64,000 bases of DNA from Trichormus sp. ATA11-4-KO1 (lineage in GTDB: Bacteria > Cyanobacteriota > Cyanobacteriia > Cyanobacteriales > Nostocaceae). Where the stretch lies: NCBI GenBank assembly GCA_019358915.1, contig JAHHIM010000009.1, positions 32,001 through 96,000 of the forward strand, read 5' to 3'. The notes below the pieces were generated by a model. That model did no database searches, was not told where the DNA came from, and was given only the letters and a program-made list of their open reading frames with translations. Numbering within the stretch: the stretch's first letter is position 1; every line of letters begins with the position of its first letter. The position numbers and the translations under genes were made by a program. Shown here piece after piece: positions 1-64,000 of this stretch.

Positions 1-178
1 ATGGATAGGTTCAATGCAGGTGTAGTTTACCCCAATAGGATTATTTCTATTCAGGCTAATGTCATACTGATGCGATCGCCTTCGCTCAACTCACTGTCAG
101 ACTGAGAGATAATTGAATGGTGTAGTCTCCAAATAACCGGATGCTCTTCTCATAGCGTCAAGAAGAAAATTTTTCACG

Positions 179-565
179 TTATTCCCACATCCTCTGTACA
201 GAATAAGTATCGAATTTTGTATCCCTGCTAATAATAGTTAAGGAGTGATTCATTGCTTGTGCAATCAACATCCGGTCAAAAAGGTCGCCATGACGTAGCG
301 GGAGATTCCGAACTTGAACCGTATCGGCAAAAGAGATCGGAAGTATGAGAATATCTGAAGCTTCTAGCGCAGAACCTATGGTTTCATAGTTCCGTTGCAG
401 TGATAATTTGCCAAGTTTCAATTTAATGGCAATTTCCCAAAGACTAGCAATACTGAGATAAACCATATCTGCTGTATCGACGATTATTCTTAGATCATCT
501 GGAAGGCTGGAGTCATTTTCAGTTAGCCAGATAAAAGCATGAGTATCTAAAAGAAAAGCATTCAT
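179..565 (-). CDS. vapC: PIN-domain VapC-family toxin
   Basis: LLDTH, SIASLWEIAIK, HGDLFDRMLIAQA and ISRD motifs of the PIN toxin family; 4-nt overlap with upstream antitoxin. Confidence 0.9.
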   Translation of the reverse strand: MNAFLLDTHAFIWLTENDSSLPDDLRIIVDTADMVYLSIASLWEIAIKLKLGKLSLQRNYETIGSALEASDILILPISFADTVQVRNLPLRHGDLFDRMLIAQAMNHSLTIISRDTKFDTYSVQRMWE

Positions 566-792
566 TCCATATACTCTTGAAAATCTTCAAGAGGTTCATC
601 AAAATTATCAGGCAAGGGTAGAACAAAAGTTCCTTTTAAGATACCAGATCGACGTTTTTTTGGGAGTGAGCTTTCTTGAGAAATAGCCTGGGAATATTTT
701 TCAACTAAATACTTGGCATAATGCAAGAGTTCTTGTTTAAGTGACTCTGGCATTTGATCTAGTGTTTGTAAAAGTTCTGAATCAATAGTCAT
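562..792 (-). CDS. Antitoxin (DUF2281-like) of the VapBC pair
   Basis: 76 aa ending RRSGILKG...PDNFDEPLEDFQEYME, typical of cyanobacterial DUF2281 antitoxins; RBS AGGAG; overlaps toxin start. Confidence 0.8.
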   Translation of the reverse strand: MTIDSELLQTLDQMPESLKQELLHYAKYLVEKYSQAISQESSLPKKRRSGILKGTFVLPLPDNFDEPLEDFQEYME

Positions 793-1079
793 GGTTTCTC
801 CTAGGAGGTTTTGACTAAAGAGAGATGTCCACGCGGTAGTTAATGAATCGGGTGATAGACTATACTTGTAAAGCTGCTTTTAAGCAAAATCTTCACATCA
901 ATAGATTAAGAAATTTGGCTTGCTGTTTTGGGTATAGCTAGAAAAACGTGCCCATTTTTTATTGTATCCCGTGATGACGTACCACTAACTACCCAAAATT
1001 AGAGAAGTATTGATTTAGAGATGCGATCGCTTTAAACTTTCGGGAAGATGGGAAAGTGTTTTTTGGTAAACCGTTGTTA

Positions 1080-1691
1080 TTAAATTGACCGCAACCACCC
1101 TAGAAAATCTTTTGTACTGGCGAAATATTTCTGTATTCCTGCTGCACTCAATATTTGCTTAATCTCTTTCGTGCCAAAGTCCTTAGAATTTCCAGTTAAC
1201 AGAATTTTCTGAGCATCTGAAAAGGTTTTAGCATGATTAAGAATAGAATGTAAAATTAAATTATCTGTGGGATCAGGAATAAATTTTTGATTGAGACTGT
1301 CTATAAGTATAGATGATTCTAGATTTATTAAATCCACATTATTTGCAGCCCATGTTAAAACTTCAAAAAGGCGAATATTGATATCATTGATTCTTCGGTC
1401 ACTTTGAATTTTCGCTTGTTCTAGGTATCTTTGAATTTCTTTAGAGTATTCAGAATTTACATCTCCTTTTACTTTACTGATTTCATCCACCATCCGTACT
1501 TTAAAACTATTACTTCTTTGACGTTCATTTTCTAGTACAGAAAGAGCTTCCATAAAGCAAATTGTCGGAGACACAATTTTAATTGATGAAATTGTATCAG
1601 AACTGCTATCACTCAGCAATTGCTCAGATTCTTTGTCTTGATTTTTAGCAAAAGCAATAAAAAAATTAGTTTCAATATAAAGTATAATCAC
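1080..1691 (-). CDS. PIN-like domain protein
   Basis: ILYIETNF, MEALS, DPTDNLIL and TGNSKDF acidic motifs match the PIN fold; GTG start overlaps upstream TAG. Confidence 0.7.
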   Translation of the reverse strand: MIILYIETNFFIAFAKNQDKESEQLLSDSSSDTISSIKIVSPTICFMEALSVLENERQRSNSFKVRMVDEISKVKGDVNSEYSKEIQRYLEQAKIQSDRRINDINIRLFEVLTWAANNVDLINLESSILIDSLNQKFIPDPTDNLILHSILNHAKTFSDAQKILLTGNSKDFGTKEIKQILSAAGIQKYFASTKDFLGWLRSI

Positions 1692-2155
1692 TAAAATTTA
1701 TCCCCGGTAGTCTGTGCATCAGCTAGCTTATTTACAAAACCTATTTGTGTTAATTCTTGTAATTTAGGGGGATTATCTGTTTTCCAATTGTCAGCTAAAT
1801 CTCTTAACCAACTCTCGACTAATGTTTCTAGATAATATTCAAAAATTTTCTTAGATGCAAATTCGGAATCGTATTCAGTCATTACTTCACGAGTCGGGAA
1901 CGTGTAGACAGTTGCTAGATTTTCACCATCCCATTGAAAAATATTAATGTATTCAGGAGTAGCGGTCATCGCATAAGGAACTGTAACGTGATTATGTTCC
2001 TTCTCAAATTTGAGAATTTCTTCTACTTTTCCTTTAATATCTTCCTCAATATCTCTGGCTCTAATTTTCGATACTAAAAGCTTTTGTCCGTTTTTATCCC
2101 AAGCTGTAATATCAGATACTTCTATTGTTGGGCTACTTAGTTTTTCAACGTCCAT
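1691..2155 (-). CDS. Hypothetical protein, possibly a degenerate PD-(D/E)xK restriction-endonuclease-like fold
   Basis: ORF with likely ATG at 2155 after GAGGA; DITAWDKNGQKLLVSK resembles D...(E)xK with the Glu missing; coupled to the PIN gene. Confidence 0.5.
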   Translation of the reverse strand: MDVEKLSSPTIEVSDITAWDKNGQKLLVSKIRARDIEEDIKGKVEEILKFEKEHNHVTVPYAMTATPEYINIFQWDGENLATVYTFPTREVMTEYDSEFASKKIFEYYLETLVESWLRDLADNWKTDNPPKLQELTQIGFVNKLADAQTTGDKF

Positions 2156-2278
2156 TTTTCTAGTCCTCGTGACATTGACTATTGCAACACCTTTATTGTA
2201 AAGGATGAGCAAATAAATCAGTTACAATAATAGTGATAAATATGATTGTAACTATGAGCGTCGTTATTCCTAACTAAA

Positions 2279-3228
2279 GGTAGTGGTAAATATGTAGTGA
2301 GAATAAAATTAGGCGCTACAACAAGAATTATAATGATGAATAAAATACCAGATAGCACCAATGTGGTTATCTAGCCTTTTTGAGAATGATAAAGTTTTTC
2401 TAACCAAGCGAGAGATTCTTTGACGCATTGTATTGTTGAAACGTTCAATATGGTTAGTCTTGCCACTTTCTTTCCCTACTGCCTGATGACGTTTTTGAGG
2501 AATAACTTGTGCATAAGCTGCCCAAAAATCTGTATAACAAACAGCACACTGACGATAAATTGGTGGTAGAGAATTCCATAATCCTCTAGCTCCATCTTCA
2601 CTGCGCTCGCCTATGTAAACTCCAACTATTTCTCTAGTCTTTTTATCCAAAGCTAACCAAATCCATTTCTTATTATTTTTACTAGCTACGAATGACCAAG
2701 CCTCGTCACATTCGATAGTCAACTTTCCTTTAGGTTTCTCTGAAACCTTAACCTCTTGAGGAATCTGAGTATATTTGTTATTAACGTATTTCTGTAACCA
2801 AGTTTCTGAAACAAGAGCAGCACGAGCAATCCCTGCCAGAGGTATCTTTTCAAGTAAAAGTCGATCAATCAGCTCTATCGTATCTTTACTAATAACTTTA
2901 TTAGTGGGATTTTCTATAAACTGTCTTTTACAGTTTTGACACTGATACTTTGGTTTTTGATGATGAATCCTACCGTTTTTGACAGTATGTTGAGAACCGC
3001 AACTGGGGCAAGTAGGTGTTTTGGCTGACATCGAGGCTGCAATATTCTAATTTTAAAATACTTGTACTTTATTACTTTTAACATTTTCTGGCTAAACGAT
3101 ATATTTAGCAATCTTATCCTTGAGAGACAATTCAATCAGCCAGTTAAATAGAATTCAAAATTCCCATAGCTAAAAATGAATAATTTGATTTAGAAATTAT
3201 CAGGTTTCACTACATATTTACCACTACC
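2279..3228 (-). mobile_element. IS1-family insertion sequence, 950 bp
   Basis: Perfect 22-bp terminal inverted repeats GGTAGTGGTAAATATGTAGTGA (2279-2300) and TCACTACATATTTACCACTACC (3207-3228) enclose the transposase. Confidence 0.92.
2309..3031 (-). CDS. IS1-family transposase, single in-frame InsAB
   Basis: CPSC...CQNC zinc finger, ECDEAWSFV, YTDFWAAY, TNHIERFNNTMRQRISRLVRKTLSFSK. Confidence 0.93.
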   Translation of the reverse strand: MSAKTPTCPSCGSQHTVKNGRIHHQKPKYQCQNCKRQFIENPTNKVISKDTIELIDRLLLEKIPLAGIARAALVSETWLQKYVNNKYTQIPQEVKVSEKPKGKLTIECDEAWSFVASKNNKKWIWLALDKKTREIVGVYIGERSEDGARGLWNSLPPIYRQCAVCYTDFWAAYAQVIPQKRHQAVGKESGKTNHIERFNNTMRQRISRLVRKTLSFSKRLDNHIGAIWYFIHHYNSCCSA

Positions 3229-3422
3229 CGAATGTTTTGACTATAATTTTTATCCACCTTGAAAGGGCTAGTTCCATAATTGGAATCTAAACATCACCGT
3301 CTTTGTAGTCAAGCTCAAATCAGCAAAATATTCTGGTAAAAAAAGTATTAGTCAGCTAACGAACCAAGGATAATGGAGCATAATTAACCTTTATAGCTGT
3401 TAACACAACGCCACAAATAACT

Positions 3423-4427
3423 ATGAATACACAACCAAGCAACAAAATAATTCGCGTCGGAGTCCTGGGTTTTGGCGGACTCGGACAAGCAGCCGCTAAA
3501 GTCCTCGCCGGTAAACGGGAAATGATTTTAGTTGCAGCCGCAGATCAAAAAGGCTACGCATACTCTACTGAAAGTTTAAATACTGAACAATGCATTAAAA
3601 CTTACCAATCTCAAGGTTCTGTTGGTTATCTAGAACCAGTTGGCACATTAAGCAATAACAGCATTCAAGATTTAATCGCTACCAGTCAGCCTGTAGATGG
3701 GTATTTTCTCGCATTACCTAACCTGCCGAATGACTTTATCCCCTCAGTCGCCCAAGAATTTATCAAATCCGGTTGGCGGGGTGTGCTAGTAGATGCCATT
3801 AAACGCACTAGTGCCGTAGAACAACTCTTAGCGATGAAAGCAGAACTGCAAGCAGCCGGAATTACTTATATGACAGGATGTGGTGCAACACCAGGACTAT
3901 TAACCGCCGCCGCCGCTTTAGCAGCCCAAAGCTACGCCGAAATTCACAAAGTAGAAATTACCTTTGGTGTAGGTATTGCCAACTGGGAAGCTTACCGCGC
4001 CACGGTTCGGGAAGATATTGGCCATATGCCAGGTTACACAGTGGAAACTGCCAAGGCAATGACTGACGCAGAGGTAGAAGCCCTGCTAGATAAAACTAAT
4101 GGCGTACTGACTTTAGAGAATATGGAACATGCCGATGACGTGATGTTAGAATTTGCCGGCATTTGTGCGCGCGATCGCGTTACTGTTGGTGGTGTAGTCG
4201 ATACTCGCAATCCCAAAAAGCCCCTCAGCACCAACGTTAAGATTACAGGACGCACCTTTGAAGGGAAAATTTCTACCCATACCTTTACTTTGGGAGATGA
4301 AACCAGCATGGCAGCCAATGTCTGCGGACCTGCCTTTGGTTATCTCAAAGCTGGTAGGCAATTGCACCAGCGCGGTATTTATGGAATATTTACGGCTGCT
4401 GAAATTATGCCTCAATTTGTGAATTAA
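3423..4427 (+). CDS. bioU: BioU, dehydrogenase-fold enzyme replacing BioA in cyanobacterial biotin synthesis
   Basis: GFGGLG Rossmann motif, [13 protein letters not shown] with the reactive Lys, [35 protein letters not shown] as in cyanobacterial BioU. Confidence 0.85.
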
Positions 4428-4442
4428 AAATTAAGCATAGAC

Positions 4443-4485
4443 AAATAAAAATGCCAGAGAAATTCTTCTTTTGGCATTTTTATTT
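4443..4485. terminator. Bidirectional intrinsic terminator
   Basis: AAATAAAAATGCCA...TGGCATTTTTATTT inverted repeat between convergent genes. Confidence 0.7.
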
Positions 4486-4495
4486 TTTCGTTGAG

Positions 4496-5053
4496 TTACA
4501 CTGGTGGAATTTCTGAAAAATAAGAGTCGGAATTTTCTTCCAGTAGCAACTCTGGTGTTTGCATAATAAATGGCAGTTCTGCTCCCACAAGTCCTCGTTG
4601 GATGCGTTCTGATGTTTCACCAAAAATCACAAACAACGGATATATAGTATTAGCTCCCTCACTTAAAATATGACTGTGGCGAGGAGGCATTAACCACTCA
4701 TAGTCTTTATCCAGCGAAACTTGAGTTCGTCGCCAACGTCCTAACAAATCAGAAAAATCTTCATGAGGACGGTGAATAAAGACGAGAATTTCTGCACCAG
4801 TTTTAATTTTCCACTCTGGATCACACATCAAAATAGCTACATCACAGAATAAGCAAATCGCTTGTGAGTCTGAAGTTGCAGTGCTGCGGAAGCGGACAAT
4901 AGGCAAAGGGATGGTGATGACACTTTCATCTGGACGGCGCAGACTGGGAATCATTTCCAAATATGGTCGGTGTTGCTTTAGTAGAGCGATCGCAGCTAAA
5001 TTATTGCTATACTCTGCCAAGCTTGCTTCATAGTGAAATTTTTGCAAAGCCAT
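4496..5053 (-). CDS. Conserved cyanobacterial hypothetical protein downstream of pilC
   Basis: 185-aa ORF with LLKQHRPYLEMIPSLRR and ILMCDPEWKIKTG blocks; function not recognised. Confidence 0.65.
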   Translation of the reverse strand: MALQKFHYEASLAEYSNNLAAIALLKQHRPYLEMIPSLRRPDESVITIPLPIVRFRSTATSDSQAICLFCDVAILMCDPEWKIKTGAEILVFIHRPHEDFSDLLGRWRRTQVSLDKDYEWLMPPRHSHILSEGANTIYPLFVIFGETSERIQRGLVGAELPFIMQTPELLLEENSDSYFSEIPPV

Positions 5054-5252
5054 AATTCATTAAATAAATCATTAAAAGTTTGTAGTGTTCGCGTAGCGTC
5101 TCGAAGAGAGGACTTCAGTCCTCAAATACTAATTTGTAGTTCCAAAAAATTATTCAATTGGGGATGGCAAACAAAATCTTAAATTTTAAATTATGTAGAG
5201 TTAGGAATATAAAATTTTTATTCCTAACTCATAACTCATCCATTCTCATCAC

Positions 5253-6473
5253 CTAGCCCAAAGTTTCAAATACTTTAAACATAGGCAAATACATCGCTAG
5301 CAAAATCGTGCCCACCATACCCCCTAAAACCACAATCATCAGTGGTTCCAAAACACTAGTTAGCGCTTTAACTGCCTGTTCCACTTCATCTTCATAAAAA
5401 TCAGCAATTTTCATCAACATGGCATCTAATTCACCAGTTTCTTCACCAATGCTAATCATCTGAATTGCCATCACCGGAAAAACCTGATCTTTCTGCAAAG
5501 CAAGACTAATCATTCCTCCCTGTTGAATTTCTGCGCGTGCTGCATCTATGGCGTTAGCAACAACTTGGTTTCCTGATGTATCCCGCACAATTTCCAAACA
5601 AGTAAGAATTGGCACACCTGAACGAGTCAGAGCGCCGAAAGTGCGACTAAATCGGGCTACCGATGATTTTTGAATCAAGTCACCAAACAAGGGCATTTTG
5701 AGAGAAAGACGATCAATAGTAATGCGACCAACGGGTGTTTTGTAATATTGCTTATAAGCAATTCCCAATCCTATGAGAATACCAATGACAACTAAAACCC
5801 GCCAACTTCTCAATACTTCACTACACATCATCAAAAATTGAGTGAGTGCTGGCAACTCCGTACCCAATTCTGTAAAAATTTTGGCGAAAATGGGAATGAG
5901 AAACACAGTCATCCCCACAAAGATGCCGGTTGCTAAAACCCCCACAACTACAGGATAAGATAATGCTGCTTTAATTTGGTTTTGTAATCTAGCAACATCC
6001 TCTAATAACTTAGCCAACCTGTTTAGCACTTCATCTAAAACACCACCGACTTCACCAGCCTGAATCATACTGACATATAAACCATCAAAGCATTCAGGAT
6101 GTTTACGCATTGAATCTGAAAGATTCATACCGCTTTGAACATCATTGCTAATGTCAATTAGTGCTTTTTTTAATTTAGGATTACTACACTGTTCGGAAAG
6201 TACACCTAAACTTCTGACAATCGCTACACCTGCATTCACCAAAGCAGCAAATTGCCTAGAAAAGACGGCTTTATCTTTAACAGAAACTTTAGCAAGTGCC
6301 GTCTCCAGGTTCTTCAAATCAAAGCTACCAAGACTTTGAGACTGCTTCAAGTCTTGGATAACAAAACCCTGCTGTCTTAGATTAGTGCGAGCTTGTGACA
6401 AGGATTCGGCAACAATTTTTTCCTTTCGAGATTTGCCTTGGGAATCCCGAATACGAGCAACGTATGTTGGCAT
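5253..6473 (-). CDS. pilC: Type IV pilus inner-membrane platform protein PilC
   Basis: T2SSF duplicated domains (FSRQFAALVNAG, AGEVGGVLD, IGEETGELD). Confidence 0.95.
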   Translation of the reverse strand: MPTYVARIRDSQGKSRKEKIVAESLSQARTNLRQQGFVIQDLKQSQSLGSFDLKNLETALAKVSVKDKAVFSRQFAALVNAGVAIVRSLGVLSEQCSNPKLKKALIDISNDVQSGMNLSDSMRKHPECFDGLYVSMIQAGEVGGVLDEVLNRLAKLLEDVARLQNQIKAALSYPVVVGVLATGIFVGMTVFLIPIFAKIFTELGTELPALTQFLMMCSEVLRSWRVLVVIGILIGLGIAYKQYYKTPVGRITIDRLSLKMPLFGDLIQKSSVARFSRTFGALTRSGVPILTCLEIVRDTSGNQVVANAIDAARAEIQQGGMISLALQKDQVFPVMAIQMISIGEETGELDAMLMKIADFYEDEVEQAVKALTSVLEPLMIVVLGGMVGTILLAMYLPMFKVFETLG

Positions 6474-6565
6474 GGATTAAGTAATTCAAAATTAGATAAT
6501 TGTAAGAGTTACAGAAGTTTGGATCTTAGATTGAGTCAATCTAAAATCTAAAATTCGGTCAAAAT

Positions 6566-7693
6566 TTAATGCGCTCTGACAGCCCCATTAGCACCAGGTC
6601 TGGCACCTGCTGGTGGCGCAGCCGTACCAATGAGACGTTGGATCTCATCTGGCTTAGAAGTCTTCGACATCGCCGCTTCAAAAGAAATAGTTCCAGCTTT
6701 GTATAAATCGGCTAAAACCTTTTCTAAAGTTTGCATTCCCAATTTGCCGCCAGTCTGGATAGCCGAGTAAATTTGTGATGTTTTACCTTCTCGAATCAAG
6801 TTAGAAATAGCAGGAGTGACGATAAGAATTTCTTGAGCCATTACTCGACCGAATTCACCAGGTTTGGGATTTTTCTTAGTCACCAAGGTTTGGCTAAACA
6901 CAGCTACTAAAGAGTTAGATAACTGCACTCGCACTTGAGTTTGTTTTTCATGGGGAAAAACGTCGATAATCCGGTCAACTGTCTGTGCGGCGGAACTGGT
7001 GTGCAAAGTACCAAATACTAAGTGTCCTGTTTCCGCAGCTGAAATAGCCAAAGAAATCGTTTCTAAATCACGCATCTCCCCTACCAGAATAATATCTGGA
7101 TCTTCCCGTAGAGCTGCTTTCAAAGCATTAGCAAAACTCTTGGTATCTTCACCCAGTTGTCTTTGGTGAACTAAGCTTTTAATCGGTTCATAAACGAATT
7201 CAATCGGGTCTTCTACCGTGAGAATATGCTCTGCTTTGGTGCGGTTAATCAAGTCAATCATTGCCGCTAGGGTAGTTGTTTTGCCCGAACCTGTGGGACC
7301 TGTTACCAGAATTAATCCTCTGGGCTTATCTGACATTTCTCTTACCACATCTGGCAAACCTAATTTTTCAAAATTAGGAATTTTAGAACTTAGTGCCCGT
7401 AAACAAGCAGCATAAGCACCACGTTCTTTATAGACGTTCACCCGAAAGCGAGCTAAACCCTTCACACCATAAGAACAATCCAACTCCCAGGTTTGCTCTA
7501 AGGTTTTTCTCTGGGTGTTGTTGAGCATACTAAAAATCAGTCTTTGACACTGGTCTGCACTCAATACTTCGTCGCCTATGGGAGTGAGTTTGCCACTGAT
7601 GCGAAAGTAGGGAGGCAAACCTGCGGATAAATGCAAATCCGAGCCACCCATTTCAATCATCTGTTCCATCAAGTCTTCAATCATCATTTCCAT
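6566..7693 (-). CDS. pilT: Type IV pilus retraction ATPase PilT
   Basis: GPTGSGKTT, EDPIE, ALREDPD, AAETGHLVFGTLHT, AISNLIRE. Confidence 0.95.
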   Translation of the reverse strand: MEMMIEDLMEQMIEMGGSDLHLSAGLPPYFRISGKLTPIGDEVLSADQCQRLIFSMLNNTQRKTLEQTWELDCSYGVKGLARFRVNVYKERGAYAACLRALSSKIPNFEKLGLPDVVREMSDKPRGLILVTGPTGSGKTTTLAAMIDLINRTKAEHILTVEDPIEFVYEPIKSLVHQRQLGEDTKSFANALKAALREDPDIILVGEMRDLETISLAISAAETGHLVFGTLHTSSAAQTVDRIIDVFPHEKQTQVRVQLSNSLVAVFSQTLVTKKNPKPGEFGRVMAQEILIVTPAISNLIREGKTSQIYSAIQTGGKLGMQTLEKVLADLYKAGTISFEAAMSKTSKPDEIQRLIGTAAPPAGARPGANGAVRAH

Positions 7694-7762
7694 AGTTCTA
7701 ATTCCTTGTTTTTCTGTTAAATGCCCATTCCATGTTCAAAAGCCATTACTAATGACTAATTC

Positions 7763-9778
7763 TTAATCTTGAAAACGAGGAGTCATACAGTAGGGACAAT
7801 CTAGCCATTCCGGTTGTAATTCGGCGCTACAACTCCGGCAAGTAAGACCGCTCTTGCGTTTGGCTTTTAACTCTGCTTCCAAACCAGTATCGGTAAAAGT
7901 CACCCGTTCTACTTCTTCCAGGGTGGTGGCACCTTGGCGGACTAAATCGAGACTGTAAGCCAGCAAGGTTTTCATCCCCTCTTCTACTGCTACTTCCTTA
8001 ATGCGTTCTGTTGGTGCTTCTTGGTTGATTAAGGTTTGTAGATTTTCCGTAACTCGCATAACTTCGTAAACACCACAGCGTCCTTTGTAGCCAGAGCCAC
8101 TACAAGTTGGGCAAACTTGCTGATTTTTAGCTTTTGCTTCCGCAAGTTCTTCTAATGTCAAAGTATTAGCTTTGTAAAAAGTTACACCCACATCTTGGGA
8201 AGCTGATAGACCATAGCGAGCCAGTTCTTCGGTTGTGGGAGTATAGGGAATGCGACAGTCAGAACATACACGCCGCACCAAACGTTGTGCCAACACACCA
8301 ATCAAAGAGCTAGAAACCATGAACGGCTCAATACCCATTTCTCCCAGACGAGCGATCGCACCAGGGGCATCATTGGTGTGTAAAGTAGTTAAGACTAAGT
8401 GACCTGTTAAAGCAGCCTCAATCGCAGTTTTTGCTGTTTCCTTGTCCCGCGTTTCACCCACTAGCAACACATCCGGGTCTTGCCGCAAAAAAGCCCGCAA
8501 TGCCGTAGCAAAATCTAGTCCTTTTTCTCGAATTACCTGTACTTGAGTAATCCCTGGCAAACTGTACTCAATGGGGTCTTCTACCGTACTAATATTGATT
8601 CCCGGTGAGTTCTTTTCTGCTAACGCAGAATACAGCGATGTAGTTTTACCAGAACCTGTGGGGCCTGTCACCAAAATCAAACCAAAGGGACGGCTTACCA
8701 TTTCCTGGACAATTTGCAACGTTTCGGGATCAGTAATTAACTTATTCAATCCCAATTGAGTGGCAGAGTTATCCAAAATCCGTAGTACTATCTTTTCCCC
8801 ATACCGACTAGGCAAAGTATTTACACGGAAGTCCACCTTCCGTCCCTCGAACATGCGCCGGATACGTCCATCTTGGGGTAAGCGTCGTTCGGCAATATCT
8901 AGATTGGAGATGATTTTAAATCGAGCTGTGACCGCCGGCACGATTTTTTTCGGTAGGGGATCAAAAGCTTCACGCAACACCCCATCTTTGCGAAAACGAA
9001 TGCGTAAGTTTTCTTCCTGTGGTTCGACGTGAATATCCGAAACCCCTTCATGTAAAGCTTTAGCCAGAATTCTGTTGACAAGATTGATCACAGGGGCATC
9101 TTCTGCGCCCTTCATTGCTGCCCCTAAATCAGCCTCCATATCTTCTGGGGCATCTTCTAGGTCGAGATTACCGATATTCTCTAAATCTTGATTAATATCT
9201 GTAAATTTTTGTTGTTCCAGGTGCTTTTGCCGCACAGCTAAATCATCCAAGTATTGGTTAATTAGCTGTTGGTAATCTTCCTGGGTAATCACCATGCGCT
9301 GCAATGCCAAACCTTGGGGGCGCAAAATCCGGTTGAGGTCATCGGAAGCTTCTAAATTATCCGGATCGACCATCGCCACTAGAAGACAGGGCGGGTTTTG
9401 GGCTTCATTTTTTGATAACGGCACCAAGCGATGACGACGACAAATATCCGCCGGAATCAGGGTTTCAATTAGGTTCCCCACATTTGTATTGCCGATGTCG
9501 TTGACTTCCGGATCAAGGAACTCAACGCCGTATAATATTTTAAGTTCAAATAGCTGCTGTTTCTTGTACTGCCGGAGAAACTCAGGTGATAGTTGTCGCC
9601 CGGTGATTGACTCCAGTACTTCCGTCAAGGGTATGCCAGATTTGCGACTTTCAATCAGCGCTTGCCGCATCTGTTCATTGTTGACATAGCCAGACTGTAC
9701 TAGCTTATTACCAAAGGACGAAAACTCTGTTCTTGTAGTTAGAGCGGTACTGCGCCGTTGTGGTGACGAGTAAGTCAT
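7763..9778 (-). CDS. pilB: Type IV pilus assembly ATPase PilB with cyanobacterial C-terminal Cys-rich extension
   Basis: DIAERRLPQDG, GPTGSGKTT, LRQDPD, tetracysteine motif, C-terminal CRSC...CPYC. Confidence 0.95.
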   Translation of the reverse strand: MTYSSPQRRSTALTTRTEFSSFGNKLVQSGYVNNEQMRQALIESRKSGIPLTEVLESITGRQLSPEFLRQYKKQQLFELKILYGVEFLDPEVNDIGNTNVGNLIETLIPADICRRHRLVPLSKNEAQNPPCLLVAMVDPDNLEASDDLNRILRPQGLALQRMVITQEDYQQLINQYLDDLAVRQKHLEQQKFTDINQDLENIGNLDLEDAPEDMEADLGAAMKGAEDAPVINLVNRILAKALHEGVSDIHVEPQEENLRIRFRKDGVLREAFDPLPKKIVPAVTARFKIISNLDIAERRLPQDGRIRRMFEGRKVDFRVNTLPSRYGEKIVLRILDNSATQLGLNKLITDPETLQIVQEMVSRPFGLILVTGPTGSGKTTSLYSALAEKNSPGINISTVEDPIEYSLPGITQVQVIREKGLDFATALRAFLRQDPDVLLVGETRDKETAKTAIEAALTGHLVLTTLHTNDAPGAIARLGEMGIEPFMVSSSLIGVLAQRLVRRVCSDCRIPYTPTTEELARYGLSASQDVGVTFYKANTLTLEELAEAKAKNQQVCPTCSGSGYKGRCGVYEVMRVTENLQTLINQEAPTERIKEVAVEEGMKTLLAYSLDLVRQGATTLEEVERVTFTDTGLEAELKAKRKSGLTCRSCSAELQPEWLDCPYCMTPRFQD

Positions 9779-10166
9779 AGGTGAGCAATGAGTAGGGAAA
9801 ACCTCTGATTAAAGTATTCCCAGCCTAAGGCAGAGAATTTTCATTGACACTGAGTAAATTTAGGTCAGCCCCTTCAGGGAATTAAAAATTAAAAATTAAA
9901 AATTGAAGACCCCATAGATGAGTCTGGAGGTTTGAATAATGATGAGGGGTGAGTAATTGAAGTGCCACTCTTCCCAAAGGTTTACTCCTGGTGTTAACCT
10001 ACTCGTTCGGGATACCGTCCCCAGGGAGTCTACGCTAACGTGTTCACCATTTGTCACAATAATGAAAACGTGACATCACTTCCAGGAAAATGTCAGCAAC
10101 AAAATTAGCCTCAGTTGTAAGCTGTGGTGACGTACTGCCATAAACACAATCTGGGACGAGTAGACC

Positions 10167-10913
10167 ATGATGGACGAAAATAAACAGGTAAACAACATAA
10201 GCCAGCAATTGGGTGAACCAACAGAGGTAAAGCAAGCAATGAAGAGCGACTCCCCAGCCCAAATCAACTCCAACGAATCTGGTAGCGAGGTTACTGAGCA
10301 AGTGACAACCCCAACTAATGTATCGGAAGATACGACACTTACACCAGAAAATGGCGTCGCTGCGACTGAGAAGACTGAAGTAGAAACGGCTGCTTTGGCA
10401 GAATTGACTCAACAAATCGATTCCCTGAAAGCGCAACTAGAGGAACGCAACAGTCAATATATGAGGATTGCGGCAGATTTTGAGAATTACCGCAAACGCA
10501 CCAGCAAAGAAAAAGAAGAGCTAGATTTGCTGGTGAAACGTAACACAATCTTGGAATTGCTGCCCATAGTCGATAATTTTGAACGAGCCCGAGCGCATCT
10601 CAAGCCACAAAGTGATGGCGAGATGACAATTCACAAAAGTTATCAAGGAGTTTATAAACAATTAGTGGATTCCCTCAAGCGCTTAGGTGTATCACCAATG
10701 CGTCCTGAAGGCCAAGAATTTGATCCTAACCTCCATGAAGCAGTAATGCGGGAACCTACGGATGAACATCCGGAAGGAACAGTGTTAGAAGAGTTAGTAC
10801 GCGGATATTATTTGGGCGATCGCGTGCTACGCCATTCAATGGTTAAGGTGGCTGCTCCCAAGGAAGACACACCACCTGCACAGGAAGATCAGTCGAGTCC
10901 ATCTGACAGTTAA
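10167..10913 (+). CDS. grpE: Nucleotide exchange factor GrpE
   Basis: [34 protein letters not shown]. Confidence 0.95.
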
Positions 10914-11205
10914 ACTGTAGTTGCTCGCCTCATTAACCAAAAGTGCCTAGGTTCTAGTAAGGACGAGCATCGCATATCTCAACAAGGATAGGGCTGTTGA
11001 CAGTTTGCCGGACTTTCGCAGCCCACCTTTTGATAGCAGCTTGCATCTAGGGTGCGACTTTTTCACAAAAAGTCAACCCTAAACAACAGTCCGTGTTTCA
11101 AATACTCCCAAGAGGAGTTCCACAGACGTTACCGTAAGCTTTAGCCCATACAAAAATAGTCCGCGAAACATCACGGCAGCAGCACTCAGTAAAAATACTG
11201 TACGT

Positions 11206-13176
11206 ATGGGAAAAGTTATTGGAATCGACTTAGGCACTACAAACAGTTGCGTCGCCGTTTTGGAAGGTGGTCAACCGATTGTGATCTCCAACACAGAAGG
11301 CGGACGTACCACACCGAGTATTGTGGGATTTGGTAAGGGTGGCGATCGCTTGGTCGGTCAGCTGGCAAAGCGCCAAGCCGTAACTAATGCTGAAAACACA
11401 ATCTACAGTATCAAGCGATTCATCGGTCGTCGCTGGGAGGATACTGAAATCGAACGCAGTCGCGTACCTTATACCTGTATTAAAGGTCGAGATGATACTG
11501 TTGATGTCCAAATTCGCGGACGAAACTACACGCCTCAAGAAATTTCCGCTATGGTTCTGCAAAAACTCAAGCAGGATGCGGAAAATTTCTTGGGTGAAAC
11601 TGTCACTCAGGCAGTAATTACCGTACCAGCATATTTCACAGATGCTCAAAGACAAGCCACTAAAGATGCAGGTACTATTGCCGGATTAGAAGTTTTACGC
11701 ATCATCAATGAACCAACTGCTGCGGCTTTAGCCTTTGGTTTGGAAAAACAAGACCAAGAGCAGCTAATTTTAGTATTTGATTTAGGAGGTGGCACCTTCG
11801 ATGTCTCTATCCTGCAACTTGGGGATGGAGTATTTGAAGTTAAGGCCACTTGTGGTAACAACCATTTAGGTGGGGACGACTTTGATAACTCCATCGTGCG
11901 CTGGATGATTGAACGCTTTGAGCAACAAGAGAAAATCGACCTCTCCACTGACAAGATGGCACTGCAACGCCTGCGGGAAGCAGCAGAGAAGGCAAAAATT
12001 GAACTTTCCAGCATGGCGAGTACTTCCATAAACTTGCCGTTTATCACTGCCGATGAGACTGGGCCGAAGCATCTGGAGATGGAACTCAGTCGTGCTAAAT
12101 TTGAAGAATTGGCAGGGCGTTTAATTGAAGCTACCATCGAGCCGATGATTCAAGCTCTCAAAGACGCAGACCTCAAACCACAAGACATAGAGCGAATTAT
12201 TTTAGTAGGTGGTTCCACCCGTATTCCCGCAGTTCAAAATGCCCTGGTCAAATTTTTTCATGGTAAAGCACCAGATCGCTCTATTAACCCCGATGAAGCA
12301 GTAGCGCTGGGAGCTGCTATTCAAGCAGGAGTACTGGGTGGCGAAGTTGATAATCTCCTATTACTAGATGTCACTCCTCTGTCCTTAGGAATTGAAACTT
12401 TGGGAGAAGTGTTCACTAAAATCATTGAACGTAACACAACAATTCCTACCAGCAAATCTCAAGTTTTTTCTACAGCCGTTGATGGACAAACCTCCGTGGA
12501 AATCCACGTTCTCCAAGGAGAAAGGGCAATGGCACGGGATAACAAAAGTTTAGGTAAGTTTCTGCTAGCAGGAATACCCCCATCTCCCCGTGGTGTCCCA
12601 CAAATAGAAGTATCTTTTGAAATTGATGTCAACGGCATCCTCAAGGTTAGTGCCCAAGATAAAGGCACTGGGCGGGAACAGAGTATTCGGATTACTAATA
12701 CAGGTGGTCTAAGTACCAACGAAGTAGAACGGATGCGGCAAGAAGCTGAAGTATTTGCCGAAGAAGACAAAAAACGTAAAGAACTGGTTGATCTCAAAAA
12801 CCAAGCGGATAATCTTTTGTTCAGCTATGAATCGACCTTAAAGGATAATGCTGACTTTATTGGTGAGCAGATGAAAGTTTTAGCCAATGAAAAAGTTACT
12901 CAACTCCAAGCCGTAATGACTAATCCCAGCATTTCGCTCACAGAATTTCAACAGCGCTTGGATGACTTTCAACAGACCTTGTTTGCTATTGGTGCTGATG
13001 TATACAACCGAGCTAACGACCAAGATGGAAACGAAGTTAATAAAGTTGAAGAAGTTTCAGATAGCTTGTTGTCCTCGGAATTGGAACAACCTATGAATGG
13101 CACACTGATACCACAATTCAACTTTGATTTTGATGATGAAAGTACAGCACAGGCGGATTACGAGGCGATAGATTAG
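11206..13176 (+). CDS. dnaK: Chaperone DnaK (Hsp70)
   Basis: [28 protein letters not shown]. Confidence 0.97.
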
Positions 13177-13240
13177 GGAGTAGAGAGTGGGGAGTTAGGG
13201 TAGAAGAAGTTTCCCCATTCCCGATTCCCTATTCCCCAGT
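13176..13240. repeat. STRR-type degenerate heptamer tracts forming a G-rich/C-rich hairpin
   Basis: GGGAGTA/GAGAGTG/GGGAGTT followed by TTCCCCA/TTCCCGA/TTCCCTA/TTCCCCA. Confidence 0.6.
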
Positions 13241-13771
13241 CACTAATTTTGTTAGATTGTAGAAGCGAATTACCGTGGGCTAGACAATAATGTCCCAGTA
13301 CAAATGCGCTCAAATGCATATGGAGGGTTTTCCGCACCTGATTGTGCGGCTAGCCCCTATGGTTTATGAGCAGGATTTTCCCCTACTAAGTAGCACAATT
13401 GTAAAGGAGACAGCCCTGGCTCCTAACTTTGGCAGCTTTTGTCGTCTCCCATGAGGAAAGCAACTGTTGCTTCGGGCTTGCTGGTGATTTTTGTAAAAGG
13501 TACACGGTAAAATCAATATATTAATAAAAATTTAATTTTGCCTTCTGCCTAGCTTCCGGCAAGTCGCCCGACTAAGGACACTGCGTTCAGGAAAAAATTC
13601 GCCTAAGCGAGTTTTCGCCCTTGGATGAACAGAGTGGGTAATCCCAATTGTGATGACTACCGTCCCGTGCTGAGCAGCCGTTCCTTAGGGATACGACTTA
13701 CCGTAGGGTAGTCAGTGTCTATGGCGTTTATTGCCTTCTGCTTTCTTCCTCCTAACTTTTACCTTTGCTAT

Positions 13772-14902
13772 ATGGCCCGCGACTATTATGAAATTCTGGG
13801 TGTCTCTCGTGACGCCGACAAAGAAGAAATAAAACAAGCCTACCGCCGTTTAGCCCGGAAGTATCACCCAGATGTGAACAAAGAACCGGGAGCAGAAGAG
13901 CGGTTTAAAGAAATTAACCGCGCTTATGAAGTGCTGTCCGAGCCAGATGTTCGAGAGCGTTACAACCGTTTTGGTGAAGCTGGTGTTGCAGGTGGTGCTG
14001 GTGTAGGCTTCCAAGATATGGGTGATATGGGCGGCTTTGCCGATATCTTTGAAAGTATTTTCAGTGGCTTTGCTGGTGGCGGTGTGGGTAGTCCAACACA
14101 AAGACGGCGCAGTGGGCCAGTGCGGGGTGACGACCTAAGGCTAGACCTGAAGTTAGACTTTCGAGAAGCGGTATTTGGTGGTGAAAAAGAAATACGCATT
14201 TCGCATCTGGAAGTCTGTGATGCCTGTGGTGGTTCGGGTGCAAAACCAGGAACGCGCCCTCGTACTTGTTCAACTTGTAGCGGGTCGGGTCAAGTACGCC
14301 GCGTGACTAGAACGCCTTTTGGTAGCTTTACTCAAGTCTCGACTTGTCCCACCTGTAACGGTACGGGAATGGTGATTGAAGACAAGTGTGACGCTTGTGA
14401 TGGTAAGGGGACAAATCAAGTACCCAAAAAACTGAAAATTACCATTCCGGCTGGGGTGGATAATGGCACACGCTTGCGGATCTCCCAAGAAGGAGATGCA
14501 GGACAACGCGGTGGACCTCCTGGGGATTTGTACGTCTACTTATTTGTGAATGAAGACGAAGAATTTCAAAGGGATGGCATTAACGTTCTTTCAGAAATTA
14601 AAGTTAGCTACCTGCAAGCAATTTTAGGCTGCCGTTTGGAAGTAGATACAGTAGACGGGCCAGTAGAACTGATTATCCCCCCCGGAACCCAACCAAATAC
14701 AGTCATGAAATTGGAAAATCGTGGTGTACCTCGCTTAGGTAATCCTGTCAGTCGCGGAGACCATCTGCTGACGATATTAATTGACATTCCTAACAAGGTA
14801 ACACCGGAGGAAAGAGAATTGCTGGAGAAGCTAGCTAAAATTAAGGGAGACCGTACTGGTAAAGGTGGTCTAGAAGGATTTTTGGGAAATTTGTTTAAGT
14901 AA
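13772..14902 (+). CDS. dnaJ: Chaperone DnaJ (class A)
   Basis: [11 protein letters not shown] start at 13772, HPD motif, G/F region, four CxxCxGxG repeats. Confidence 0.97.
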
Positions 14903-15159
14903 TGAGTAGTCTATCCTCCCTTTTAACTCCCGATGCTCAACTTGACTTGCGTGGCACACCTTGCCCGATTAATTTCGTGCGGACAAAATTATGTCTGGAA
15001 AAAATGTCGCCGGGAGGTTTGCTGGAAGTATGGCTAGACTCTGGAGAGCCTATCGAGCAAGTTCCTGATAGCTTGACAATGGCAGGTTATCAAGTTGAGC
15101 AAATAACAGACTGTATTAGTTATTTTTCCTTGTTAGTACGCCGTCCCGTTACTGCCTAA
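14902..15159 (+). CDS. TusA/SirA-family sulfur carrier protein
   Basis: LDLRGTPCPINFVRTK; TAATG coupling with dnaJ and rsgA. Confidence 0.85.
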   Translation: MSSLSSLLTPDAQLDLRGTPCPINFVRTKLCLEKMSPGGLLEVWLDSGEPIEQVPDSLTMAGYQVEQITDCISYFSLLVRRPVTA

Positions 15160-16295
15160 TGAAAGTGGAAACTGTCTCTCCTACTGGACAGTTACTCGGT
15201 ACGGTACTAGCCGTGCAAGCAAATTTTTATCGAGTACAGCTGGATGAAGAAGACAAGGGGACAAGAAGACAAGGGGACAAGGGGACAAGGGGACAAGGGG
15301 ACAAGAACGAAAATGCTTCCCCATCCCCCCATCCCCCCATCCTCCTCTGCACCCGCAGAACCCGCTTGAAAAAAATTGGGCAACAGGTAATGGTGGGCGA
15401 TCGCGTGGTTGTAGAAGAGCCAGATTGGTCTGGTGGTAGGGGGGCGATTTCTGATGTACTGCCCCGTGAAAGCCAATTGGATCGTCCCGCGATCGCTAAT
15501 GTTGACCAAATTCTCTTGGTATTCGCTGTTGCTGATCCGCCTCTGGAACCTTACCAATTAAGTCGGTTTTTGCTGAAAGCTGAGTCTACTGATGTAGATG
15601 TACTTTTATGTTTGAATAAAAGTGATTTAGTTTCACCAGAGATACAACAAGAAATCAGCGATCGCCTGTTGGGTTGGGGCTATCAAGCGTTATTTATCAG
15701 CGTTGAAAATGGCATAAATATTGACAAATTAGCTCATTATCTGAGCAACAAGATTACTGTGATTGCTGGGCCTTCCGGTGTGGGGAAATCTAGCCTGATT
15801 AATGCGTTGATTCCCACTGTTAACCTGCGCGTAGGGGAAGTCTCTGGCAAATTAGCTCGTGGCCGTCATACCACCCGCCATACAGAATTATTTGAATTGC
15901 CTGAAGGTGGCTTGCTGGCAGATACTCCCGGCTTTAATCAGCCTGATTTGGATTGTAGCCCAGAAGAATTAATCTATTATTTTCCCGAAGCCAGAAAGCT
16001 TTTAGCTGAAGCTAGCTGTCGATTTAGCGATTGTCTACATCGAGATGAGCCTGATTGTGTAGTGCGGGGCGACTGGGAAAGGTATGAGCATTACTGGGAA
16101 TTTTTAGATGAGGCGATCGCCCGTCAGACTCAGCTTAACCAACAAGCTGATCCCGAATCAACGCTGAAAGTGAAAACGAAAGGTAAGGGTAAGCAGCACT
16201 ACGAACCGAAGTTAGAAAGTAAAAAGTATCGTCGCGTGTCTCGGAAAACACAGTTGCAAGAATTGGAACAGTTGTATCAAGAAAGCGAAGAGTAA
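15159..16295 (+). CDS. rsgA: Ribosome small subunit biogenesis GTPase RsgA
   Basis: Circularly permuted GTPase NKSD, GPSGVGKSS, GRHTT, DTPG and CRFSDCLHRDEPDC zinc site. Confidence 0.95.
   Translation: MKVETVSPTGQLLGTVLAVQANFYRVQLDEEDKGTRRQGDKGTRGQGDKNENASPSPHPPILLCTRRTRLKKIGQQVMVGDRVVVEEPDWSGGRGAISDVLPRESQLDRPAIANVDQILLVFAVADPPLEPYQLSRFLLKAESTDVDVLLCLNKSDLVSPEIQQEISDRLLGWGYQALFISVENGINIDKLAHYLSNKITVIAGPSGVGKSSLINALIPTVNLRVGEVSGKLARGRHTTRHTELFELPEGGLLADTPGFNQPDLDCSPEELIYYFPEARKLLAEASCRFSDCLHRDEPDCVVRGDWERYEHYWEFLDEAIARQTQLNQQADPESTLKVKTKGKGKQHYEPKLESKKYRRVSRKTQLQELEQLYQESEE
15251..15343 (+). repeat. In-frame octamer tandem repeats inside rsgA
   Basis: About 7 units of (G/A)GACAAG(G/A) then 3 units of CCCCATCC. 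Confidence 0.85.
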
Positions 16296-16362
16296 TCATA
16301 TTGAGGGCATAGAGTTTGGTCTGTCACGGTAGCATAGATACAAACACAAACTTTGTCTTGTT

Positions 16363-17103
16363 ATGTCTCAGCCCCTTGCTGCCACATCTAGTGTAGAAGA
16401 TATCACTGAAGGTATAATTTTTCCACCAGGTGATATTTACAGTGACGAACCCCCCTTGGAATCAGACTTACACCGCGAACAAATCGACTTACTCATCCGC
16501 CTCATTAAGTGGTGGTGGCGCGATCGTCAAAACTTCTATGCTACCGGCAATTTAACTATTTATTTCAGTCCCAATCAGAAAAAATCAGAGGAATTTCGCG
16601 GCCCTGATTTTTTTGTAGTTTTAGATACAGAGAAAAAAGACCGCAAAAGCTGGGTTGTATGGCAAGAAGATGGCAAATATCCCAACTTAATTATCGAAAT
16701 GTTGTCTGATTCGACAGCAGCTATCGATAAAGGTCTAAAAAAGCAAATATACCAAAATACATTTCGCACTCCTGATTACTTTTGGTTTGACCCCAATAGC
16801 CTGGAACTACAAGGATTTCACTTAGTTGATGGACAATATCAAGAAATTGAATGTACGCCTGAAGGTTGGTTGTGGAGTCAGCAGTTAGGGCTGTATTTGG
16901 GAGTTGAGTCTAGTAAATTACGTTTTTTTACCCCAGAGAGGCAGCTGGTATTGTTGCCAGAAGAAGAAGTCAGCCAACAGTTACAGCAAACAAGCCAACA
17001 GCTAGAACAAGCCAACCAACAGCTAGAACAAGAACGTCAACGGGCTGAAAAATTAGCAGAACGCTTGCGGAACGCAGGCATTGACCCTGAGCAAATATCT
17101 TAA
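16363..17103 (+). CDS. Uma2-family (DUF820) endonuclease-like protein with C-terminal coiled coil
   Basis: ESDLHREQI, RGPDFFVV, PNLIIEMLSDST, YFWFDP; three 21-bp repeats at 16972-17034 encode the Q/E heptads. Confidence 0.9.
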   Translation: MSQPLAATSSVEDITEGIIFPPGDIYSDEPPLESDLHREQIDLLIRLIKWWWRDRQNFYATGNLTIYFSPNQKKSEEFRGPDFFVVLDTEKKDRKSWVVWQEDGKYPNLIIEMLSDSTAAIDKGLKKQIYQNTFRTPDYFWFDPNSLELQGFHLVDGQYQEIECTPEGWLWSQQLGLYLGVESSKLRFFTPERQLVLLPEEEVSQQLQQTSQQLEQANQQLEQERQRAEKLAERLRNAGIDPEQIS

Positions 17104-17213
17104 AGTCTTGCTAAATATAAAACTACTCTCACGATCCCCATAAAGTCTTAAAATATTGTTAATTTCGCCAAACCCCTCGTCCTTCAACTTACAAGTACTA
17201 CCCCAAAATCACT

Positions 17214-18803
17214 ATGGCTATCGGCTACGTCGCCCTTGTACTTCACGCACACCTGCCCTTCGTTCGTCACCCAGAAAGTGACTATGTGCTGGAGGAAGAA
17301 TGGCTCTATGAAGCCATTACCGAAACATACATTCCTTTATTGAAAGTATTTGAGGGCTTAAAGCGAGACGGCATCGACTTTAAAATTACGATGAGTATGA
17401 CACCGCCTCTAGTGTCGATGCTCCGTGACCCCCTACTGCAAGAACGCTATGACGCGCATTTAGCCAAATTAGAAGAACTTACAGAACTAGAAGCTGAACG
17501 AAATGTTCACAATGGGCATATTCGTTATTTAGCTGAACATTACGCTACTGAGTTTAACGAAGCTCGTGAATTATGGGAACGTTACAACGGTGACTTGGTC
17601 ACAGCTTTTAAGCAGTTCCAAGATAGTAACAATTTAGAAATTATTACTTGTGGTGCTACTCACGGTTACTTGCCATTAATGAAAATGTATCCACAAGCTG
17701 TGTGGGCACAAATTCAAGTAGCTTGTGAACACTACGAGCAAACCTTTGGACGAGCACCTAGAGGCATTTGGTTACCGGAATGCGCCTACTATGAAGGTGT
17801 TGAGCGGATGCTAGCAGATGCTGGTTTGCGCTATTTCCTCACCGACGGACATGGGATTCTTTATGCCCGTCCTCGCCCGCGTTTTGGCACTTATGCCCCG
17901 ATTTTCACAGAAACTGGTGTCGCTGCCTTTGGTCGAGATCACGAATCTTCCCAGCAAGTATGGTCTTCTGAGGTAGGCTATCCTGGTGCAGCAGAGTATC
18001 GGGAATTTTACAAAGATTTGGGCTGGGAAGCAGAATATGAGTATATTAAGCCTTACATCATGCCCAATGGTCAGCGAAAAAATACGGGCATTAAGTATCA
18101 CAAAATTACTGGCCGTGGTTTAGGTCTTTCAGATAAGGCACTCTATGATCCTTACTGGGCAAGGGAAAAGGCAGCAGAACACGCTGCTAACTTTATGTAT
18201 AATCGGGAACGACAAGCCGAACATCTGCATGGGATAATGCATCGTCCACCGATTATTGTTTCACCCTACGACGCAGAGTTGTTTGGACATTGGTGGTATG
18301 AAGGCCCTTGGTTCATTGATTACCTGTTCCGGAAGTCATGGTATGACCAAGGAACTTATGCAATGACCCATTTGGCAGATTATTTGCGAGCAGAACCGAC
18401 GCAGCAAGTTTGTCGCCCTTCGCAGTCGAGTTGGGGCTTTAAAGGTTTCCATGAATATTGGTTGAATGAGACAAATGCTTGGATTTACCCGCATTTACAT
18501 AAAGCAGCCGAGCGCATGATTGAAATATCGTACTTGGAACCAGAAGATGAATTACAGTGGAGAGCATTGAATCAAGCAGCGCGGGAACTTTTACTCGCGC
18601 AATCTTCTGACTGGGCGTTTATTATGCGGACAGGAACAATGGTACCCTATGCCGTGAGAAGAACGCGATCGCACTTGATGCGGTTTAATAAGCTCTACGA
18701 AGACGTGAAAATTGGCAAAGTCGATAGTGGTTGGCTAGAAAAAGTTGAGTTGATGGATAATATCTTCCCCAAAATCAACTATCGTGTCTATCGTCCGTTG
18801 TAA
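17214..18803 (+). CDS. Glycoside hydrolase family 57 (branching-enzyme type, DUF1957)
   Basis: LHAHLPFVRHP, GIWLPEC, YDAELFGHWWYEG, AQSSDWAF. Confidence 0.92.
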   Translation: MAIGYVALVLHAHLPFVRHPESDYVLEEEWLYEAITETYIPLLKVFEGLKRDGIDFKITMSMTPPLVSMLRDPLLQERYDAHLAKLEELTELEAERNVHNGHIRYLAEHYATEFNEARELWERYNGDLVTAFKQFQDSNNLEIITCGATHGYLPLMKMYPQAVWAQIQVACEHYEQTFGRAPRGIWLPECAYYEGVERMLADAGLRYFLTDGHGILYARPRPRFGTYAPIFTETGVAAFGRDHESSQQVWSSEVGYPGAAEYREFYKDLGWEAEYEYIKPYIMPNGQRKNTGIKYHKITGRGLGLSDKALYDPYWAREKAAEHAANFMYNRERQAEHLHGIMHRPPIIVSPYDAELFGHWWYEGPWFIDYLFRKSWYDQGTYAMTHLADYLRAEPTQQVCRPSQSSWGFKGFHEYWLNETNAWIYPHLHKAAERMIEISYLEPEDELQWRALNQAARELLLAQSSDWAFIMRTGTMVPYAVRRTRSHLMRFNKLYEDVKIGKVDSGWLEKVELMDNIFPKINYRVYRPL

Positions 18804-18815
18804 AAAGTGCTGAGT

Positions 18816-18864
18816 GCGGCTCGACTGACTTGTACTGAGCCTTGTCGAAGTAGCTTCGCCGAAC
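18816..18864. repeat. Small dispersed nested repeat, copy 1
   Basis: GCGGCTCGAcTGACTTGTACTGAGCCTTGTCGAAGTAGCTTCGCCGAAC, nearly identical to 23645-23694. Confidence 0.85.
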
Positions 18865-18923
18865 GTCTGAGTGCGCTGGCCCTGAGCGAAGTCGAAGGGG
18901 AGTGCTGAGTAAGAAAAAAGCAA

Positions 18924-18949
18924 AACCCCCAGTCTTGTTACTGGGGGTT
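18924..18949. terminator. Intrinsic terminator hairpin
   Basis: AACCCCCAGT-cttgtt-ACTGGGGGTT between convergent genes. Confidence 0.75.
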
Positions 18950-18986
18950 AAATTTATCAACTTATCAGCATTTTTGCAGACCGCTC

Positions 18987-19214
18987 TTATCGGGACAAAT
19001 TGCGGCTAGTGTAGGCGTCCATTGCATAGGCTGGAACACGAACACCATAGTCTGTATCCATCCCAGTAATAGACTTAGCTAACTTTTCAAAAGACTCGGA
19101 ACCCCAGTTACGCTCATGGATAGGCTTGCTTTGTTCTCCTAGAAAGTAAGCCAGCGAGCCTAAAACTGAAGCAGCTACCCAACCTACAGTCAATAATGCA
19201 ATTAAAATAGTCAT
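18987..19214 (-). CDS. Small single-TM protein, Psb35-related photosystem II accessory family
   Basis: N-terminal TM helix followed by GEQSKPIHERNW; HLR1 site upstream. Confidence 0.55.
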   Translation of the reverse strand: MTILIALLTVGWVAASVLGSLAYFLGEQSKPIHERNWGSESFEKLAKSITGMDTDYGVRVPAYAMDAYTSRNLSR

Positions 19215-19234
19215 TGCGAACCTCTTGTTTAAAT

Positions 19235-19252
19235 TTTGTAACTTTATGTAAA
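19235..19252 (-). promoter_or_regulatory. HLR1 (RpaB-binding) direct repeat
   Basis: Minus strand TTTACATA-AA-GTTACAAA matches (G/T)TTACA(T/A)(T/A)-N2 repeat exactly, about 20 nt upstream of the ATG. Confidence 0.7.
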
Positions 19253-19552
19253 TAAATATAACGTTGTTGATACAAAAGTTGCAATCTAGTATTTTGGTAT
19301 GCTAGCCGATAAATAAGTAGGGTATTCCACACTACCGCAATGTTAAAAACTATGTGTAACAGTTGTTCAAATCCTTGAAAATAGGATTTTAGCGTTAACC
19401 CAACCAATGTACGCCTCAGATAGTTGGAAAAAACAACAAAAAATCTTTCCCACCTCCCCACCTGGAATTACCACACTTAAAACACTTCAATTATTGAAAG
19501 CTCTACGTTAAATTTGAGGTAAGTTGGGGATTTCCGCCTAGGAGATAGTGCA

Positions 19553-19783
19553 ATGGATATACTCATTGAGTCAACAAAAGAATTTGAACAAGATTTAGAG
19601 AAATTTAGTAATACAGAAAAATTTAAGATTATTAAAAAACTGAATCGATATGTAGAACTTTTATCAAAAGATAAAAATTTGATTTACCAAAATAGCACAC
19701 AATTACGAGAAATAATGAATCAGCTTAAAACCCTCTTCGCTTCTGCCTCCTGCCTTCTGCCTTCTGCCTTATCCCAGCGATAA
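19553..19783 (+). pseudogene. Truncated RelE/ParE-like protein whose 3' end is replaced by repeat sequence
   Basis: MDILIESTKEFEQDLEK N-terminus resembles RelE fold; tail ASASCLLPSA is read from (CTGCCTT)n repeats. Confidence 0.45.
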
Positions 19784-19805
19784 ATTTTCCCACCCACCTA
19801 CTTAA
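19716..19805. repeat. Dispersed repeat remnant with STRR core
   Basis: (TTCTGCC)n tract ending in CCCACCCACCTACTTA. Confidence 0.55.
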
Positions 19806-19821
19806 ACTAATTCGTAATTAT

Positions 19822-20253
19822 TTACAAATATTTGAAAAATTCTTCTGGAACTAACCTTAGTTCGCCAGATTTAAAACGAGCAATATCTATCCATAATGCC
19901 CGATGTTTATGATGTTCTGACTCAGAAAATATTAAGCTGTCTAACTGATAAAACTGAGTATCAGCAAAATCACATTGGTACAGTTGAATAATTTCGTGAC
20001 CTTGCTTACCGTTACACGTAAATATACTTTCTATACAACCCAGATAGCGAATATTTGTTAAGTCTGCCTGGATTTCTTCTTGAAATTCTCGTTCTAAAGC
20101 AACTTGGCTGGTTTCGCCAAAGTCAACCCCACCACCCAAAGCCCGATAGAATATTTCTTGCTTTACAGGATCGTAGCCTTCAGAAACGAAAATGCGTTCG
20201 CCATCCCGAATAAGTCCTAAAGCTAGTACCCGAATTTGGCCTAGTTTACTCAT
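19822..20253 (-). CDS. NUDIX hydrolase
   Basis: GGGVDFGETSQVALEREFQEEI Nudix box. Confidence 0.9.
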   Translation of the reverse strand: MSKLGQIRVLALGLIRDGERIFVSEGYDPVKQEIFYRALGGGVDFGETSQVALEREFQEEIQADLTNIRYLGCIESIFTCNGKQGHEIIQLYQCDFADTQFYQLDSLIFSESEHHKHRALWIDIARFKSGELRLVPEEFFKYL

Positions 20254-20255
20254 AG

Positions 20256-20708
20256 TTAATTATCGTAGAGAGAGTGTGAAGGACTGTCGCTATCCTCGAC
20301 AGGCCAATCTTCATTTTCGCCACCGATGTACAAATCCTCAATAGTGACATATTCCTCATTTAACTGTTTGAGGGCATTGATTAAAATATCAAGCGCGATC
20401 GCATCACTAGTTCCCAAGTCAAACCAACAACGCGCCCACTGTCCCTCATACTCAAACTCGCCCATATTGTGCATTAGTGCCAGCAAGCTTTTGTCATATC
20501 CTTGTTGGTCATAATTCATATAATTGATATCAAGTCCTGTTTCCTGTACCTGGAGATTTTCTGCATTAAATGCACCCAATTTACCCAGATAAAACCAGGA
20601 ATTAAAAACTTCTTCTACATATTGCTTTTCACGTCCAGAAGGAATTGTGCTGAATTTTAGCCAAATCCATACATCAAAAGGGTTGATTTCACGAAACTGA
20701 ATTTGCAT
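20256..20708 (-). CDS. DUF3531-family protein
   Basis: MQIQFREINPFDVWIW...SWFYLGKLGAFNAENLQV...RCWFDLGTSD; ORF-track extension upstream is repeat-derived. Confidence 0.8.
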   Translation of the reverse strand: MQIQFREINPFDVWIWLKFSTIPSGREKQYVEEVFNSWFYLGKLGAFNAENLQVQETGLDINYMNYDQQGYDKSLLALMHNMGEFEYEGQWARCWFDLGTSDAIALDILINALKQLNEEYVTIEDLYIGGENEDWPVEDSDSPSHSLYDN

Positions 20709-20796
20709 CTGACTTATAGTTACTCTTACTGAGAATAAGCATATCAGGATGGGAGTGGAGAGTGGGAAGATGGGGAAAAGGGGAATAGCCAATACT

Positions 20797-20817
20797 CTAT
20801 TCCCTATTCCCTATTCC
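20797..20817. repeat. STRR heptamer (CTATTCC)x3
   Basis: Direct reading of tandem heptamers. Confidence 0.8.
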
Positions 20818-21777
20818 CTAATTCTGATTATTCAGCTGCTTAATACTATGATTCCGTTCACGCTCAATTTGTTTTACCAAACCGGCTGGGAGTTGGGATT
20901 TTTTAGTTAAAGCTTTGTCGAAATTAGCGATCGCTTCTTGGATCATTGACTGGCTTTTAACTTTTTGCCCCTGTTCTCTCAAGATTTGAGCTTTAAGATA
21001 ATACAACTCTGGGTTATCAGATGTTGTTTTTAAAGCACTGTTAACATACTCCAAAGCCTGAGGATACCGTTTTAAATCTCGGTAGGCAATGGCTATACCC
21101 CGATCCGCTAAATACTGGGGAGCAGCATTTGCCTTTAACCGTTCAATAGCATCATCGGGATTAGCAAAGGGTAGGTTGACGGCTAGCATCAAATCCATAT
21201 AGCCCTTGAGCAAATTTAGTTCTGGGTCTTGAGGAGCGATCGCTTCTGCTCTGTCTAAATGTTGATAGACTTGCCGTAGGCGAGTTAAGGCTTGTGGTGC
21301 GCCTTTGAGTGTACCTTCACGGGTGAGAATTGCTGCCCCTTCAAAAAAATGTCCAACGGCAGTATATATATTGCCGCGCAATTTATCAGTAGTAATCAGC
21401 TTTTGTCCGGCTTCTAACGTTTTCTTGCTGTAAGTATCTAGTGTAGCTAAATCTTTATTGGCATATGCTAAAGATGCTTTCATCGCATAAGCTAGAGGTT
21501 CGCTTGGCTCACTAGATATTGCTTGTTGTAGATAACGTTCTGCGGCTGGATAATCACCCTGTTGAAAAACAGCTTTAAAAGCTGCTTCTGTGTTGTCACC
21601 AATTTGACGAGGTTCGTTAGTCCGAAATGGATCGCCAGCAACAGAGGGATTAACCCACAAATTGAGTGCGATCGGCAAAGCCGCGCCGTAGGCGATCGCA
21701 GCTAAAAAGGTCGTCTGAGCAAGCCTAGTGAATCTGGCAAATGCTATTGGTTGAGGAGTAGAACACCGTTCAGTCAT
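20818..21777 (-). CDS. Exported TPR-repeat protein (Sll0314/Alr1548-like)
   Basis: Signal-like N-terminus then AGDPFR; TPR helices; DPELNLLKGYMDLMLAVNLPF. Confidence 0.75.
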   Translation of the reverse strand: MTERCSTPQPIAFARFTRLAQTTFLAAIAYGAALPIALNLWVNPSVAGDPFRTNEPRQIGDNTEAAFKAVFQQGDYPAAERYLQQAISSEPSEPLAYAMKASLAYANKDLATLDTYSKKTLEAGQKLITTDKLRGNIYTAVGHFFEGAAILTREGTLKGAPQALTRLRQVYQHLDRAEAIAPQDPELNLLKGYMDLMLAVNLPFANPDDAIERLKANAAPQYLADRGIAIAYRDLKRYPQALEYVNSALKTTSDNPELYYLKAQILREQGQKVKSQSMIQEAIANFDKALTKKSQLPAGLVKQIERERNHSIKQLNNQN

Positions 21778-22167
21778 TTAAACCTCAGAAAAGTTACGGT
21801 GGAAATAGTTGTATCTATTACTTAGAATGCAAAAGACGGTTAACTATAACTTGCGTCTGTTTCGGCCTAAATATTCTACACAGGTTGACTGCGGTTATTT
21901 TGCCAAGTTCCCATAATTTTTGTCGCCATAATTAATGGGTAAGTCTGCCACAATAGAAAGAAGTACAAGGGTTGATTTTTGCCGTTAGCATCAAGTTTTC
22001 GCAAAAAAACGCGTAACTTTGGGGAAAAGGTGAATTATTCTTGCTGTTAGGTTAAGGTGTTAACCCAGGCAATGCGCCATGAGTCTTTGCATAATTTTCT
22101 AGTTATTCTCAGTGTTGTTAACTTAGTTTTAATGAGTTATTCGCCAACTTTTTGGTAGTCTTAACAA

Positions 22168-22842
22168 ATGCTCTATCTCAGAAATTTAACTTATCATCCC
22201 ACAGCCTGCCCAACAGCGATTCTCAAATCAATGAATCTGGAATTAGCACCCCAGCAGCTAGGGCTGATTATTGGGCCGAGTGGTTCCGGTAAAAGTACCT
22301 TACTAGAAATTTTGTCTGGACTAGCTGAACCAACTTCCGGCTCAGTCTGCTGGCGGGAACAAGAACTCATCGCCGAACAGCTACAACAATTGGCAGGGTT
22401 GGTGTTTCAGTTTCCAGAACGCCACTTTTGCGGTGGTACGATTTTAGAAGAATTGCGTTTAGGACATCCTGAGTTAGGGTCTGAGCGAGTTAGACAAGCA
22501 TTGAGCGAAGTAGGATTAGAGCATTTATCGCTGTCCGCCGCACCCTATGCTTTGAGTGGTGGACAGCAAAGGCGTTTAGCTTTGGCGGTGCAATTAATTC
22601 GCCAGCCAAATTTATTATTATTAGATGAGCCGACAGCCGGGTTAGATTGGTCAATGCGTCGGCAATTAGTAAATTTATTGGCAAAATTGAAAAAAGATTG
22701 GACGCTGTTGGTAGTAACACACGATGCGGGTGATATGTTGGCGATCGCAGACTGTTGCTGGACACTCAATCACGGTGAACTACAATCAGTTGATCCAGCG
22801 ACACTGGAAAGCAAAGTTAAAGAACCACAAGCGGCGGTGTGA
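22168..22842 (+). CDS. ABC transporter ATP-binding protein
   Basis: GPSGSGKST, LSGGQQRR, LLLDEPTAGLD. Confidence 0.9.
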   Translation: MLYLRNLTYHPTACPTAILKSMNLELAPQQLGLIIGPSGSGKSTLLEILSGLAEPTSGSVCWREQELIAEQLQQLAGLVFQFPERHFCGGTILEELRLGHPELGSERVRQALSEVGLEHLSLSAAPYALSGGQQRRLALAVQLIRQPNLLLLDEPTAGLDWSMRRQLVNLLAKLKKDWTLLVVTHDAGDMLAIADCCWTLNHGELQSVDPATLESKVKEPQAAV

Positions 22843-22865
22843 GATGGAGAGATGGGGAATAACTA

Positions 22866-23615
22866 ATGACTAACTCAACAATTCCCTTATTGCCAGAGAT
22901 GGCAGAAATCTGGCAACAAACTCTCAACTGGCAACCCAGTAGTCAACAGCAGGCACAATTCCAACAGCTTTATGAATTAATTCTGGAAGGTAACCATCAG
23001 TTAAATTTAACCCGGATTACAGAACCACAAGAATTTTGGGAAAAACATCTCTGGGATTCATTGCGAGGAATTGCATTACAAAAACAATTTCTGCCATCCC
23101 TCCAAGAGAGTGCTTCTGTGATTGATATTGGTACAGGTGCAGGTTTTCCCGGTGTTCCGGTAGGTATTATCATGCCCAATTGCCAAATCACTCTGCTAGA
23201 TTCAACCAGAAAAAAAATTGCTTTTGTTGACCAAATTTTAACTAGATTAGGCCTGAGCAATTGCAAAACTCTAGTTGGTAGATCGGAAGAAATAGGTCAG
23301 CAAGCACAGCATCGACAAACCTACGCTGTTGCCCTCATCCGCGCTGTCGGTACAGCTGCTGTTTGTGCAGAATATACCCTACCACTACTCAAACAAGGTG
23401 GTTTAGCAGTAATTTACCGAGGTACTTGGACAGAGGAAGAAACTACAGCTTTGCGAAATGCTGTTAAGCAGTTGGGTGGCAAAATTGAAACAATTGAAAA
23501 ATTTACCACTCCTCTCAGTAACAGCATCCGTCACTGTTTGTATTTGCGTAAGGTAACAAGTACACTAGCTAATTTTCCCCGTGCTGTTGGTGTCCCTACT
23601 CAAAAGCCGCTTTAA
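22866..23615 (+). CDS. rsmG: 16S rRNA m7G527 methyltransferase RsmG (GidB)
   Basis: LNLTRI, KHLWDSL, DIGTGAGFPG, RAV, FPRAVGVPTQKPL. Confidence 0.95.
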   Translation: MTNSTIPLLPEMAEIWQQTLNWQPSSQQQAQFQQLYELILEGNHQLNLTRITEPQEFWEKHLWDSLRGIALQKQFLPSLQESASVIDIGTGAGFPGVPVGIIMPNCQITLLDSTRKKIAFVDQILTRLGLSNCKTLVGRSEEIGQQAQHRQTYAVALIRAVGTAAVCAEYTLPLLKQGGLAVIYRGTWTEEETTALRNAVKQLGGKIETIEKFTTPLSNSIRHCLYLRKVTSTLANFPRAVGVPTQKPL

Positions 23616-23644
23616 ATTGATACCCCGCCCCTTGTGGCCACTGA

Positions 23645-23694
23645 GCGGCTCGAGTGACTTGTACTGAGCCTTGTCGAAGTAGCCTTCGCTGAAC
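23645..23694. repeat. Small dispersed nested repeat, copy 2
   Basis: Near-identical to 18816-18864. Confidence 0.85.
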
Positions 23695-23804
23695 TCTTGT
23701 CAAAGTGTGAGCGGTTTCTTAACTCAGCACTCTTCATGTCTCTGTGTCGCTACTGCTAAAAATACTGAAACAATGGAAATAGATGCTAGATTCATAAATA
23801 AACT

Positions 23805-24536
23805 ATGCCTGAACTGCCCAACAGTCTTGAAGAAGCGATCGCCCAATCTCGCACAGCCACCCAAGCAGCTCTTGCAGATGGCTATACTCGCTTACAAGTA
23901 GATTTTGTCTTCCCAGAACTCAAACTAATGCCAGTGGCGGCACAATTTCTACCAGTGTTTGCAGAATACGATTCCCGCCTGAAGGTTTTTTTTGCCGATG
24001 CTGGTGGTGCAGCCTTGGCTAGTCGTGATTGGACAGATGCACCATTTAAAATTTTGGATATCGGTACAGGTAGGGCTGCCTCTCTACAGTCTAAAATTCA
24101 GCCAGAAGACGAGATTTTCTTATTTATTGCCCCTACTGCCGTAGAAGTTCCCCAGGTGGAAAAGTTATGTGAAGATATAGGCGATCGCCCTTTTGTGATG
24201 TTAAATCCCCGCCTGGAAGATTCTGGAGTTGTGGGCATTGGTTATACAGCCAGGCAAACCCGCCAGCGTTTCATTAGTACCATTGAATCTTGCTACTACC
24301 TGCGCCCTGTCGATGATGAAACTGCTGTATTTCGCTGCTATCCAGGTTTATGGGAAGTATGGGTAGAAACTAAAGGCGAATATCAAAAAATTGCCGAATT
24401 ACCCAAAAAGCCATCAGGTGATGAGTTGGATAGCATCCTGATGCAAGGACAACCACAAACAACAGATGCTGTACCTGCGAAAAAGTCCAATGTATTTAAG
24501 AGTTTGCAACGTTTCTTCAAGGCTTTGAGTAGCTAA
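23805..24536 (+). CDS. DUF1995-family protein
   Basis: MPELPNSLEEAI, FFADAGGAALA, MLNPRLED, RCYPGLWEVW. Confidence 0.8.
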   Translation: MPELPNSLEEAIAQSRTATQAALADGYTRLQVDFVFPELKLMPVAAQFLPVFAEYDSRLKVFFADAGGAALASRDWTDAPFKILDIGTGRAASLQSKIQPEDEIFLFIAPTAVEVPQVEKLCEDIGDRPFVMLNPRLEDSGVVGIGYTARQTRQRFISTIESCYYLRPVDDETAVFRCYPGLWEVWVETKGEYQKIAELPKKPSGDELDSILMQGQPQTTDAVPAKKSNVFKSLQRFFKALSS

Positions 24537-24713
24537 CATGATATCTGCATAATATAAATTCTGGCAAAAATCCGCATCAAGGGAAAACAAACCACAGATG
24601 AACGCCGATGAAATATCTGTGCTTATCTGTGGTTTAAATTCAAAAAAATTGATTACACACAGCGTTGCTGTGTCCCTACATTGCCCTGTATCTTTTCTGT
24701 TGAAAGGCTATAT

Positions 24714-25394
24714 ATGACTCTAATTCTCACTAATGATGACGGTATTGACGCTCCTGGTATCCAAGCTTTAGTTAAGGCGATCAATGGGAAAAAAGCTATT
24801 ATTGCCGCGCCTAAACACCATCAATCTGGTTGTGGGCATCAAGTCACCACCACTCGCCCCATTACACTCTATCGGCGTTCCGAGAACGAATATGCGATCG
24901 CCGGGACTCCGGCTGATTGTGTGAGAATTGCCACCACCCAAATTTGCCAAGATATCAAATTTGTGATATCTGGCATTAATGCCGGAGGCAACTTGGGAGT
25001 AGATGCTTATATTTCTGGTACTGTGGCAGCTGTGCGAGAAGCCGCAATGCATGGGATTCCGGGAATTGCTATTTCCCAATATCGCAAAGCCAAGCAAAAT
25101 TTTGATTGGGATGTGGCTGCCAAGTTGACTGCTGAAGTTTTAGCCGACTTACTCCCACGTCCTTTAGAAATGGGAAGTTTCTGGAACGTGAACCTGCCAC
25201 ATCTGCAACCGGGAGAAGCAGATCCTGAACTGGTGTTTTGCCAACCTTGTAACAAACCGTTACCAATTAACTATCGCCTTGATGGTGATGATTTTTATTA
25301 TGTAGGCGAATATAGCAAACGCGATCGCACTCCAGGCAGTGATGTAGATGTATGTTTTTCCGGTAATATTGCCGTAACTCAATTAAGGGTATAA
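24714..25394 (+). CDS. surE: 5'/3'-nucleotidase SurE
   Basis: ILTNDDGIDAPGI, GTPADCV, SGINAGGN, SGTVAA; ATG at 24714. Confidence 0.92.
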   Translation: MTLILTNDDGIDAPGIQALVKAINGKKAIIAAPKHHQSGCGHQVTTTRPITLYRRSENEYAIAGTPADCVRIATTQICQDIKFVISGINAGGNLGVDAYISGTVAAVREAAMHGIPGIAISQYRKAKQNFDWDVAAKLTAEVLADLLPRPLEMGSFWNVNLPHLQPGEADPELVFCQPCNKPLPINYRLDGDDFYYVGEYSKRDRTPGSDVDVCFSGNIAVTQLRV

Positions 25395-25784
25395 TCAATG
25401 ATTCCTAATTCGTAATTGAGCCTACGGCTTCAGCTATGCCCCAAAAGCTTTGCCGAACGCACTCTTTGTGGTTCGTTTACATAAGTTAAAACCTATGGCT
25501 GTTTTTGATACTAATATTATATCTAAGTATAAATATATAAATGTAATTATACCATTTCCTGATAAAGCCGCATATAATTAGCCTGCAAATCACAGCTTAG
25601 TACCCTACGGAAAGCTAGGCTACGTAGCCCCAGATTGGTTCCTGTGGGTGGATAATGTGGTTTATTTCCAAACAAACTTTCAGATGCGTTTGCTCTGCCC
25701 ATGACATTTTTTGCAACACGACCAGCATGTATGCTATCCAATAACAAGAATCAATTACAAACTACATCAACCATATAATCTCCT

Positions 25785-26609
25785 ATGCCAACACCTACTA
25801 CAGAGAATTGGTCTAATTCTGATGGCATTATTGTATCTATGTTAGAGCAAATTACTCCTCTGATTCTCACTTATAATGAAGCACCCAATATTGGACGCAC
25901 ACTTGAGCGTCTCACTTGGGCAAAAAAAATTATAGTTATTGATAGTTATAGTACCGATACAACTCTAGAAATTGTTAACTCCTATTCACAAATTCAGGTA
26001 TTTCAACGTAAATTTGATACCCACGCTCAACAATGGAACTATGGATTAGAGCAAGTTCAATCGCCCTGGGTACTTTCACTAGATGCAGATTATATAGTTA
26101 CTAATGAGTTAGTCTCGGAAATGGCTGCTTTGCCAGTCGATGGACATATTGACGGCTATTTTGCCAGATTTAAGTACTGTGTGTTTGGTAAATCACTGCA
26201 TAGCGCAATACTTCCTCCACGTCAAGTCTTGTTTCGGAAAAACAAAGTTACATATATAGATGATGGACATACACAGCTCTTGCAAATCACTGGTCAGTCT
26301 GCAACTCTTTGTGCGTATATCCACCATGACGATCGCAAACCTCTTGGCCGTTGGCTATGGGCCCAAGATCGCTATTCTCTTCTAGAAACAAAAAAAATCT
26401 TAGAAACACCATTCAGCGAATTGAACTTCGTAGATCGCATCCGCAAACAAAAAATTTTAGCTCCTTTTATTGTTGTTATTTACTGCTTAATTTTCAAAGG
26501 CGGTATTTTTGATGGTTGGCATGGTTGGTATTACGCATTTCAGCGCGCTTTAGCAGAAATAGTATTAGCAATTCGCTTAATTGAAGCCGAGAAACTACAA
26601 CAGAAGTAA
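25785..26609 (+). CDS. Glycosyltransferase family 2
   Basis: LTYNEAPNI, IDSYSTDTT, WVLSLDADY. Confidence 0.9.
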   Translation: MPTPTTENWSNSDGIIVSMLEQITPLILTYNEAPNIGRTLERLTWAKKIIVIDSYSTDTTLEIVNSYSQIQVFQRKFDTHAQQWNYGLEQVQSPWVLSLDADYIVTNELVSEMAALPVDGHIDGYFARFKYCVFGKSLHSAILPPRQVLFRKNKVTYIDDGHTQLLQITGQSATLCAYIHHDDRKPLGRWLWAQDRYSLLETKKILETPFSELNFVDRIRKQKILAPFIVVIYCLIFKGGIFDGWHGWYYAFQRALAEIVLAIRLIEAEKLQQK

Positions 26610-26659
26610 TTAATTTGGCACAAATACTTGTCATCAAAGTCAAACTCATCTGATGACGA

Positions 26660-27556
26660 TTAGGCTGTGTGTCTAGCAACACACATCAAAGACAATGCCG
26701 CCTCTGGAGAATGGGGGTTTATACCTGATAGTCTCTGAGTAAGACGATACTTCCAAAATGGTTTACCGTAGTTGCCCTTCAACGCTTCCGCACCTACCGT
26801 ATGGTTATGGGGGTAAACTTTAACTTCAAACCCCATTGGTTCTAGCACTTCGTAGAACATTTCTGGTGTTACACCATCACCTAGTTTGTGATGTACTTCA
26901 GTTGCCAAACCCCAGGTTTGTTCCTCTTTAGTAGAGTGTCCCCCTCGTTTCAAGTATCTATAAATTGGCAACCGTAACTGCCACAATAGCGAACCTAAAC
27001 CTTTGAACTGATAAGCACTTTGTTGGGGATCATGATCTGTGATTAAAAGTCCACCAGGACGCACTAACTTAGCTGCCTCTTGCAAAACTTTTGCCATATC
27101 ATCGCAATGGTGCAAGCAAGCATTGAGCATCACAATATCAGCAAACTCAGAAACAAAAGGTAGATTTTGAGCATCTGCTAGAACTGCTGTATATCCAAGC
27201 TTACGAGCCATTTTCAGCGCACCGAGAGAAACATCTACGCCGAGTAATAGCTGGGGTTCACCACAAAAATCTTTGAGAGAAGCATACAAATTGCCAGGAC
27301 CACAACCAATATCCACTACTACTTTGCCGTGCCAACTGCCAATAACGGCTTGCCATAGTTCTACAAACTTTTCATCTCTGTGACAGGCTACAAAGTAATT
27401 TAGTCCCCATTCTGGATGTCCAAAGTAGTGGCTGTTGGCTTGAATGGCTGGAGTGGGATTTAATATCTTGCAAATAATAATATCTTCATCCCATTTATCA
27501 ATTTTGCTTGGTTGGGCAAAATACTGAGAGCAGTTTGTATTCAATGGTTTTAACAT
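26660..27556 (-). CDS. Class I SAM-dependent methyltransferase
   Basis: VVDIGCGPG, GVDVS, DAQNLPF, LHHC, LVRPGG. Confidence 0.9.
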   Translation of the reverse strand: MLKPLNTNCSQYFAQPSKIDKWDEDIIICKILNPTPAIQANSHYFGHPEWGLNYFVACHRDEKFVELWQAVIGSWHGKVVVDIGCGPGNLYASLKDFCGEPQLLLGVDVSLGALKMARKLGYTAVLADAQNLPFVSEFADIVMLNACLHHCDDMAKVLQEAAKLVRPGGLLITDHDPQQSAYQFKGLGSLLWQLRLPIYRYLKRGGHSTKEEQTWGLATEVHHKLGDGVTPEMFYEVLEPMGFEVKVYPHNHTVGAEALKGNYGKPFWKYRLTQRLSGINPHSPEAALSLMCVARHTA

Positions 27557-27837
27557 GTACTATAATGTCAATGCGCGTATTAACCTGATATGTTTTGTAG
27601 GTAACACGAATATACCAAATTACTCGGTTATTTAGCACTACTCTATTTAAAAATAACAATAAGTTTATGTGTACTTATTGTTGACTCTTTCTGGTTAGCG
27701 TGCATCTTTCAAAAAAATACAGAATATAGTTAATAACTTCATGAAGGAAAACAGCCCAATACAGTAATAATTTCAGGCTGGTCCGTATTTAGTAGTGTCA
27801 GTTTTTCTACAAATTCAACATCTGGAATCAAATATCA

Positions 27838-28656
27838 ATGTTACACACAGCTTTACGAAATTATTATGCCGAGCAAATTTTAAATAAACTCGAATATTCT
27901 AAATCGATTTTAAAAGATGAATTTGCTAGGGAACACCGCATTAAAAGTTGTTATGTAGATAATCTTTTAGATATAAATGACGTGTTAGAAATCTATAACG
28001 CATTTCCTGAAAAAGAAACCTTATTACAATTAAAAGACCTGAGAGAATATAAATATGTTGGCATACAATTAAATAAATATCATCCTATTTTAGAAGAGAT
28101 TATCTATGCTTTTCAGGATGCCAGAATAGTTAATTTGATTGCCGAAATAACTGGATTTGAACAACTAATTCCAGATGAATATCTTTACGCTGGTGGCTTT
28201 AGCCTAATGGAATATGGCTGTTTTTTAAATCCTCATTTAGATAATTCCCATGACAAAGATATCAGTAACTATCGTGTCTTGAATTTACTGTATTATGTAA
28301 CTCCCAATTGGTCAGAAAATTATGGTGGTAACCTAGAACTTTGGGATCAAGGTTTAAAAAAGCCTTGTAGGACTATTCACAGTCAGTTCAATCGGCTAGT
28401 GATTATGGTTACAAATAAAACTTCTTGGCACTCCGTTAGCCCAATTAATTATCATGGTCGTCGCTGCTGTGTGTCCAACTACTATTTTTCACCAAAATCG
28501 GCTGACCAACAGAAGTATTATCACGTTACTTCCTTCCGAGGTCGCCCAGAACAAAATTTGAGAGATATAGTTTTGAGAGGAGACGCTAGCTTACGCAATA
28601 TAGTGCGTAAAATCTTTAAACATGGAATTAAAAAACCTCATTTTTACAAGAAGTAG
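27838..28656 (+). CDS. 2-oxoglutarate/Fe(II) oxygenase (prolyl-hydroxylase-like)
   Basis: HLD...SWHSV...R facial triad, GGNLELW, FNRLVI. Confidence 0.88.
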   Translation: MLHTALRNYYAEQILNKLEYSKSILKDEFAREHRIKSCYVDNLLDINDVLEIYNAFPEKETLLQLKDLREYKYVGIQLNKYHPILEEIIYAFQDARIVNLIAEITGFEQLIPDEYLYAGGFSLMEYGCFLNPHLDNSHDKDISNYRVLNLLYYVTPNWSENYGGNLELWDQGLKKPCRTIHSQFNRLVIMVTNKTSWHSVSPINYHGRRCCVSNYYFSPKSADQQKYYHVTSFRGRPEQNLRDIVLRGDASLRNIVRKIFKHGIKKPHFYKK

Positions 28657-28757
28657 AGTATTAAATAACAAAAACATTACCCCTCTCCGCCGAGGGAAAG
28701 GGGTGAGGGTGAGTTGCTCAAAAATTCTCACTGCTGAAAATTAACATTCAGCACTAC

Positions 28758-29285
28758 TTAGTAAGCATCTTGCAACTCGTAGAAATCAGGCGAGACATAA
28801 TCCTTCCGCAAAGGCCAACCTACCCAATCTTCCGGCATCAAAATCCGCTTTAAATTCGGATGTCCTTCATAGACAATGCCAAACATATCGTAAGTTTCGC
28901 GCTCTTGCCAGTCTGCTGTTTTCCAGATCCAATAAACCGAAGGTACTTTGGGATTTTCCCGAGGTAAGAACACTTTCACCCGTACTTCTTCAGGACTATC
29001 AGCATTATCACTAACTTTAATCAAGTGATACACACTAACTAAATCCTGTCCTGGGCCGAGGTCAATACCAGATTGAAACTGGAGATAATTAAACCCGTAG
29101 GCATACAGGGCTGTAGCGATGGGGAGCAAGAAATCTGACTCCACTTTAATGATCTCTACCCCATTCTTGTCAGGTTCCAAAAACTCATGCTCAAAACCAT
29201 TTTCTGCCAACCACTGGGAAATTGGACCAGCTTTGACCAAGGACTCTTCAGGTGCTAGTACTGGTTGGGAATCTTCTTCAGCCAC
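28758..29285 (-). CDS. ndhJ: NDH-1 subunit J
   Basis: [37 protein letters not shown]. Confidence 0.95.
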
Positions 29286-30015
29286 GCTTTTGTTCCTCCT
29301 TTTGTATCTTTGCTGTTAACAGCGCAGGTGGTACTGGCAGACCAATTGCTTCTGTCAATTCCTTCGGTGGTGCAAAGCGAGTTTCTGACTGCAAATACTT
29401 ACCAGTTAAGATTTGCTCCGTTGGCTTGAGATTGTGAGTTGTACTGTAGAAACGGTGAGTTTGCTTAATTTGACCCCGCTCTTGCATCGAATCATTGGCT
29501 ATCTTTTTCCGCAATTTAATGATTGCGTCGATAATAGCTTCTGGACGAGGAGGGCAACCAGGCAAGTAAACATCCACAGGAATTAGTTTATCAACACCAC
29601 GTACAGCCGTAGGTGAATCGACGCTAAACATCCCGCCAGTAATTGTACAAGCTCCCATAGCGATTACATACTTCGGTTCGGGCATTTGTTCATAAAGACG
29701 CACTAATTGAGGTGCCATCTTCATAGTGATTGTGCCTGCCGTAATAATTAAATCAGCTTGGCGGGGGCTAGAACGGGGAATTAACCCGAAGCGGTCAAAG
29801 TCAAACCGGGAGCCAATTAACGCGGCAAACTCAATAAAGCAGCAAGCTGTACCAAATAGCAAAGGCCACAAACTAGAAAGCCGTGCCCAATTGTACAGGT
29901 CATCAACCGTAGTCAAGATCACGTTTTCTGATAGATCCTGAGTGACTGTAGGACGCTGAATCGGGTTGATGATTTGCTCTTTGTCTTGGGTTGTTAAATT
30001 TGAATTCAAGACCAT
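29278..30015 (-). CDS. ndhK: NDH-1 subunit K
   Basis: [30 protein letters not shown]. Confidence 0.97.
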
Positions 30016-30368
30016 TCCAACGCTCCTTTACGCCATGCGTAAACTAAGGCAACTACAAGAATTGCGATAAAAATTAGGGCTTCAATGAACGCCAATAGCC
30101 CTAGACGGTGGAAAGCAACCGCCCAAGGATACAAGAATACCGTCTCTACGTCAAAAATGACGAAAACTAACGCAAACATGTAGTAGCGAATATTGAACTG
30201 AATCCAGGCTCCCCCAATTGGTTCCATGCCAGATTCATAGGTAGTACGCCGTTCCAGGCTGTTACCAGTCGGTCGTAGGAGCTTGGATGCTGAAAGTGCC
30301 AAGGCAGGCACTAGGCTACAAATGATTAAGAAGCCTAGAAGGTACTCGTAACCACTGAGGACAAACAC
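30006..30368 (-). CDS. ndhC: NDH-1 subunit C
   Basis: [29 protein letters not shown]. Confidence 0.97.
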
Positions 30369-30563
30369 AATGAATATCTACCGCTTAAGGTGTAAATAAG
30401 GCTGTTACTTTCTTTTACATTATATCTTTTTAGTTTTTCTGAAATCTGGGAAACAGACTGACTTCAGGTATTTGATTCGTTTTGGCTGATGATGGAAAAG
30501 TCTAATACTTATGTCATAATTTTTAACGTATATTTAATATTTCCCCTCTGCGAGGCCTTAGCC

Positions 30564-30899
30564 ATGAGCGAACAAGCTGTTGAAACTCCGGTGTTAGACC
30601 GCTACGAGTGTCGCGCCTGCGGTTATGTTTACGAACCTGAGAAGGGAGACAATAGCCATAATATTGCCCCAGGAACACCCTTTGCCGAACTACCCATAAC
30701 ATGGCGCTGTCCAGTATGTACGGCGAAAAAGACCGCTTTTGCCAATGTTGGACCTGCTGGTACAGCATCCGGTTTTAAGGAAAATCTCGGTTATGGTTTG
30801 GGTGTCAATCAACTGACCCCAGGACAAAAGAATATCTTGATTTTTGGAGCTTTGGCTCTTGGTTTCTTGTTTTTTATCAGTCTCTACGGCTTACAATAA
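30564..30899 (+). CDS. rubA: Membrane-anchored rubredoxin RubA
   Basis: YECRACGY...WRCPVC and C-terminal TM; upstream of ycf48; ATG at 30564. Confidence 0.92.
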
Positions 30900-30985
30900 G
30901 ACCCGTTATCTTTTTTACCAAGTTCACAGGGCAAGCATTGCTCTGAAAACAACTACACAAATTTAGAAACAAGTAAGAAATACTG

Positions 30986-32014
30986 ATGCATTCAATGGGT
31001 ATTGTAAAAAATTGGCAAAGAATATTTGCCTTGTTAATAGTAGTCGTCATGTGTGTAGGTTGTAGTAAAGTTCCCTCCACCAACTTCAATCCTTGGGAAA
31101 TTATTTCTGTACCAACGGACGCGAAGCTACTGGATATTACCTTTACTGATAATCCGCAGCATGGCTTTCTCGTAGGTAGCAACGCCACGCTTTTGGAAAC
31201 TAATGACGGTGGTAATACTTGGCAACCGCTAACATTAGCACTAGATGATCCCAAGTCTCGCTTCGATTCAGTAAGTTTTGCTGGTAAAGAAGGCTGGATT
31301 GCGGGAGAGCCTTCTTTACTGTTACACACCACCGATGAAGGTCGTTCTTGGTCGCGCATTCCCTTGAGCGAAAAGTTACCCGGTAATCCGATCGCTATCT
31401 ACGCTCTGGGAGAAAACGCAGCTGAAATGGCTACTGATGTGGGAGCAATATATCGCACCACAGACGGGGGTAAAAACTGGAAAGCCCAGGTAGAAGCAGC
31501 AGTTGGAGTAGTTCGTAATATGGAACGCTCGGCTGATGGTAAATATGTTGCCGTGTCCGCTAAAGGTAGTTTCTACTCGACTTGGGAACCAGGACAAAGT
31601 GCTTGGCAACCCCACAACCGCAATAGTTCTCGACGCCTAGAAAATATGGGTTTTACAGAGAATGGTCAATTGTGGTTGTTAGCACGGGGAGGTCAAGTGC
31701 AGTTTAGCGATCCGACTAATCCTGAGGAATGGCAAGAGGCACAAAATCCTGAGTTGGCTACAAGTTGGGGCCTGCTAGATTTGGCATATCGTACTCCCAA
31801 GGAAATTTGGATAGGTGGCGGTAGCGGTAATTTGCTGCACAGTGCTGACGGTGGTCAAACCTGGGAAAAAGACCGTGATGTGGAAGAGGTCGCTGCTAAT
31901 TTGTACAAAGTTGTCTTTTTTCAGCCTGACCAGGGATTTGTTATAGGCGATCGCGGCGTTTTGCTAAAATACCAACCAAACATGGCCAAAGCTTCTTCAT
32001 CAGAGGCAGCTTAA
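30986..32014 (+). CDS. ycf48: Photosystem II assembly factor Ycf48
   Basis: Lipoprotein signal (VGCS), Asp-box repeats TxDGGxxW, HNRNSSRR; synteny with psbEFLJ. Confidence 0.95.
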   Translation: MHSMGIVKNWQRIFALLIVVVMCVGCSKVPSTNFNPWEIISVPTDAKLLDITFTDNPQHGFLVGSNATLLETNDGGNTWQPLTLALDDPKSRFDSVSFAGKEGWIAGEPSLLLHTTDEGRSWSRIPLSEKLPGNPIAIYALGENAAEMATDVGAIYRTTDGGKNWKAQVEAAVGVVRNMERSADGKYVAVSAKGSFYSTWEPGQSAWQPHNRNSSRRLENMGFTENGQLWLLARGGQVQFSDPTNPEEWQEAQNPELATSWGLLDLAYRTPKEIWIGGGSGNLLHSADGGQTWEKDRDVEEVAANLYKVVFFQPDQGFVIGDRGVLLKYQPNMAKASSSEAA

Positions 32015-32135
32015 TGACAACGCCAGCTGAGGTATTCGCCCTGATTTCTGAGAAGGACGTTGCAACTTGTAACTCTTTTTAAACTTTGTAGGATAATAGA
32101 CTCAATAATAGTCTTCGTGAAGGTAGGAATCTAAA

Positions 32136-32384
32136 ATGTCAGGTACCACTGGAGAACGTCCGTTTTCGGACATTATTACCAGCGTTCGTTACTGGGTTAT
32201 TCACAGCATCACCATCCCGGCATTGTTTATTGCCGGGTGGCTCTTTGTCAGTACTGGACTAGCTTACGATGCTTTTGGCACACCCCGTCCTAATGAATAT
32301 TACACACAAGCACGGCAAGAAGTGCCCATTGTGAAGAATCGTTTTGAAGCAAAACAGCAAGTTGAACAATTTATCGGAAAGTAG
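32136..32384 (+). CDS. psbE: Cytochrome b559 alpha
   Basis: [28 protein letters not shown]. Confidence 0.98.
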
Positions 32385-32393
32385 TTTGGGATC

Positions 32394-32531
32394 ATGACTA
32401 GCGGAAATAACATAAATCAACCAGTTTCCTATCCAATTTTTACGGTTAGATGGCTCGCCGTTCATACCCTAGGTGTGCCTACCGTGTTCTTTTTGGGCGC
32501 GATCGCCGCAATGCAGTTTATTCAACGCTAG
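32394..32531 (+). CDS. psbF: Cytochrome b559 beta
   Basis: Hand translation [45 protein letters not shown]. Confidence 0.97.
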
Positions 32532-32540
32532 GAGCAAATC

Positions 32541-32660
32541 ATGGAAAGAACGCCCAACCCCAATAATCAGCCAGTTGAACTCAACCGGACTTCCCTATAC
32601 CTAGGACTATTACTAGTTTTTGTTCTAGGGATTCTATTTTCCAGTTACTTCTTTAACTAA
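32541..32660 (+). CDS. psbL: Photosystem II protein L
   Basis: Hand translation [39 protein letters not shown]. Confidence 0.97.
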
Positions 32661-32731
32661 CTGGAACATTTGTTGTAAAACTTTGTTTATTTAACCCGTG
32701 TTGATTTGTTATTAAGGGAGGAGAAAAAGCT

Positions 32732-32854
32732 GTGTCTGCTGGAAGTGGAAGAATTCCCCTGTGGGTTGTCGCTACGGTCGCAGGGTTAGGTGTAATTACA
32801 GTTGTAGGCATTTTCTTTTATGGAGCCTACGCCGGAATCGGTTCTTCAATGTAA
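32732..32854 (+). CDS. psbJ: Photosystem II protein J
   Basis: GTG start after [45 protein letters not shown]. Confidence 0.96.
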
Positions 32855-32917
32855 AAATAGCCTAAGCCGAATGCCATTAGTATGGACTTTCTGGCGATTG
32901 TTTAAAAATTAGCATTA

Positions 32918-32952
32918 ACAAACCGCCTATCTCATAAAGATAGGCGGTTTGT
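32918..32952 (+). terminator. Terminator of psbEFLJ
   Basis: 15-bp perfect stem ACAAACCGCCTATCT / AGATAGGCGGTTTGT. Confidence 0.8.
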
Positions 32953-33018
32953 AATTATAGGCGTTTAAGCTGAAATTAGTAGGTTCACCGACCATAACTA
33001 CACTTAAAGGTAATCTCT

Positions 33019-33456
33019 ATGGATGAAAATATGGGAAACGCTCTGCATTGGTATTCGTTGTGCGTTGTCGCGCTGTTTTTCAAAATGTTTGCGCTTTCAG
33101 CTTATCAAGGGTTTCATCGCATCGGCAGACGCGAGTTTGTGAACCCAGAGGACGCCGCAGTATTCAATCAGCCGCCCGCAAAGGAGGATTTACCACAAGT
33201 CCAACGAGCAGCTAAGGCTTGGCTTAATGACTTGGAGAACATTCCCATATTTATTGGTCTTGGAATTGCTTATGTGCTGACCGGAGCATCACCTAGGGCA
33301 GCAATTTGGCTGTTTTCTACTTTTACAATCGCGCGGATACTTCATACGTTGATGTATCTTCTCGGCTTGCAGCCCTGGCGATTCCTGACGTATGCAGTGG
33401 GAATCATTTGTCTACTAGGCATGAGTTGGAATATAGGTGCGGTCTTATATGGATAG
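33019..33456 (+). CDS. MAPEG-family membrane protein
   Basis: FVNPED, NDLENIPIF, ARILHT. Confidence 0.85.
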   Translation: MDENMGNALHWYSLCVVALFFKMFALSAYQGFHRIGRREFVNPEDAAVFNQPPAKEDLPQVQRAAKAWLNDLENIPIFIGLGIAYVLTGASPRAAIWLFSTFTIARILHTLMYLLGLQPWRFLTYAVGIICLLGMSWNIGAVLYG

Positions 33457-33605
33457 GTGAGACAAGTAGGATATTACCGCTTGCACTCCTGTAAAGCCGG
33501 GCATAGCTGCGCTTACCACGTTCACGGAGCGTGGCATTATTCATAGTGCACCTTGGGCTGCTATTAAGTAAGCCGTAGGGAAATTTTATAAGTACGTAAC
33601 AAACA

Positions 33606-34436
33606 ATGATTCAAGCAACTAGCATTTTTCTGATTATTGGAATAATTATTGCTGTAATTTTGGTCAGCCCCATTCTTACTAAAAAAAGCAGAAACCGGAT
33701 TAAAAAGCGTGCATTTCCCCCACTATGGAATGCCATTATTGAAAATAATCTTCCTATTTATCTCTATCTTTCCCCTGATGAGCGCAGACGACTTCAAGGA
33801 CATATTCAAGTATTTTTAGCAGAAAAGCAATTCATTGGCTGTCGAGGATTACAGGTAACGGCAGAAATGAGATTAACTATTGCTGCTGTTGCCTGTTTAC
33901 TTCTACTCAATGAGCGAGGAAAATATTTCCCGAAATTACACTCAATTTTAATTTATCCTGGTACTTATTTTGTCAACCGCACCGTTGCTGTTGATAATTA
34001 TATTGTTGAAGAAAGACGCGATGCCAGGTTAGGAGAATCGTGGACTAAAGACCAAGTAATATTATCTTGGGAACAGGTACAACAAGATACTCAAAACTGG
34101 AGAGATGGACATAATGTTGTCTTGCACGAATTTGCTCACCAGTTAGATCAAGAAGATGGTAGAGCCGAGGGTGTGCCTATTTTGCAACGCCAGTCAGATT
34201 ATGCGATTTGGTCTAGGGTGATGACAACAGAATATCAAAAACTTGGTCATGATATCCAACAAAGTGTCAAGACTGTAATTGATGGTTACGGTGCAACTAA
34301 TCCCGCAGAATTTTTTGCTGTAGCAACTGAGACATTTTTTGAAAAACCGCAGCAATTGCTGGGGAAGCATTCGGCACTTTATGAGCTATTACGAGGTTAT
34401 TATCAGGTAGAGCCTATGGAATGGGTTGGATCATGA
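33606..34436 (+). CDS. MtfA-like zinc-dependent peptidase (M90)
   Basis: HNVVLHEFAHQLD, YGATNPAEFFAVATETFFE. Confidence 0.88.
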   Translation: MIQATSIFLIIGIIIAVILVSPILTKKSRNRIKKRAFPPLWNAIIENNLPIYLYLSPDERRRLQGHIQVFLAEKQFIGCRGLQVTAEMRLTIAAVACLLLLNERGKYFPKLHSILIYPGTYFVNRTVAVDNYIVEERRDARLGESWTKDQVILSWEQVQQDTQNWRDGHNVVLHEFAHQLDQEDGRAEGVPILQRQSDYAIWSRVMTTEYQKLGHDIQQSVKTVIDGYGATNPAEFFAVATETFFEKPQQLLGKHSALYELLRGYYQVEPMEWVGS

Positions 34437-34464
34437 GATTTGGTTAAACTATAGAGAGAGGAAA

Positions 34465-35019
34465 TTATTCGCCTAGTAATTGCTGAACCGAAATTACAAT
34501 ATCAGGAAAAGCCAAGGGTTTAATATTACCCTGCGTGAGAATTTCTTTTGACTGATAGCCTGCTTCTGTAGGTACTCGAAATATAATCATTTGCATAGTC
34601 CGCAAATTAATCACCCAATATTCTGAAATACCTGCTGCGGCGTAAGTCTTTGTTTTAACTTCCAAGTCTTTATTGAGACTTGAATCTGAGTATTCAATTA
34701 GCCAAAAAATATTTTCTGGGTAGGGGTGATGTTCTCTGTAATCTCGCCCCAAACGTTGCACGATCGCAATATCGGGTTCTGGTTCCGAGTTACTATCTGG
34801 TAAGGTAATTGGTTTTGCTTGCCGAACTTTGGCTTGATTTCCCAATAGATAAATCAGGTACTCTCCTGCTTCATCGCTGCAATAAGCGTGAGATTCTCCC
34901 TCTGGGGACATTTCTACAATCTCTCCATTGAGCAATTCCACTTGCCGTTCTGCCAAAATTCCGGCGGCAATCATGCGATGATAATCGTCAATGCTCCATT
35001 TTATAGTAGTTAGAGTCAT
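34465..35019 (-). CDS. Uma2-family endonuclease-like protein
   Basis: VELLNGEIVEMSP, EPEPDIAI, IEYSDSSL, YAAAGISEYWVINL. Confidence 0.9.
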   Translation of the reverse strand: MTLTTIKWSIDDYHRMIAAGILAERQVELLNGEIVEMSPEGESHAYCSDEAGEYLIYLLGNQAKVRQAKPITLPDSNSEPEPDIAIVQRLGRDYREHHPYPENIFWLIEYSDSSLNKDLEVKTKTYAAAGISEYWVINLRTMQMIIFRVPTEAGYQSKEILTQGNIKPLAFPDIVISVQQLLGE

Positions 35020-35054
35020 GGCGATCGCTCCTATTGCTTTGCTATGTTTTCATC

Positions 35055-35372
35055 TTAAACTGGCTTTTTGATACTATTCTCCTCCTGAGCAAACAGTTCT
35101 AACAAAGCAACTGTACCCACAAAAAAAGTATAAATAGCATATTTAATGGGCATTTTTTGTTTTATGGGTGCATAAAAAGCGGCAATTACCGCTTCAATTA
35201 AGTGTGCTGTAACCGCAAACCGCTCAATCCAAAAAATAAAATTCAGGTTGCTGGAAATATGAATATTAGTGATTGCTGCATAAACATTCCATAATTCCCA
35301 TCCAATGGCACTGGTGATCAAAATTGTCGAAATAAATTTGACAAACGTAACAAATATTTTGGGGATATTCAT
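35055..35372 (-). CDS. Small hypothetical membrane protein
   Basis: Three hydrophobic segments, AHLIEAVIAA. Confidence 0.6.
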   Translation of the reverse strand: MNIPKIFVTFVKFISTILITSAIGWELWNVYAAITNIHISSNLNFIFWIERFAVTAHLIEAVIAAFYAPIKQKMPIKYAIYTFFVGTVALLELFAQEENSIKKPV

Positions 35373-35395
35373 TCAGGAAAACTTAGCAGCAAAAA

Positions 35396-36709
35396 TTAAA
35401 ACATGATCCGACAAACTACCAAAGATGCCAACATGCCTGCGGCATCAGCACACAGCGCCGCCGGGAGTGTGTAGCTAGTGCGAACAATACCAATGCTACC
35501 AAAATAAACTGCCATTACATAAAATGTAGTTTCGGTTGATCCTTGCATTGTGGAAACCAAAAAAGACAGAAAACTGTTAGGGTCATTTTTCACAATTTCT
35601 GACATCAGTCCAAATGAGCCACTACCTGACAGGGGACGAATTAATGCCATCGGTAAGGCTTCAGGTGGCAGGGTGATGAGCGAAGTAATCGGAGAAACTA
35701 TTGTTGTTAAAATATCGAGAGCGCCACTGGCACGAAACATGCCAATGGCAACAAAAATTGCTACTAAAAAAGGAATAATCCGAATGGCAATTTCAAAGCC
35801 TTCTTTTGCTCCTTCTGTGAGAACTTCATAAACTTTCACCCCTTTGAAATAACCAAATAAAAGAAACAAACAAATTAAAATAGGTAGCAGCCAGTTGGAA
35901 AGGTTACTGACAAAAGCCATGCTAAAAAGATAAGGAAATCCTCGCACTGAAAGGCGGTAAAATACAGCCCCGACAAATGCTACAATGAGCGCTCCGAAAA
36001 CGAAATTACCAATCATGCCGGGAGGTATTAATTCGGATTCTGGAGTTGCATCGGATGCGATTTTGGTGTCTGGGTTGGTAGTCTCTGATTCAGATTCCCA
36101 GACAGTCACAAGAGAAGATGCGCGGCGAGCGAGAAATTTACTAGCAATAATGGCGACGGCTGTAGAGCAGATAGTGGCAATAATTGAGGGCAGGATAATT
36201 GCGGCGGGATTGCTAGCCCCAGCACTGGCTCGCACAGTGATCACACCGAGGGGTAACAGTGTTACCGATGAGGTATTAATTGCTAAAAACAAACACATGG
36301 CAGATGTTGCTGTCCCCGGATGGGGATTGAGTTTATTCAGTTCTGCCATAGCTTTTAAACCCATCGGGGTGGCAGCATTTCCTAAACCGAGAGCATTTGC
36401 TGCCATATTCATCACCATGGCTGACATGGCAGGGTGATTGGCAGGAATTTCCGGAAATAGTCGGCTCATCACCGGACGAATCAAACGGGCAATGAATCGC
36501 ATCATCCCTGCGGTTTCGGCAACCTTCATAATTCCCAACCACAGCGCCATCGCCCCAATCAGGCCGATAGCTAGTGTCACTGCATTTTCAGCTGCTGTAA
36601 ACGACGCTTCTGTTAAAGCCGCCATCTTGCCGTTGTAAGCTGCCACTACAGTTGCAGAAACAATCAAGAACAGCCAAATGGCATTGAGTGGCGACGATGA
36701 TTTTTTCAT
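35396..36709 (-). CDS. Fused SpmA/SpmB-type nucleoside-recognition (Gate) membrane protein
   Basis: NALGLGNAATPMGLKAM (SpmA) and RPLSGSGS, GSTETTFYVMAVYFG (SpmB). Confidence 0.85.
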   Translation of the reverse strand: MKKSSSPLNAIWLFLIVSATVVAAYNGKMAALTEASFTAAENAVTLAIGLIGAMALWLGIMKVAETAGMMRFIARLIRPVMSRLFPEIPANHPAMSAMVMNMAANALGLGNAATPMGLKAMAELNKLNPHPGTATSAMCLFLAINTSSVTLLPLGVITVRASAGASNPAAIILPSIIATICSTAVAIIASKFLARRASSLVTVWESESETTNPDTKIASDATPESELIPPGMIGNFVFGALIVAFVGAVFYRLSVRGFPYLFSMAFVSNLSNWLLPILICLFLLFGYFKGVKVYEVLTEGAKEGFEIAIRIIPFLVAIFVAIGMFRASGALDILTTIVSPITSLITLPPEALPMALIRPLSGSGSFGLMSEIVKNDPNSFLSFLVSTMQGSTETTFYVMAVYFGSIGIVRTSYTLPAALCADAAGMLASLVVCRIMF

Positions 36710-37015
36710 CTAAACCTTTAACTCTGATTAAATAATTTTCTGCATACTAAGCGATCGCCAAGCGCTGCTGCAAGCAGATCGCACAGGCAATTGTGAAGAG
36801 CTTACGGTTCTAGAAAAAAATCGCTTGTGCCTTTGAGTAAAGATTGACAATCAAGAGATGTGATAATTTTTTGCTTATTTTTGCTCATGGTTAATGTTTA
36901 ATGAATTGTGCCTCACGCATAGACGTAAAGGTGCAAAAAACTTAACTTTATCCTTAATCAAAAATCTTAATTCATTCCGCATCTATGCAACGCCAAAATA
37001 ACTTTAATACCACTA

Positions 37016-38863
37016 CTAAGCAATGCTGCTGTTGACAGTTAAATTGACATTAGCTTGTGTTTGAGCTTGCCAAGACTGGGCATAAAGTCCGCCCAAAGCT
37101 AGTAATTCGTGATGACTTCCTGACTCTACAATTTGTCCAGCTTGCATGACATGAATGATATCAGCACGCATTGCTAAGGTAAAACGGTGGGTGATGACTA
37201 CAGCAGAACGATTTTTGGCCATCCGGCGAAATCTATCTAACCAGTCATGTTCAGCCCAAGAATCCATGAAGCTGGTTGGTTCATCTAGTATGAGAATCGG
37301 TGCTTGCCGTAAAAAAGCTCTAGCTAAGGCAATACGCTGCCATTCACCTCCACTCAAATCAGTCCCGCCAGAAAACATTTTTCCTAGCTGTGTATCGTAA
37401 CCCTGCGGTAGCCTAGCCACAATTTCTTCAGCACCAGCATCTTGAATAGCCGCCTGAATTTCCTCAAAGCTGGGTTTTGAATACACATCACTAATGGCAA
37501 TGTTTTCTGCTACCGTTTTTTGATAAGTAGCGGGAAACTGAAACATAACTGTGAGTAGACGACGGAGTTCGCTAAGGGAAAACTTTTTAATATCAATTCC
37601 ATCTAATTCAATACTGCCGGATTCAGGGTCATAAAAACGGCACAAAAGTTTAATCAACGTACTTTTGCCAGTACCGTTTTCTCCAACAATAGCCACAATC
37701 TTGCCAGCAGGGATGGTGAGATTAAAATCTTGCAGAATCGCCCGATCACTGCCAGGATAGCGAAAGGTGACTTGGCGTAAGCAAATTCCTTGTTTTAAGG
37801 GTAAGGAAATGGGTAAGGGATGAGGAGGATCTTGAATTTGTGGTTTTAATTGGAGAAATTCAAAGAGATTACCCAAAAACAAGCTATTGCTGTAGATTTG
37901 ACCAATGTTTGACAGTACAGAACGCATTAAACTTTGGCCACTATTAAAAGCCTGGTAAAATAAAGCCAGGTCTCCTAAGGTCAAAAATCCTTGTAATGCT
38001 CGCCACAGCATCCACACCATCGCACCACCAGCAATCAACAAAGCCGAGATACCTCCAGCCAACTGAGTGTAACTTTGTTCACCAGTTAATTTGATGGTCT
38101 CGGTACGCAGGCGATCGCGTATGGCCTGATAAGATAATTGAAAATAATCACCCAATTCAAATAACCGCAGTTCTGCTGCTGTATACACCTGAGTGATCAA
38201 AAAATCATAGTATTCTGCCCGGCGGCGTTGTGATGTCGTCTTTTCCCACCAACGATGATAATAGCGATTGAAGCGAACTACCATGTAGAGTGCAGGGATT
38301 GAACTAGCAACCAGCACCAGAGGCAACCAGACTCCATAGGGTAGCAAAATAGCCACCATTGTCAGCAGAGTGATGCTATTCTGCAATAGACTGCCAGTAC
38401 TTTCCAAAAGAGCAAGAGAATGACCACTAGCATTACTTCGTGCTTGATGTAAGCGATCGTGGTATTCCGGTAATTCGTAGAAGGATAAATCAGCTGCAAT
38501 AGATTTTTCGTGTACTAAGGCTGTAATACTATCTAGTACGAGTTCAGACTGAACTTTGCGGATGAAACCGAGAGCTGCATTTGCTAGCTGTGTCAGCAAT
38601 AAAACCGCCGCCATTAAACCTGCTGGTAACAGTACTATTTTCCAACTTTCTTCACTAATACCAGCCCTCATGGCAACTACTAAACTGTCTACTAGCAGTT
38701 TGGATAGATATACATTTGCCCCTGGTAGTAACCCCTGAACTAACAGCAAGACTAACCAAGCCACAGTCCACACAGGCGCTGTTACCCAAATCAAATGCAA
38801 AGTCTGCATGATATGGGATGACTGGGCTAGAGAATTACGTAACTTGCTCATCAGATTTGTCAT
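37016..38863 (-). CDS. ABC exporter (TMD+NBD), lasso cluster D protein
   Basis: TM domain, GENGTGKST, LSGGEWQRIALARA, DEPTS; last gene of the lasso cluster. Confidence 0.9.
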   Translation of the reverse strand: MTNLMSKLRNSLAQSSHIMQTLHLIWVTAPVWTVAWLVLLLVQGLLPGANVYLSKLLVDSLVVAMRAGISEESWKIVLLPAGLMAAVLLLTQLANAALGFIRKVQSELVLDSITALVHEKSIAADLSFYELPEYHDRLHQARSNASGHSLALLESTGSLLQNSITLLTMVAILLPYGVWLPLVLVASSIPALYMVVRFNRYYHRWWEKTTSQRRRAEYYDFLITQVYTAAELRLFELGDYFQLSYQAIRDRLRTETIKLTGEQSYTQLAGGISALLIAGGAMVWMLWRALQGFLTLGDLALFYQAFNSGQSLMRSVLSNIGQIYSNSLFLGNLFEFLQLKPQIQDPPHPLPISLPLKQGICLRQVTFRYPGSDRAILQDFNLTIPAGKIVAIVGENGTGKSTLIKLLCRFYDPESGSIELDGIDIKKFSLSELRRLLTVMFQFPATYQKTVAENIAISDVYSKPSFEEIQAAIQDAGAEEIVARLPQGYDTQLGKMFSGGTDLSGGEWQRIALARAFLRQAPILILDEPTSFMDSWAEHDWLDRFRRMAKNRSAVVITHRFTLAMRADIIHVMQAGQIVESGSHHELLALGGLYAQSWQAQTQANVNLTVNSSIA

Positions 38864-38881
38864 GGGTGTGAAACGACTTGC

Positions 38882-39781
38882 TTAAGCTATGGATGGTTGG
38901 CGGTTACCAATCAGGTGTGCTTCTACCATTTCGGCTAAAGTAGGTAGCGATCGCAAATCATTAGACCGAATCAAACGGTAGCTAGGTATGTTTTTGGCAA
39001 TATGGGTGCATTGCAGGAATTGAGCTGTGTTGTGAATCTGATACCATCGGGTAGGCAGTGAGTTACGCATCAGTTCAATTAAACTTTCAGGCGATCGCAG
39101 TTGCTTAATTCCCACAGTTGAGTCTTTAGTCAACATATAAATTCGCTTGAGTGGTAAGGCCGTTTGAGAAAAGTTTTCTGCTACCCGGAAACCACCTTTT
39201 TTTAATTCAGTGTGCAATAACAATAAATTAGATTTATCATGACCTAAAAATTCTGCCACTTCGGGAAACAATTTAAACTGCGGATAACCAGGAAATACAG
39301 TAATTGTCTCTGTTTCTGTGCTAATTGCCACAACATCATCTGTAATAATGCGATGCCCCTTGGCATGAAGAGCTGCGGCTATGGTAGACTTGCCCCAGCC
39401 TGACTTACCGACAAAAGCAATAGCACTACCATCAAACTCTACGGCACTCCCATGCAGTACAAATAAGCCTCGTTGATAAAGCAAAATTGACATGACAGTG
39501 CCAACGATGTAGAGGCTAATGAGTCTTTGATCATCCTTTAAAGGAGTAACAATAATTTCGCATCCATCACGAATCACAAACAAAGCGGCATTTTTATCAA
39601 AAAGAATCGCTTCTTCTAGAGTCATTTTTGTGCAGCAATTATGATTGCCCATCACTTCATCTGGAATAGTAGCGTTTCTATCCCAGCGAATTGTGATGTC
39701 ACCAGGTAATTGTGCAGGTAGAAATTCCAGTAACTCTATTTCAGATTTTATAGATAGACCGTAGGCGAAGTATGAAAACAT
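38882..39781 (-). CDS. HPr-kinase-like lasso peptide kinase
   Basis: LHGSAV, GKSGWGKST, ITDD motifs; ATG at 39781 (TTG alternative at 39799). Confidence 0.85.
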   Translation of the reverse strand: MFSYFAYGLSIKSEIELLEFLPAQLPGDITIRWDRNATIPDEVMGNHNCCTKMTLEEAILFDKNAALFVIRDGCEIIVTPLKDDQRLISLYIVGTVMSILLYQRGLFVLHGSAVEFDGSAIAFVGKSGWGKSTIAAALHAKGHRIITDDVVAISTETETITVFPGYPQFKLFPEVAEFLGHDKSNLLLLHTELKKGGFRVAENFSQTALPLKRIYMLTKDSTVGIKQLRSPESLIELMRNSLPTRWYQIHNTAQFLQCTHIAKNIPSYRLIRSNDLRSLPTLAEMVEAHLIGNRQPSIA

Positions 39782-39906
39782 ATTTTTTAAATCGGACAAT
39801 TCACATTTATTAACTATTAAGAATTTTCAATTTAGCTAGGGTTGAGTAGACAAAATTATTAAGTCTATTGAATCAATAAACTTATTTTTTGACCTCAACC
39901 CTGAGC

Positions 39907-40085
39907 TATAGCAGTTGACAATTGAATGCCATACATTTTTAGCTTTTGCGAATGCCTCTCTTACAAGCTAAAGAGAGGGCTTGTTACCCCTTCATTAATA
40001 GGGAACTTGGGTTTTCCATAAATACATAGTCTATATTTAGGGAAATTTTGGAGAGATGTATTTTATTCAATTGAAAACCACTATA
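39907..40085. mobile_element. Degenerate MITE with TA-ended inverted repeats
   Basis: TATAGCAGTTGACAATTGAAT-gcc-ATACAT versus reverse complement of right end TATAGTGGTTTTCAATTGAAT-aaa-ATACAT; no ORF. Confidence 0.65.
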
Positions 40086-40145
40086 TCTGTTAGCACATGT
40101 AACCAGCGTCAATCGAAACAATTACTACTGGCTATTGCTAATGCA

Positions 40146-40328
40146 TTAACTAAGTTGAGTTACTGCACCGCCTCCAGGATTACTGATATTAATGCTAGAA
40201 CCATCAGGATTAATAAAAGTAATAGAATCACCAGTTCCTGGAGCTTTTGTGAATGTTTGCTCAGTGATGTCTTCTACAGAACCGTAGAGATTTAACGCGG
40301 GTTTAGACCAGGATTTTTGAGTTTGCAT
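40146..40328 (-). CDS. Lasso-type RiPP precursor peptide
   Basis: 60 aa with RBS AGGAG; leader WSKPAL (YxxPxL-type) and GSVEDIT (Gx5T); between cyclase and kinase. Confidence 0.9.
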   Translation of the reverse strand: MQTQKSWSKPALNLYGSVEDITEQTFTKAPGTGDSITFINPDGSSINISNPGGGAVTQLS

Positions 40329-40457
40329 TTTGGTTTCTCCTGAGAGTGTTTTGAATGATTAATTAGTAGGAAAACCTACATAATTAGTATTGCTGAAAAT
40401 CCCAAGTTCTTCTATGCATAAGCAACAACTTTATCTAATCTTTAACGAACTCTATAG

Positions 40458-42344
40458 TTATAAAAAAGTTGTGTTTTGCAACCAAATTGCTAAGTTAATT
40501 GCTGTGTAAACTGTCATAGCATCTTGTTCGTGCATAGGGTTAGATAAATAGCGATAATAGGTAGCACGTAATGCTGCAATATCGACATACTTTTCAATAA
40601 TTTCAGGTTGCTTAATAATTATTTCGTCTAAAACTTTCTGTTCAAATTCCAGAAGCTTAGGTTTAAAACTAGCACCTAAATTGGCTTTAGAAATTCTTGT
40701 TTGTAATTCAGGTGGTAAAATTCCTGCCATAGCACGACGCGCAATTAGCCGAGTCCATCCAGAGGAACATTTTTGTTCAGGAGGTATAGCTAAACAAAAT
40801 TCCATCAACCTGCGATCGCAGAAGGGAAACGCCAAAGAAACAGCAAAAGCACTAGATAATTTATCAGCTATTTCTAGCCCATATTGAATTAAGCCAGAGT
40901 TAATACTATGCCAATGTATTTCTCTAGCTGTCACAGGTATATCAATACTTTTTTGCTGTTCCTCAAAATATGCTGATAAATTTATTTGTTTGGCAAATGC
41001 AGGATTAATTGCTTTGTCAGCCCAGATAGGTTTATCAACTATTCGCCCAATAAATTCAGGTATTAAAGGTTGCAATCCCCATCGCCAAATTACTTGCATC
41101 CAAGACTGGTGAAATCTGGATGCGTAAGCTTTAGTTTCTTTCAAAAACCTCTTAAACTTGAATGTCCGGATTAAATCTGTGAGATAGTACTGACCATGAG
41201 AAATAGTCGTATCACCATCTATGCCATCTAAGACAATACGAACATTATTTTCTCGGACTTTTTGATAAATTATCCAATTGAGGTATAGATTAGGGGCACA
41301 GAAACCTTCATCCATATGCCAAAAAATTTTGTCATGCTCTGTTAAAGGACTAATCCCATCCGCCTCAATATAGTGAGGTATAATCCCCTCTTGAGCTACA
41401 ACTAAGTCAACATAAAATCGTTCATCAATCAGCCGTAAGTATTCTGCTTGTAAGTTGGGAAATATAGCAGAAAAAGAGTGTAATTTTTCATGCTTCTGTT
41501 GCGTCAGGATATCACGAGCAACACAGGTAATTGAGGAAGAATCTAGCCCCCCGCTCAACATTGAGCCTCCAGGAAAGGCGCTGCGTAGTCGGCAACTTAC
41601 CGCTTTAGTAAAAATTTCCCGATAGGCTTCGGCATACTCTTGATTTGAACTTAATCGCAGTTCTTGTGATGGATCTAACGACCAATAACGCCGGGTTTGC
41701 TTAGTTTCATAACCAACAATCAGACTATGGGCTGCTGGAAGTCGGAGAATATTTTCATAAAAGGTAATCTCCCGGTCTTCAAACACTCTAGATAAGTATT
41801 GTCCTACTCTGAGTTCATTGAGTCGGCGAGGTACTTCTGGTAAGCACAGCAGAGCTTTAATTTCGGAAGCGAAGGCAAAAATCTGGCTCGAACGATAGTA
41901 GTAAAAAGGTTTGATACCCATTGGATCTCTGGCGCAGAAAAGTATCTGTCGGCGCTGATCCCAAATGACAAAGGCAAAATCGCCCAATAGCTTTTCCGGG
42001 CAATGTTCTCCCCATTTTTCATAGGCAGATAAAATGAGTTGACTATCGGTGATTTTTGCCGATGGTTGCTCGTTCAACTGCAATGCACAAATGAGTTCAT
42101 CCCGATTATCAATGCGAGCATCGGCTGTAATAACTAAATTCCCTGTGTGATTAACTAAAGGCAACTTTTCTAACAGAGATTCGGGAGTTGTCCACAGCAT
42201 CCTGTGTCCCATTCCCACAGACTCCTCCGTCCATATGTCTGCACCATCAGAACCACGATGAGCTAAAACCTCAGCCATCTTTCCCAAAGTAGCTGAGTCT
42301 ATTTGCTGTCCGTCTAGATAGTAAACTCCAAAAATTGCGCTCAC
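40458..42344 (-). CDS. Lasso peptide cyclase (asparagine synthetase-like C protein)
   Basis: AsnB fold with MSAIFG (catalytic Cys replaced by Ser), ARDPMGIKPFYY, LSGGLDSSSI, GIDGD, FPFCDRRL; next to B1/B2. Confidence 0.9.
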   Translation of the reverse strand: MSAIFGVYYLDGQQIDSATLGKMAEVLAHRGSDGADIWTEESVGMGHRMLWTTPESLLEKLPLVNHTGNLVITADARIDNRDELICALQLNEQPSAKITDSQLILSAYEKWGEHCPEKLLGDFAFVIWDQRRQILFCARDPMGIKPFYYYRSSQIFAFASEIKALLCLPEVPRRLNELRVGQYLSRVFEDREITFYENILRLPAAHSLIVGYETKQTRRYWSLDPSQELRLSSNQEYAEAYREIFTKAVSCRLRSAFPGGSMLSGGLDSSSITCVARDILTQQKHEKLHSFSAIFPNLQAEYLRLIDERFYVDLVVAQEGIIPHYIEADGISPLTEHDKIFWHMDEGFCAPNLYLNWIIYQKVRENNVRIVLDGIDGDTTISHGQYYLTDLIRTFKFKRFLKETKAYASRFHQSWMQVIWRWGLQPLIPEFIGRIVDKPIWADKAINPAFAKQINLSAYFEEQQKSIDIPVTAREIHWHSINSGLIQYGLEIADKLSSAFAVSLAFPFCDRRLMEFCLAIPPEQKCSSGWTRLIARRAMAGILPPELQTRISKANLGASFKPKLLEFEQKVLDEIIIKQPEIIEKYVDIAALRATYYRYLSNPMHEQDAMTVYTAINLAIWLQNTTFL

Positions 42345-42372
42345 AAGTTGATACCTGTTTAAAAGATTAGAC

Positions 42373-42816
42373 TCAAACTGCTTTTTGGTATAAAGGCGGA
42401 AGAGGTATAAAGTATGACAAATTTCTGGTTTTGCCGATGATTACTTGACCCTGAACTTCTACCCAAGCATGAGCTTCAAACTTTCCTTGTTTATTTTTAG
42501 CAACTCCAATACGCAGATCAGTTCTATAACCCTGTTGTGCCAATAATATATGAGTCACTAAAGCACGAGCAAGACACATAGGTTTGGGAATCATATATCG
42601 GCTAACAATCTCCACCGCCCAAACTACTCTACGCCAGACTATTTCATCAGGTTCTGGAATATTGGGAGATGCGGAAACAATTTTTCCTACAAGTTTATAC
42701 AAATTTCTCCAAGCTAATAGCCTCAGCCCTAGCCTGATCATGGTCATGGTAATAAAAGTTGTTAACAGCAGTGGTAAATTCTTCGTCAAACGTAGTAGCT
42801 TATATAATTTTTTCAT
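42373..42816 (-). CDS. Lasso leader peptidase B2 (transglutaminase-like)
   Basis: CLARAL...IGV...AHAWVE catalytic motifs; ATG at 42816 overlaps B1 end. Confidence 0.92.
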   Translation of the reverse strand: MKKLYKLLRLTKNLPLLLTTFITMTMIRLGLRLLAWRNLYKLVGKIVSASPNIPEPDEIVWRRVVWAVEIVSRYMIPKPMCLARALVTHILLAQQGYRTDLRIGVAKNKQGKFEAHAWVEVQGQVIIGKTRNLSYFIPLPPLYQKAV

Positions 42817-43114
42817 GACTAATCTCAATTAATTGTGCGGCTTGTAGCTGTAGCAGCAATTCAATTAAATCGCGATCGCATTCTTCAGGTGTCACCTTAT
42901 ACTCTTGTAGAAGAGTCTGCTTGATATCTTTCACAGTTTTTGGTTCCTTAATCAAAGTCCATATCCTTGCTCCTACTTCATTCAGACTTTGGTAGACTCC
43001 AGACTTGAAGTTGAGAATAACTACTTCATCGCCAATATCGGAAGAGATTTGTTCCGGAACAGCTACTACTATTGAGGACTCTGAGATTTTGTGCTTGAGT
43101 TTGTGCGAGTTCAT
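42800..43114 (-). CDS. RiPP recognition element B1 (PqqD family)
   Basis: EVVILNFKSGVYQSLNEVGARIWTLI...EYKV...CDRDLIELL. Confidence 0.92.
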   Translation of the reverse strand: MNSHKLKHKISESSIVVAVPEQISSDIGDEVVILNFKSGVYQSLNEVGARIWTLIKEPKTVKDIKQTLLQEYKVTPEECDRDLIELLLQLQAAQLIEISHEKII

Positions 43115-43162
43115 CTGCTTATGTCCATTTAATTTTGGCTGGTGTGAGTATCAAAATCGTCA

Positions 43163-43331
43163 TTATGGTTAACCTGAGTTTGATGACCTCTCCCCAACCC
43201 CTCTCCGTGTCGGAGAAGGGCTTAAATATCTTGAAAGCTCAACGAGAAATTAAGGTTTTGCAGCCTCTCTCCTGCAAGGGGAGAGGTTTGGAGAGGGGTT
43301 TTTCAACTTGTCAAACTCACGTTATGGTTAA
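43163..43331. mobile_element. MITE with terminal inverted repeats and direct flanking repeat
   Basis: TAACCTGAGTTTGA / TCAAACTCACGTTA inverted ends; TTATGGTTAA repeated at 43163-43172 and 43322-43331; internal CCTCTCC/GGAGAGG palindromes. Confidence 0.8.
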
Positions 43332-43382
43332 TAGCAAAAGTCTTCTCAAGAGGAATAAACTCCCTTGATGGCATAAATTTCA

Positions 43383-43433
43383 GTCCACTAAAGTGGACTT
43401 GGGTTATTAGCCAAGAAATAAATTTCTTGGCTG
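43383..43433. repeat. Paired palindromic small dispersed repeat
   Basis: GTCCACT-aa-AGTGGAC and AGCCAAGAAAT-aa-ATTTCTTGGCT. Confidence 0.65.
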
Positions 43434-43828
43434 GAAATTGAGCGGATGCAAGATGCAAGCAAAGCTATTTACAAGCGTTCAGCCGTTATGCATGTAAACA
43501 AATCTGCCGATTTCGTTCAATAGGTTTTCTAAAACTATGCCAAAAGATGATGTTGATATCATGCATTACGGATACTGATTTATTGATATGTCTAAAGAAG
43601 TAAATAGTGTGCTTTTTTTTAGGCTCTATTGTCTAAAATGATACTAAACACTCCAACATCAATCATCTTTCATCACTCTCGTGAGAGAATAATATCTTAA
43701 AGCGCCCATCGCCTGGACTGTCATGATACTGGATAGGGTATATGGCAGTTGCCAATGTAGCTGAGGATATAAACTAATCATCAACCTTGGATACCAAGGG
43801 ATTTTTAAGTCTGTCCCCTGCTATATCA

Positions 43829-44899
43829 CTACCTAGAAGCCTTGGAAGTTAATGATAAATCCATTAAATTCGCCAGTTTGTACACAATCCGCGCCCCGAC
43901 ATTGCCATCCCACTCAGCATCACCAACTTCGCAGACATCAAAACCGATGATTTGGCGTAGCTTGCCACCGGAGGTATCGCTTTTTACCAATTCCCGGAAT
44001 AAACAAAAAGTTTGCTCTAATTCCCAGCCACCAGGAACGGGAGTACCTGTACTTGGGCAAAGCTTGGGATCAAGACCATCGACATCAAAGCTAATGTAAA
44101 CATGCTCTGGTAAATGGCTGATAATTTCTCGGCATAAATCAATCCAATTACTGCCAGAGTAAAGCTTTTGTTTAATAGCGGGGTCATAATAAGCGATAAT
44201 GCGATCGCCTGATTGCTCAATCATTGCCACTTCATCATGAGAAATATCACGCAAACCTACTTGTACTAATTTAGAAATTTGCGGGATTTTCAACGCATTA
44301 AACATGATAGATGCATGGGAAAACTCAAATCCCTCATAGGCAGCGCGTAAATCTGCATGGGCATCAATGTGTAAAATGCCGTAATTGGGGTATTTAACAG
44401 CTAATGCTTGAAAGTAGCCTAAAGGGGAACTGTGATCACCACCAATCACAGCGACTCGTTTACCATGATTAATTGCTGCTTGAGACTGATCAAACAGCCA
44501 TTGATTTACTTGTTGACTAGCTTGATTAATTTCTGTCAGTACAGGCGTTAAATCTGGTACATCCGTTAATGATTTTCCTTGCGCCAGTCGTTCAATAATT
44601 TTTGCTGCCAAGGTGCGATAGTATTTGTTCTTCTCCAAAATATCCTGGGGAATTTCCATCATGAAAATTCCCTGTTTCCAACCATCAGGATGATCAAAAT
44701 CGAACAAATCTAGTTGAGTCGAAGCATCCAGAATTCGCTGTGGCCCGTTGGCTGTACCTGCGCCATAAGATACAGTGACTTCCCACGGTACAGCAATGAT
44801 AATTAAGTTTGCCGACTCATAATCGCAGGGTAAACCCAAGATATTACCATTGATTTCACCTACGCCACTAGGATTATAGTCCGGTTGTTGAATACTCAT
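43829..44899 (-). CDS. speB: Agmatinase/arginase-family ureohydrolase
   Basis: GGDHS, HIDAHADLR, SFDVDGLDP, GTPVPGG. Confidence 0.82.
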   Translation of the reverse strand: MSIQQPDYNPSGVGEINGNILGLPCDYESANLIIIAVPWEVTVSYGAGTANGPQRILDASTQLDLFDFDHPDGWKQGIFMMEIPQDILEKNKYYRTLAAKIIERLAQGKSLTDVPDLTPVLTEINQASQQVNQWLFDQSQAAINHGKRVAVIGGDHSSPLGYFQALAVKYPNYGILHIDAHADLRAAYEGFEFSHASIMFNALKIPQISKLVQVGLRDISHDEVAMIEQSGDRIIAYYDPAIKQKLYSGSNWIDLCREIISHLPEHVYISFDVDGLDPKLCPSTGTPVPGGWELEQTFCLFRELVKSDTSGGKLRQIIGFDVCEVGDAEWDGNVGARIVYKLANLMDLSLTSKASR

Positions 44900-44953
44900 C
44901 AGCAGGGAACAGCTTTATCTCGTACCCAAATATCCTAACGAAAAAATGCCTAC

Positions 44954-45679
44954 CTACAACAAAGCTGCTATTAGTTGGTCAAAATTGCGTTGATATACCT
45001 GTTGTCCATACTTATTCCACTCTTCGTCTGAAGATTGGGGAAATCGTGTCAATGTTGCTCGTTGAATATATGTCATGATTGGGCGACGTAGATCCTCATA
45101 TTTCTTGAAAGCTGTAGCGATCGCTTCTCGATTATCCCAGTTATTCGTCTCAGCAATGTGCGCAATTAACGTTGTCACTGCTAATGCATCTTCAAATCCT
45201 TGATTCGCTCCCTGCGCCATGAAAGGAGGCATTCCATGAGCTGCATCGCCAACTAACACAACTCGTCCTGCACTCCAGGCCGGTTGAGTTTTGGTGTCAG
45301 ATGTGGTAGCGCGGTGAATGTGATATGGGCGTTGCTGCATATTAGTAGGGGGAGACAGACGAACTAATTCCTTGAGTACATGAGGAAAATCAACTTTTGC
45401 TAATTCCTCAAGTGCTAAATTAATCAAAGAACTTCCCGATTTTCCCTCTAAAGATTCGCAAGGCAAAGCCAAATGTAGTATATACCCAAATGGATTGCCT
45501 GGTCTACGAAATAACATCATTCTTGGCTCATCACCAATTGTCACTATTGGTGAATCTTGAAGAAATTGTTCTGCAATTTGTGTTTGTAGTTCGTTGGGGA
45601 TATCAGTTATTTCCCTACAAGATATAGCAGCAAATCCAGAATATTCAGGTCGGGCAAAATCACTGTAGGAACTATTGTG
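44954..45679 (-). pseudogene. C-terminal half of an FAD-dependent monooxygenase
   Basis: GRVVLVGDAAHGMPPFMAQGANQGFED present; open frame continues to 45679 without a start, GxGxxG or DG motif and runs into a MITE remnant. Confidence 0.75.
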
Positions 45680-45684
45680 ACGCC

Positions 45685-45763
45685 CAGAGGGGAGTAAAAA
45701 GCCAAATTTTCCGTTACTCCTCCCTTTCCTTGCAGGAGAGGGAGAGGTTCGTCGAACTCACGT
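45685..45763. mobile_element. One-ended remnant of the same MITE family as 43163-43331
   Basis: TTGCAGGAGAGGGAGAGGTTCGTCGAACTCACGT resembles the right end at 43270-43323. Confidence 0.6.
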
Positions 45764-45768
45764 CAGCT

Positions 45769-47124
45769 TTATCGCATAGTCACAAATTCTTCGGCAGAAC
45801 TAGGATGGATTCCCACGGTGGCATCAAAATTAGCTTTAGTAGCACCCATCTTCACTGCGATCGCCACTCCTTGTATAATCTCGGCAGCGCTTGTGCCCAC
45901 CATATGCGCCCCTAGTACCTTATCGGTATTTTGGTCAACCACCAATTTCATCATGGTTTTTTCGTCTTTACCAGGTAAGGTGTAGTACATCGGCCGAAAG
46001 CGACTGCGATAAACTTTCACCGCATCACCATATTTTTCCCTGGCTTCTGCTTCAGTCAAACCAACGGTTGCAGCTTCTGGTGTGGTAAAGATGGCGGTGG
46101 GTACATTCTCATAACTCATAGTACGAGACTTATTGCCAAATACTGTATCCGCCAACGCCCGACCTTCATTAATCGCCACGGGAGTTAAATTAATGTTGTC
46201 AGTACAATCTCCCACCGCAAATATATTCTCTTCGTTGGTGCGACTGTACTTGTCAACTATAATTGCTCCTTCAGCATCTAGCTGGACTTTGGTGTTTTCC
46301 AAACCCAATTTTTGGGTGTTGGGTTTGCGACCAGTTGCAGCTAAACTAACTGCATCAACAACCACTGTCTCTTCAGATTCCCCATCTCTGCGAATTGTGA
46401 CTTTGATACCTGTGTCGTTTTTCTCAATGGCAATCAGTTGGGAGTTGTTGAGAATTTTAATTCCGTGGTTACCCATTGCTTGCTGAATCTCAGTCCGCAA
46501 ATCTTCATCGAAACCACGCAAAATCTTTTCGTTGCGAATCACTTGAGTAACTTCGCTTCCCATACCATTGAGGATACAAGCAAATTCTGAGCCGATGTAT
46601 CCTCCCCCCAAAATTACTATGCGTTGCGGCTGTTCTTGCAGATGGAAAATATCATCGGAGGTAATAGCGTGTTCAATTCCGGGAATATCTGGCTTGATGG
46701 GATATCCACCCACAGCAATTAAAATTTTGTCGGCGGTGACTTGGCTCTCCCCAACTACAATCGTATGAGCATCAATAAACTTGCCGTATCCCTCTAATAC
46801 TTCAACCTTGGAGTTATCCAGCATCCGTTGATAGATGCCGTTGAGGCGAGTTACTTCATTATTCACCGCCGTAATCATTTTTTCCCAATCCAGAGAACTT
46901 TTGACTGCACTCCAGCCGTAGCCTTCGGCATCCTCAAATAGATCAGGAAAATGAGAAGCGTATACCATTAACTTTTTGGGGACACAGCCACGATTTACGC
47001 AGGTTCCGCCTAGTCGGTCAAACTCAGCAATCCCCACTTTTGCACCATATTCCGCAGCCCTTCTGGCGGTTGCAATCCCACCAGATCCTGCACCAATTAC
47101 AAATAAGTCGAAATCGTAGCTCAT
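45769..47124 (-). CDS. gor: Glutathione-disulfide reductase
   Basis: GAGSGG, GGTCVNRGCVPKK, GGGYIG, HPSSAEEFVTMR. Confidence 0.95.
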   Translation of the reverse strand: MSYDFDLFVIGAGSGGIATARRAAEYGAKVGIAEFDRLGGTCVNRGCVPKKLMVYASHFPDLFEDAEGYGWSAVKSSLDWEKMITAVNNEVTRLNGIYQRMLDNSKVEVLEGYGKFIDAHTIVVGESQVTADKILIAVGGYPIKPDIPGIEHAITSDDIFHLQEQPQRIVILGGGYIGSEFACILNGMGSEVTQVIRNEKILRGFDEDLRTEIQQAMGNHGIKILNNSQLIAIEKNDTGIKVTIRRDGESEETVVVDAVSLAATGRKPNTQKLGLENTKVQLDAEGAIIVDKYSRTNEENIFAVGDCTDNINLTPVAINEGRALADTVFGNKSRTMSYENVPTAIFTTPEAATVGLTEAEAREKYGDAVKVYRSRFRPMYYTLPGKDEKTMMKLVVDQNTDKVLGAHMVGTSAAEIIQGVAIAVKMGATKANFDATVGIHPSSAEEFVTMR

Positions 47125-47222
47125 GTGTCCCTCGAATTTGAAATTTTCAATATGGGGAAATGGGGAGATGGGAAGTAACCAATGCCCAATTCCCCATGCC
47201 TTATGCCCAATACCTAAAAATG

Positions 47223-47771
47223 TTACACAGTCGCAGGAGTTTTAGCTCCTTTTAGGTAACCAAGCATGGTCTCTGCATCGGAGACTTCAAAGGGATCGGT
47301 GGGGCAGTTATCTTCGTAACCAGGCTCAATGAAAATCTTTTCAATTTTGCAGTCATTCACTACCATTGAGTAGCGCCAAGAGCGCAGACCAAAGCCCAGG
47401 TTAGACTTGTCAACTAACATCCCCATTTTGCGGGTGAATTCACCGTTACCATCGGGGAGTAAGAAGACCTTTTGAGCGCCTTGTTGCTTGCCCCATTGGT
47501 ACATCACAAAGGCATCATTCACAGATATACAAATTACTTCATCAACACCTAGGGCTTTGAAGTCATCATAGAGTTCTTCATAGCGGGGAAGATGAGAAGT
47601 GGAACAAGTGGGGGTAAAAGCTCCAGGTAGTGAGAACACTACAACACGCTTGCCACCAAAAATATCTTGAGTTGTGCGGTCTTCCCAACGAAAGGGGTTA
47701 GAACCACCAAGAGACTCGTCACGGACACGAGTTTTGAATACAACGTTAGGAACTCTTTCGATAACAGCCAT
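47223..47771 (-). CDS. Type II (Prx5-like) peroxiredoxin
   Basis: [26 protein letters not shown]. Confidence 0.92.
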
Positions 47772-47828
47772 ATTAACCTTATTGATCAGTTGGTGTATTA
47801 GCTTGTGATTGCGTTTTGCTCACGTATC

Positions 47829-47843
47829 TCAGAATAATTCTGA
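47829..47843. promoter_or_regulatory. Per/Fur-box-like 7-1-7 operator
   Basis: TCAGAAT-A-ATTCTGA perfect inverted repeat between divergent prx and Fur-family gene. Confidence 0.6.
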
Positions 47844-47970
47844 TTTAGGAAATATTCAATAGTTATAAATACTTAAAAAAATTATTCAATCAGACATAAC
47901 ATTAATTTATTACTGGGTGTGATTATAATAGGGAAACAAATCATTAAAAATGTAAAATGTAGCAGCAAAT

Positions 47971-48396
47971 ATGCAGCAAGAGACACACACAATTATTCAA
48001 ACCTTAAAGTCTAAGGGTTTGAGGGTGACTCCTCAGAGGTTTGCGGTCTATGCAAATTTGTTATCTCGTGCTGATCACCCCACAGTAGAGACCATTCTGG
48101 CCGATCTCAACAAAGATTTTCCCGTCTCGTCTCAGGCGACCATTTATAGTTCTCTGCAAGCTCTAAGAGAAGTGGGTCTTGTGCGAGAAGTTTTATTAGA
48201 GGAGGGGGTTTCTCGTTATGATGCGAATGTAGAACCCCATCACCACTTTTGCTGTCGCCAATGTGGTGCAATTGAAGATATTGGTTGGGATACATTCCAG
48301 TGTATAAGGCTAAAAAATTTGCGCCCTGGGTTACGTGGAGAAACTTATGAGGTAACGGTTCAGGGCTTGTGCGATCGCTGTAGTAGTCTTACTTAA
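47971..48396 (+). CDS. perR: Fur-family regulator, PerR-like
   Basis: LRVTPQR, HPT, ATIY, HHHFCCRQCG...CDRC; divergent from peroxiredoxin. Confidence 0.75.
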   Translation: MQQETHTIIQTLKSKGLRVTPQRFAVYANLLSRADHPTVETILADLNKDFPVSSQATIYSSLQALREVGLVREVLLEEGVSRYDANVEPHHHFCCRQCGAIEDIGWDTFQCIRLKNLRPGLRGETYEVTVQGLCDRCSSLT

Positions 48397-50668
48397 GAAC
48401 CTGTTGCAAAGTCAGTAATAATTCATGGACAGTATAAGGCTTGGGCAAAAATGTATGCGTACCCGTGTTCATCACTTCCTCTAACTTATTTTTGGACATC
48501 AGACCACTAGTGGCAATAATTTTGACTTGGGGATTAATTTTTTGTAAGGTGCGGATAGCGGTAATACCATCCAATGAAGGCAACATAATATCCATCAGCA
48601 CAGCACTAATTTTATCTGCGTACTTAGCATACAGAGCGATCGCCTCAATGCCATCACTAGCAATCATAGTTTGGTATTGGTGAGTTTCCAGCGATGTCCT
48701 GGTAATATCCTGAATTGAGGGTTCATCATCCACAATGAGAATCAATTCTCCCTGTCCTGTGGGTATTGTCATCTCTTCTGGGTTGGATGTTTCTGTTCCT
48801 CCTACTGCTGGCAAGTACACCTTAAAACTAGTGCCACGACCTATCTCGCTATACACGTTGATAAAACCACCGTGGCTTTTAGTAATCCCAATGACAGTAG
48901 AAAGTCCTAATCCTGTACCTTGTCCTACTGGTTTGGTGGTGAAGAATGGCTCAAAAATTCGATCTAGAATTTCCTCAGGAATGCCAACTCCAGTATCAGT
49001 AACTGTAATCACGATATACAGTCCCGCTTGAGCTTCCAGGTTCATCCGCGCATAATTGGCATCAATCAAGAGGTTTTCGGCAGAGATAGTTAAAGTACCG
49101 CCATTGGGCATAGCGTCGCGGGCATTGACACATAGATTCATCAGTACCTGATGCAGTTGGGTACTATCGCCAGAAACCATCCACAAGTCGTGTGGTACGT
49201 CAGTATAAATTTCGATGGATTTGGGGAAGGTTTCTTTGAGAATTTTGGCAACTTCTACAATCAGGTGTCTCATTTGTAAAGTAATGCGCTTACCCTCTAC
49301 ACCCCTAGCAAACGACAGCACCTGCTTGACTAAATCGGCTCCCCGTTTAGCGTTAATTTCCAGAATTTCCAACAACCGCCGAGTTCGTTCATCAGCATCG
49401 GGAAATTTTAGTGGTAGAAGTTGCGCTCCTGCCAAAATCGGTGTCAGAATATTATTCAGGTCGTGAGCAATGCCACTAGCTAGTGTACCGATACTTTCTA
49501 GGCGTTGAGCGCGGAACAATTGTGCTTCTAAGCGTTTCTTTTCAGTAATGTCCGTATCAACAATCAGAATTGATTTCGGATTTCCCTGGGCGTCGCGTAC
49601 CAAACTCCAACGGCTAGCTACTAGAACTTCCTTCCCAGTTTTGGTGATTTTAGTTAACTCACCCTGCCACTGACCGTTAGTAATAATATTCAATAAAGCT
49701 GTTTGAATTTCCTGAGATGCTTGGTGATACAGAAGCTGACTGGCATTTTTGCCCAAAGCTGCTTGAGCCTGCCAACCGTAGAGATTTTCTGCACCTTTAT
49801 TCCAAAAGAGAATGTGATTTTCTAAATCGCATACACAAATTGCATCAGTAGCAATGTCTAGTAAGGCTGCTTGTTCGCGAATTTTTTCTTCAGCCAACTT
49901 GCGTTCGTGCAACGCGGCTTGCCGTTCGCTGATGTCGATACTGGCGCAAGTTATACCGATAATTTCTTGCGACTCATTCCGCAATGGCTCGACAGTCAAG
50001 TCATAATAGCGAATTCCTTGAGGTGTGGTGATGGATACTTCCTCACGAGTCCCTATGCCGTTGGTCAGTACACTATGTTTAATAGCCATGAGACGCTGGG
50101 CATCTTTAGCTGGGATGAGATCAAAGTCATGTTTACCCAACATGTCCTCACCCGTCCACCCAGACATGGAATTATAAACCCAGGTATAACGTAAATCTTG
50201 ATCTTGGTTGAAAACAAAGATAGGAGAATTTTTCAGAGCCACCCGAAATCGCTCTTCACTCTGCCGCAGGGCATTTTCTGACCGTTGACGCTCAATGGCG
50301 TAGCGCATGGAACGTACCAACAAGTCACCAGTCACTTGTCCTTTAACCAAATAATCCTGTGCGCCTTCCTGCATTGCCCGGAGTGCCAGGGTTTCATCAT
50401 CTATACCTGTCAGCACAATAATCGGAGTTGCTTTTGCCTGACGAGCCACTTTGATAAAGGTTTCTAGTCCCTGGCTATCAGGCAGTGAAAGGTCTAATAG
50501 TATGACATCAAAGCTGTCGTTAGCTAAACACTCCAGTGCTTCCAAGAGCTGCTCAACTGGCTGCAACTCAACTTTAGCTGTAGTCACTTCTTTTAATAAC
50601 TCTTGCAATAAAAAGACATCACCAGGGTTATCTTCAACTAACAAGACTTTAATCAGTTTTCCTGCCAT
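48389..50668 (-). CDS. Hybrid sensor kinase REC-PAS-PAS-HisKA-HATPase-REC
   Basis: N-terminal receiver, IAHDLNN H-box, FFTTKPVGQGTGLGL, C-terminal receiver. Confidence 0.92.
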   Translation of the reverse strand: MAGKLIKVLLVEDNPGDVFLLQELLKEVTTAKVELQPVEQLLEALECLANDSFDVILLDLSLPDSQGLETFIKVARQAKATPIIVLTGIDDETLALRAMQEGAQDYLVKGQVTGDLLVRSMRYAIERQRSENALRQSEERFRVALKNSPIFVFNQDQDLRYTWVYNSMSGWTGEDMLGKHDFDLIPAKDAQRLMAIKHSVLTNGIGTREEVSITTPQGIRYYDLTVEPLRNESQEIIGITCASIDISERQAALHERKLAEEKIREQAALLDIATDAICVCDLENHILFWNKGAENLYGWQAQAALGKNASQLLYHQASQEIQTALLNIITNGQWQGELTKITKTGKEVLVASRWSLVRDAQGNPKSILIVDTDITEKKRLEAQLFRAQRLESIGTLASGIAHDLNNILTPILAGAQLLPLKFPDADERTRRLLEILEINAKRGADLVKQVLSFARGVEGKRITLQMRHLIVEVAKILKETFPKSIEIYTDVPHDLWMVSGDSTQLHQVLMNLCVNARDAMPNGGTLTISAENLLIDANYARMNLEAQAGLYIVITVTDTGVGIPEEILDRIFEPFFTTKPVGQGTGLGLSTVIGITKSHGGFINVYSEIGRGTSFKVYLPAVGGTETSNPEEMTIPTGQGELILIVDDEPSIQDITRTSLETHQYQTMIASDGIEAIALYAKYADKISAVLMDIMLPSLDGITAIRTLQKINPQVKIIATSGLMSKNKLEEVMNTGTHTFLPKPYTVHELLLTLQQVLK

Positions 50669-50673
50669 TTTTA

Positions 50674-51120
50674 TTACTCCGGTGGCAGTTTTACGATCGC
50701 AAACCAGAAGTTTTCGATGGATTGTACAATTTTAACGAATTGGTCGAAGTCCACTGGCTTAGTGATAAAACAATTAGCAGACAGGTTATAAGCTTTGAGA
50801 ACATCTTCTTCTGATTGAGAAGTTGTCAAAACAACTACAGGTATTCGCTTAAGACTCTGATCGGCTTTAATTTCTGCCAGCACCTCTCGCCCATCCTTTC
50901 TCGGTAAATTTAAATCGAGCAGTACAATATCTGGATGAGGCGCACTAGCATAATTTTCCTGTTTTCGCAAGAAGGCCATGGCCTCTACACCATCTTCAAC
51001 CACATTTAGATTAACGGAGATTTTGCTATCTTCCAGGGCAATGCGTGTTAGTTGAGCATCGCCGGGATTGTCTTCTACTAACAAAACCTCTATAGGCATA
51101 ATTGCTATTGTCGTCTTCAC
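50674..51120 (-). CDS. Rcp1-like single-domain response regulator
   Basis: [34 protein letters not shown]. Confidence 0.9.
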
Positions 51121-51137
51121 GATTGTTTACCTTTCCC

Positions 51138-51161
51138 AGTGCTGAGTGCTGAGTGCTGAGT
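51138..51161. repeat. STRR heptamer (AGTGCTG)x3
   Basis: Direct reading. Confidence 0.8.
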
Positions 51162-51354
51162 AGAGTAAAAAGGACGTACTTGGTACATCCCCCTGGTTTT
51201 TCAACTCAGTACAAGCTTTAAGCGCAGCTATGCCCGCAGGGCTGTACAGCACTTTCAACGATCGCACTTTTTACAGAATTTGGGATTGGGTACTGAGATG
51301 AAAAACTGAGATTTTTGTATACAGTTTTCTTCATCCCTAATCCCTAGTCATGCT

Positions 51355-53928
51355 CTAAGCACTTTTACCTGCTTTTTCTGGAATTGTGAAGTAGAAAATC
51401 GAGCCTTGACCCGGTTTCGACTCAACCCAGATGCGGCCGCCGTGGCGTTCTATAATCTTCTTACAAATTGCCAACCCAATTCCAGTACCTGGGTATTTAC
51501 TTCTACCATGCAAGCGTTGAAAAATGACAAAAATACGTTCAGCATATTGGGTTTCTATACCAATTCCATTATCGCGCACGGAAAATAGCCATTCATGGGC
51601 AGATGTCGGGAGTTGGGAGTTGGGAGTCGGGAGTAGTTCATCTGCTTCCTCTGCTCCTCTGACTGCACCGACATGAATTTTTAGTGGTAATTCCCCCCGG
51701 AATTTGATGGCGTTACCAATTAAATTTTGTAACACCTGTGTGAGTTGGCTAGGATCAGCTATGACTACAGGCAAAGGGTCATGGGTAATGATGGCACCAC
51801 TCTCTTCAATGGTAAATTTGAGATTAGCGATCGCCTGGTCAAAAACGGTCTGAAAATCAACTTCGACAAACGGCTGTCCCCGACTGGTGACACGGGAATA
51901 GTTTAACAAATCGTTGATCAGGTTTTGCATCCGCCGTGCCCCATCTACGGCGTAGGTGATAAACTGTTCGGCATTAGTGTCTAGTTGATTTTTATATTTG
52001 CGCTCTAACAACTGTAAATAACTAGTCACCATCCGCAACGGTTCTTGCAAATCATGGGAAGCTACATAGGCGAACTGTTCTAACTCGGCATTGGAACGAG
52101 CCAGTTCTTGACTTTGACGGGTTTCTTGTTCTAAAAGTTGTGCTTGGGATAAGGCAATACCAATTTGGTTTGCTAGGTGTTCTAACAACTCCAACTCAAA
52201 GTTGTTCCACTGTCGAGGTGTTGCACATTGATGAGCAATTAACAAGCCCCAAATATTTTCCCTGACGAGAATTGGTACTACAAGATTAGCTTTGACTCCC
52301 AGCTGCTGAAGAAATTGCCGATGGCAGTCTTGAATATTAGCTTGTTCAATATCTACAATCGCACTTACCCTGCCTTGGCGGTATTTTTCCACATAGCCTT
52401 GCTGAAAGCAGGGTTCGAGAATCTTTTTTCCCAGAACTACAGGCCAACCAGGTAGTACTGCTTCTTGTACCACAGTTCCCGAACCATCAGCCCAAAGCCG
52501 AAAAATCAATACTCGGTCAGCTTGTAGTAGTTGTTGGACTTCATTGACAGTAGTTTGGAGAATTTCATCTAATTGTAAACTTTCGCGGATTTTTAGGGTA
52601 ATTTCGGCAAATAGTTGCGATCGCCGATTCTGCCGCTTTAATTCTGCTTCTGCCCGCTTGCGATCGGCAATATCAGTATACGACCCTACCATGCGGACTA
52701 CATTACCTGCCTCATCCCAAAGCGCTTGTCCGCGATCTAAAATCCATTTATAAGTGCCGTCTTTACATAAAATTCGATGCTCGGTGACATAAAAAGGTGT
52801 TTTTTTCGCAAAGTGATTCTCAAAAGCTTGAAGCACATGATCTAAGTCATCGGGATGAACTCGTTTTTGCCATTCATCCCAATGATGAGAAATTTCGTGG
52901 TCTGCATATCCCAGCATTTCCTTCCAACGAGTTGAATAAAACACTTCATTGGTCTGGACATTCCAGTCCCAAATGCCATCGTTATTACCATGTAAAGCTA
53001 ATTGCCAACGTTCTTCACTTTGTCGCAGTGCAGCTGCTGTTTGCTGCCATTCGGTAATATCCTGGAAATATACAGATAAACCATCCCGTCCTGGATAAGC
53101 ATGAACTCGAAACCAGGAGTTGAGCCGTGGATAAAATTCTTCAAATTCTACGCTAATTTGTTCAGCGATCGCTCTACGATACTCGTGATAAAATTTTGTT
53201 TCTATCAATTCTGGCAGTGCTTGCCAAATATTTTTACCCAATAGCTGATTTTGGGTTTTCTGCATTAGCCGCGCTGCTTGGCCGTTAATATAAGTAAATC
53301 GCCATTCTTGATCCAAGGCAAAAAACGCATCAGTAATGCTTTCAAGTATATTAGAGATCCGATTTTTCGCAGCTTCCGTAGTTGCCCTGGTCGTTTGCTC
53401 CTGAGTGAGTAAGTCCTCAGTAATGCGCGCTACTTCAGCTACATTACGCCTCAATTCTAGTTGATTAATTACTAAGTGACTCAAAGCCACCAGTGCGTCT
53501 ACTTGTTGTTGACTCAGTTCCCGTGGTACTCGGTCAAGTACACAAAGAGTTCCTAGCATATATCCCTTAGGAGTAATCAGGGGTATACCTGCATAAAACC
53601 GCACATAGGGATAAGAAGTTACTACTGGATTTTTTGCCAACTTTTCATCAGCTAATGCATCTGGTACTACTACAACATCCCGTCGCTCTTGGCAAAGGTA
53701 AGATAACCCAACATCCCGAGGCATTTCCGAGACATCCAAACCTAGTTTTGCTTTAAACCACTGCCGATTTTCATCAATAAAATTTACTAAGGCTATAGGT
53801 GTACCACAAATGAAAGCAGCTAGCTGGGCAAGATTGTCATAGGCTTCTTCCGGTTCCGTGTCCAGAATTTGATACTGGCGGAGAGCTTCCAGTCTCTCCG
53901 CTTCATTATAAGTAAATTCAGTTTTCAT
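51355..53928 (-). CDS. GAF-PAS-PAS-GAF(cyanobacteriochrome-type) histidine kinase
   Basis: ASHDLQEPLR H-box, GTGIGLAICKKI; second GAF with EPCF, CH and WGLLIAHQC. Confidence 0.88.
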   Translation of the reverse strand: MKTEFTYNEAERLEALRQYQILDTEPEEAYDNLAQLAAFICGTPIALVNFIDENRQWFKAKLGLDVSEMPRDVGLSYLCQERRDVVVVPDALADEKLAKNPVVTSYPYVRFYAGIPLITPKGYMLGTLCVLDRVPRELSQQQVDALVALSHLVINQLELRRNVAEVARITEDLLTQEQTTRATTEAAKNRISNILESITDAFFALDQEWRFTYINGQAARLMQKTQNQLLGKNIWQALPELIETKFYHEYRRAIAEQISVEFEEFYPRLNSWFRVHAYPGRDGLSVYFQDITEWQQTAAALRQSEERWQLALHGNNDGIWDWNVQTNEVFYSTRWKEMLGYADHEISHHWDEWQKRVHPDDLDHVLQAFENHFAKKTPFYVTEHRILCKDGTYKWILDRGQALWDEAGNVVRMVGSYTDIADRKRAEAELKRQNRRSQLFAEITLKIRESLQLDEILQTTVNEVQQLLQADRVLIFRLWADGSGTVVQEAVLPGWPVVLGKKILEPCFQQGYVEKYRQGRVSAIVDIEQANIQDCHRQFLQQLGVKANLVVPILVRENIWGLLIAHQCATPRQWNNFELELLEHLANQIGIALSQAQLLEQETRQSQELARSNAELEQFAYVASHDLQEPLRMVTSYLQLLERKYKNQLDTNAEQFITYAVDGARRMQNLINDLLNYSRVTSRGQPFVEVDFQTVFDQAIANLKFTIEESGAIITHDPLPVVIADPSQLTQVLQNLIGNAIKFRGELPLKIHVGAVRGAEEADELLPTPNSQLPTSAHEWLFSVRDNGIGIETQYAERIFVIFQRLHGRSKYPGTGIGLAICKKIIERHGGRIWVESKPGQGSIFYFTIPEKAGKSA

Positions 53929-54267
53929 CTATTTTTATGAAAAAATTAAAAAATTAAAGTTTATTAAAAATTTGCGTTGTATTCTAAATTACTTAATACT
54001 CTCCCCACCTATAGCTTTTCAGGGGAATTTTTTTAATTTGTGCTGTTAACAAACTATAATTCCAGTCTAGCTTGACGAAAAAAGAATTTCTCCGCCCACG
54101 CAGAACTTAGAGCATCCCAACTTTTTCAAACACAAAACACAAAGCTTACATTCAACCTTTGCGCCCCTTGGCGTTTAAAAATAAACATTTGGAATGCACT
54201 CAGCACTTTGTTACAAGGGAGCATACGTCACCGCATCTCCCTTTTTTAAATCATCCGTCTGCTCAGT

Positions 54268-54780
54268 CTATTTTGGCAATTGAGCGAAATTTTGCGGGTA
54301 AATTTCGATCTCCATATCTGAGTCCTCACGGCTAGCCAATGTCCGCTTGATTTGACCCAAATAAACTGGTACAGAAATTCCTGGTTCCGGATGGATAATG
54401 GTACGGGCGCGAATCGTCAGTTGATTGTCTCCCCGTGTACCTAAGCGACCGTAAGAATAAAGATTACTAGCTGCTTGACGTAGAGTTGCTTCTAATGCCG
54501 AAGGTGAGATTTCCGGTGATGTAGCAATCACCGTTTGCGTAGAACCATTATCATAAACTAGAGTATATTTCACGGCTCCCGGAATGACAGTGCGACTTAA
54601 AGGAACCAACGAGAGAGCAAATAACCCCCCCGTCAGCACCAGCATAAAGCCAGTTGTACCTACCAGCCGAAAGCGAATACCCCACTTGAGAATAAAAGCC
54701 AGGATTGCTAGGGCAGCAAATACCAATGTGGCAATACCCGACCATTGGGTGTACTGAAGAAAGTCAGCTGTTGTGAGCAT
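54268..54780 (-). CDS. ycf51: Ycf51-family protein
   Basis: WGIRFRLVGTTGF, LVYDNG, TLRQAASNL. Confidence 0.85.
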   Translation of the reverse strand: MLTTADFLQYTQWSGIATLVFAALAILAFILKWGIRFRLVGTTGFMLVLTGGLFALSLVPLSRTVIPGAVKYTLVYDNGSTQTVIATSPEISPSALEATLRQAASNLYSYGRLGTRGDNQLTIRARTIIHPEPGISVPVYLGQIKRTLASREDSDMEIEIYPQNFAQLPK

Positions 54781-54949
54781 ACAGATTGGCTACTTAGGCG
54801 TTTAATTGTTGATTACCGACACACCCATTTTACCGAGTGCTTACATTGTAGAGGTGGTCATCGGCATCTGATTTAGATTTTGTGTTTACCTGCTGTGTTC
54901 TGTTTGCCTAAATTTAGGTTCAATAATGCTTAACTGTCGAAAAACTCAA

Positions 54950-54982
54950 AAAATATAAAAGGGCATCTAAATGTAGATGCCC
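54950..54982 (-). terminator. Intrinsic terminator on the minus strand
   Basis: GGGCATCTA-catt-TAGATGCCC followed by TTTTATATTTT. Confidence 0.7.
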
Positions 54983-55278
54983 GTTATGCAGGAAAACCCC
55001 AAAAGGGTTGTCCCTACACCTTCCCAACTATCAGCAACAGTGGCTAATTGAGGTTAGCCACACTCACAGTCACAAATGTGAATAATGTAATTTTAGTAAC
55101 TAAAACTTATAAATGACTCCAGTGTAAATACTAGATGGTTTAGCTGATTTTCATGCCATTAAACGACAAAATTGTCTACAAAACGCAGTAAGTTTTCTAT
55201 CAGTGTCAGTTGAAAAGCTGCGTTAAAGTTTGAGGGGTTAGTTTTTCAAAAAGAGCAAAATAAATCTGAGCGTAACCA

Positions 55279-56046
55279 ATGGCAAGAAATTTGTTTAGCG
55301 TTGAAAACAAAGTTGTTTGCATCAGTGGCTCTAGCCGAGGGCTGGGAAAAGCACTTGCTCAGGGATTTGCAGAGCGAGGTGCAAAGGTAATTATTTCATC
55401 CTGGAATAGCGAAGAATTGACAATTTGTCAACAAGAATTTGAGTTACAGGGCTTAGCTGTTGATTCGATTGTTGTAGATGTGAGAAATCGGGCTGAGTGT
55501 GGAAATTTTGTATCGACCGCACTCAAATTACATGGAACCCTTGATGTGATGATTTGCAATGCAGGAATTGATGTCATCAAGCCTGCTGAACAGTATGAAG
55601 AAAACGAGTGGGATAAAATCCTCGATATTAATCTTCGTGGTTACTACTTCTGCGCTCAATTCGCTGCACAACATATGCTAGATGCAGGAAGTGGAAGCAT
55701 TATCATGACCTCATCAATTGCTGGAGCTTTAGGAATTCCGGGACTAACACCTTATGCTGCCTCGAAAGGTGGTATTAATCAGCTAGTTCGCACAATGGCT
55801 GTGGAATGGGCACAGAGGGGTGTACGAGTAAATGCGATAGCACCTGGCTATATTGAGAACATCATGGTAGATGTCAAGTTTGATGAGAACGATCCCTACC
55901 AGCAGCGTGTAACTGACTTTACGCCAATGGGACGGCGAGGCGCAGTTCATGAATTCTTGGGAGCATATCTGTTCTTGGCAAGTGAAGCGTCTTCCTATAT
56001 TACTGGTGAGGTCTTATACGTTGATGGTGGTTACCATGCTGCATAG
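55279..56046 (+). CDS. Short-chain dehydrogenase/reductase
   Basis: SGSSRGLG, CNAG, YAASK, VNAIAPG, VDGG. Confidence 0.9.
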   Translation: MARNLFSVENKVVCISGSSRGLGKALAQGFAERGAKVIISSWNSEELTICQQEFELQGLAVDSIVVDVRNRAECGNFVSTALKLHGTLDVMICNAGIDVIKPAEQYEENEWDKILDINLRGYYFCAQFAAQHMLDAGSGSIIMTSSIAGALGIPGLTPYAASKGGINQLVRTMAVEWAQRGVRVNAIAPGYIENIMVDVKFDENDPYQQRVTDFTPMGRRGAVHEFLGAYLFLASEASSYITGEVLYVDGGYHAA

Positions 56047-56281
56047 CATCCTGAAATCGAGTTTTGGGCTGATTTAGCTACTATTGTCTTTACATAGTTC
56101 TAAATATTCGTGCATACTTACTCAGCGCTCTTCCGTCACTCTGGGATGAAACCTGAATTTTTCGTTGGCTGAAACAGCGAAAATTCGTGAAGTTTTCTAA
56201 GACTGATGAAAGAGCGTTAGTCAAAAGTCCTTAGTTTATAGTCACTTTTTTTATGTAAAAGTACTAATGACTAATGACTAA

Positions 56282-58438
56282 TTAAGGTAATGCCCTAGAG
56301 GTGACGGCTCGTTGCAATTGAGCCAAGGCGCGGTTGTAATCCAAAATTGCTTGGATACGATTACCTTCGGCTCTTGTCAAGTCGTTTTCGGAGTTAATGA
56401 CATCAGTTTGAGTACCTACACCGGCTTGGAATCGCAAACGCGCTAAACGGAGAGCTTCCCTAGCTTGTTCTAAAGCAGCATTGGCAGTTTGCACATTTTC
56501 CAAATTAGATCGCTGGGTAGAAAAAGCTTGTTCTACCTGAAAGCGGATTTGGTTGCGCTGTTCACCAAACTGAGTTTCTGCGATCGCCACATTAGATTTC
56601 GCCTGAGATGCTCTAGCTCTTGCTGCTCCCCCGTCGTATAAATTCAAAGTAGCTCTGACTCCTACAGAATAGCCATCGGTAACGCTGATACTATCGTCGA
56701 ACTGATCTAGCAGACTATAGCTAGCAACCAAGCTAACTTGAGGCCCTAAAGTGGAAAGTGCCTCCCGTCGTTGTTGCTCACTAATGTTGCGTTGTGCCAA
56801 CTGCTGTTGTAGTTCTGGACGATTTTGAAAAGCTAACACAATGCTACTTTCTAGGTCTTGGTTCCAAAGTCCTGCTAATTGCACTGGATCTGCGGCACTG
56901 ATATTTACCGATTGCGGCAAACTTAACCGAGCGGCTAGACGGCGACGAGCAATCTGCTGCTGAGAAAGGGCATTAGTCAAGTCTTGTTGCGAATTTGCCA
57001 AATTCACTTGCGATCGCAGCACATCAAATCGCGTACCTACCCCAGCTCGCTCCAAGGCTTGTGCATCGCGCAAACTAGCCTGGGCATTCTCTACAGATGA
57101 TTGGGCAATGCGTACTTGTTCATCTGCTTGTTGCAAATCATAATATTCAGTGGTGACATTCAAGCGAATTTCTTCAGATTGGCGCTCTACAGCCAACTCA
57201 TTGAACCGCACTTGCTCTTCCGCCTGTCTGATGTTAGCTCGCCGTCTCCCAGAAGTAAAAATGTCATAGGTTAGTTGTGCTTGACCGCTAAACCCTGTAC
57301 TAGCCTCAGATCCTGGCGATGGAATACCTGTCTGCTGTTCTTGTTGTCTCAGTTGTAGCTCACCGCCCGCAGAGCGGCTGCGAGTGATATCAGCACTCAA
57401 ACCAACATTGGGCAATAAAGCTGCTTGGGCTTCGCGTAGAGCTGCTTGGGAGCGTTCTAGCTCCAATAAAGACACCTGTAAATCACGATTATTTCGCCGT
57501 GCTACTTCCAAAGCTTGTGCCAAACTCAGAGGCTGATTTTCCTCCAGTGCCACTTCCTCTGGTTTGGTGGGAAATAGCAGAGGATTGGCGCTTGGGATGA
57601 GGTTATCAGGAATTTGTACAGCACCTGCTGGTGCAAATTCCACAGTTTCTGGTTGTGTGGGTATTTGCCCAGTATCAGCAGGTACAAATTGCGTGGGAGT
57701 TATTACCCCATCAGCATCTCCAGGGTTTGAGGTGAAATCAGGCGTATTGGGATTTTGAACTACCAAATTCCTAGTTAGATGTTGCGGTTGGCAGGCACTA
57801 GCCAGCGATATCTGTGCCTGTGAACAACTTGGTACCACTAGCAGCCTTGCCGCTCCTGTACCTCTAATCGCAGTTGGTAAAACTGTCTGTAACTGAGTTT
57901 GAGGAATTTTTGCAGACGCTGCTGGCTGCCGTAAAGCAGACAGGGAAAAGCTTGCTGTTTGAGCAGAAGTTTGTTTGGCTGTGGCAGTAGGAACGATTAT
58001 TGGCTCTATTTGCTCAGAAGTAGCAATAGTGCTGTGTTTTTGGTTGCTTTTAAAAAGATGCTGTTGTAAGCGTTGGGTGGAATTTAAGCTAGGTGTGAAA
58101 CGTGAAAATTTACCTTGATCTTTTTTAGATCTTTGTTCTATGGGTATAACAGTATTTCCTGTCAAGATCACTGGGTTACTATTACTACTTAAAGATGGCA
58201 AATTAAGTGTAGCTAATCCAGTTTCGGGTACTATATCTGGAAAACTCTGTGCCACAGTATTAGACAGTTGGGTATTAATATTACCCACAACTAAGGTTCG
58301 ACTATCAGTAGCAGTCAAAACACTAGGAGAAGACGCTAATTGTACGCCACTTACTGTGCCAGCCAAGGCAGGCTGGGTTGTTAATACTGCTACTGTGACA
58401 CCAGGTAAGAAACTATGGAATAAGTATTGTCCTTTCAC
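56282..58438 (-). CDS. tolC: TolC-family outer-membrane channel (HgdD-like)
   Basis: Long low-complexity N-terminus plus two OEP repeats; directly downstream of kaiC as in Nostoc/Anabaena. Confidence 0.88.
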   Translation of the reverse strand: MKGQYLFHSFLPGVTVAVLTTQPALAGTVSGVQLASSPSVLTATDSRTLVVGNINTQLSNTVAQSFPDIVPETGLATLNLPSLSSNSNPVILTGNTVIPIEQRSKKDQGKFSRFTPSLNSTQRLQQHLFKSNQKHSTIATSEQIEPIIVPTATAKQTSAQTASFSLSALRQPAASAKIPQTQLQTVLPTAIRGTGAARLLVVPSCSQAQISLASACQPQHLTRNLVVQNPNTPDFTSNPGDADGVITPTQFVPADTGQIPTQPETVEFAPAGAVQIPDNLIPSANPLLFPTKPEEVALEENQPLSLAQALEVARRNNRDLQVSLLELERSQAALREAQAALLPNVGLSADITRSRSAGGELQLRQQEQQTGIPSPGSEASTGFSGQAQLTYDIFTSGRRRANIRQAEEQVRFNELAVERQSEEIRLNVTTEYYDLQQADEQVRIAQSSVENAQASLRDAQALERAGVGTRFDVLRSQVNLANSQQDLTNALSQQQIARRRLAARLSLPQSVNISAADPVQLAGLWNQDLESSIVLAFQNRPELQQQLAQRNISEQQRREALSTLGPQVSLVASYSLLDQFDDSISVTDGYSVGVRATLNLYDGGAARARASQAKSNVAIAETQFGEQRNQIRFQVEQAFSTQRSNLENVQTANAALEQAREALRLARLRFQAGVGTQTDVINSENDLTRAEGNRIQAILDYNRALAQLQRAVTSRALP

Positions 58439-58542
58439 CGCATCCCCTCACACAAAAATCAATCTAGCGGCAGAAAACCCTTCTTCTCCACAGAATATAG
58501 CATGATCCTAAATTTAGAAATGAATATAGCACGATACTAAAT

Positions 58543-60102
58543 TTAAGAATCAGAACTTGGTTTGTTTTCAAAACGTTGGACTATGCGAGAAAGTTCCGCC
58601 TTTTCGTCGATACTAACGCGGGTAGGAGCCCCACTGACAATTCGTTCGTAGTTACGGAAAGAATCTTTAATTTCGGGACCGTCAGCAGTGATATTGTACT
58701 CACGGATACCTTTGTCATGCCACGAACCTCGCATTTTAAATACGTTGATTGCTCGTGACATTTCACCACGAATTTCTACGTACTGTAACATCAAAATTGT
58801 GTCTGTAATTGTGGAAATATGAGAGTCAGTAATTGAATGTGACCCCATGAATTGGTCAGTTGTGTTGGTAAAAAAACCAGTGATCTCTTCTTGTTTTGCA
58901 TAACCGGTCACACCGATGACAAACTGGCGGAAGGCATTATTGCTTACTCCTCTAGCTAGGGCTGAGAGCGAGTCAATGGCAATACGAGAAGGTTTAAAAA
59001 CTGCAATTTCTGATTTAATAATTTGCAAGTGGTCTTCTAAACCAGTTGATTCAGGATATGTACAAATTATTTTGAGTAACCCTTGACGTTCTAAGTCCTC
59101 AAAATCTATTCCCCAAGAGTAGGCATTGCGAGACAATTGAGCGCGTGATTCTTCATAAGCAAATAATATTGCTTGTTCGCCATTGATACAGCCATCTTGG
59201 AGAAATTTGCTAACCAACAGAGTTTTTCCTGTACCAGTGGCTCCGGTTGTCAAAATAATAGAATCTTTAAAGAAACCACCGCCACACATCTCATCCAGGG
59301 TTTTAACTCCAGAAGATACCCTGACATTAGAAGAACGCTGAGTCAAGCGCATTGCCCCCAAGGGAAAAATATTGACTCCTTCATTAGTAATTGTGAAAGG
59401 ATACTCACCTTTCATGTGTGTTGTACCACGCAATTTGAGAATTTCAATGGTGCGGCGGCGGCGTTCTCCTTCTAAAACGTTACGCACAATTACTACATTA
59501 TCGGAAACAAATTCTTCAACACCAAAAGAAGCAACAGAGCCGTATTCTTCACTACGTTCGGTGGTAATAATAGTTGTGACATGTAGTTGTTTGAGACGTG
59601 CTACTAGGCGAAAAATTTCCCGCCGCACTACTCCCATCGCTTCATATTGCTGAAAAACTGCTGTTATTGAGTCAATCGAAACTCTTTGTGCTTTGTATTT
59701 ACGAATCGCGTATTGCAAGCGCTCAATGAGTGCTGAAAGGTCAAAATTACCGACAATATCTTGACCTTCTGGATCAGGTGAAGCATCGAGAATAAACAAC
59801 TTGCCTTCATCAATGAGACGTTGTAAATTCCACCCAAAAATATGGGCATTTTTAATAATGTCACTAGGAGATTCTTCAAAAGTAACAAATACACCTGCTT
59901 CATCAAAGCGGGTAATACCGTTATAGAGAAATTGCAGAGATAATAAGGTTTTGCCTGTGCCAGAGGTACCACTAACTAAGGTAGTTCTGCCAATAGGCAA
60001 ACCACCATGACTAATATCGTCAAAGCCCTCTATCATCGTGCGAATTTTTTCTACACCACCAATTTGGGTGTTGTTTGGCGCTGGTTGGTCTTTTTCGCTC
60101 AT
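58543..60102 (-). CDS. kaiC: Circadian clock ATPase/kinase KaiC
   Basis: Two RecA domains GTSGTGKT and GATGTGKT, DSHISTITD phosphosites. Confidence 0.98.
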   Translation of the reverse strand: MSEKDQPAPNNTQIGGVEKIRTMIEGFDDISHGGLPIGRTTLVSGTSGTGKTLLSLQFLYNGITRFDEAGVFVTFEESPSDIIKNAHIFGWNLQRLIDEGKLFILDASPDPEGQDIVGNFDLSALIERLQYAIRKYKAQRVSIDSITAVFQQYEAMGVVRREIFRLVARLKQLHVTTIITTERSEEYGSVASFGVEEFVSDNVVIVRNVLEGERRRRTIEILKLRGTTHMKGEYPFTITNEGVNIFPLGAMRLTQRSSNVRVSSGVKTLDEMCGGGFFKDSIILTTGATGTGKTLLVSKFLQDGCINGEQAILFAYEESRAQLSRNAYSWGIDFEDLERQGLLKIICTYPESTGLEDHLQIIKSEIAVFKPSRIAIDSLSALARGVSNNAFRQFVIGVTGYAKQEEITGFFTNTTDQFMGSHSITDSHISTITDTILMLQYVEIRGEMSRAINVFKMRGSWHDKGIREYNITADGPEIKDSFRNYERIVSGAPTRVSIDEKAELSRIVQRFENKPSSDS

Positions 60103-60190
60103 TGCTTCATAACAGATGGGTATTAAACCCAGTTTTTATATTACTAAAGTTGGTAATTTGCCATCAAAGTTTTGAGGATTAAAGGTATTT

Positions 60191-60505
60191 TTACTCTTCC
60201 CAATCTTCTTCAATCAGTTCTTCGTAAAGTAAATCTAATCCAATTAACACTCTTTCTCTGTCTGATAGGTCACCAATTATTTTACGAACAGGTGGAGGCA
60301 AAATTTTAGATAACGTTGGCGTCGCTAATATTTTATCTTCTTCGGCTAGCTGCGGGTTTTTCAGCACGTCAATCACTTTCAAAGCATAAACACCTTGAAA
60401 CTCCTGTTCTAAAATATTTTTGAGTATTTTTAATGCCCGTACTGAGTTTGGTGTGTTCCCTGCTACATAAAGCTTGAGAACATAGGTCTTTCTGGCTTTA
60501 TTCAT
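60191..60505 (-). CDS. kaiB: Circadian clock protein KaiB
   Basis: [27 protein letters not shown]. Confidence 0.98.
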
Positions 60506-60610
60506 AAAGGTACAGGCTAGACGTGAGAATTGAAATGTAGGATGATCAGATGAATGGGGAGAAAGTTACATCTATTGAGTAGGATCATCTTAAACTATTA
60601 TAAATTTAAT

Positions 60611-61192
60611 TTATTTAGACATCGAACATCTATAGAGTTCGCAAAGGTGGGCGAGAATATCTATCAGTGCTAGGCGGTAATCAAGTAATGTTTCATCACT
60701 CCTTCCTTCTAATCTTAGCTGTACGGAAAAGTCTTCAATTAGTTCCATATGAAATTCTATGATTTGCGGCACAGGAATATTAGCACAAAATACCGCATTG
60801 ATAAATTTATCAATTTTTTCTTTCAGTGTTTTGTCCGTAGTAAAGTAATGTATAAGAATTTGGCGATAATCTGATTTGAGTTGTTGCAACAATACCTGCC
60901 GATCAACTTGAGTCATCTGCTGAAAGAACTGCTGTGGTTTTTGCTTATGACACGTAAATACATAAAAATATTTATTAGTGAAATTTTCATTAAGATATTG
61001 TTGCCACCATGCCAGTAGATAGTAAATTTTAGCAGTAGTGGTAGTAACTATAGGCGAGAGGTAAAATTGGTTGGTAGTGTAATGTCTAGAACTCCACATT
61101 GGCCAGATTAATTTGGGTTTAGTGGCTAGCTTAGTGGGAGTATCTAAATTTTTTTGAACATTCGATGGAAAAGTAAATATGGGTAGTAGCAT
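60611..61192 (-). CDS. kaiA: Circadian clock protein KaiA (C-terminal domain type; alternative start at 60916)
   Basis: DYRQIL, QLRLEGRS, LLDYRLALIDILAHLCELYR. Confidence 0.9.
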   Translation of the reverse strand: MLLPIFTFPSNVQKNLDTPTKLATKPKLIWPMWSSRHYTTNQFYLSPIVTTTTAKIYYLLAWWQQYLNENFTNKYFYVFTCHKQKPQQFFQQMTQVDRQVLLQQLKSDYRQILIHYFTTDKTLKEKIDKFINAVFCANIPVPQIIEFHMELIEDFSVQLRLEGRSDETLLDYRLALIDILAHLCELYRCSMSK

Positions 61193-61885
61193 CTATATAC
61201 ATGGGATATTTTCTGACTAATCACCCTCACCAAGAGTGATGGACTAAATAGATGTGGATCACACTTCTCAGGGATGACTGGAGTCTCTAAAAGTTGTAAG
61301 TTAACTTCCAGAAAAAACTTTGGATTAACTTTACTTAGCAACGCCAGTTACTACCGTGCGGGAAGACGTAGAAGCGTCTACAGCATTCAGCACTTTCAAC
61401 TTAGGTTGTTGAGCAAGCGTTTGTTGTCAATGAAAATACACAACTTAATTGATGATTTGCATATGCATATCTCTCCCGATATAGATATTTGGATTTCACA
61501 CCTTGATAAGATACTTAAACTAACTTAAAGTATTGTCGCATTCTAAATCATTATAATTCCTCAAGGTTCTAAAGCGAATCTTTGGGCCCATAATTGTTTT
61601 AGTTATCACGATCAAAAAGGAGTTTCCACACCAATAGGATACTGACAAGAATATTTCCCCCAGTTCAAAGTGGCAAAAGGAAGCACTGCTACTTGGAAGA
61701 GGAGTAAATCCCAGCAACCGTGTCTCTTGAGAACCAATCTCATTGTTTTAATGGCGTTGAAGCTGTAACAAGAATTGCTTAAATGAGTCTTCTTAAAGGA
61801 GATTGCTTCAGGCGCAAACACTATTTGCCGAAGAGCCGATGGTGAAGCCGCAGGCTTCCACAAGAAGAATGACCCCCAAAGCCTT

Positions 61886-64000
61886 ATGTCAATGCTACAG
61901 TACCCGCTTTATGACTTTCTAGCAACCGTACCCAACTGCGTAGAAACAAGTACTCTGGCAATGGTGCTAGAGATTTTTGAGCAAGAGCAGTGCGATCGCT
62001 TGGTAATAGTGAATCAGCAGCAATGCCCCTTAGGATTGCTGCACTCTGCCCGGTTAACACAAAAATTATTGGCAGCATCTGGTGACGAGCAAGTTTTAAA
62101 TTTGCAGCAGCCATTATTAACCTGGGATCAAACCATTATTGAGCCACTAAATACATTACCAGCAACCTATGGTTTAGAGCAATTTAAGCTATTTTTGCGG
62201 CACCAACAAATCCCAACAAACAATAGCGGGGATTGGGCATTGATTGATGTCGATGGCAAATTTTTGGGGCTGCTGAACAGCGCACGTCTGTTAGGGTTAT
62301 TGGCTAAGGAAAAATTGGCAGTCAGTAGAGTGGGAAATAAATATGCAGCCAAGAAAATCTCCCCCAGTCATGCAGACAGACCTGGTAAAAGAGCGAAAAC
62401 TCATTGGCGAACTGACAAGCCAGCGCTGGGGCGATCGCGCCGCGTCAATCAACGTCAGCCACTGGTGCAGCTATTGGAACTACTGCCTTGGCCTTTGATG
62501 CTGCAAACTGGAACGGGTGAGGTAGTGGCACAAAATCCGGCTTGGTGGCAGCAATTGGGAGCATTTAAAGATCCAGAAGCAGTCAGGCAACAGGTAGAGG
62601 CAATATTAGCCCCCGTCCGCGTTCAACAACCAGAATATGCTGGATCAGGAGAACATACCTTATCTGTCAGGAACGAAGCGCCACCGCAAAAAAGCTTGTT
62701 CCCTTTATCGTCAGTATCTACACCACTGATTGATCACCAGCACCAGCAGTCGGCAACTACAATCACTAAATTCAGTCGCTGCTTTTTGGATAGTCAAATG
62801 GGTACTTGTACTTGTGTCGTAGAAGTGCAAAATGGTCAAGAGCGCATCTGGCAGTTTGCCAAAATCCCATTAGATAGTCCTGAGTCAGAAGTTATACTCA
62901 GTAAGGAGTTGACTCACGATTCAGAACTGGAAAGTGACTTATGGTTAGTATTAGCTACCGACGTCACCGAGCAACAGCAGATTTGTAAAGAACTAGCCGC
63001 GAAGAATGCTGATCTTATTCAACTAAATCGTTTAAAAGACGAGTTTTTAGCTTGTATTAGTCATGAACTCAAGACCCCGCTCACTGCCGTTTTGGGATTA
63101 TCGCGGTTGCTCGTGGATCAGCAGTTGGGAGAACTTAACGAACGTCAAGCCCGTTATGCGGGACTGATTCATCAAAGTGGCAGACATCTGATGAGTGTGG
63201 TCAATGACATTTTGGATTTGACCCGCATGGAGACCGGACAGATGGATTTGGCCTTCGTCCCAGTGAAAATTCGTGCCGTGTGCGATCGCGCCCTCACAGA
63301 AGCCAAAGCTATTCACACTCAAACCACCAAAGCGACAACCAGCCAATCTCCACCAGCAAATTCTTTACCTGAATTTACCATCTCCATTGAACCAGGCTTA
63401 GACCAGATTGTCGCAGATGAATTGCGCTTACGTCAGATGCTGGTACACCTACTTTCTAACGCCTTTAAGTTCACCGAAAACTCTGGGGAAATTGGTTTGC
63501 GGGTGAGCCGTTGGGAAGGCTGGATTGCGTTTACAATCTGGGACACAGGCATTGGCATTCCCGAACATCAACAACATTTAATTTTCCAAAAATTCCAACA
63601 ATTGGAAAATCCCCTGACTCGCCAGTTTGAAGGTACTGGTCTGGGGCTAGTCTTAACTAGGGCTTTAGCTCGCCTCCACGGAGGTGATGTCAGCTTTTTG
63701 TCTCGTGAAGGTAAAGGTAGCCAGTTTACATTACTTCTACCACCCAGCCCACCCACAACAGGTTTCACCGAGCCAGGTGTGGAAGAAGAAATCCCCATGA
63801 CTGAGACACAAGGAGTTACAACCTCAGCACGTCAGCGCGTCACCGCTACTGCCCAACATCATCCCACTAGTTCACAACGGTTAGTGCTAGTAGTCGAAGC
63901 AGTAGCTAGATATATTGAAGATTTGACCGAGCAACTTAAAGGTTTAGGTTATCGGGTGGTAATTGCTCGCTCAGGCACAGAGGCGGTAGAAAAAGCCCGG
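61886..64000 (+). CDS. CBS-domain hybrid histidine kinase, partial (runs off the window)
   Basis: Not in ORF track because it has no stop; hand translation MSMLQYPLYDFL...CDRLVIVN (CBS-like), in frame with ISHELKTPL, NAFKFT, GTGLGL and the start of a receiver-like domain. Confidence 0.85.
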   Translation, partial: MSMLQYPLYDFLATVPNCVETSTLAMVLEIFEQEQCDRLVIVNQQQCPLGLLHSARLTQKLLAASGDEQVLNLQQPLLTWDQTIIEPLNTLPATYGLEQFKLFLRHQQIPTNNSGDWALIDVDGKFLGLLNSARLLGLLAKEKLAVSRVGNKYAAKKISPSHADRPGKRAKTHWRTDKPALGRSRRVNQRQPLVQLLELLPWPLMLQTGTGEVVAQNPAWWQQLGAFKDPEAVRQQVEAILAPVRVQQPEYAGSGEHTLSVRNEAPPQKSLFPLSSVSTPLIDHQHQQSATTITKFSRCFLDSQMGTCTCVVEVQNGQERIWQFAKIPLDSPESEVILSKELTHDSELESDLWLVLATDVTEQQQICKELAAKNADLIQLNRLKDEFLACISHELKTPLTAVLGLSRLLVDQQLGELNERQARYAGLIHQSGRHLMSVVNDILDLTRMETGQMDLAFVPVKIRAVCDRALTEAKAIHTQTTKATTSQSPPANSLPEFTISIEPGLDQIVADELRLRQMLVHLLSNAFKFTENSGEIGLRVSRWEGWIAFTIWDTGIGIPEHQQHLIFQKFQQLENPLTRQFEGTGLGLVLTRALARLHGGDVSFLSREGKGSQFTLLLPPSPPTTGFTEPGVEEEIPMTETQGVTTSARQRVTATAQHHPTSSQRLVLVVEAVARYIEDLTEQLKGLGYRVVIARSGTEAVEKAR

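Follow-up and report, generated by a model that had tools for sequence, protein, structure and literature searches.

The biosynthesis of lasso peptides follows an established course, namely removal of the leader, adenylation of an Asp and attack of an amine (PMC13352647). Closure by the N-terminal amine on an Asp or Glu at core positions 7–9 is the class-defining step and, in the available part of this review of June 2026, it is stated without exception: the N-terminus is the only nucleophile, rings comprise 7–9 residues and cores 13–33 residues. The rings of benenodin-1 and lihuanodin count 25 and 28 atoms, and in a variant of lihuanodin a ring of 29 atoms came unthreaded (PMC13352647).

Kinase-tailored class II lasso peptides, i.e. 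paeninodin and the product of the Bsf cluster from Bradymonas sediminis (PMC10368454), are encoded together with the same split B1 and B2 proteins and the same asparagine-synthetase-like cyclase as the peptide from the cyanobacterium Trichormus sp. ATA11-4-KO1 described here. These clusters likewise possess an HPr-like kinase, an ABC transporter and often a nucleotidyltransferase, their leaders follow the −17/−14/−12 register, and a C-terminal Ser is common to paeninodin and the Trichormus precursor. BsfA was considered as the closest known equivalent and rejected because it is of the Gly1–Asp8 type; according to the available part of PMC10368454 it is assigned this ring, has Ile at −2 and was never detected as cyclised product. 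Unlike BsfA, the Trichormus type shows no acceptor at core positions 7–9, an internal invariant Lys and an insert in the cyclase. Leader and gene order are also shared with the NCBIfam families lasso_cyano (NF033528) and rhodolasso (NF033534), and none of the curated NCBIfam models describes a core with the motif KxxGxxD.

An isopeptide bond of a Lys ε-amine is known in lasso peptides of class V (gelatinamin A, lariocidin B; PMC13178200). In these peptides a separate transpeptidase links the Lys to the C-terminus, in addition to an Ala1–Asp8 ring (PMC13178200). In contrast, the Lys bond of the Trichormus peptide would be the main ring and would be made by the cyclase.

Graspetides, which are RiPPs of the ATP-grasp kind (see also PMC13097080), contain side-chain Lys–Asp/Glu macrolactams and free termini, they are made by ATP-grasp ligases and form no rotaxane. 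A lactam between side chains with both termini free is common to them and the proposed Trichormus ring, whereas no ATP-grasp ligase, by which a graspetide cluster would be recognised, was matched among the six cluster proteins. Huascopeptin (PMC12427821) also has a seven-residue span ending in Asp; its ring of 22 atoms starts from the α-amine of Gly1 and leaves no overhang. In the literature searched, chiefly the main texts of open papers, no Lys side chain was described as closing a lasso ring on Asp, and six spellings of the KxxGxxD motif led to no paper. Comparison of the Trichormus locus with its relatives suggests, with a probability of roughly two in three, that here the side chain of Lys28 closes the ring on Asp34.

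The cluster and its precursor peptide

The window, i.e. the whole stretch of 64,000 nucleotides that was analysed, contains a cluster that is complete for the lasso type and comprises B1, B2, cyclase, precursor, HPr-like kinase and ABC transporter, all encoded on the minus strand (Table 1). B1 reached 74.7 bits with NF033536, just short of the cut-off of 80, and the cyclase has an intact SGGLDSS loop (41535–41555). The ATG of the precursor gene is preceded by an AGGAG site 8 bases upstream, and one terminator-like hairpin was found against a mean of 0.2 in shuffled sequences.

Table 1. Features of the lasso cluster of Trichormus sp. ATA11-4-KO1, with positions counted in the window.
Feature	Position	Strand	Basis or remark
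ABC exporter D, 615 aa	37016..38863	minus	PF00005 and weak PF00664
HPr-kinase-like peptide kinase, 305 aa	38882..39799	minus	PF07475 37.4 bits, cut-off 33.3
Terminator-like hairpin 3' of precursor gene	39974..39991	minus	consensus match only
Precursor peptide A, 60 aa	40146..40328	minus	translation; homologues at same place in related loci
Loop and tail, residues 35–60	40149..40226	minus	ends with Ser60 (likely kinase site)
KxxGxxD motif Lys28–Asp34, predicted ring	40227..40247	minus	family comparison
Predicted N-terminal overhang Gln24–Thr27 (core 1–4)	40248..40259	minus	inferred
Leader, residues 1–23	40260..40328	minus	Trp7-x-x-Pro10-x-Leu12, Thr22 = −2
Lasso cyclase C, 628 aa, asparagine-synthetase fold	40458..42344	minus	NF033535 847 bits, cut-off 525
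Cyclase insert, residues 299–303	41436..41450	minus	part of helix 300–306, just before invariant Asp307-Glu308
Leader peptidase B2, 151 aa	42373..42828	minus	NF033537 100 bits, cut-off 33; Cys85/His120/Glu124 kept
RRE protein B1 (PqqD family), 104 aa	42800..43114	minus	PF05402 69 bits

The cleavage site was predicted from the leader register −17/−14/−12 and −2 described in PMC10368454. In this register Trp7, Pro10 and Leu12 together with Gly16-x5-Thr22 give a canonical core of 37 residues starting from Gln24, just as the first-pass annotation had predicted, and the leader displays (Y/W)xxPxL over −17 to −12 as well as a Thr in position −2, as expected of lasso precursors. That annotation had called the leader motifs canonical, which is right for the register; the usual motif is, however, YxxPxL (PMC10368454), and the Trp marks the type described below. 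Its reading of the core agrees with the translation: positions 7–9 are Pro-Gly-Thr, Asp34 and Asp42 occupy core positions 11 and 19, and the span from Lys28 to Asp34 is exactly seven residues. There is no Glu in the core, and Lys28 (core position 5) is the sole Lys. Asp42 is not conserved, being absent from the relatives P0003 and P0004. Since no acceptor is found at core positions 7–9, the peptide lies outside lasso peptides as they are defined, though it is encoded with lasso machinery.

The core had also been regarded as unusually long. With 37 residues it indeed exceeds the range of 13–33 (PMC13352647), but this range is descriptive and is surpassed by canonical-looking relatives as well, among them a rule-abiding precursor of the same genome with a core of 53 residues. 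Profiles recognise little beyond the leader: the precursor scored 17.8 bits with lasso_cyano (cut-off 33) and 19.4 bits with rhodolasso (cut-off 30), both weak matches confined to the leader, and among 15 relatives scanned one passed lasso_cyano, every match to this model being restricted to profile positions 1–22.

The rule-abiding precursor (Phe1...Asp9) belongs to a second lasso cluster of this genome, retrieved as L017 (G000:C36:124771-129789) and L274, in which the cyclase is without insert and the only nucleotidyltransferase match of the genome is located. This cluster is a natural control pair with the one in Table 1. In the window the gap upstream of B1 (43115–43828) holds no nucleotidyltransferase, and at 43185–43305 it contains an imperfect, G+C-rich inverted repeat, which we take to resemble the short palindromic repeats that filamentous cyanobacteria often contain. 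The close relative L003 (2075–4524) has a nucleotidyltransferase (PF14907) and, between its gene and B1, two ORFs that look transposase-like by eye. Downstream of the ABC gene, at 35396–36709 on the same strand, a membrane protein of 437 aa with two Gate (PF07670) regions is encoded. Glutaminyl cyclase (PF05096) was absent from the genome, which is 99.9% complete; therefore, any capping of Gln1 would be spontaneous, which we counted against the proposed product.

Precursors with an internal lysine

When the precursor alone served as query, no more than three homologues were matched, and loci were retrieved by cyclase queries instead. The resulting 194 loci include some repeated contigs and some matches that are not lasso enzymes; small ORFs were chosen as precursors by the leader pattern only, with the core ignored, which yielded at least one in 143 of the 194 loci and none in 51. 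KxxGxxD occurs in the 26 residues that follow the leader Thr in 47 of 172 unique precursors, compared with a mean of 1.8 and a maximum of 7 in 500 within-peptide shuffles; these 47 do not reflect prevalence because the queries enriched the set for this Lys type. An Asp or Glu at canonical core positions 7–9 is found in 118 of the 125 precursors lacking the motif but in only 9 of the 47 motif-bearing ones. Trp at −17 (32/47 vs 1/125) is a marker of the Lys type, and Gln at core position +1 is present in 22 of 45 Lys-type and 7 of 125 canonical locus precursors. With 79 further loci, four of which gave no precursor, the number of unique motif-bearing precursors is now 98. In addition, a profile built from ten motif-bearing precursors matched 748 representatives (50% identity) at E 0.001; among the best 150 of them 146 were parsed and 144 contain KxxGxxD, whereby the Lys was selected by the profile and its offset was not. 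The four unparsed ones comprise one that is not a precursor and three that are Lys-type by eye.

The leader register of 16 residues from Trp/Tyr to Thr holds in 144/144 parsed representatives and 47/47 locus precursors, found with a pattern that permitted a spacing of 14–18 but demanded the Thr. Measured from this Thr, the Lys lies at an offset of 2–17 in the 144 among the best 150 representatives, so that Asp falls on core positions 7–22, and at 2–12 in the 98 locus precursors; in between the K-x2-G-x2-D spacing is constant. The segment in front of Lys thus ranges from 0 to 15 residues. A fixed distance from Lys to Asp and a variable one from the leader motif is what the first-pass annotation had named as support for a Lys–Asp side-chain ring with N-terminal overhang, and the comparison of homologues speaks for this option among the three it had listed. 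Unequal offsets even occur beside one enzyme set, namely in 8 of 81 loci (5 and 2 in L262), one of which, L061, has two cyclases. In L061 two Lys-type precursor–cyclase pairs are arranged in tandem, with offsets of 4 and 7.

These offsets bear directly on a second option of the first-pass annotation, by which the N-terminal amine would attack the conserved Asp and produce a ring of 11 residues and 34 atoms. The Lys would then serve some other purpose such as binding or later acylation. This ring would retain standard chemistry, and fusilassin enzymes tolerated rings of 7–10 residues (PMC13352647). For the whole family, however, it demands rings of 7–22 residues and several sizes from one enzyme, when already 29 atoms left a lihuanodin variant unthreaded; moreover, roughly every second member has Gln at +1 and no acyltransferase recurs in the loci. 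We regard this ring as very improbable indeed.

A more conventional size would result if cleavage occurred one residue before Lys, giving X1-Lys2...Asp8 and a normal ring of 25 atoms, the most common ring size. In the Trichormus peptide, this means Thr27–Asp34 with Thr25 at −2, the third option of the first-pass annotation. It has some local support: in the sub-branch of the Trichormus peptide, 9 out of 20 precursors show Thr three residues before Lys (three more show Ser), and its retention in the four nearest relatives counts against the Lys28 side-chain ring. In the wider family the option does not hold, since only 31 of 137 representatives with an offset of at least 4 have Thr at this place, residue 1 would be Pro in 9/144 representatives and 6/98 locus precursors, and members with offset 2 are out of register, which makes such a ring impossible for them. 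In addition, BsfB2 cleavage obeys the YxxPxL register (PMC10368454). This start of the core appears quite improbable.

The main rival to the Lys side-chain ring is a mature core that starts at Lys itself, which the first-pass annotation had omitted and which we added as a fourth option. B2 or a host aminopeptidase would trim the spacer, and the α-amine of Lys1 would react with Asp7 to a seven-residue ring of 22 atoms, for which the Gly1–Asp7 ring of huascopeptin (from a title cited in PMC12427821) is a precedent. Members with offset 2 (4/144 representatives, 6/98 locus precursors) directly read Thr(−2), X(−1), Lys1...Asp7; there the α-amine could serve, which stands against the need for a side-chain nucleophile. 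At longer offsets, in contrast, Thr is positioned two residues before Lys in just 9 of 140 representatives, and the residue before Lys is represented by 19 different letters including Pro (9/144). A varied residue before Lys combined with scarce Thr two residues before it is a poor fit to a peptidase site. Furthermore the leader Thr keeps its register, Gln at +1 would hinder trimming, and if the backbone amine alone reacted there would be no reason for the invariant Lys side chain.

The peptidase itself also gives no hint at a changed cut. No diagnostic column separates 27 clade B2 sequences from 73 canonical ones (best score 0.37) or 27 clade B1 sequences from 77 canonical ones (best score 0.57); clade B2 keeps Cys85, His120 and Glu124, and clade B1 keeps Tyr41. 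No change in the specificity of B1 or B2 was apparent. Neighbouring ORFs (947 from 38 Lys-type and 98 canonical loci, with limited flanks) were clustered and gave the same families for both kinds of loci; within these flanks, families confined to the Lys type recur only in two pairs of closely related loci. Among the recurring neighbour families of the 38 Lys-type loci, no dedicated trimming peptidase was found.

Cysteines of the relatives suggest what happens to the segment in front of Lys. Considering odd numbers of Cys before and after Lys, 20 of the 144 representatives are concordant, 1 and 5 are discordant and 118 are even on both sides (7, 0, 2 and 89 in the 98 locus precursors); L006 and L209 are examples of loci with such a Cys pair. 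In the 20 concordant peptides, the upstream Cys precedes Lys by 1, 2, 3 or 5 residues in 2, 11, 5 and 2 cases, respectively, i.e. by at least two in 18; in two peptides that contain a pair of Cys upstream, the downstream part is free of Cys. Such pairing of a Cys before Lys with one in the tail is predicted by a disulfide between overhang and tail, implying that the stretch before Lys would be retained in the mature peptide. This speaks against trimming up to Lys, and cleavage one residue before Lys would remove 18 of the 20 paired Cys. On the cyclase tree, only three independent pairs are left, all agreeing (p 0.25, not significant). The Trichormus peptide is without Cys, and retention of its overhang is deduced from the family. 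Taken together, a core starting at Lys seems unlikely to us.

Finally, the Lys amine may attack elsewhere, either the C-terminus in the style of class V or an Asp in a second chain; alternatively, the cyclase may add a small amine to Asp. Gelatinamin A and lariocidin B do contain Lys-to-C-terminus bonds, but class V depends on a clostripain-like transpeptidase and retains the N-terminal ring (PMC13178200). No such transpeptidase was detected in the six cluster proteins or in the recurring families of the 38 Lys-type loci, a search over flanks of 1.5–6 kb in which three recurring families gave no Pfam match. The distance from Lys to the C-terminus varies with tails of 6–40 residues, while that from Lys to Asp is fixed, and the cyclase begins with Met-Ser and lacks the N-terminal Cys that its glutamine-hydrolysing relatives possess. 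Attachment to another molecule is conceivable, since some related clusters lie amid polysaccharide genes; in general, we judge these other fates of the Lys improbable. In L063, L072 and L084 the genes concerned are a sugar transferase, a glycosyltransferase and Poly_export.

Lys-type loci were found in cyanobacteria, Acidobacteriota, Chloroflexota, Planctomycetota, Rokubacteria, Nitrospirota and others. Archaea of the Methanobacteriaceae (L089, L096, L108, L111, L112) possess related cyclases beside short canonical-looking precursors.

The cyclase and its insert

An insert of 4–5 residues, placed after the TFSAIFP strand and ahead of the invariant Asp-Glu, is present in 35/35 clade cyclases and in 0/98 canonical ones, a set that leaves out L053 and a non-lasso paralogue. 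In the AlphaFold2 model of the Trichormus cyclase (pLDDT 94) the insert forms part of a helix. Foldseek matches were TsnB9, AsnB and beta-lactam synthetase, and neither sequence nor fold search found a solved structure of a lasso cyclase. As in this fold family, the loop presumably borders the nucleotide site, and in agreement with this it comes after the strand following the SGGLDSS loop. Five residues before this loop, residue 259 is Gly in Trichormus and Val in its nearest relatives.

Whether the insert accompanies the precursor type could be seen in loci retrieved with the insert region of the cyclase, i.e. blind to the precursor. Of these 79 loci, 22 repeat earlier precursors; in the 53 with new precursors, all 38 insert cyclases stand beside a Lys-type precursor, including kin and hence not representing 38 independent cases. 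Ten new loci are without insert, nine of them canonical and the tenth with a normal Asp8 peptide that has Lys at position 2; the remaining five were unparsed, four of them being Lys-type. A half-length match to NF033535 was rejected as marker of the type, since L034 shows a half match together with canonical precursors.

In the cyclase tree of 140 rows the label of precursor type needs 7–8 changes, compared with 35 in shuffles, and a branch with SH-like support of 99 unites 34 Lys-type rows and one mixed row, which are the 35 clade cyclases, with one canonical-looking row. The latter is L053, which has the insert and a precursor without the motif that reads as canonical Asp9 peptide; its locus flank is short, and a reversion or a missed second precursor is possible. 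Outside this branch, four Lys-type loci without insert (L035, L159, L166, L177) possibly represent a second origin of the Lys type; an AU test in which L166 and L177 were grouped with the insert cyclases gave p 0.28. L177 encodes five KxxGxxD precursors with offsets of 5–6, and in L030 and L035 (G153:C49) two divergent tandem cyclase genes are followed by one short Lys-type precursor. Judged from L053 and the four loci without insert, a Lys-type precursor does not strictly require the insert, nor does the insert suffice for one, which we counted against the proposed ring. A second tree puts two canonical rows inside the Lys-type branch, and this branch is unresolved once the insert columns are removed. 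The constrained monophyly tree lies 5.6 log units above the free search and is not rejected (p-AU 0.55), so the alignment is compatible with monophyly of the insert cyclases.

The proposed product and its meaning

The best reading as a whole, to which we assign the same probability of about two in three, is a ring of 26 atoms between Lys28 and Asp34 with a C-terminal phosphoserine and an N-terminal overhang, for which known lasso peptides have no counterpart. B1 would bind the WxxPxL leader, and B2, keeping to the usual register, would cleave behind Glu23 to give the 37-residue core. The cyclase would then adenylate the side chain of Asp34, in line with the established chemistry of lasso cyclases, and the ε-amine of Lys28 would attack in place of the N-terminus, leading to a side-chain-to-side-chain lactam with a four-residue overhang. 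Gln1 may cap itself as pyroglutamate without an enzyme. If the cyclase measures from Lys, the length of the overhang would be free, and the insert, which presumably borders the nucleotide site, probably provides the space that the Lys side chain or the overhang requires. Phosphorylation of Ser60 by the kinase, as in paeninodin, is probable, and the ABC transporter would export the product. An HPr-like kinase in the cluster and a C-terminal Ser are the traits by which the paeninodin type is recognised, with phosphorylation itself being a prediction; this kinase family was found in 31 of 38 Lys-type loci and the C-terminal Ser in 83/144 representatives and 37/98 locus precursors.

Rings formed by the α-amine on Asp at positions 7, 8, 9 and 11 count 22, 25, 28 and 34 atoms, and the 26 atoms of the Lys28–Asp34 ring equal those of an ordinary eight-residue Glu lasso ring. 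This size lies within the 25–28 atoms of benenodin-1 and lihuanodin (PMC13352647), which we counted in favour of the proposed ring. Together with tails of at least nine residues (142/144 representatives) it permits threading, and given the Lys ring it is fairly likely that the tail is threaded through it. The complete picture is more tentative, at somewhat less than even chance: a threaded peptide with both termini free, i.e. a branched [1]rotaxane from a widespread, undescribed lasso branch with a Lys-ε-to-Asp ring, an N-terminal arm of 0–15 residues and, in some members, a disulfide from arm to tail. By analogy, the product may act as secreted effector or signal.

If this is true, a family of cyclases using an internal Lys would alter the definition of lasso peptides. 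It would also explain why many predicted precursors are rejected by mining rules (748 profile-matching representatives, of which the best 150 were examined). Such a cyclase would close the lasso at an internal site, with N-terminal extensions accepted, and would be an enzyme for knotting peptides with cargo at both ends. The five-residue insert would be a testable switch of the nucleophile and, as both cyclase types are present in the Trichormus genome, a direct swap is possible.
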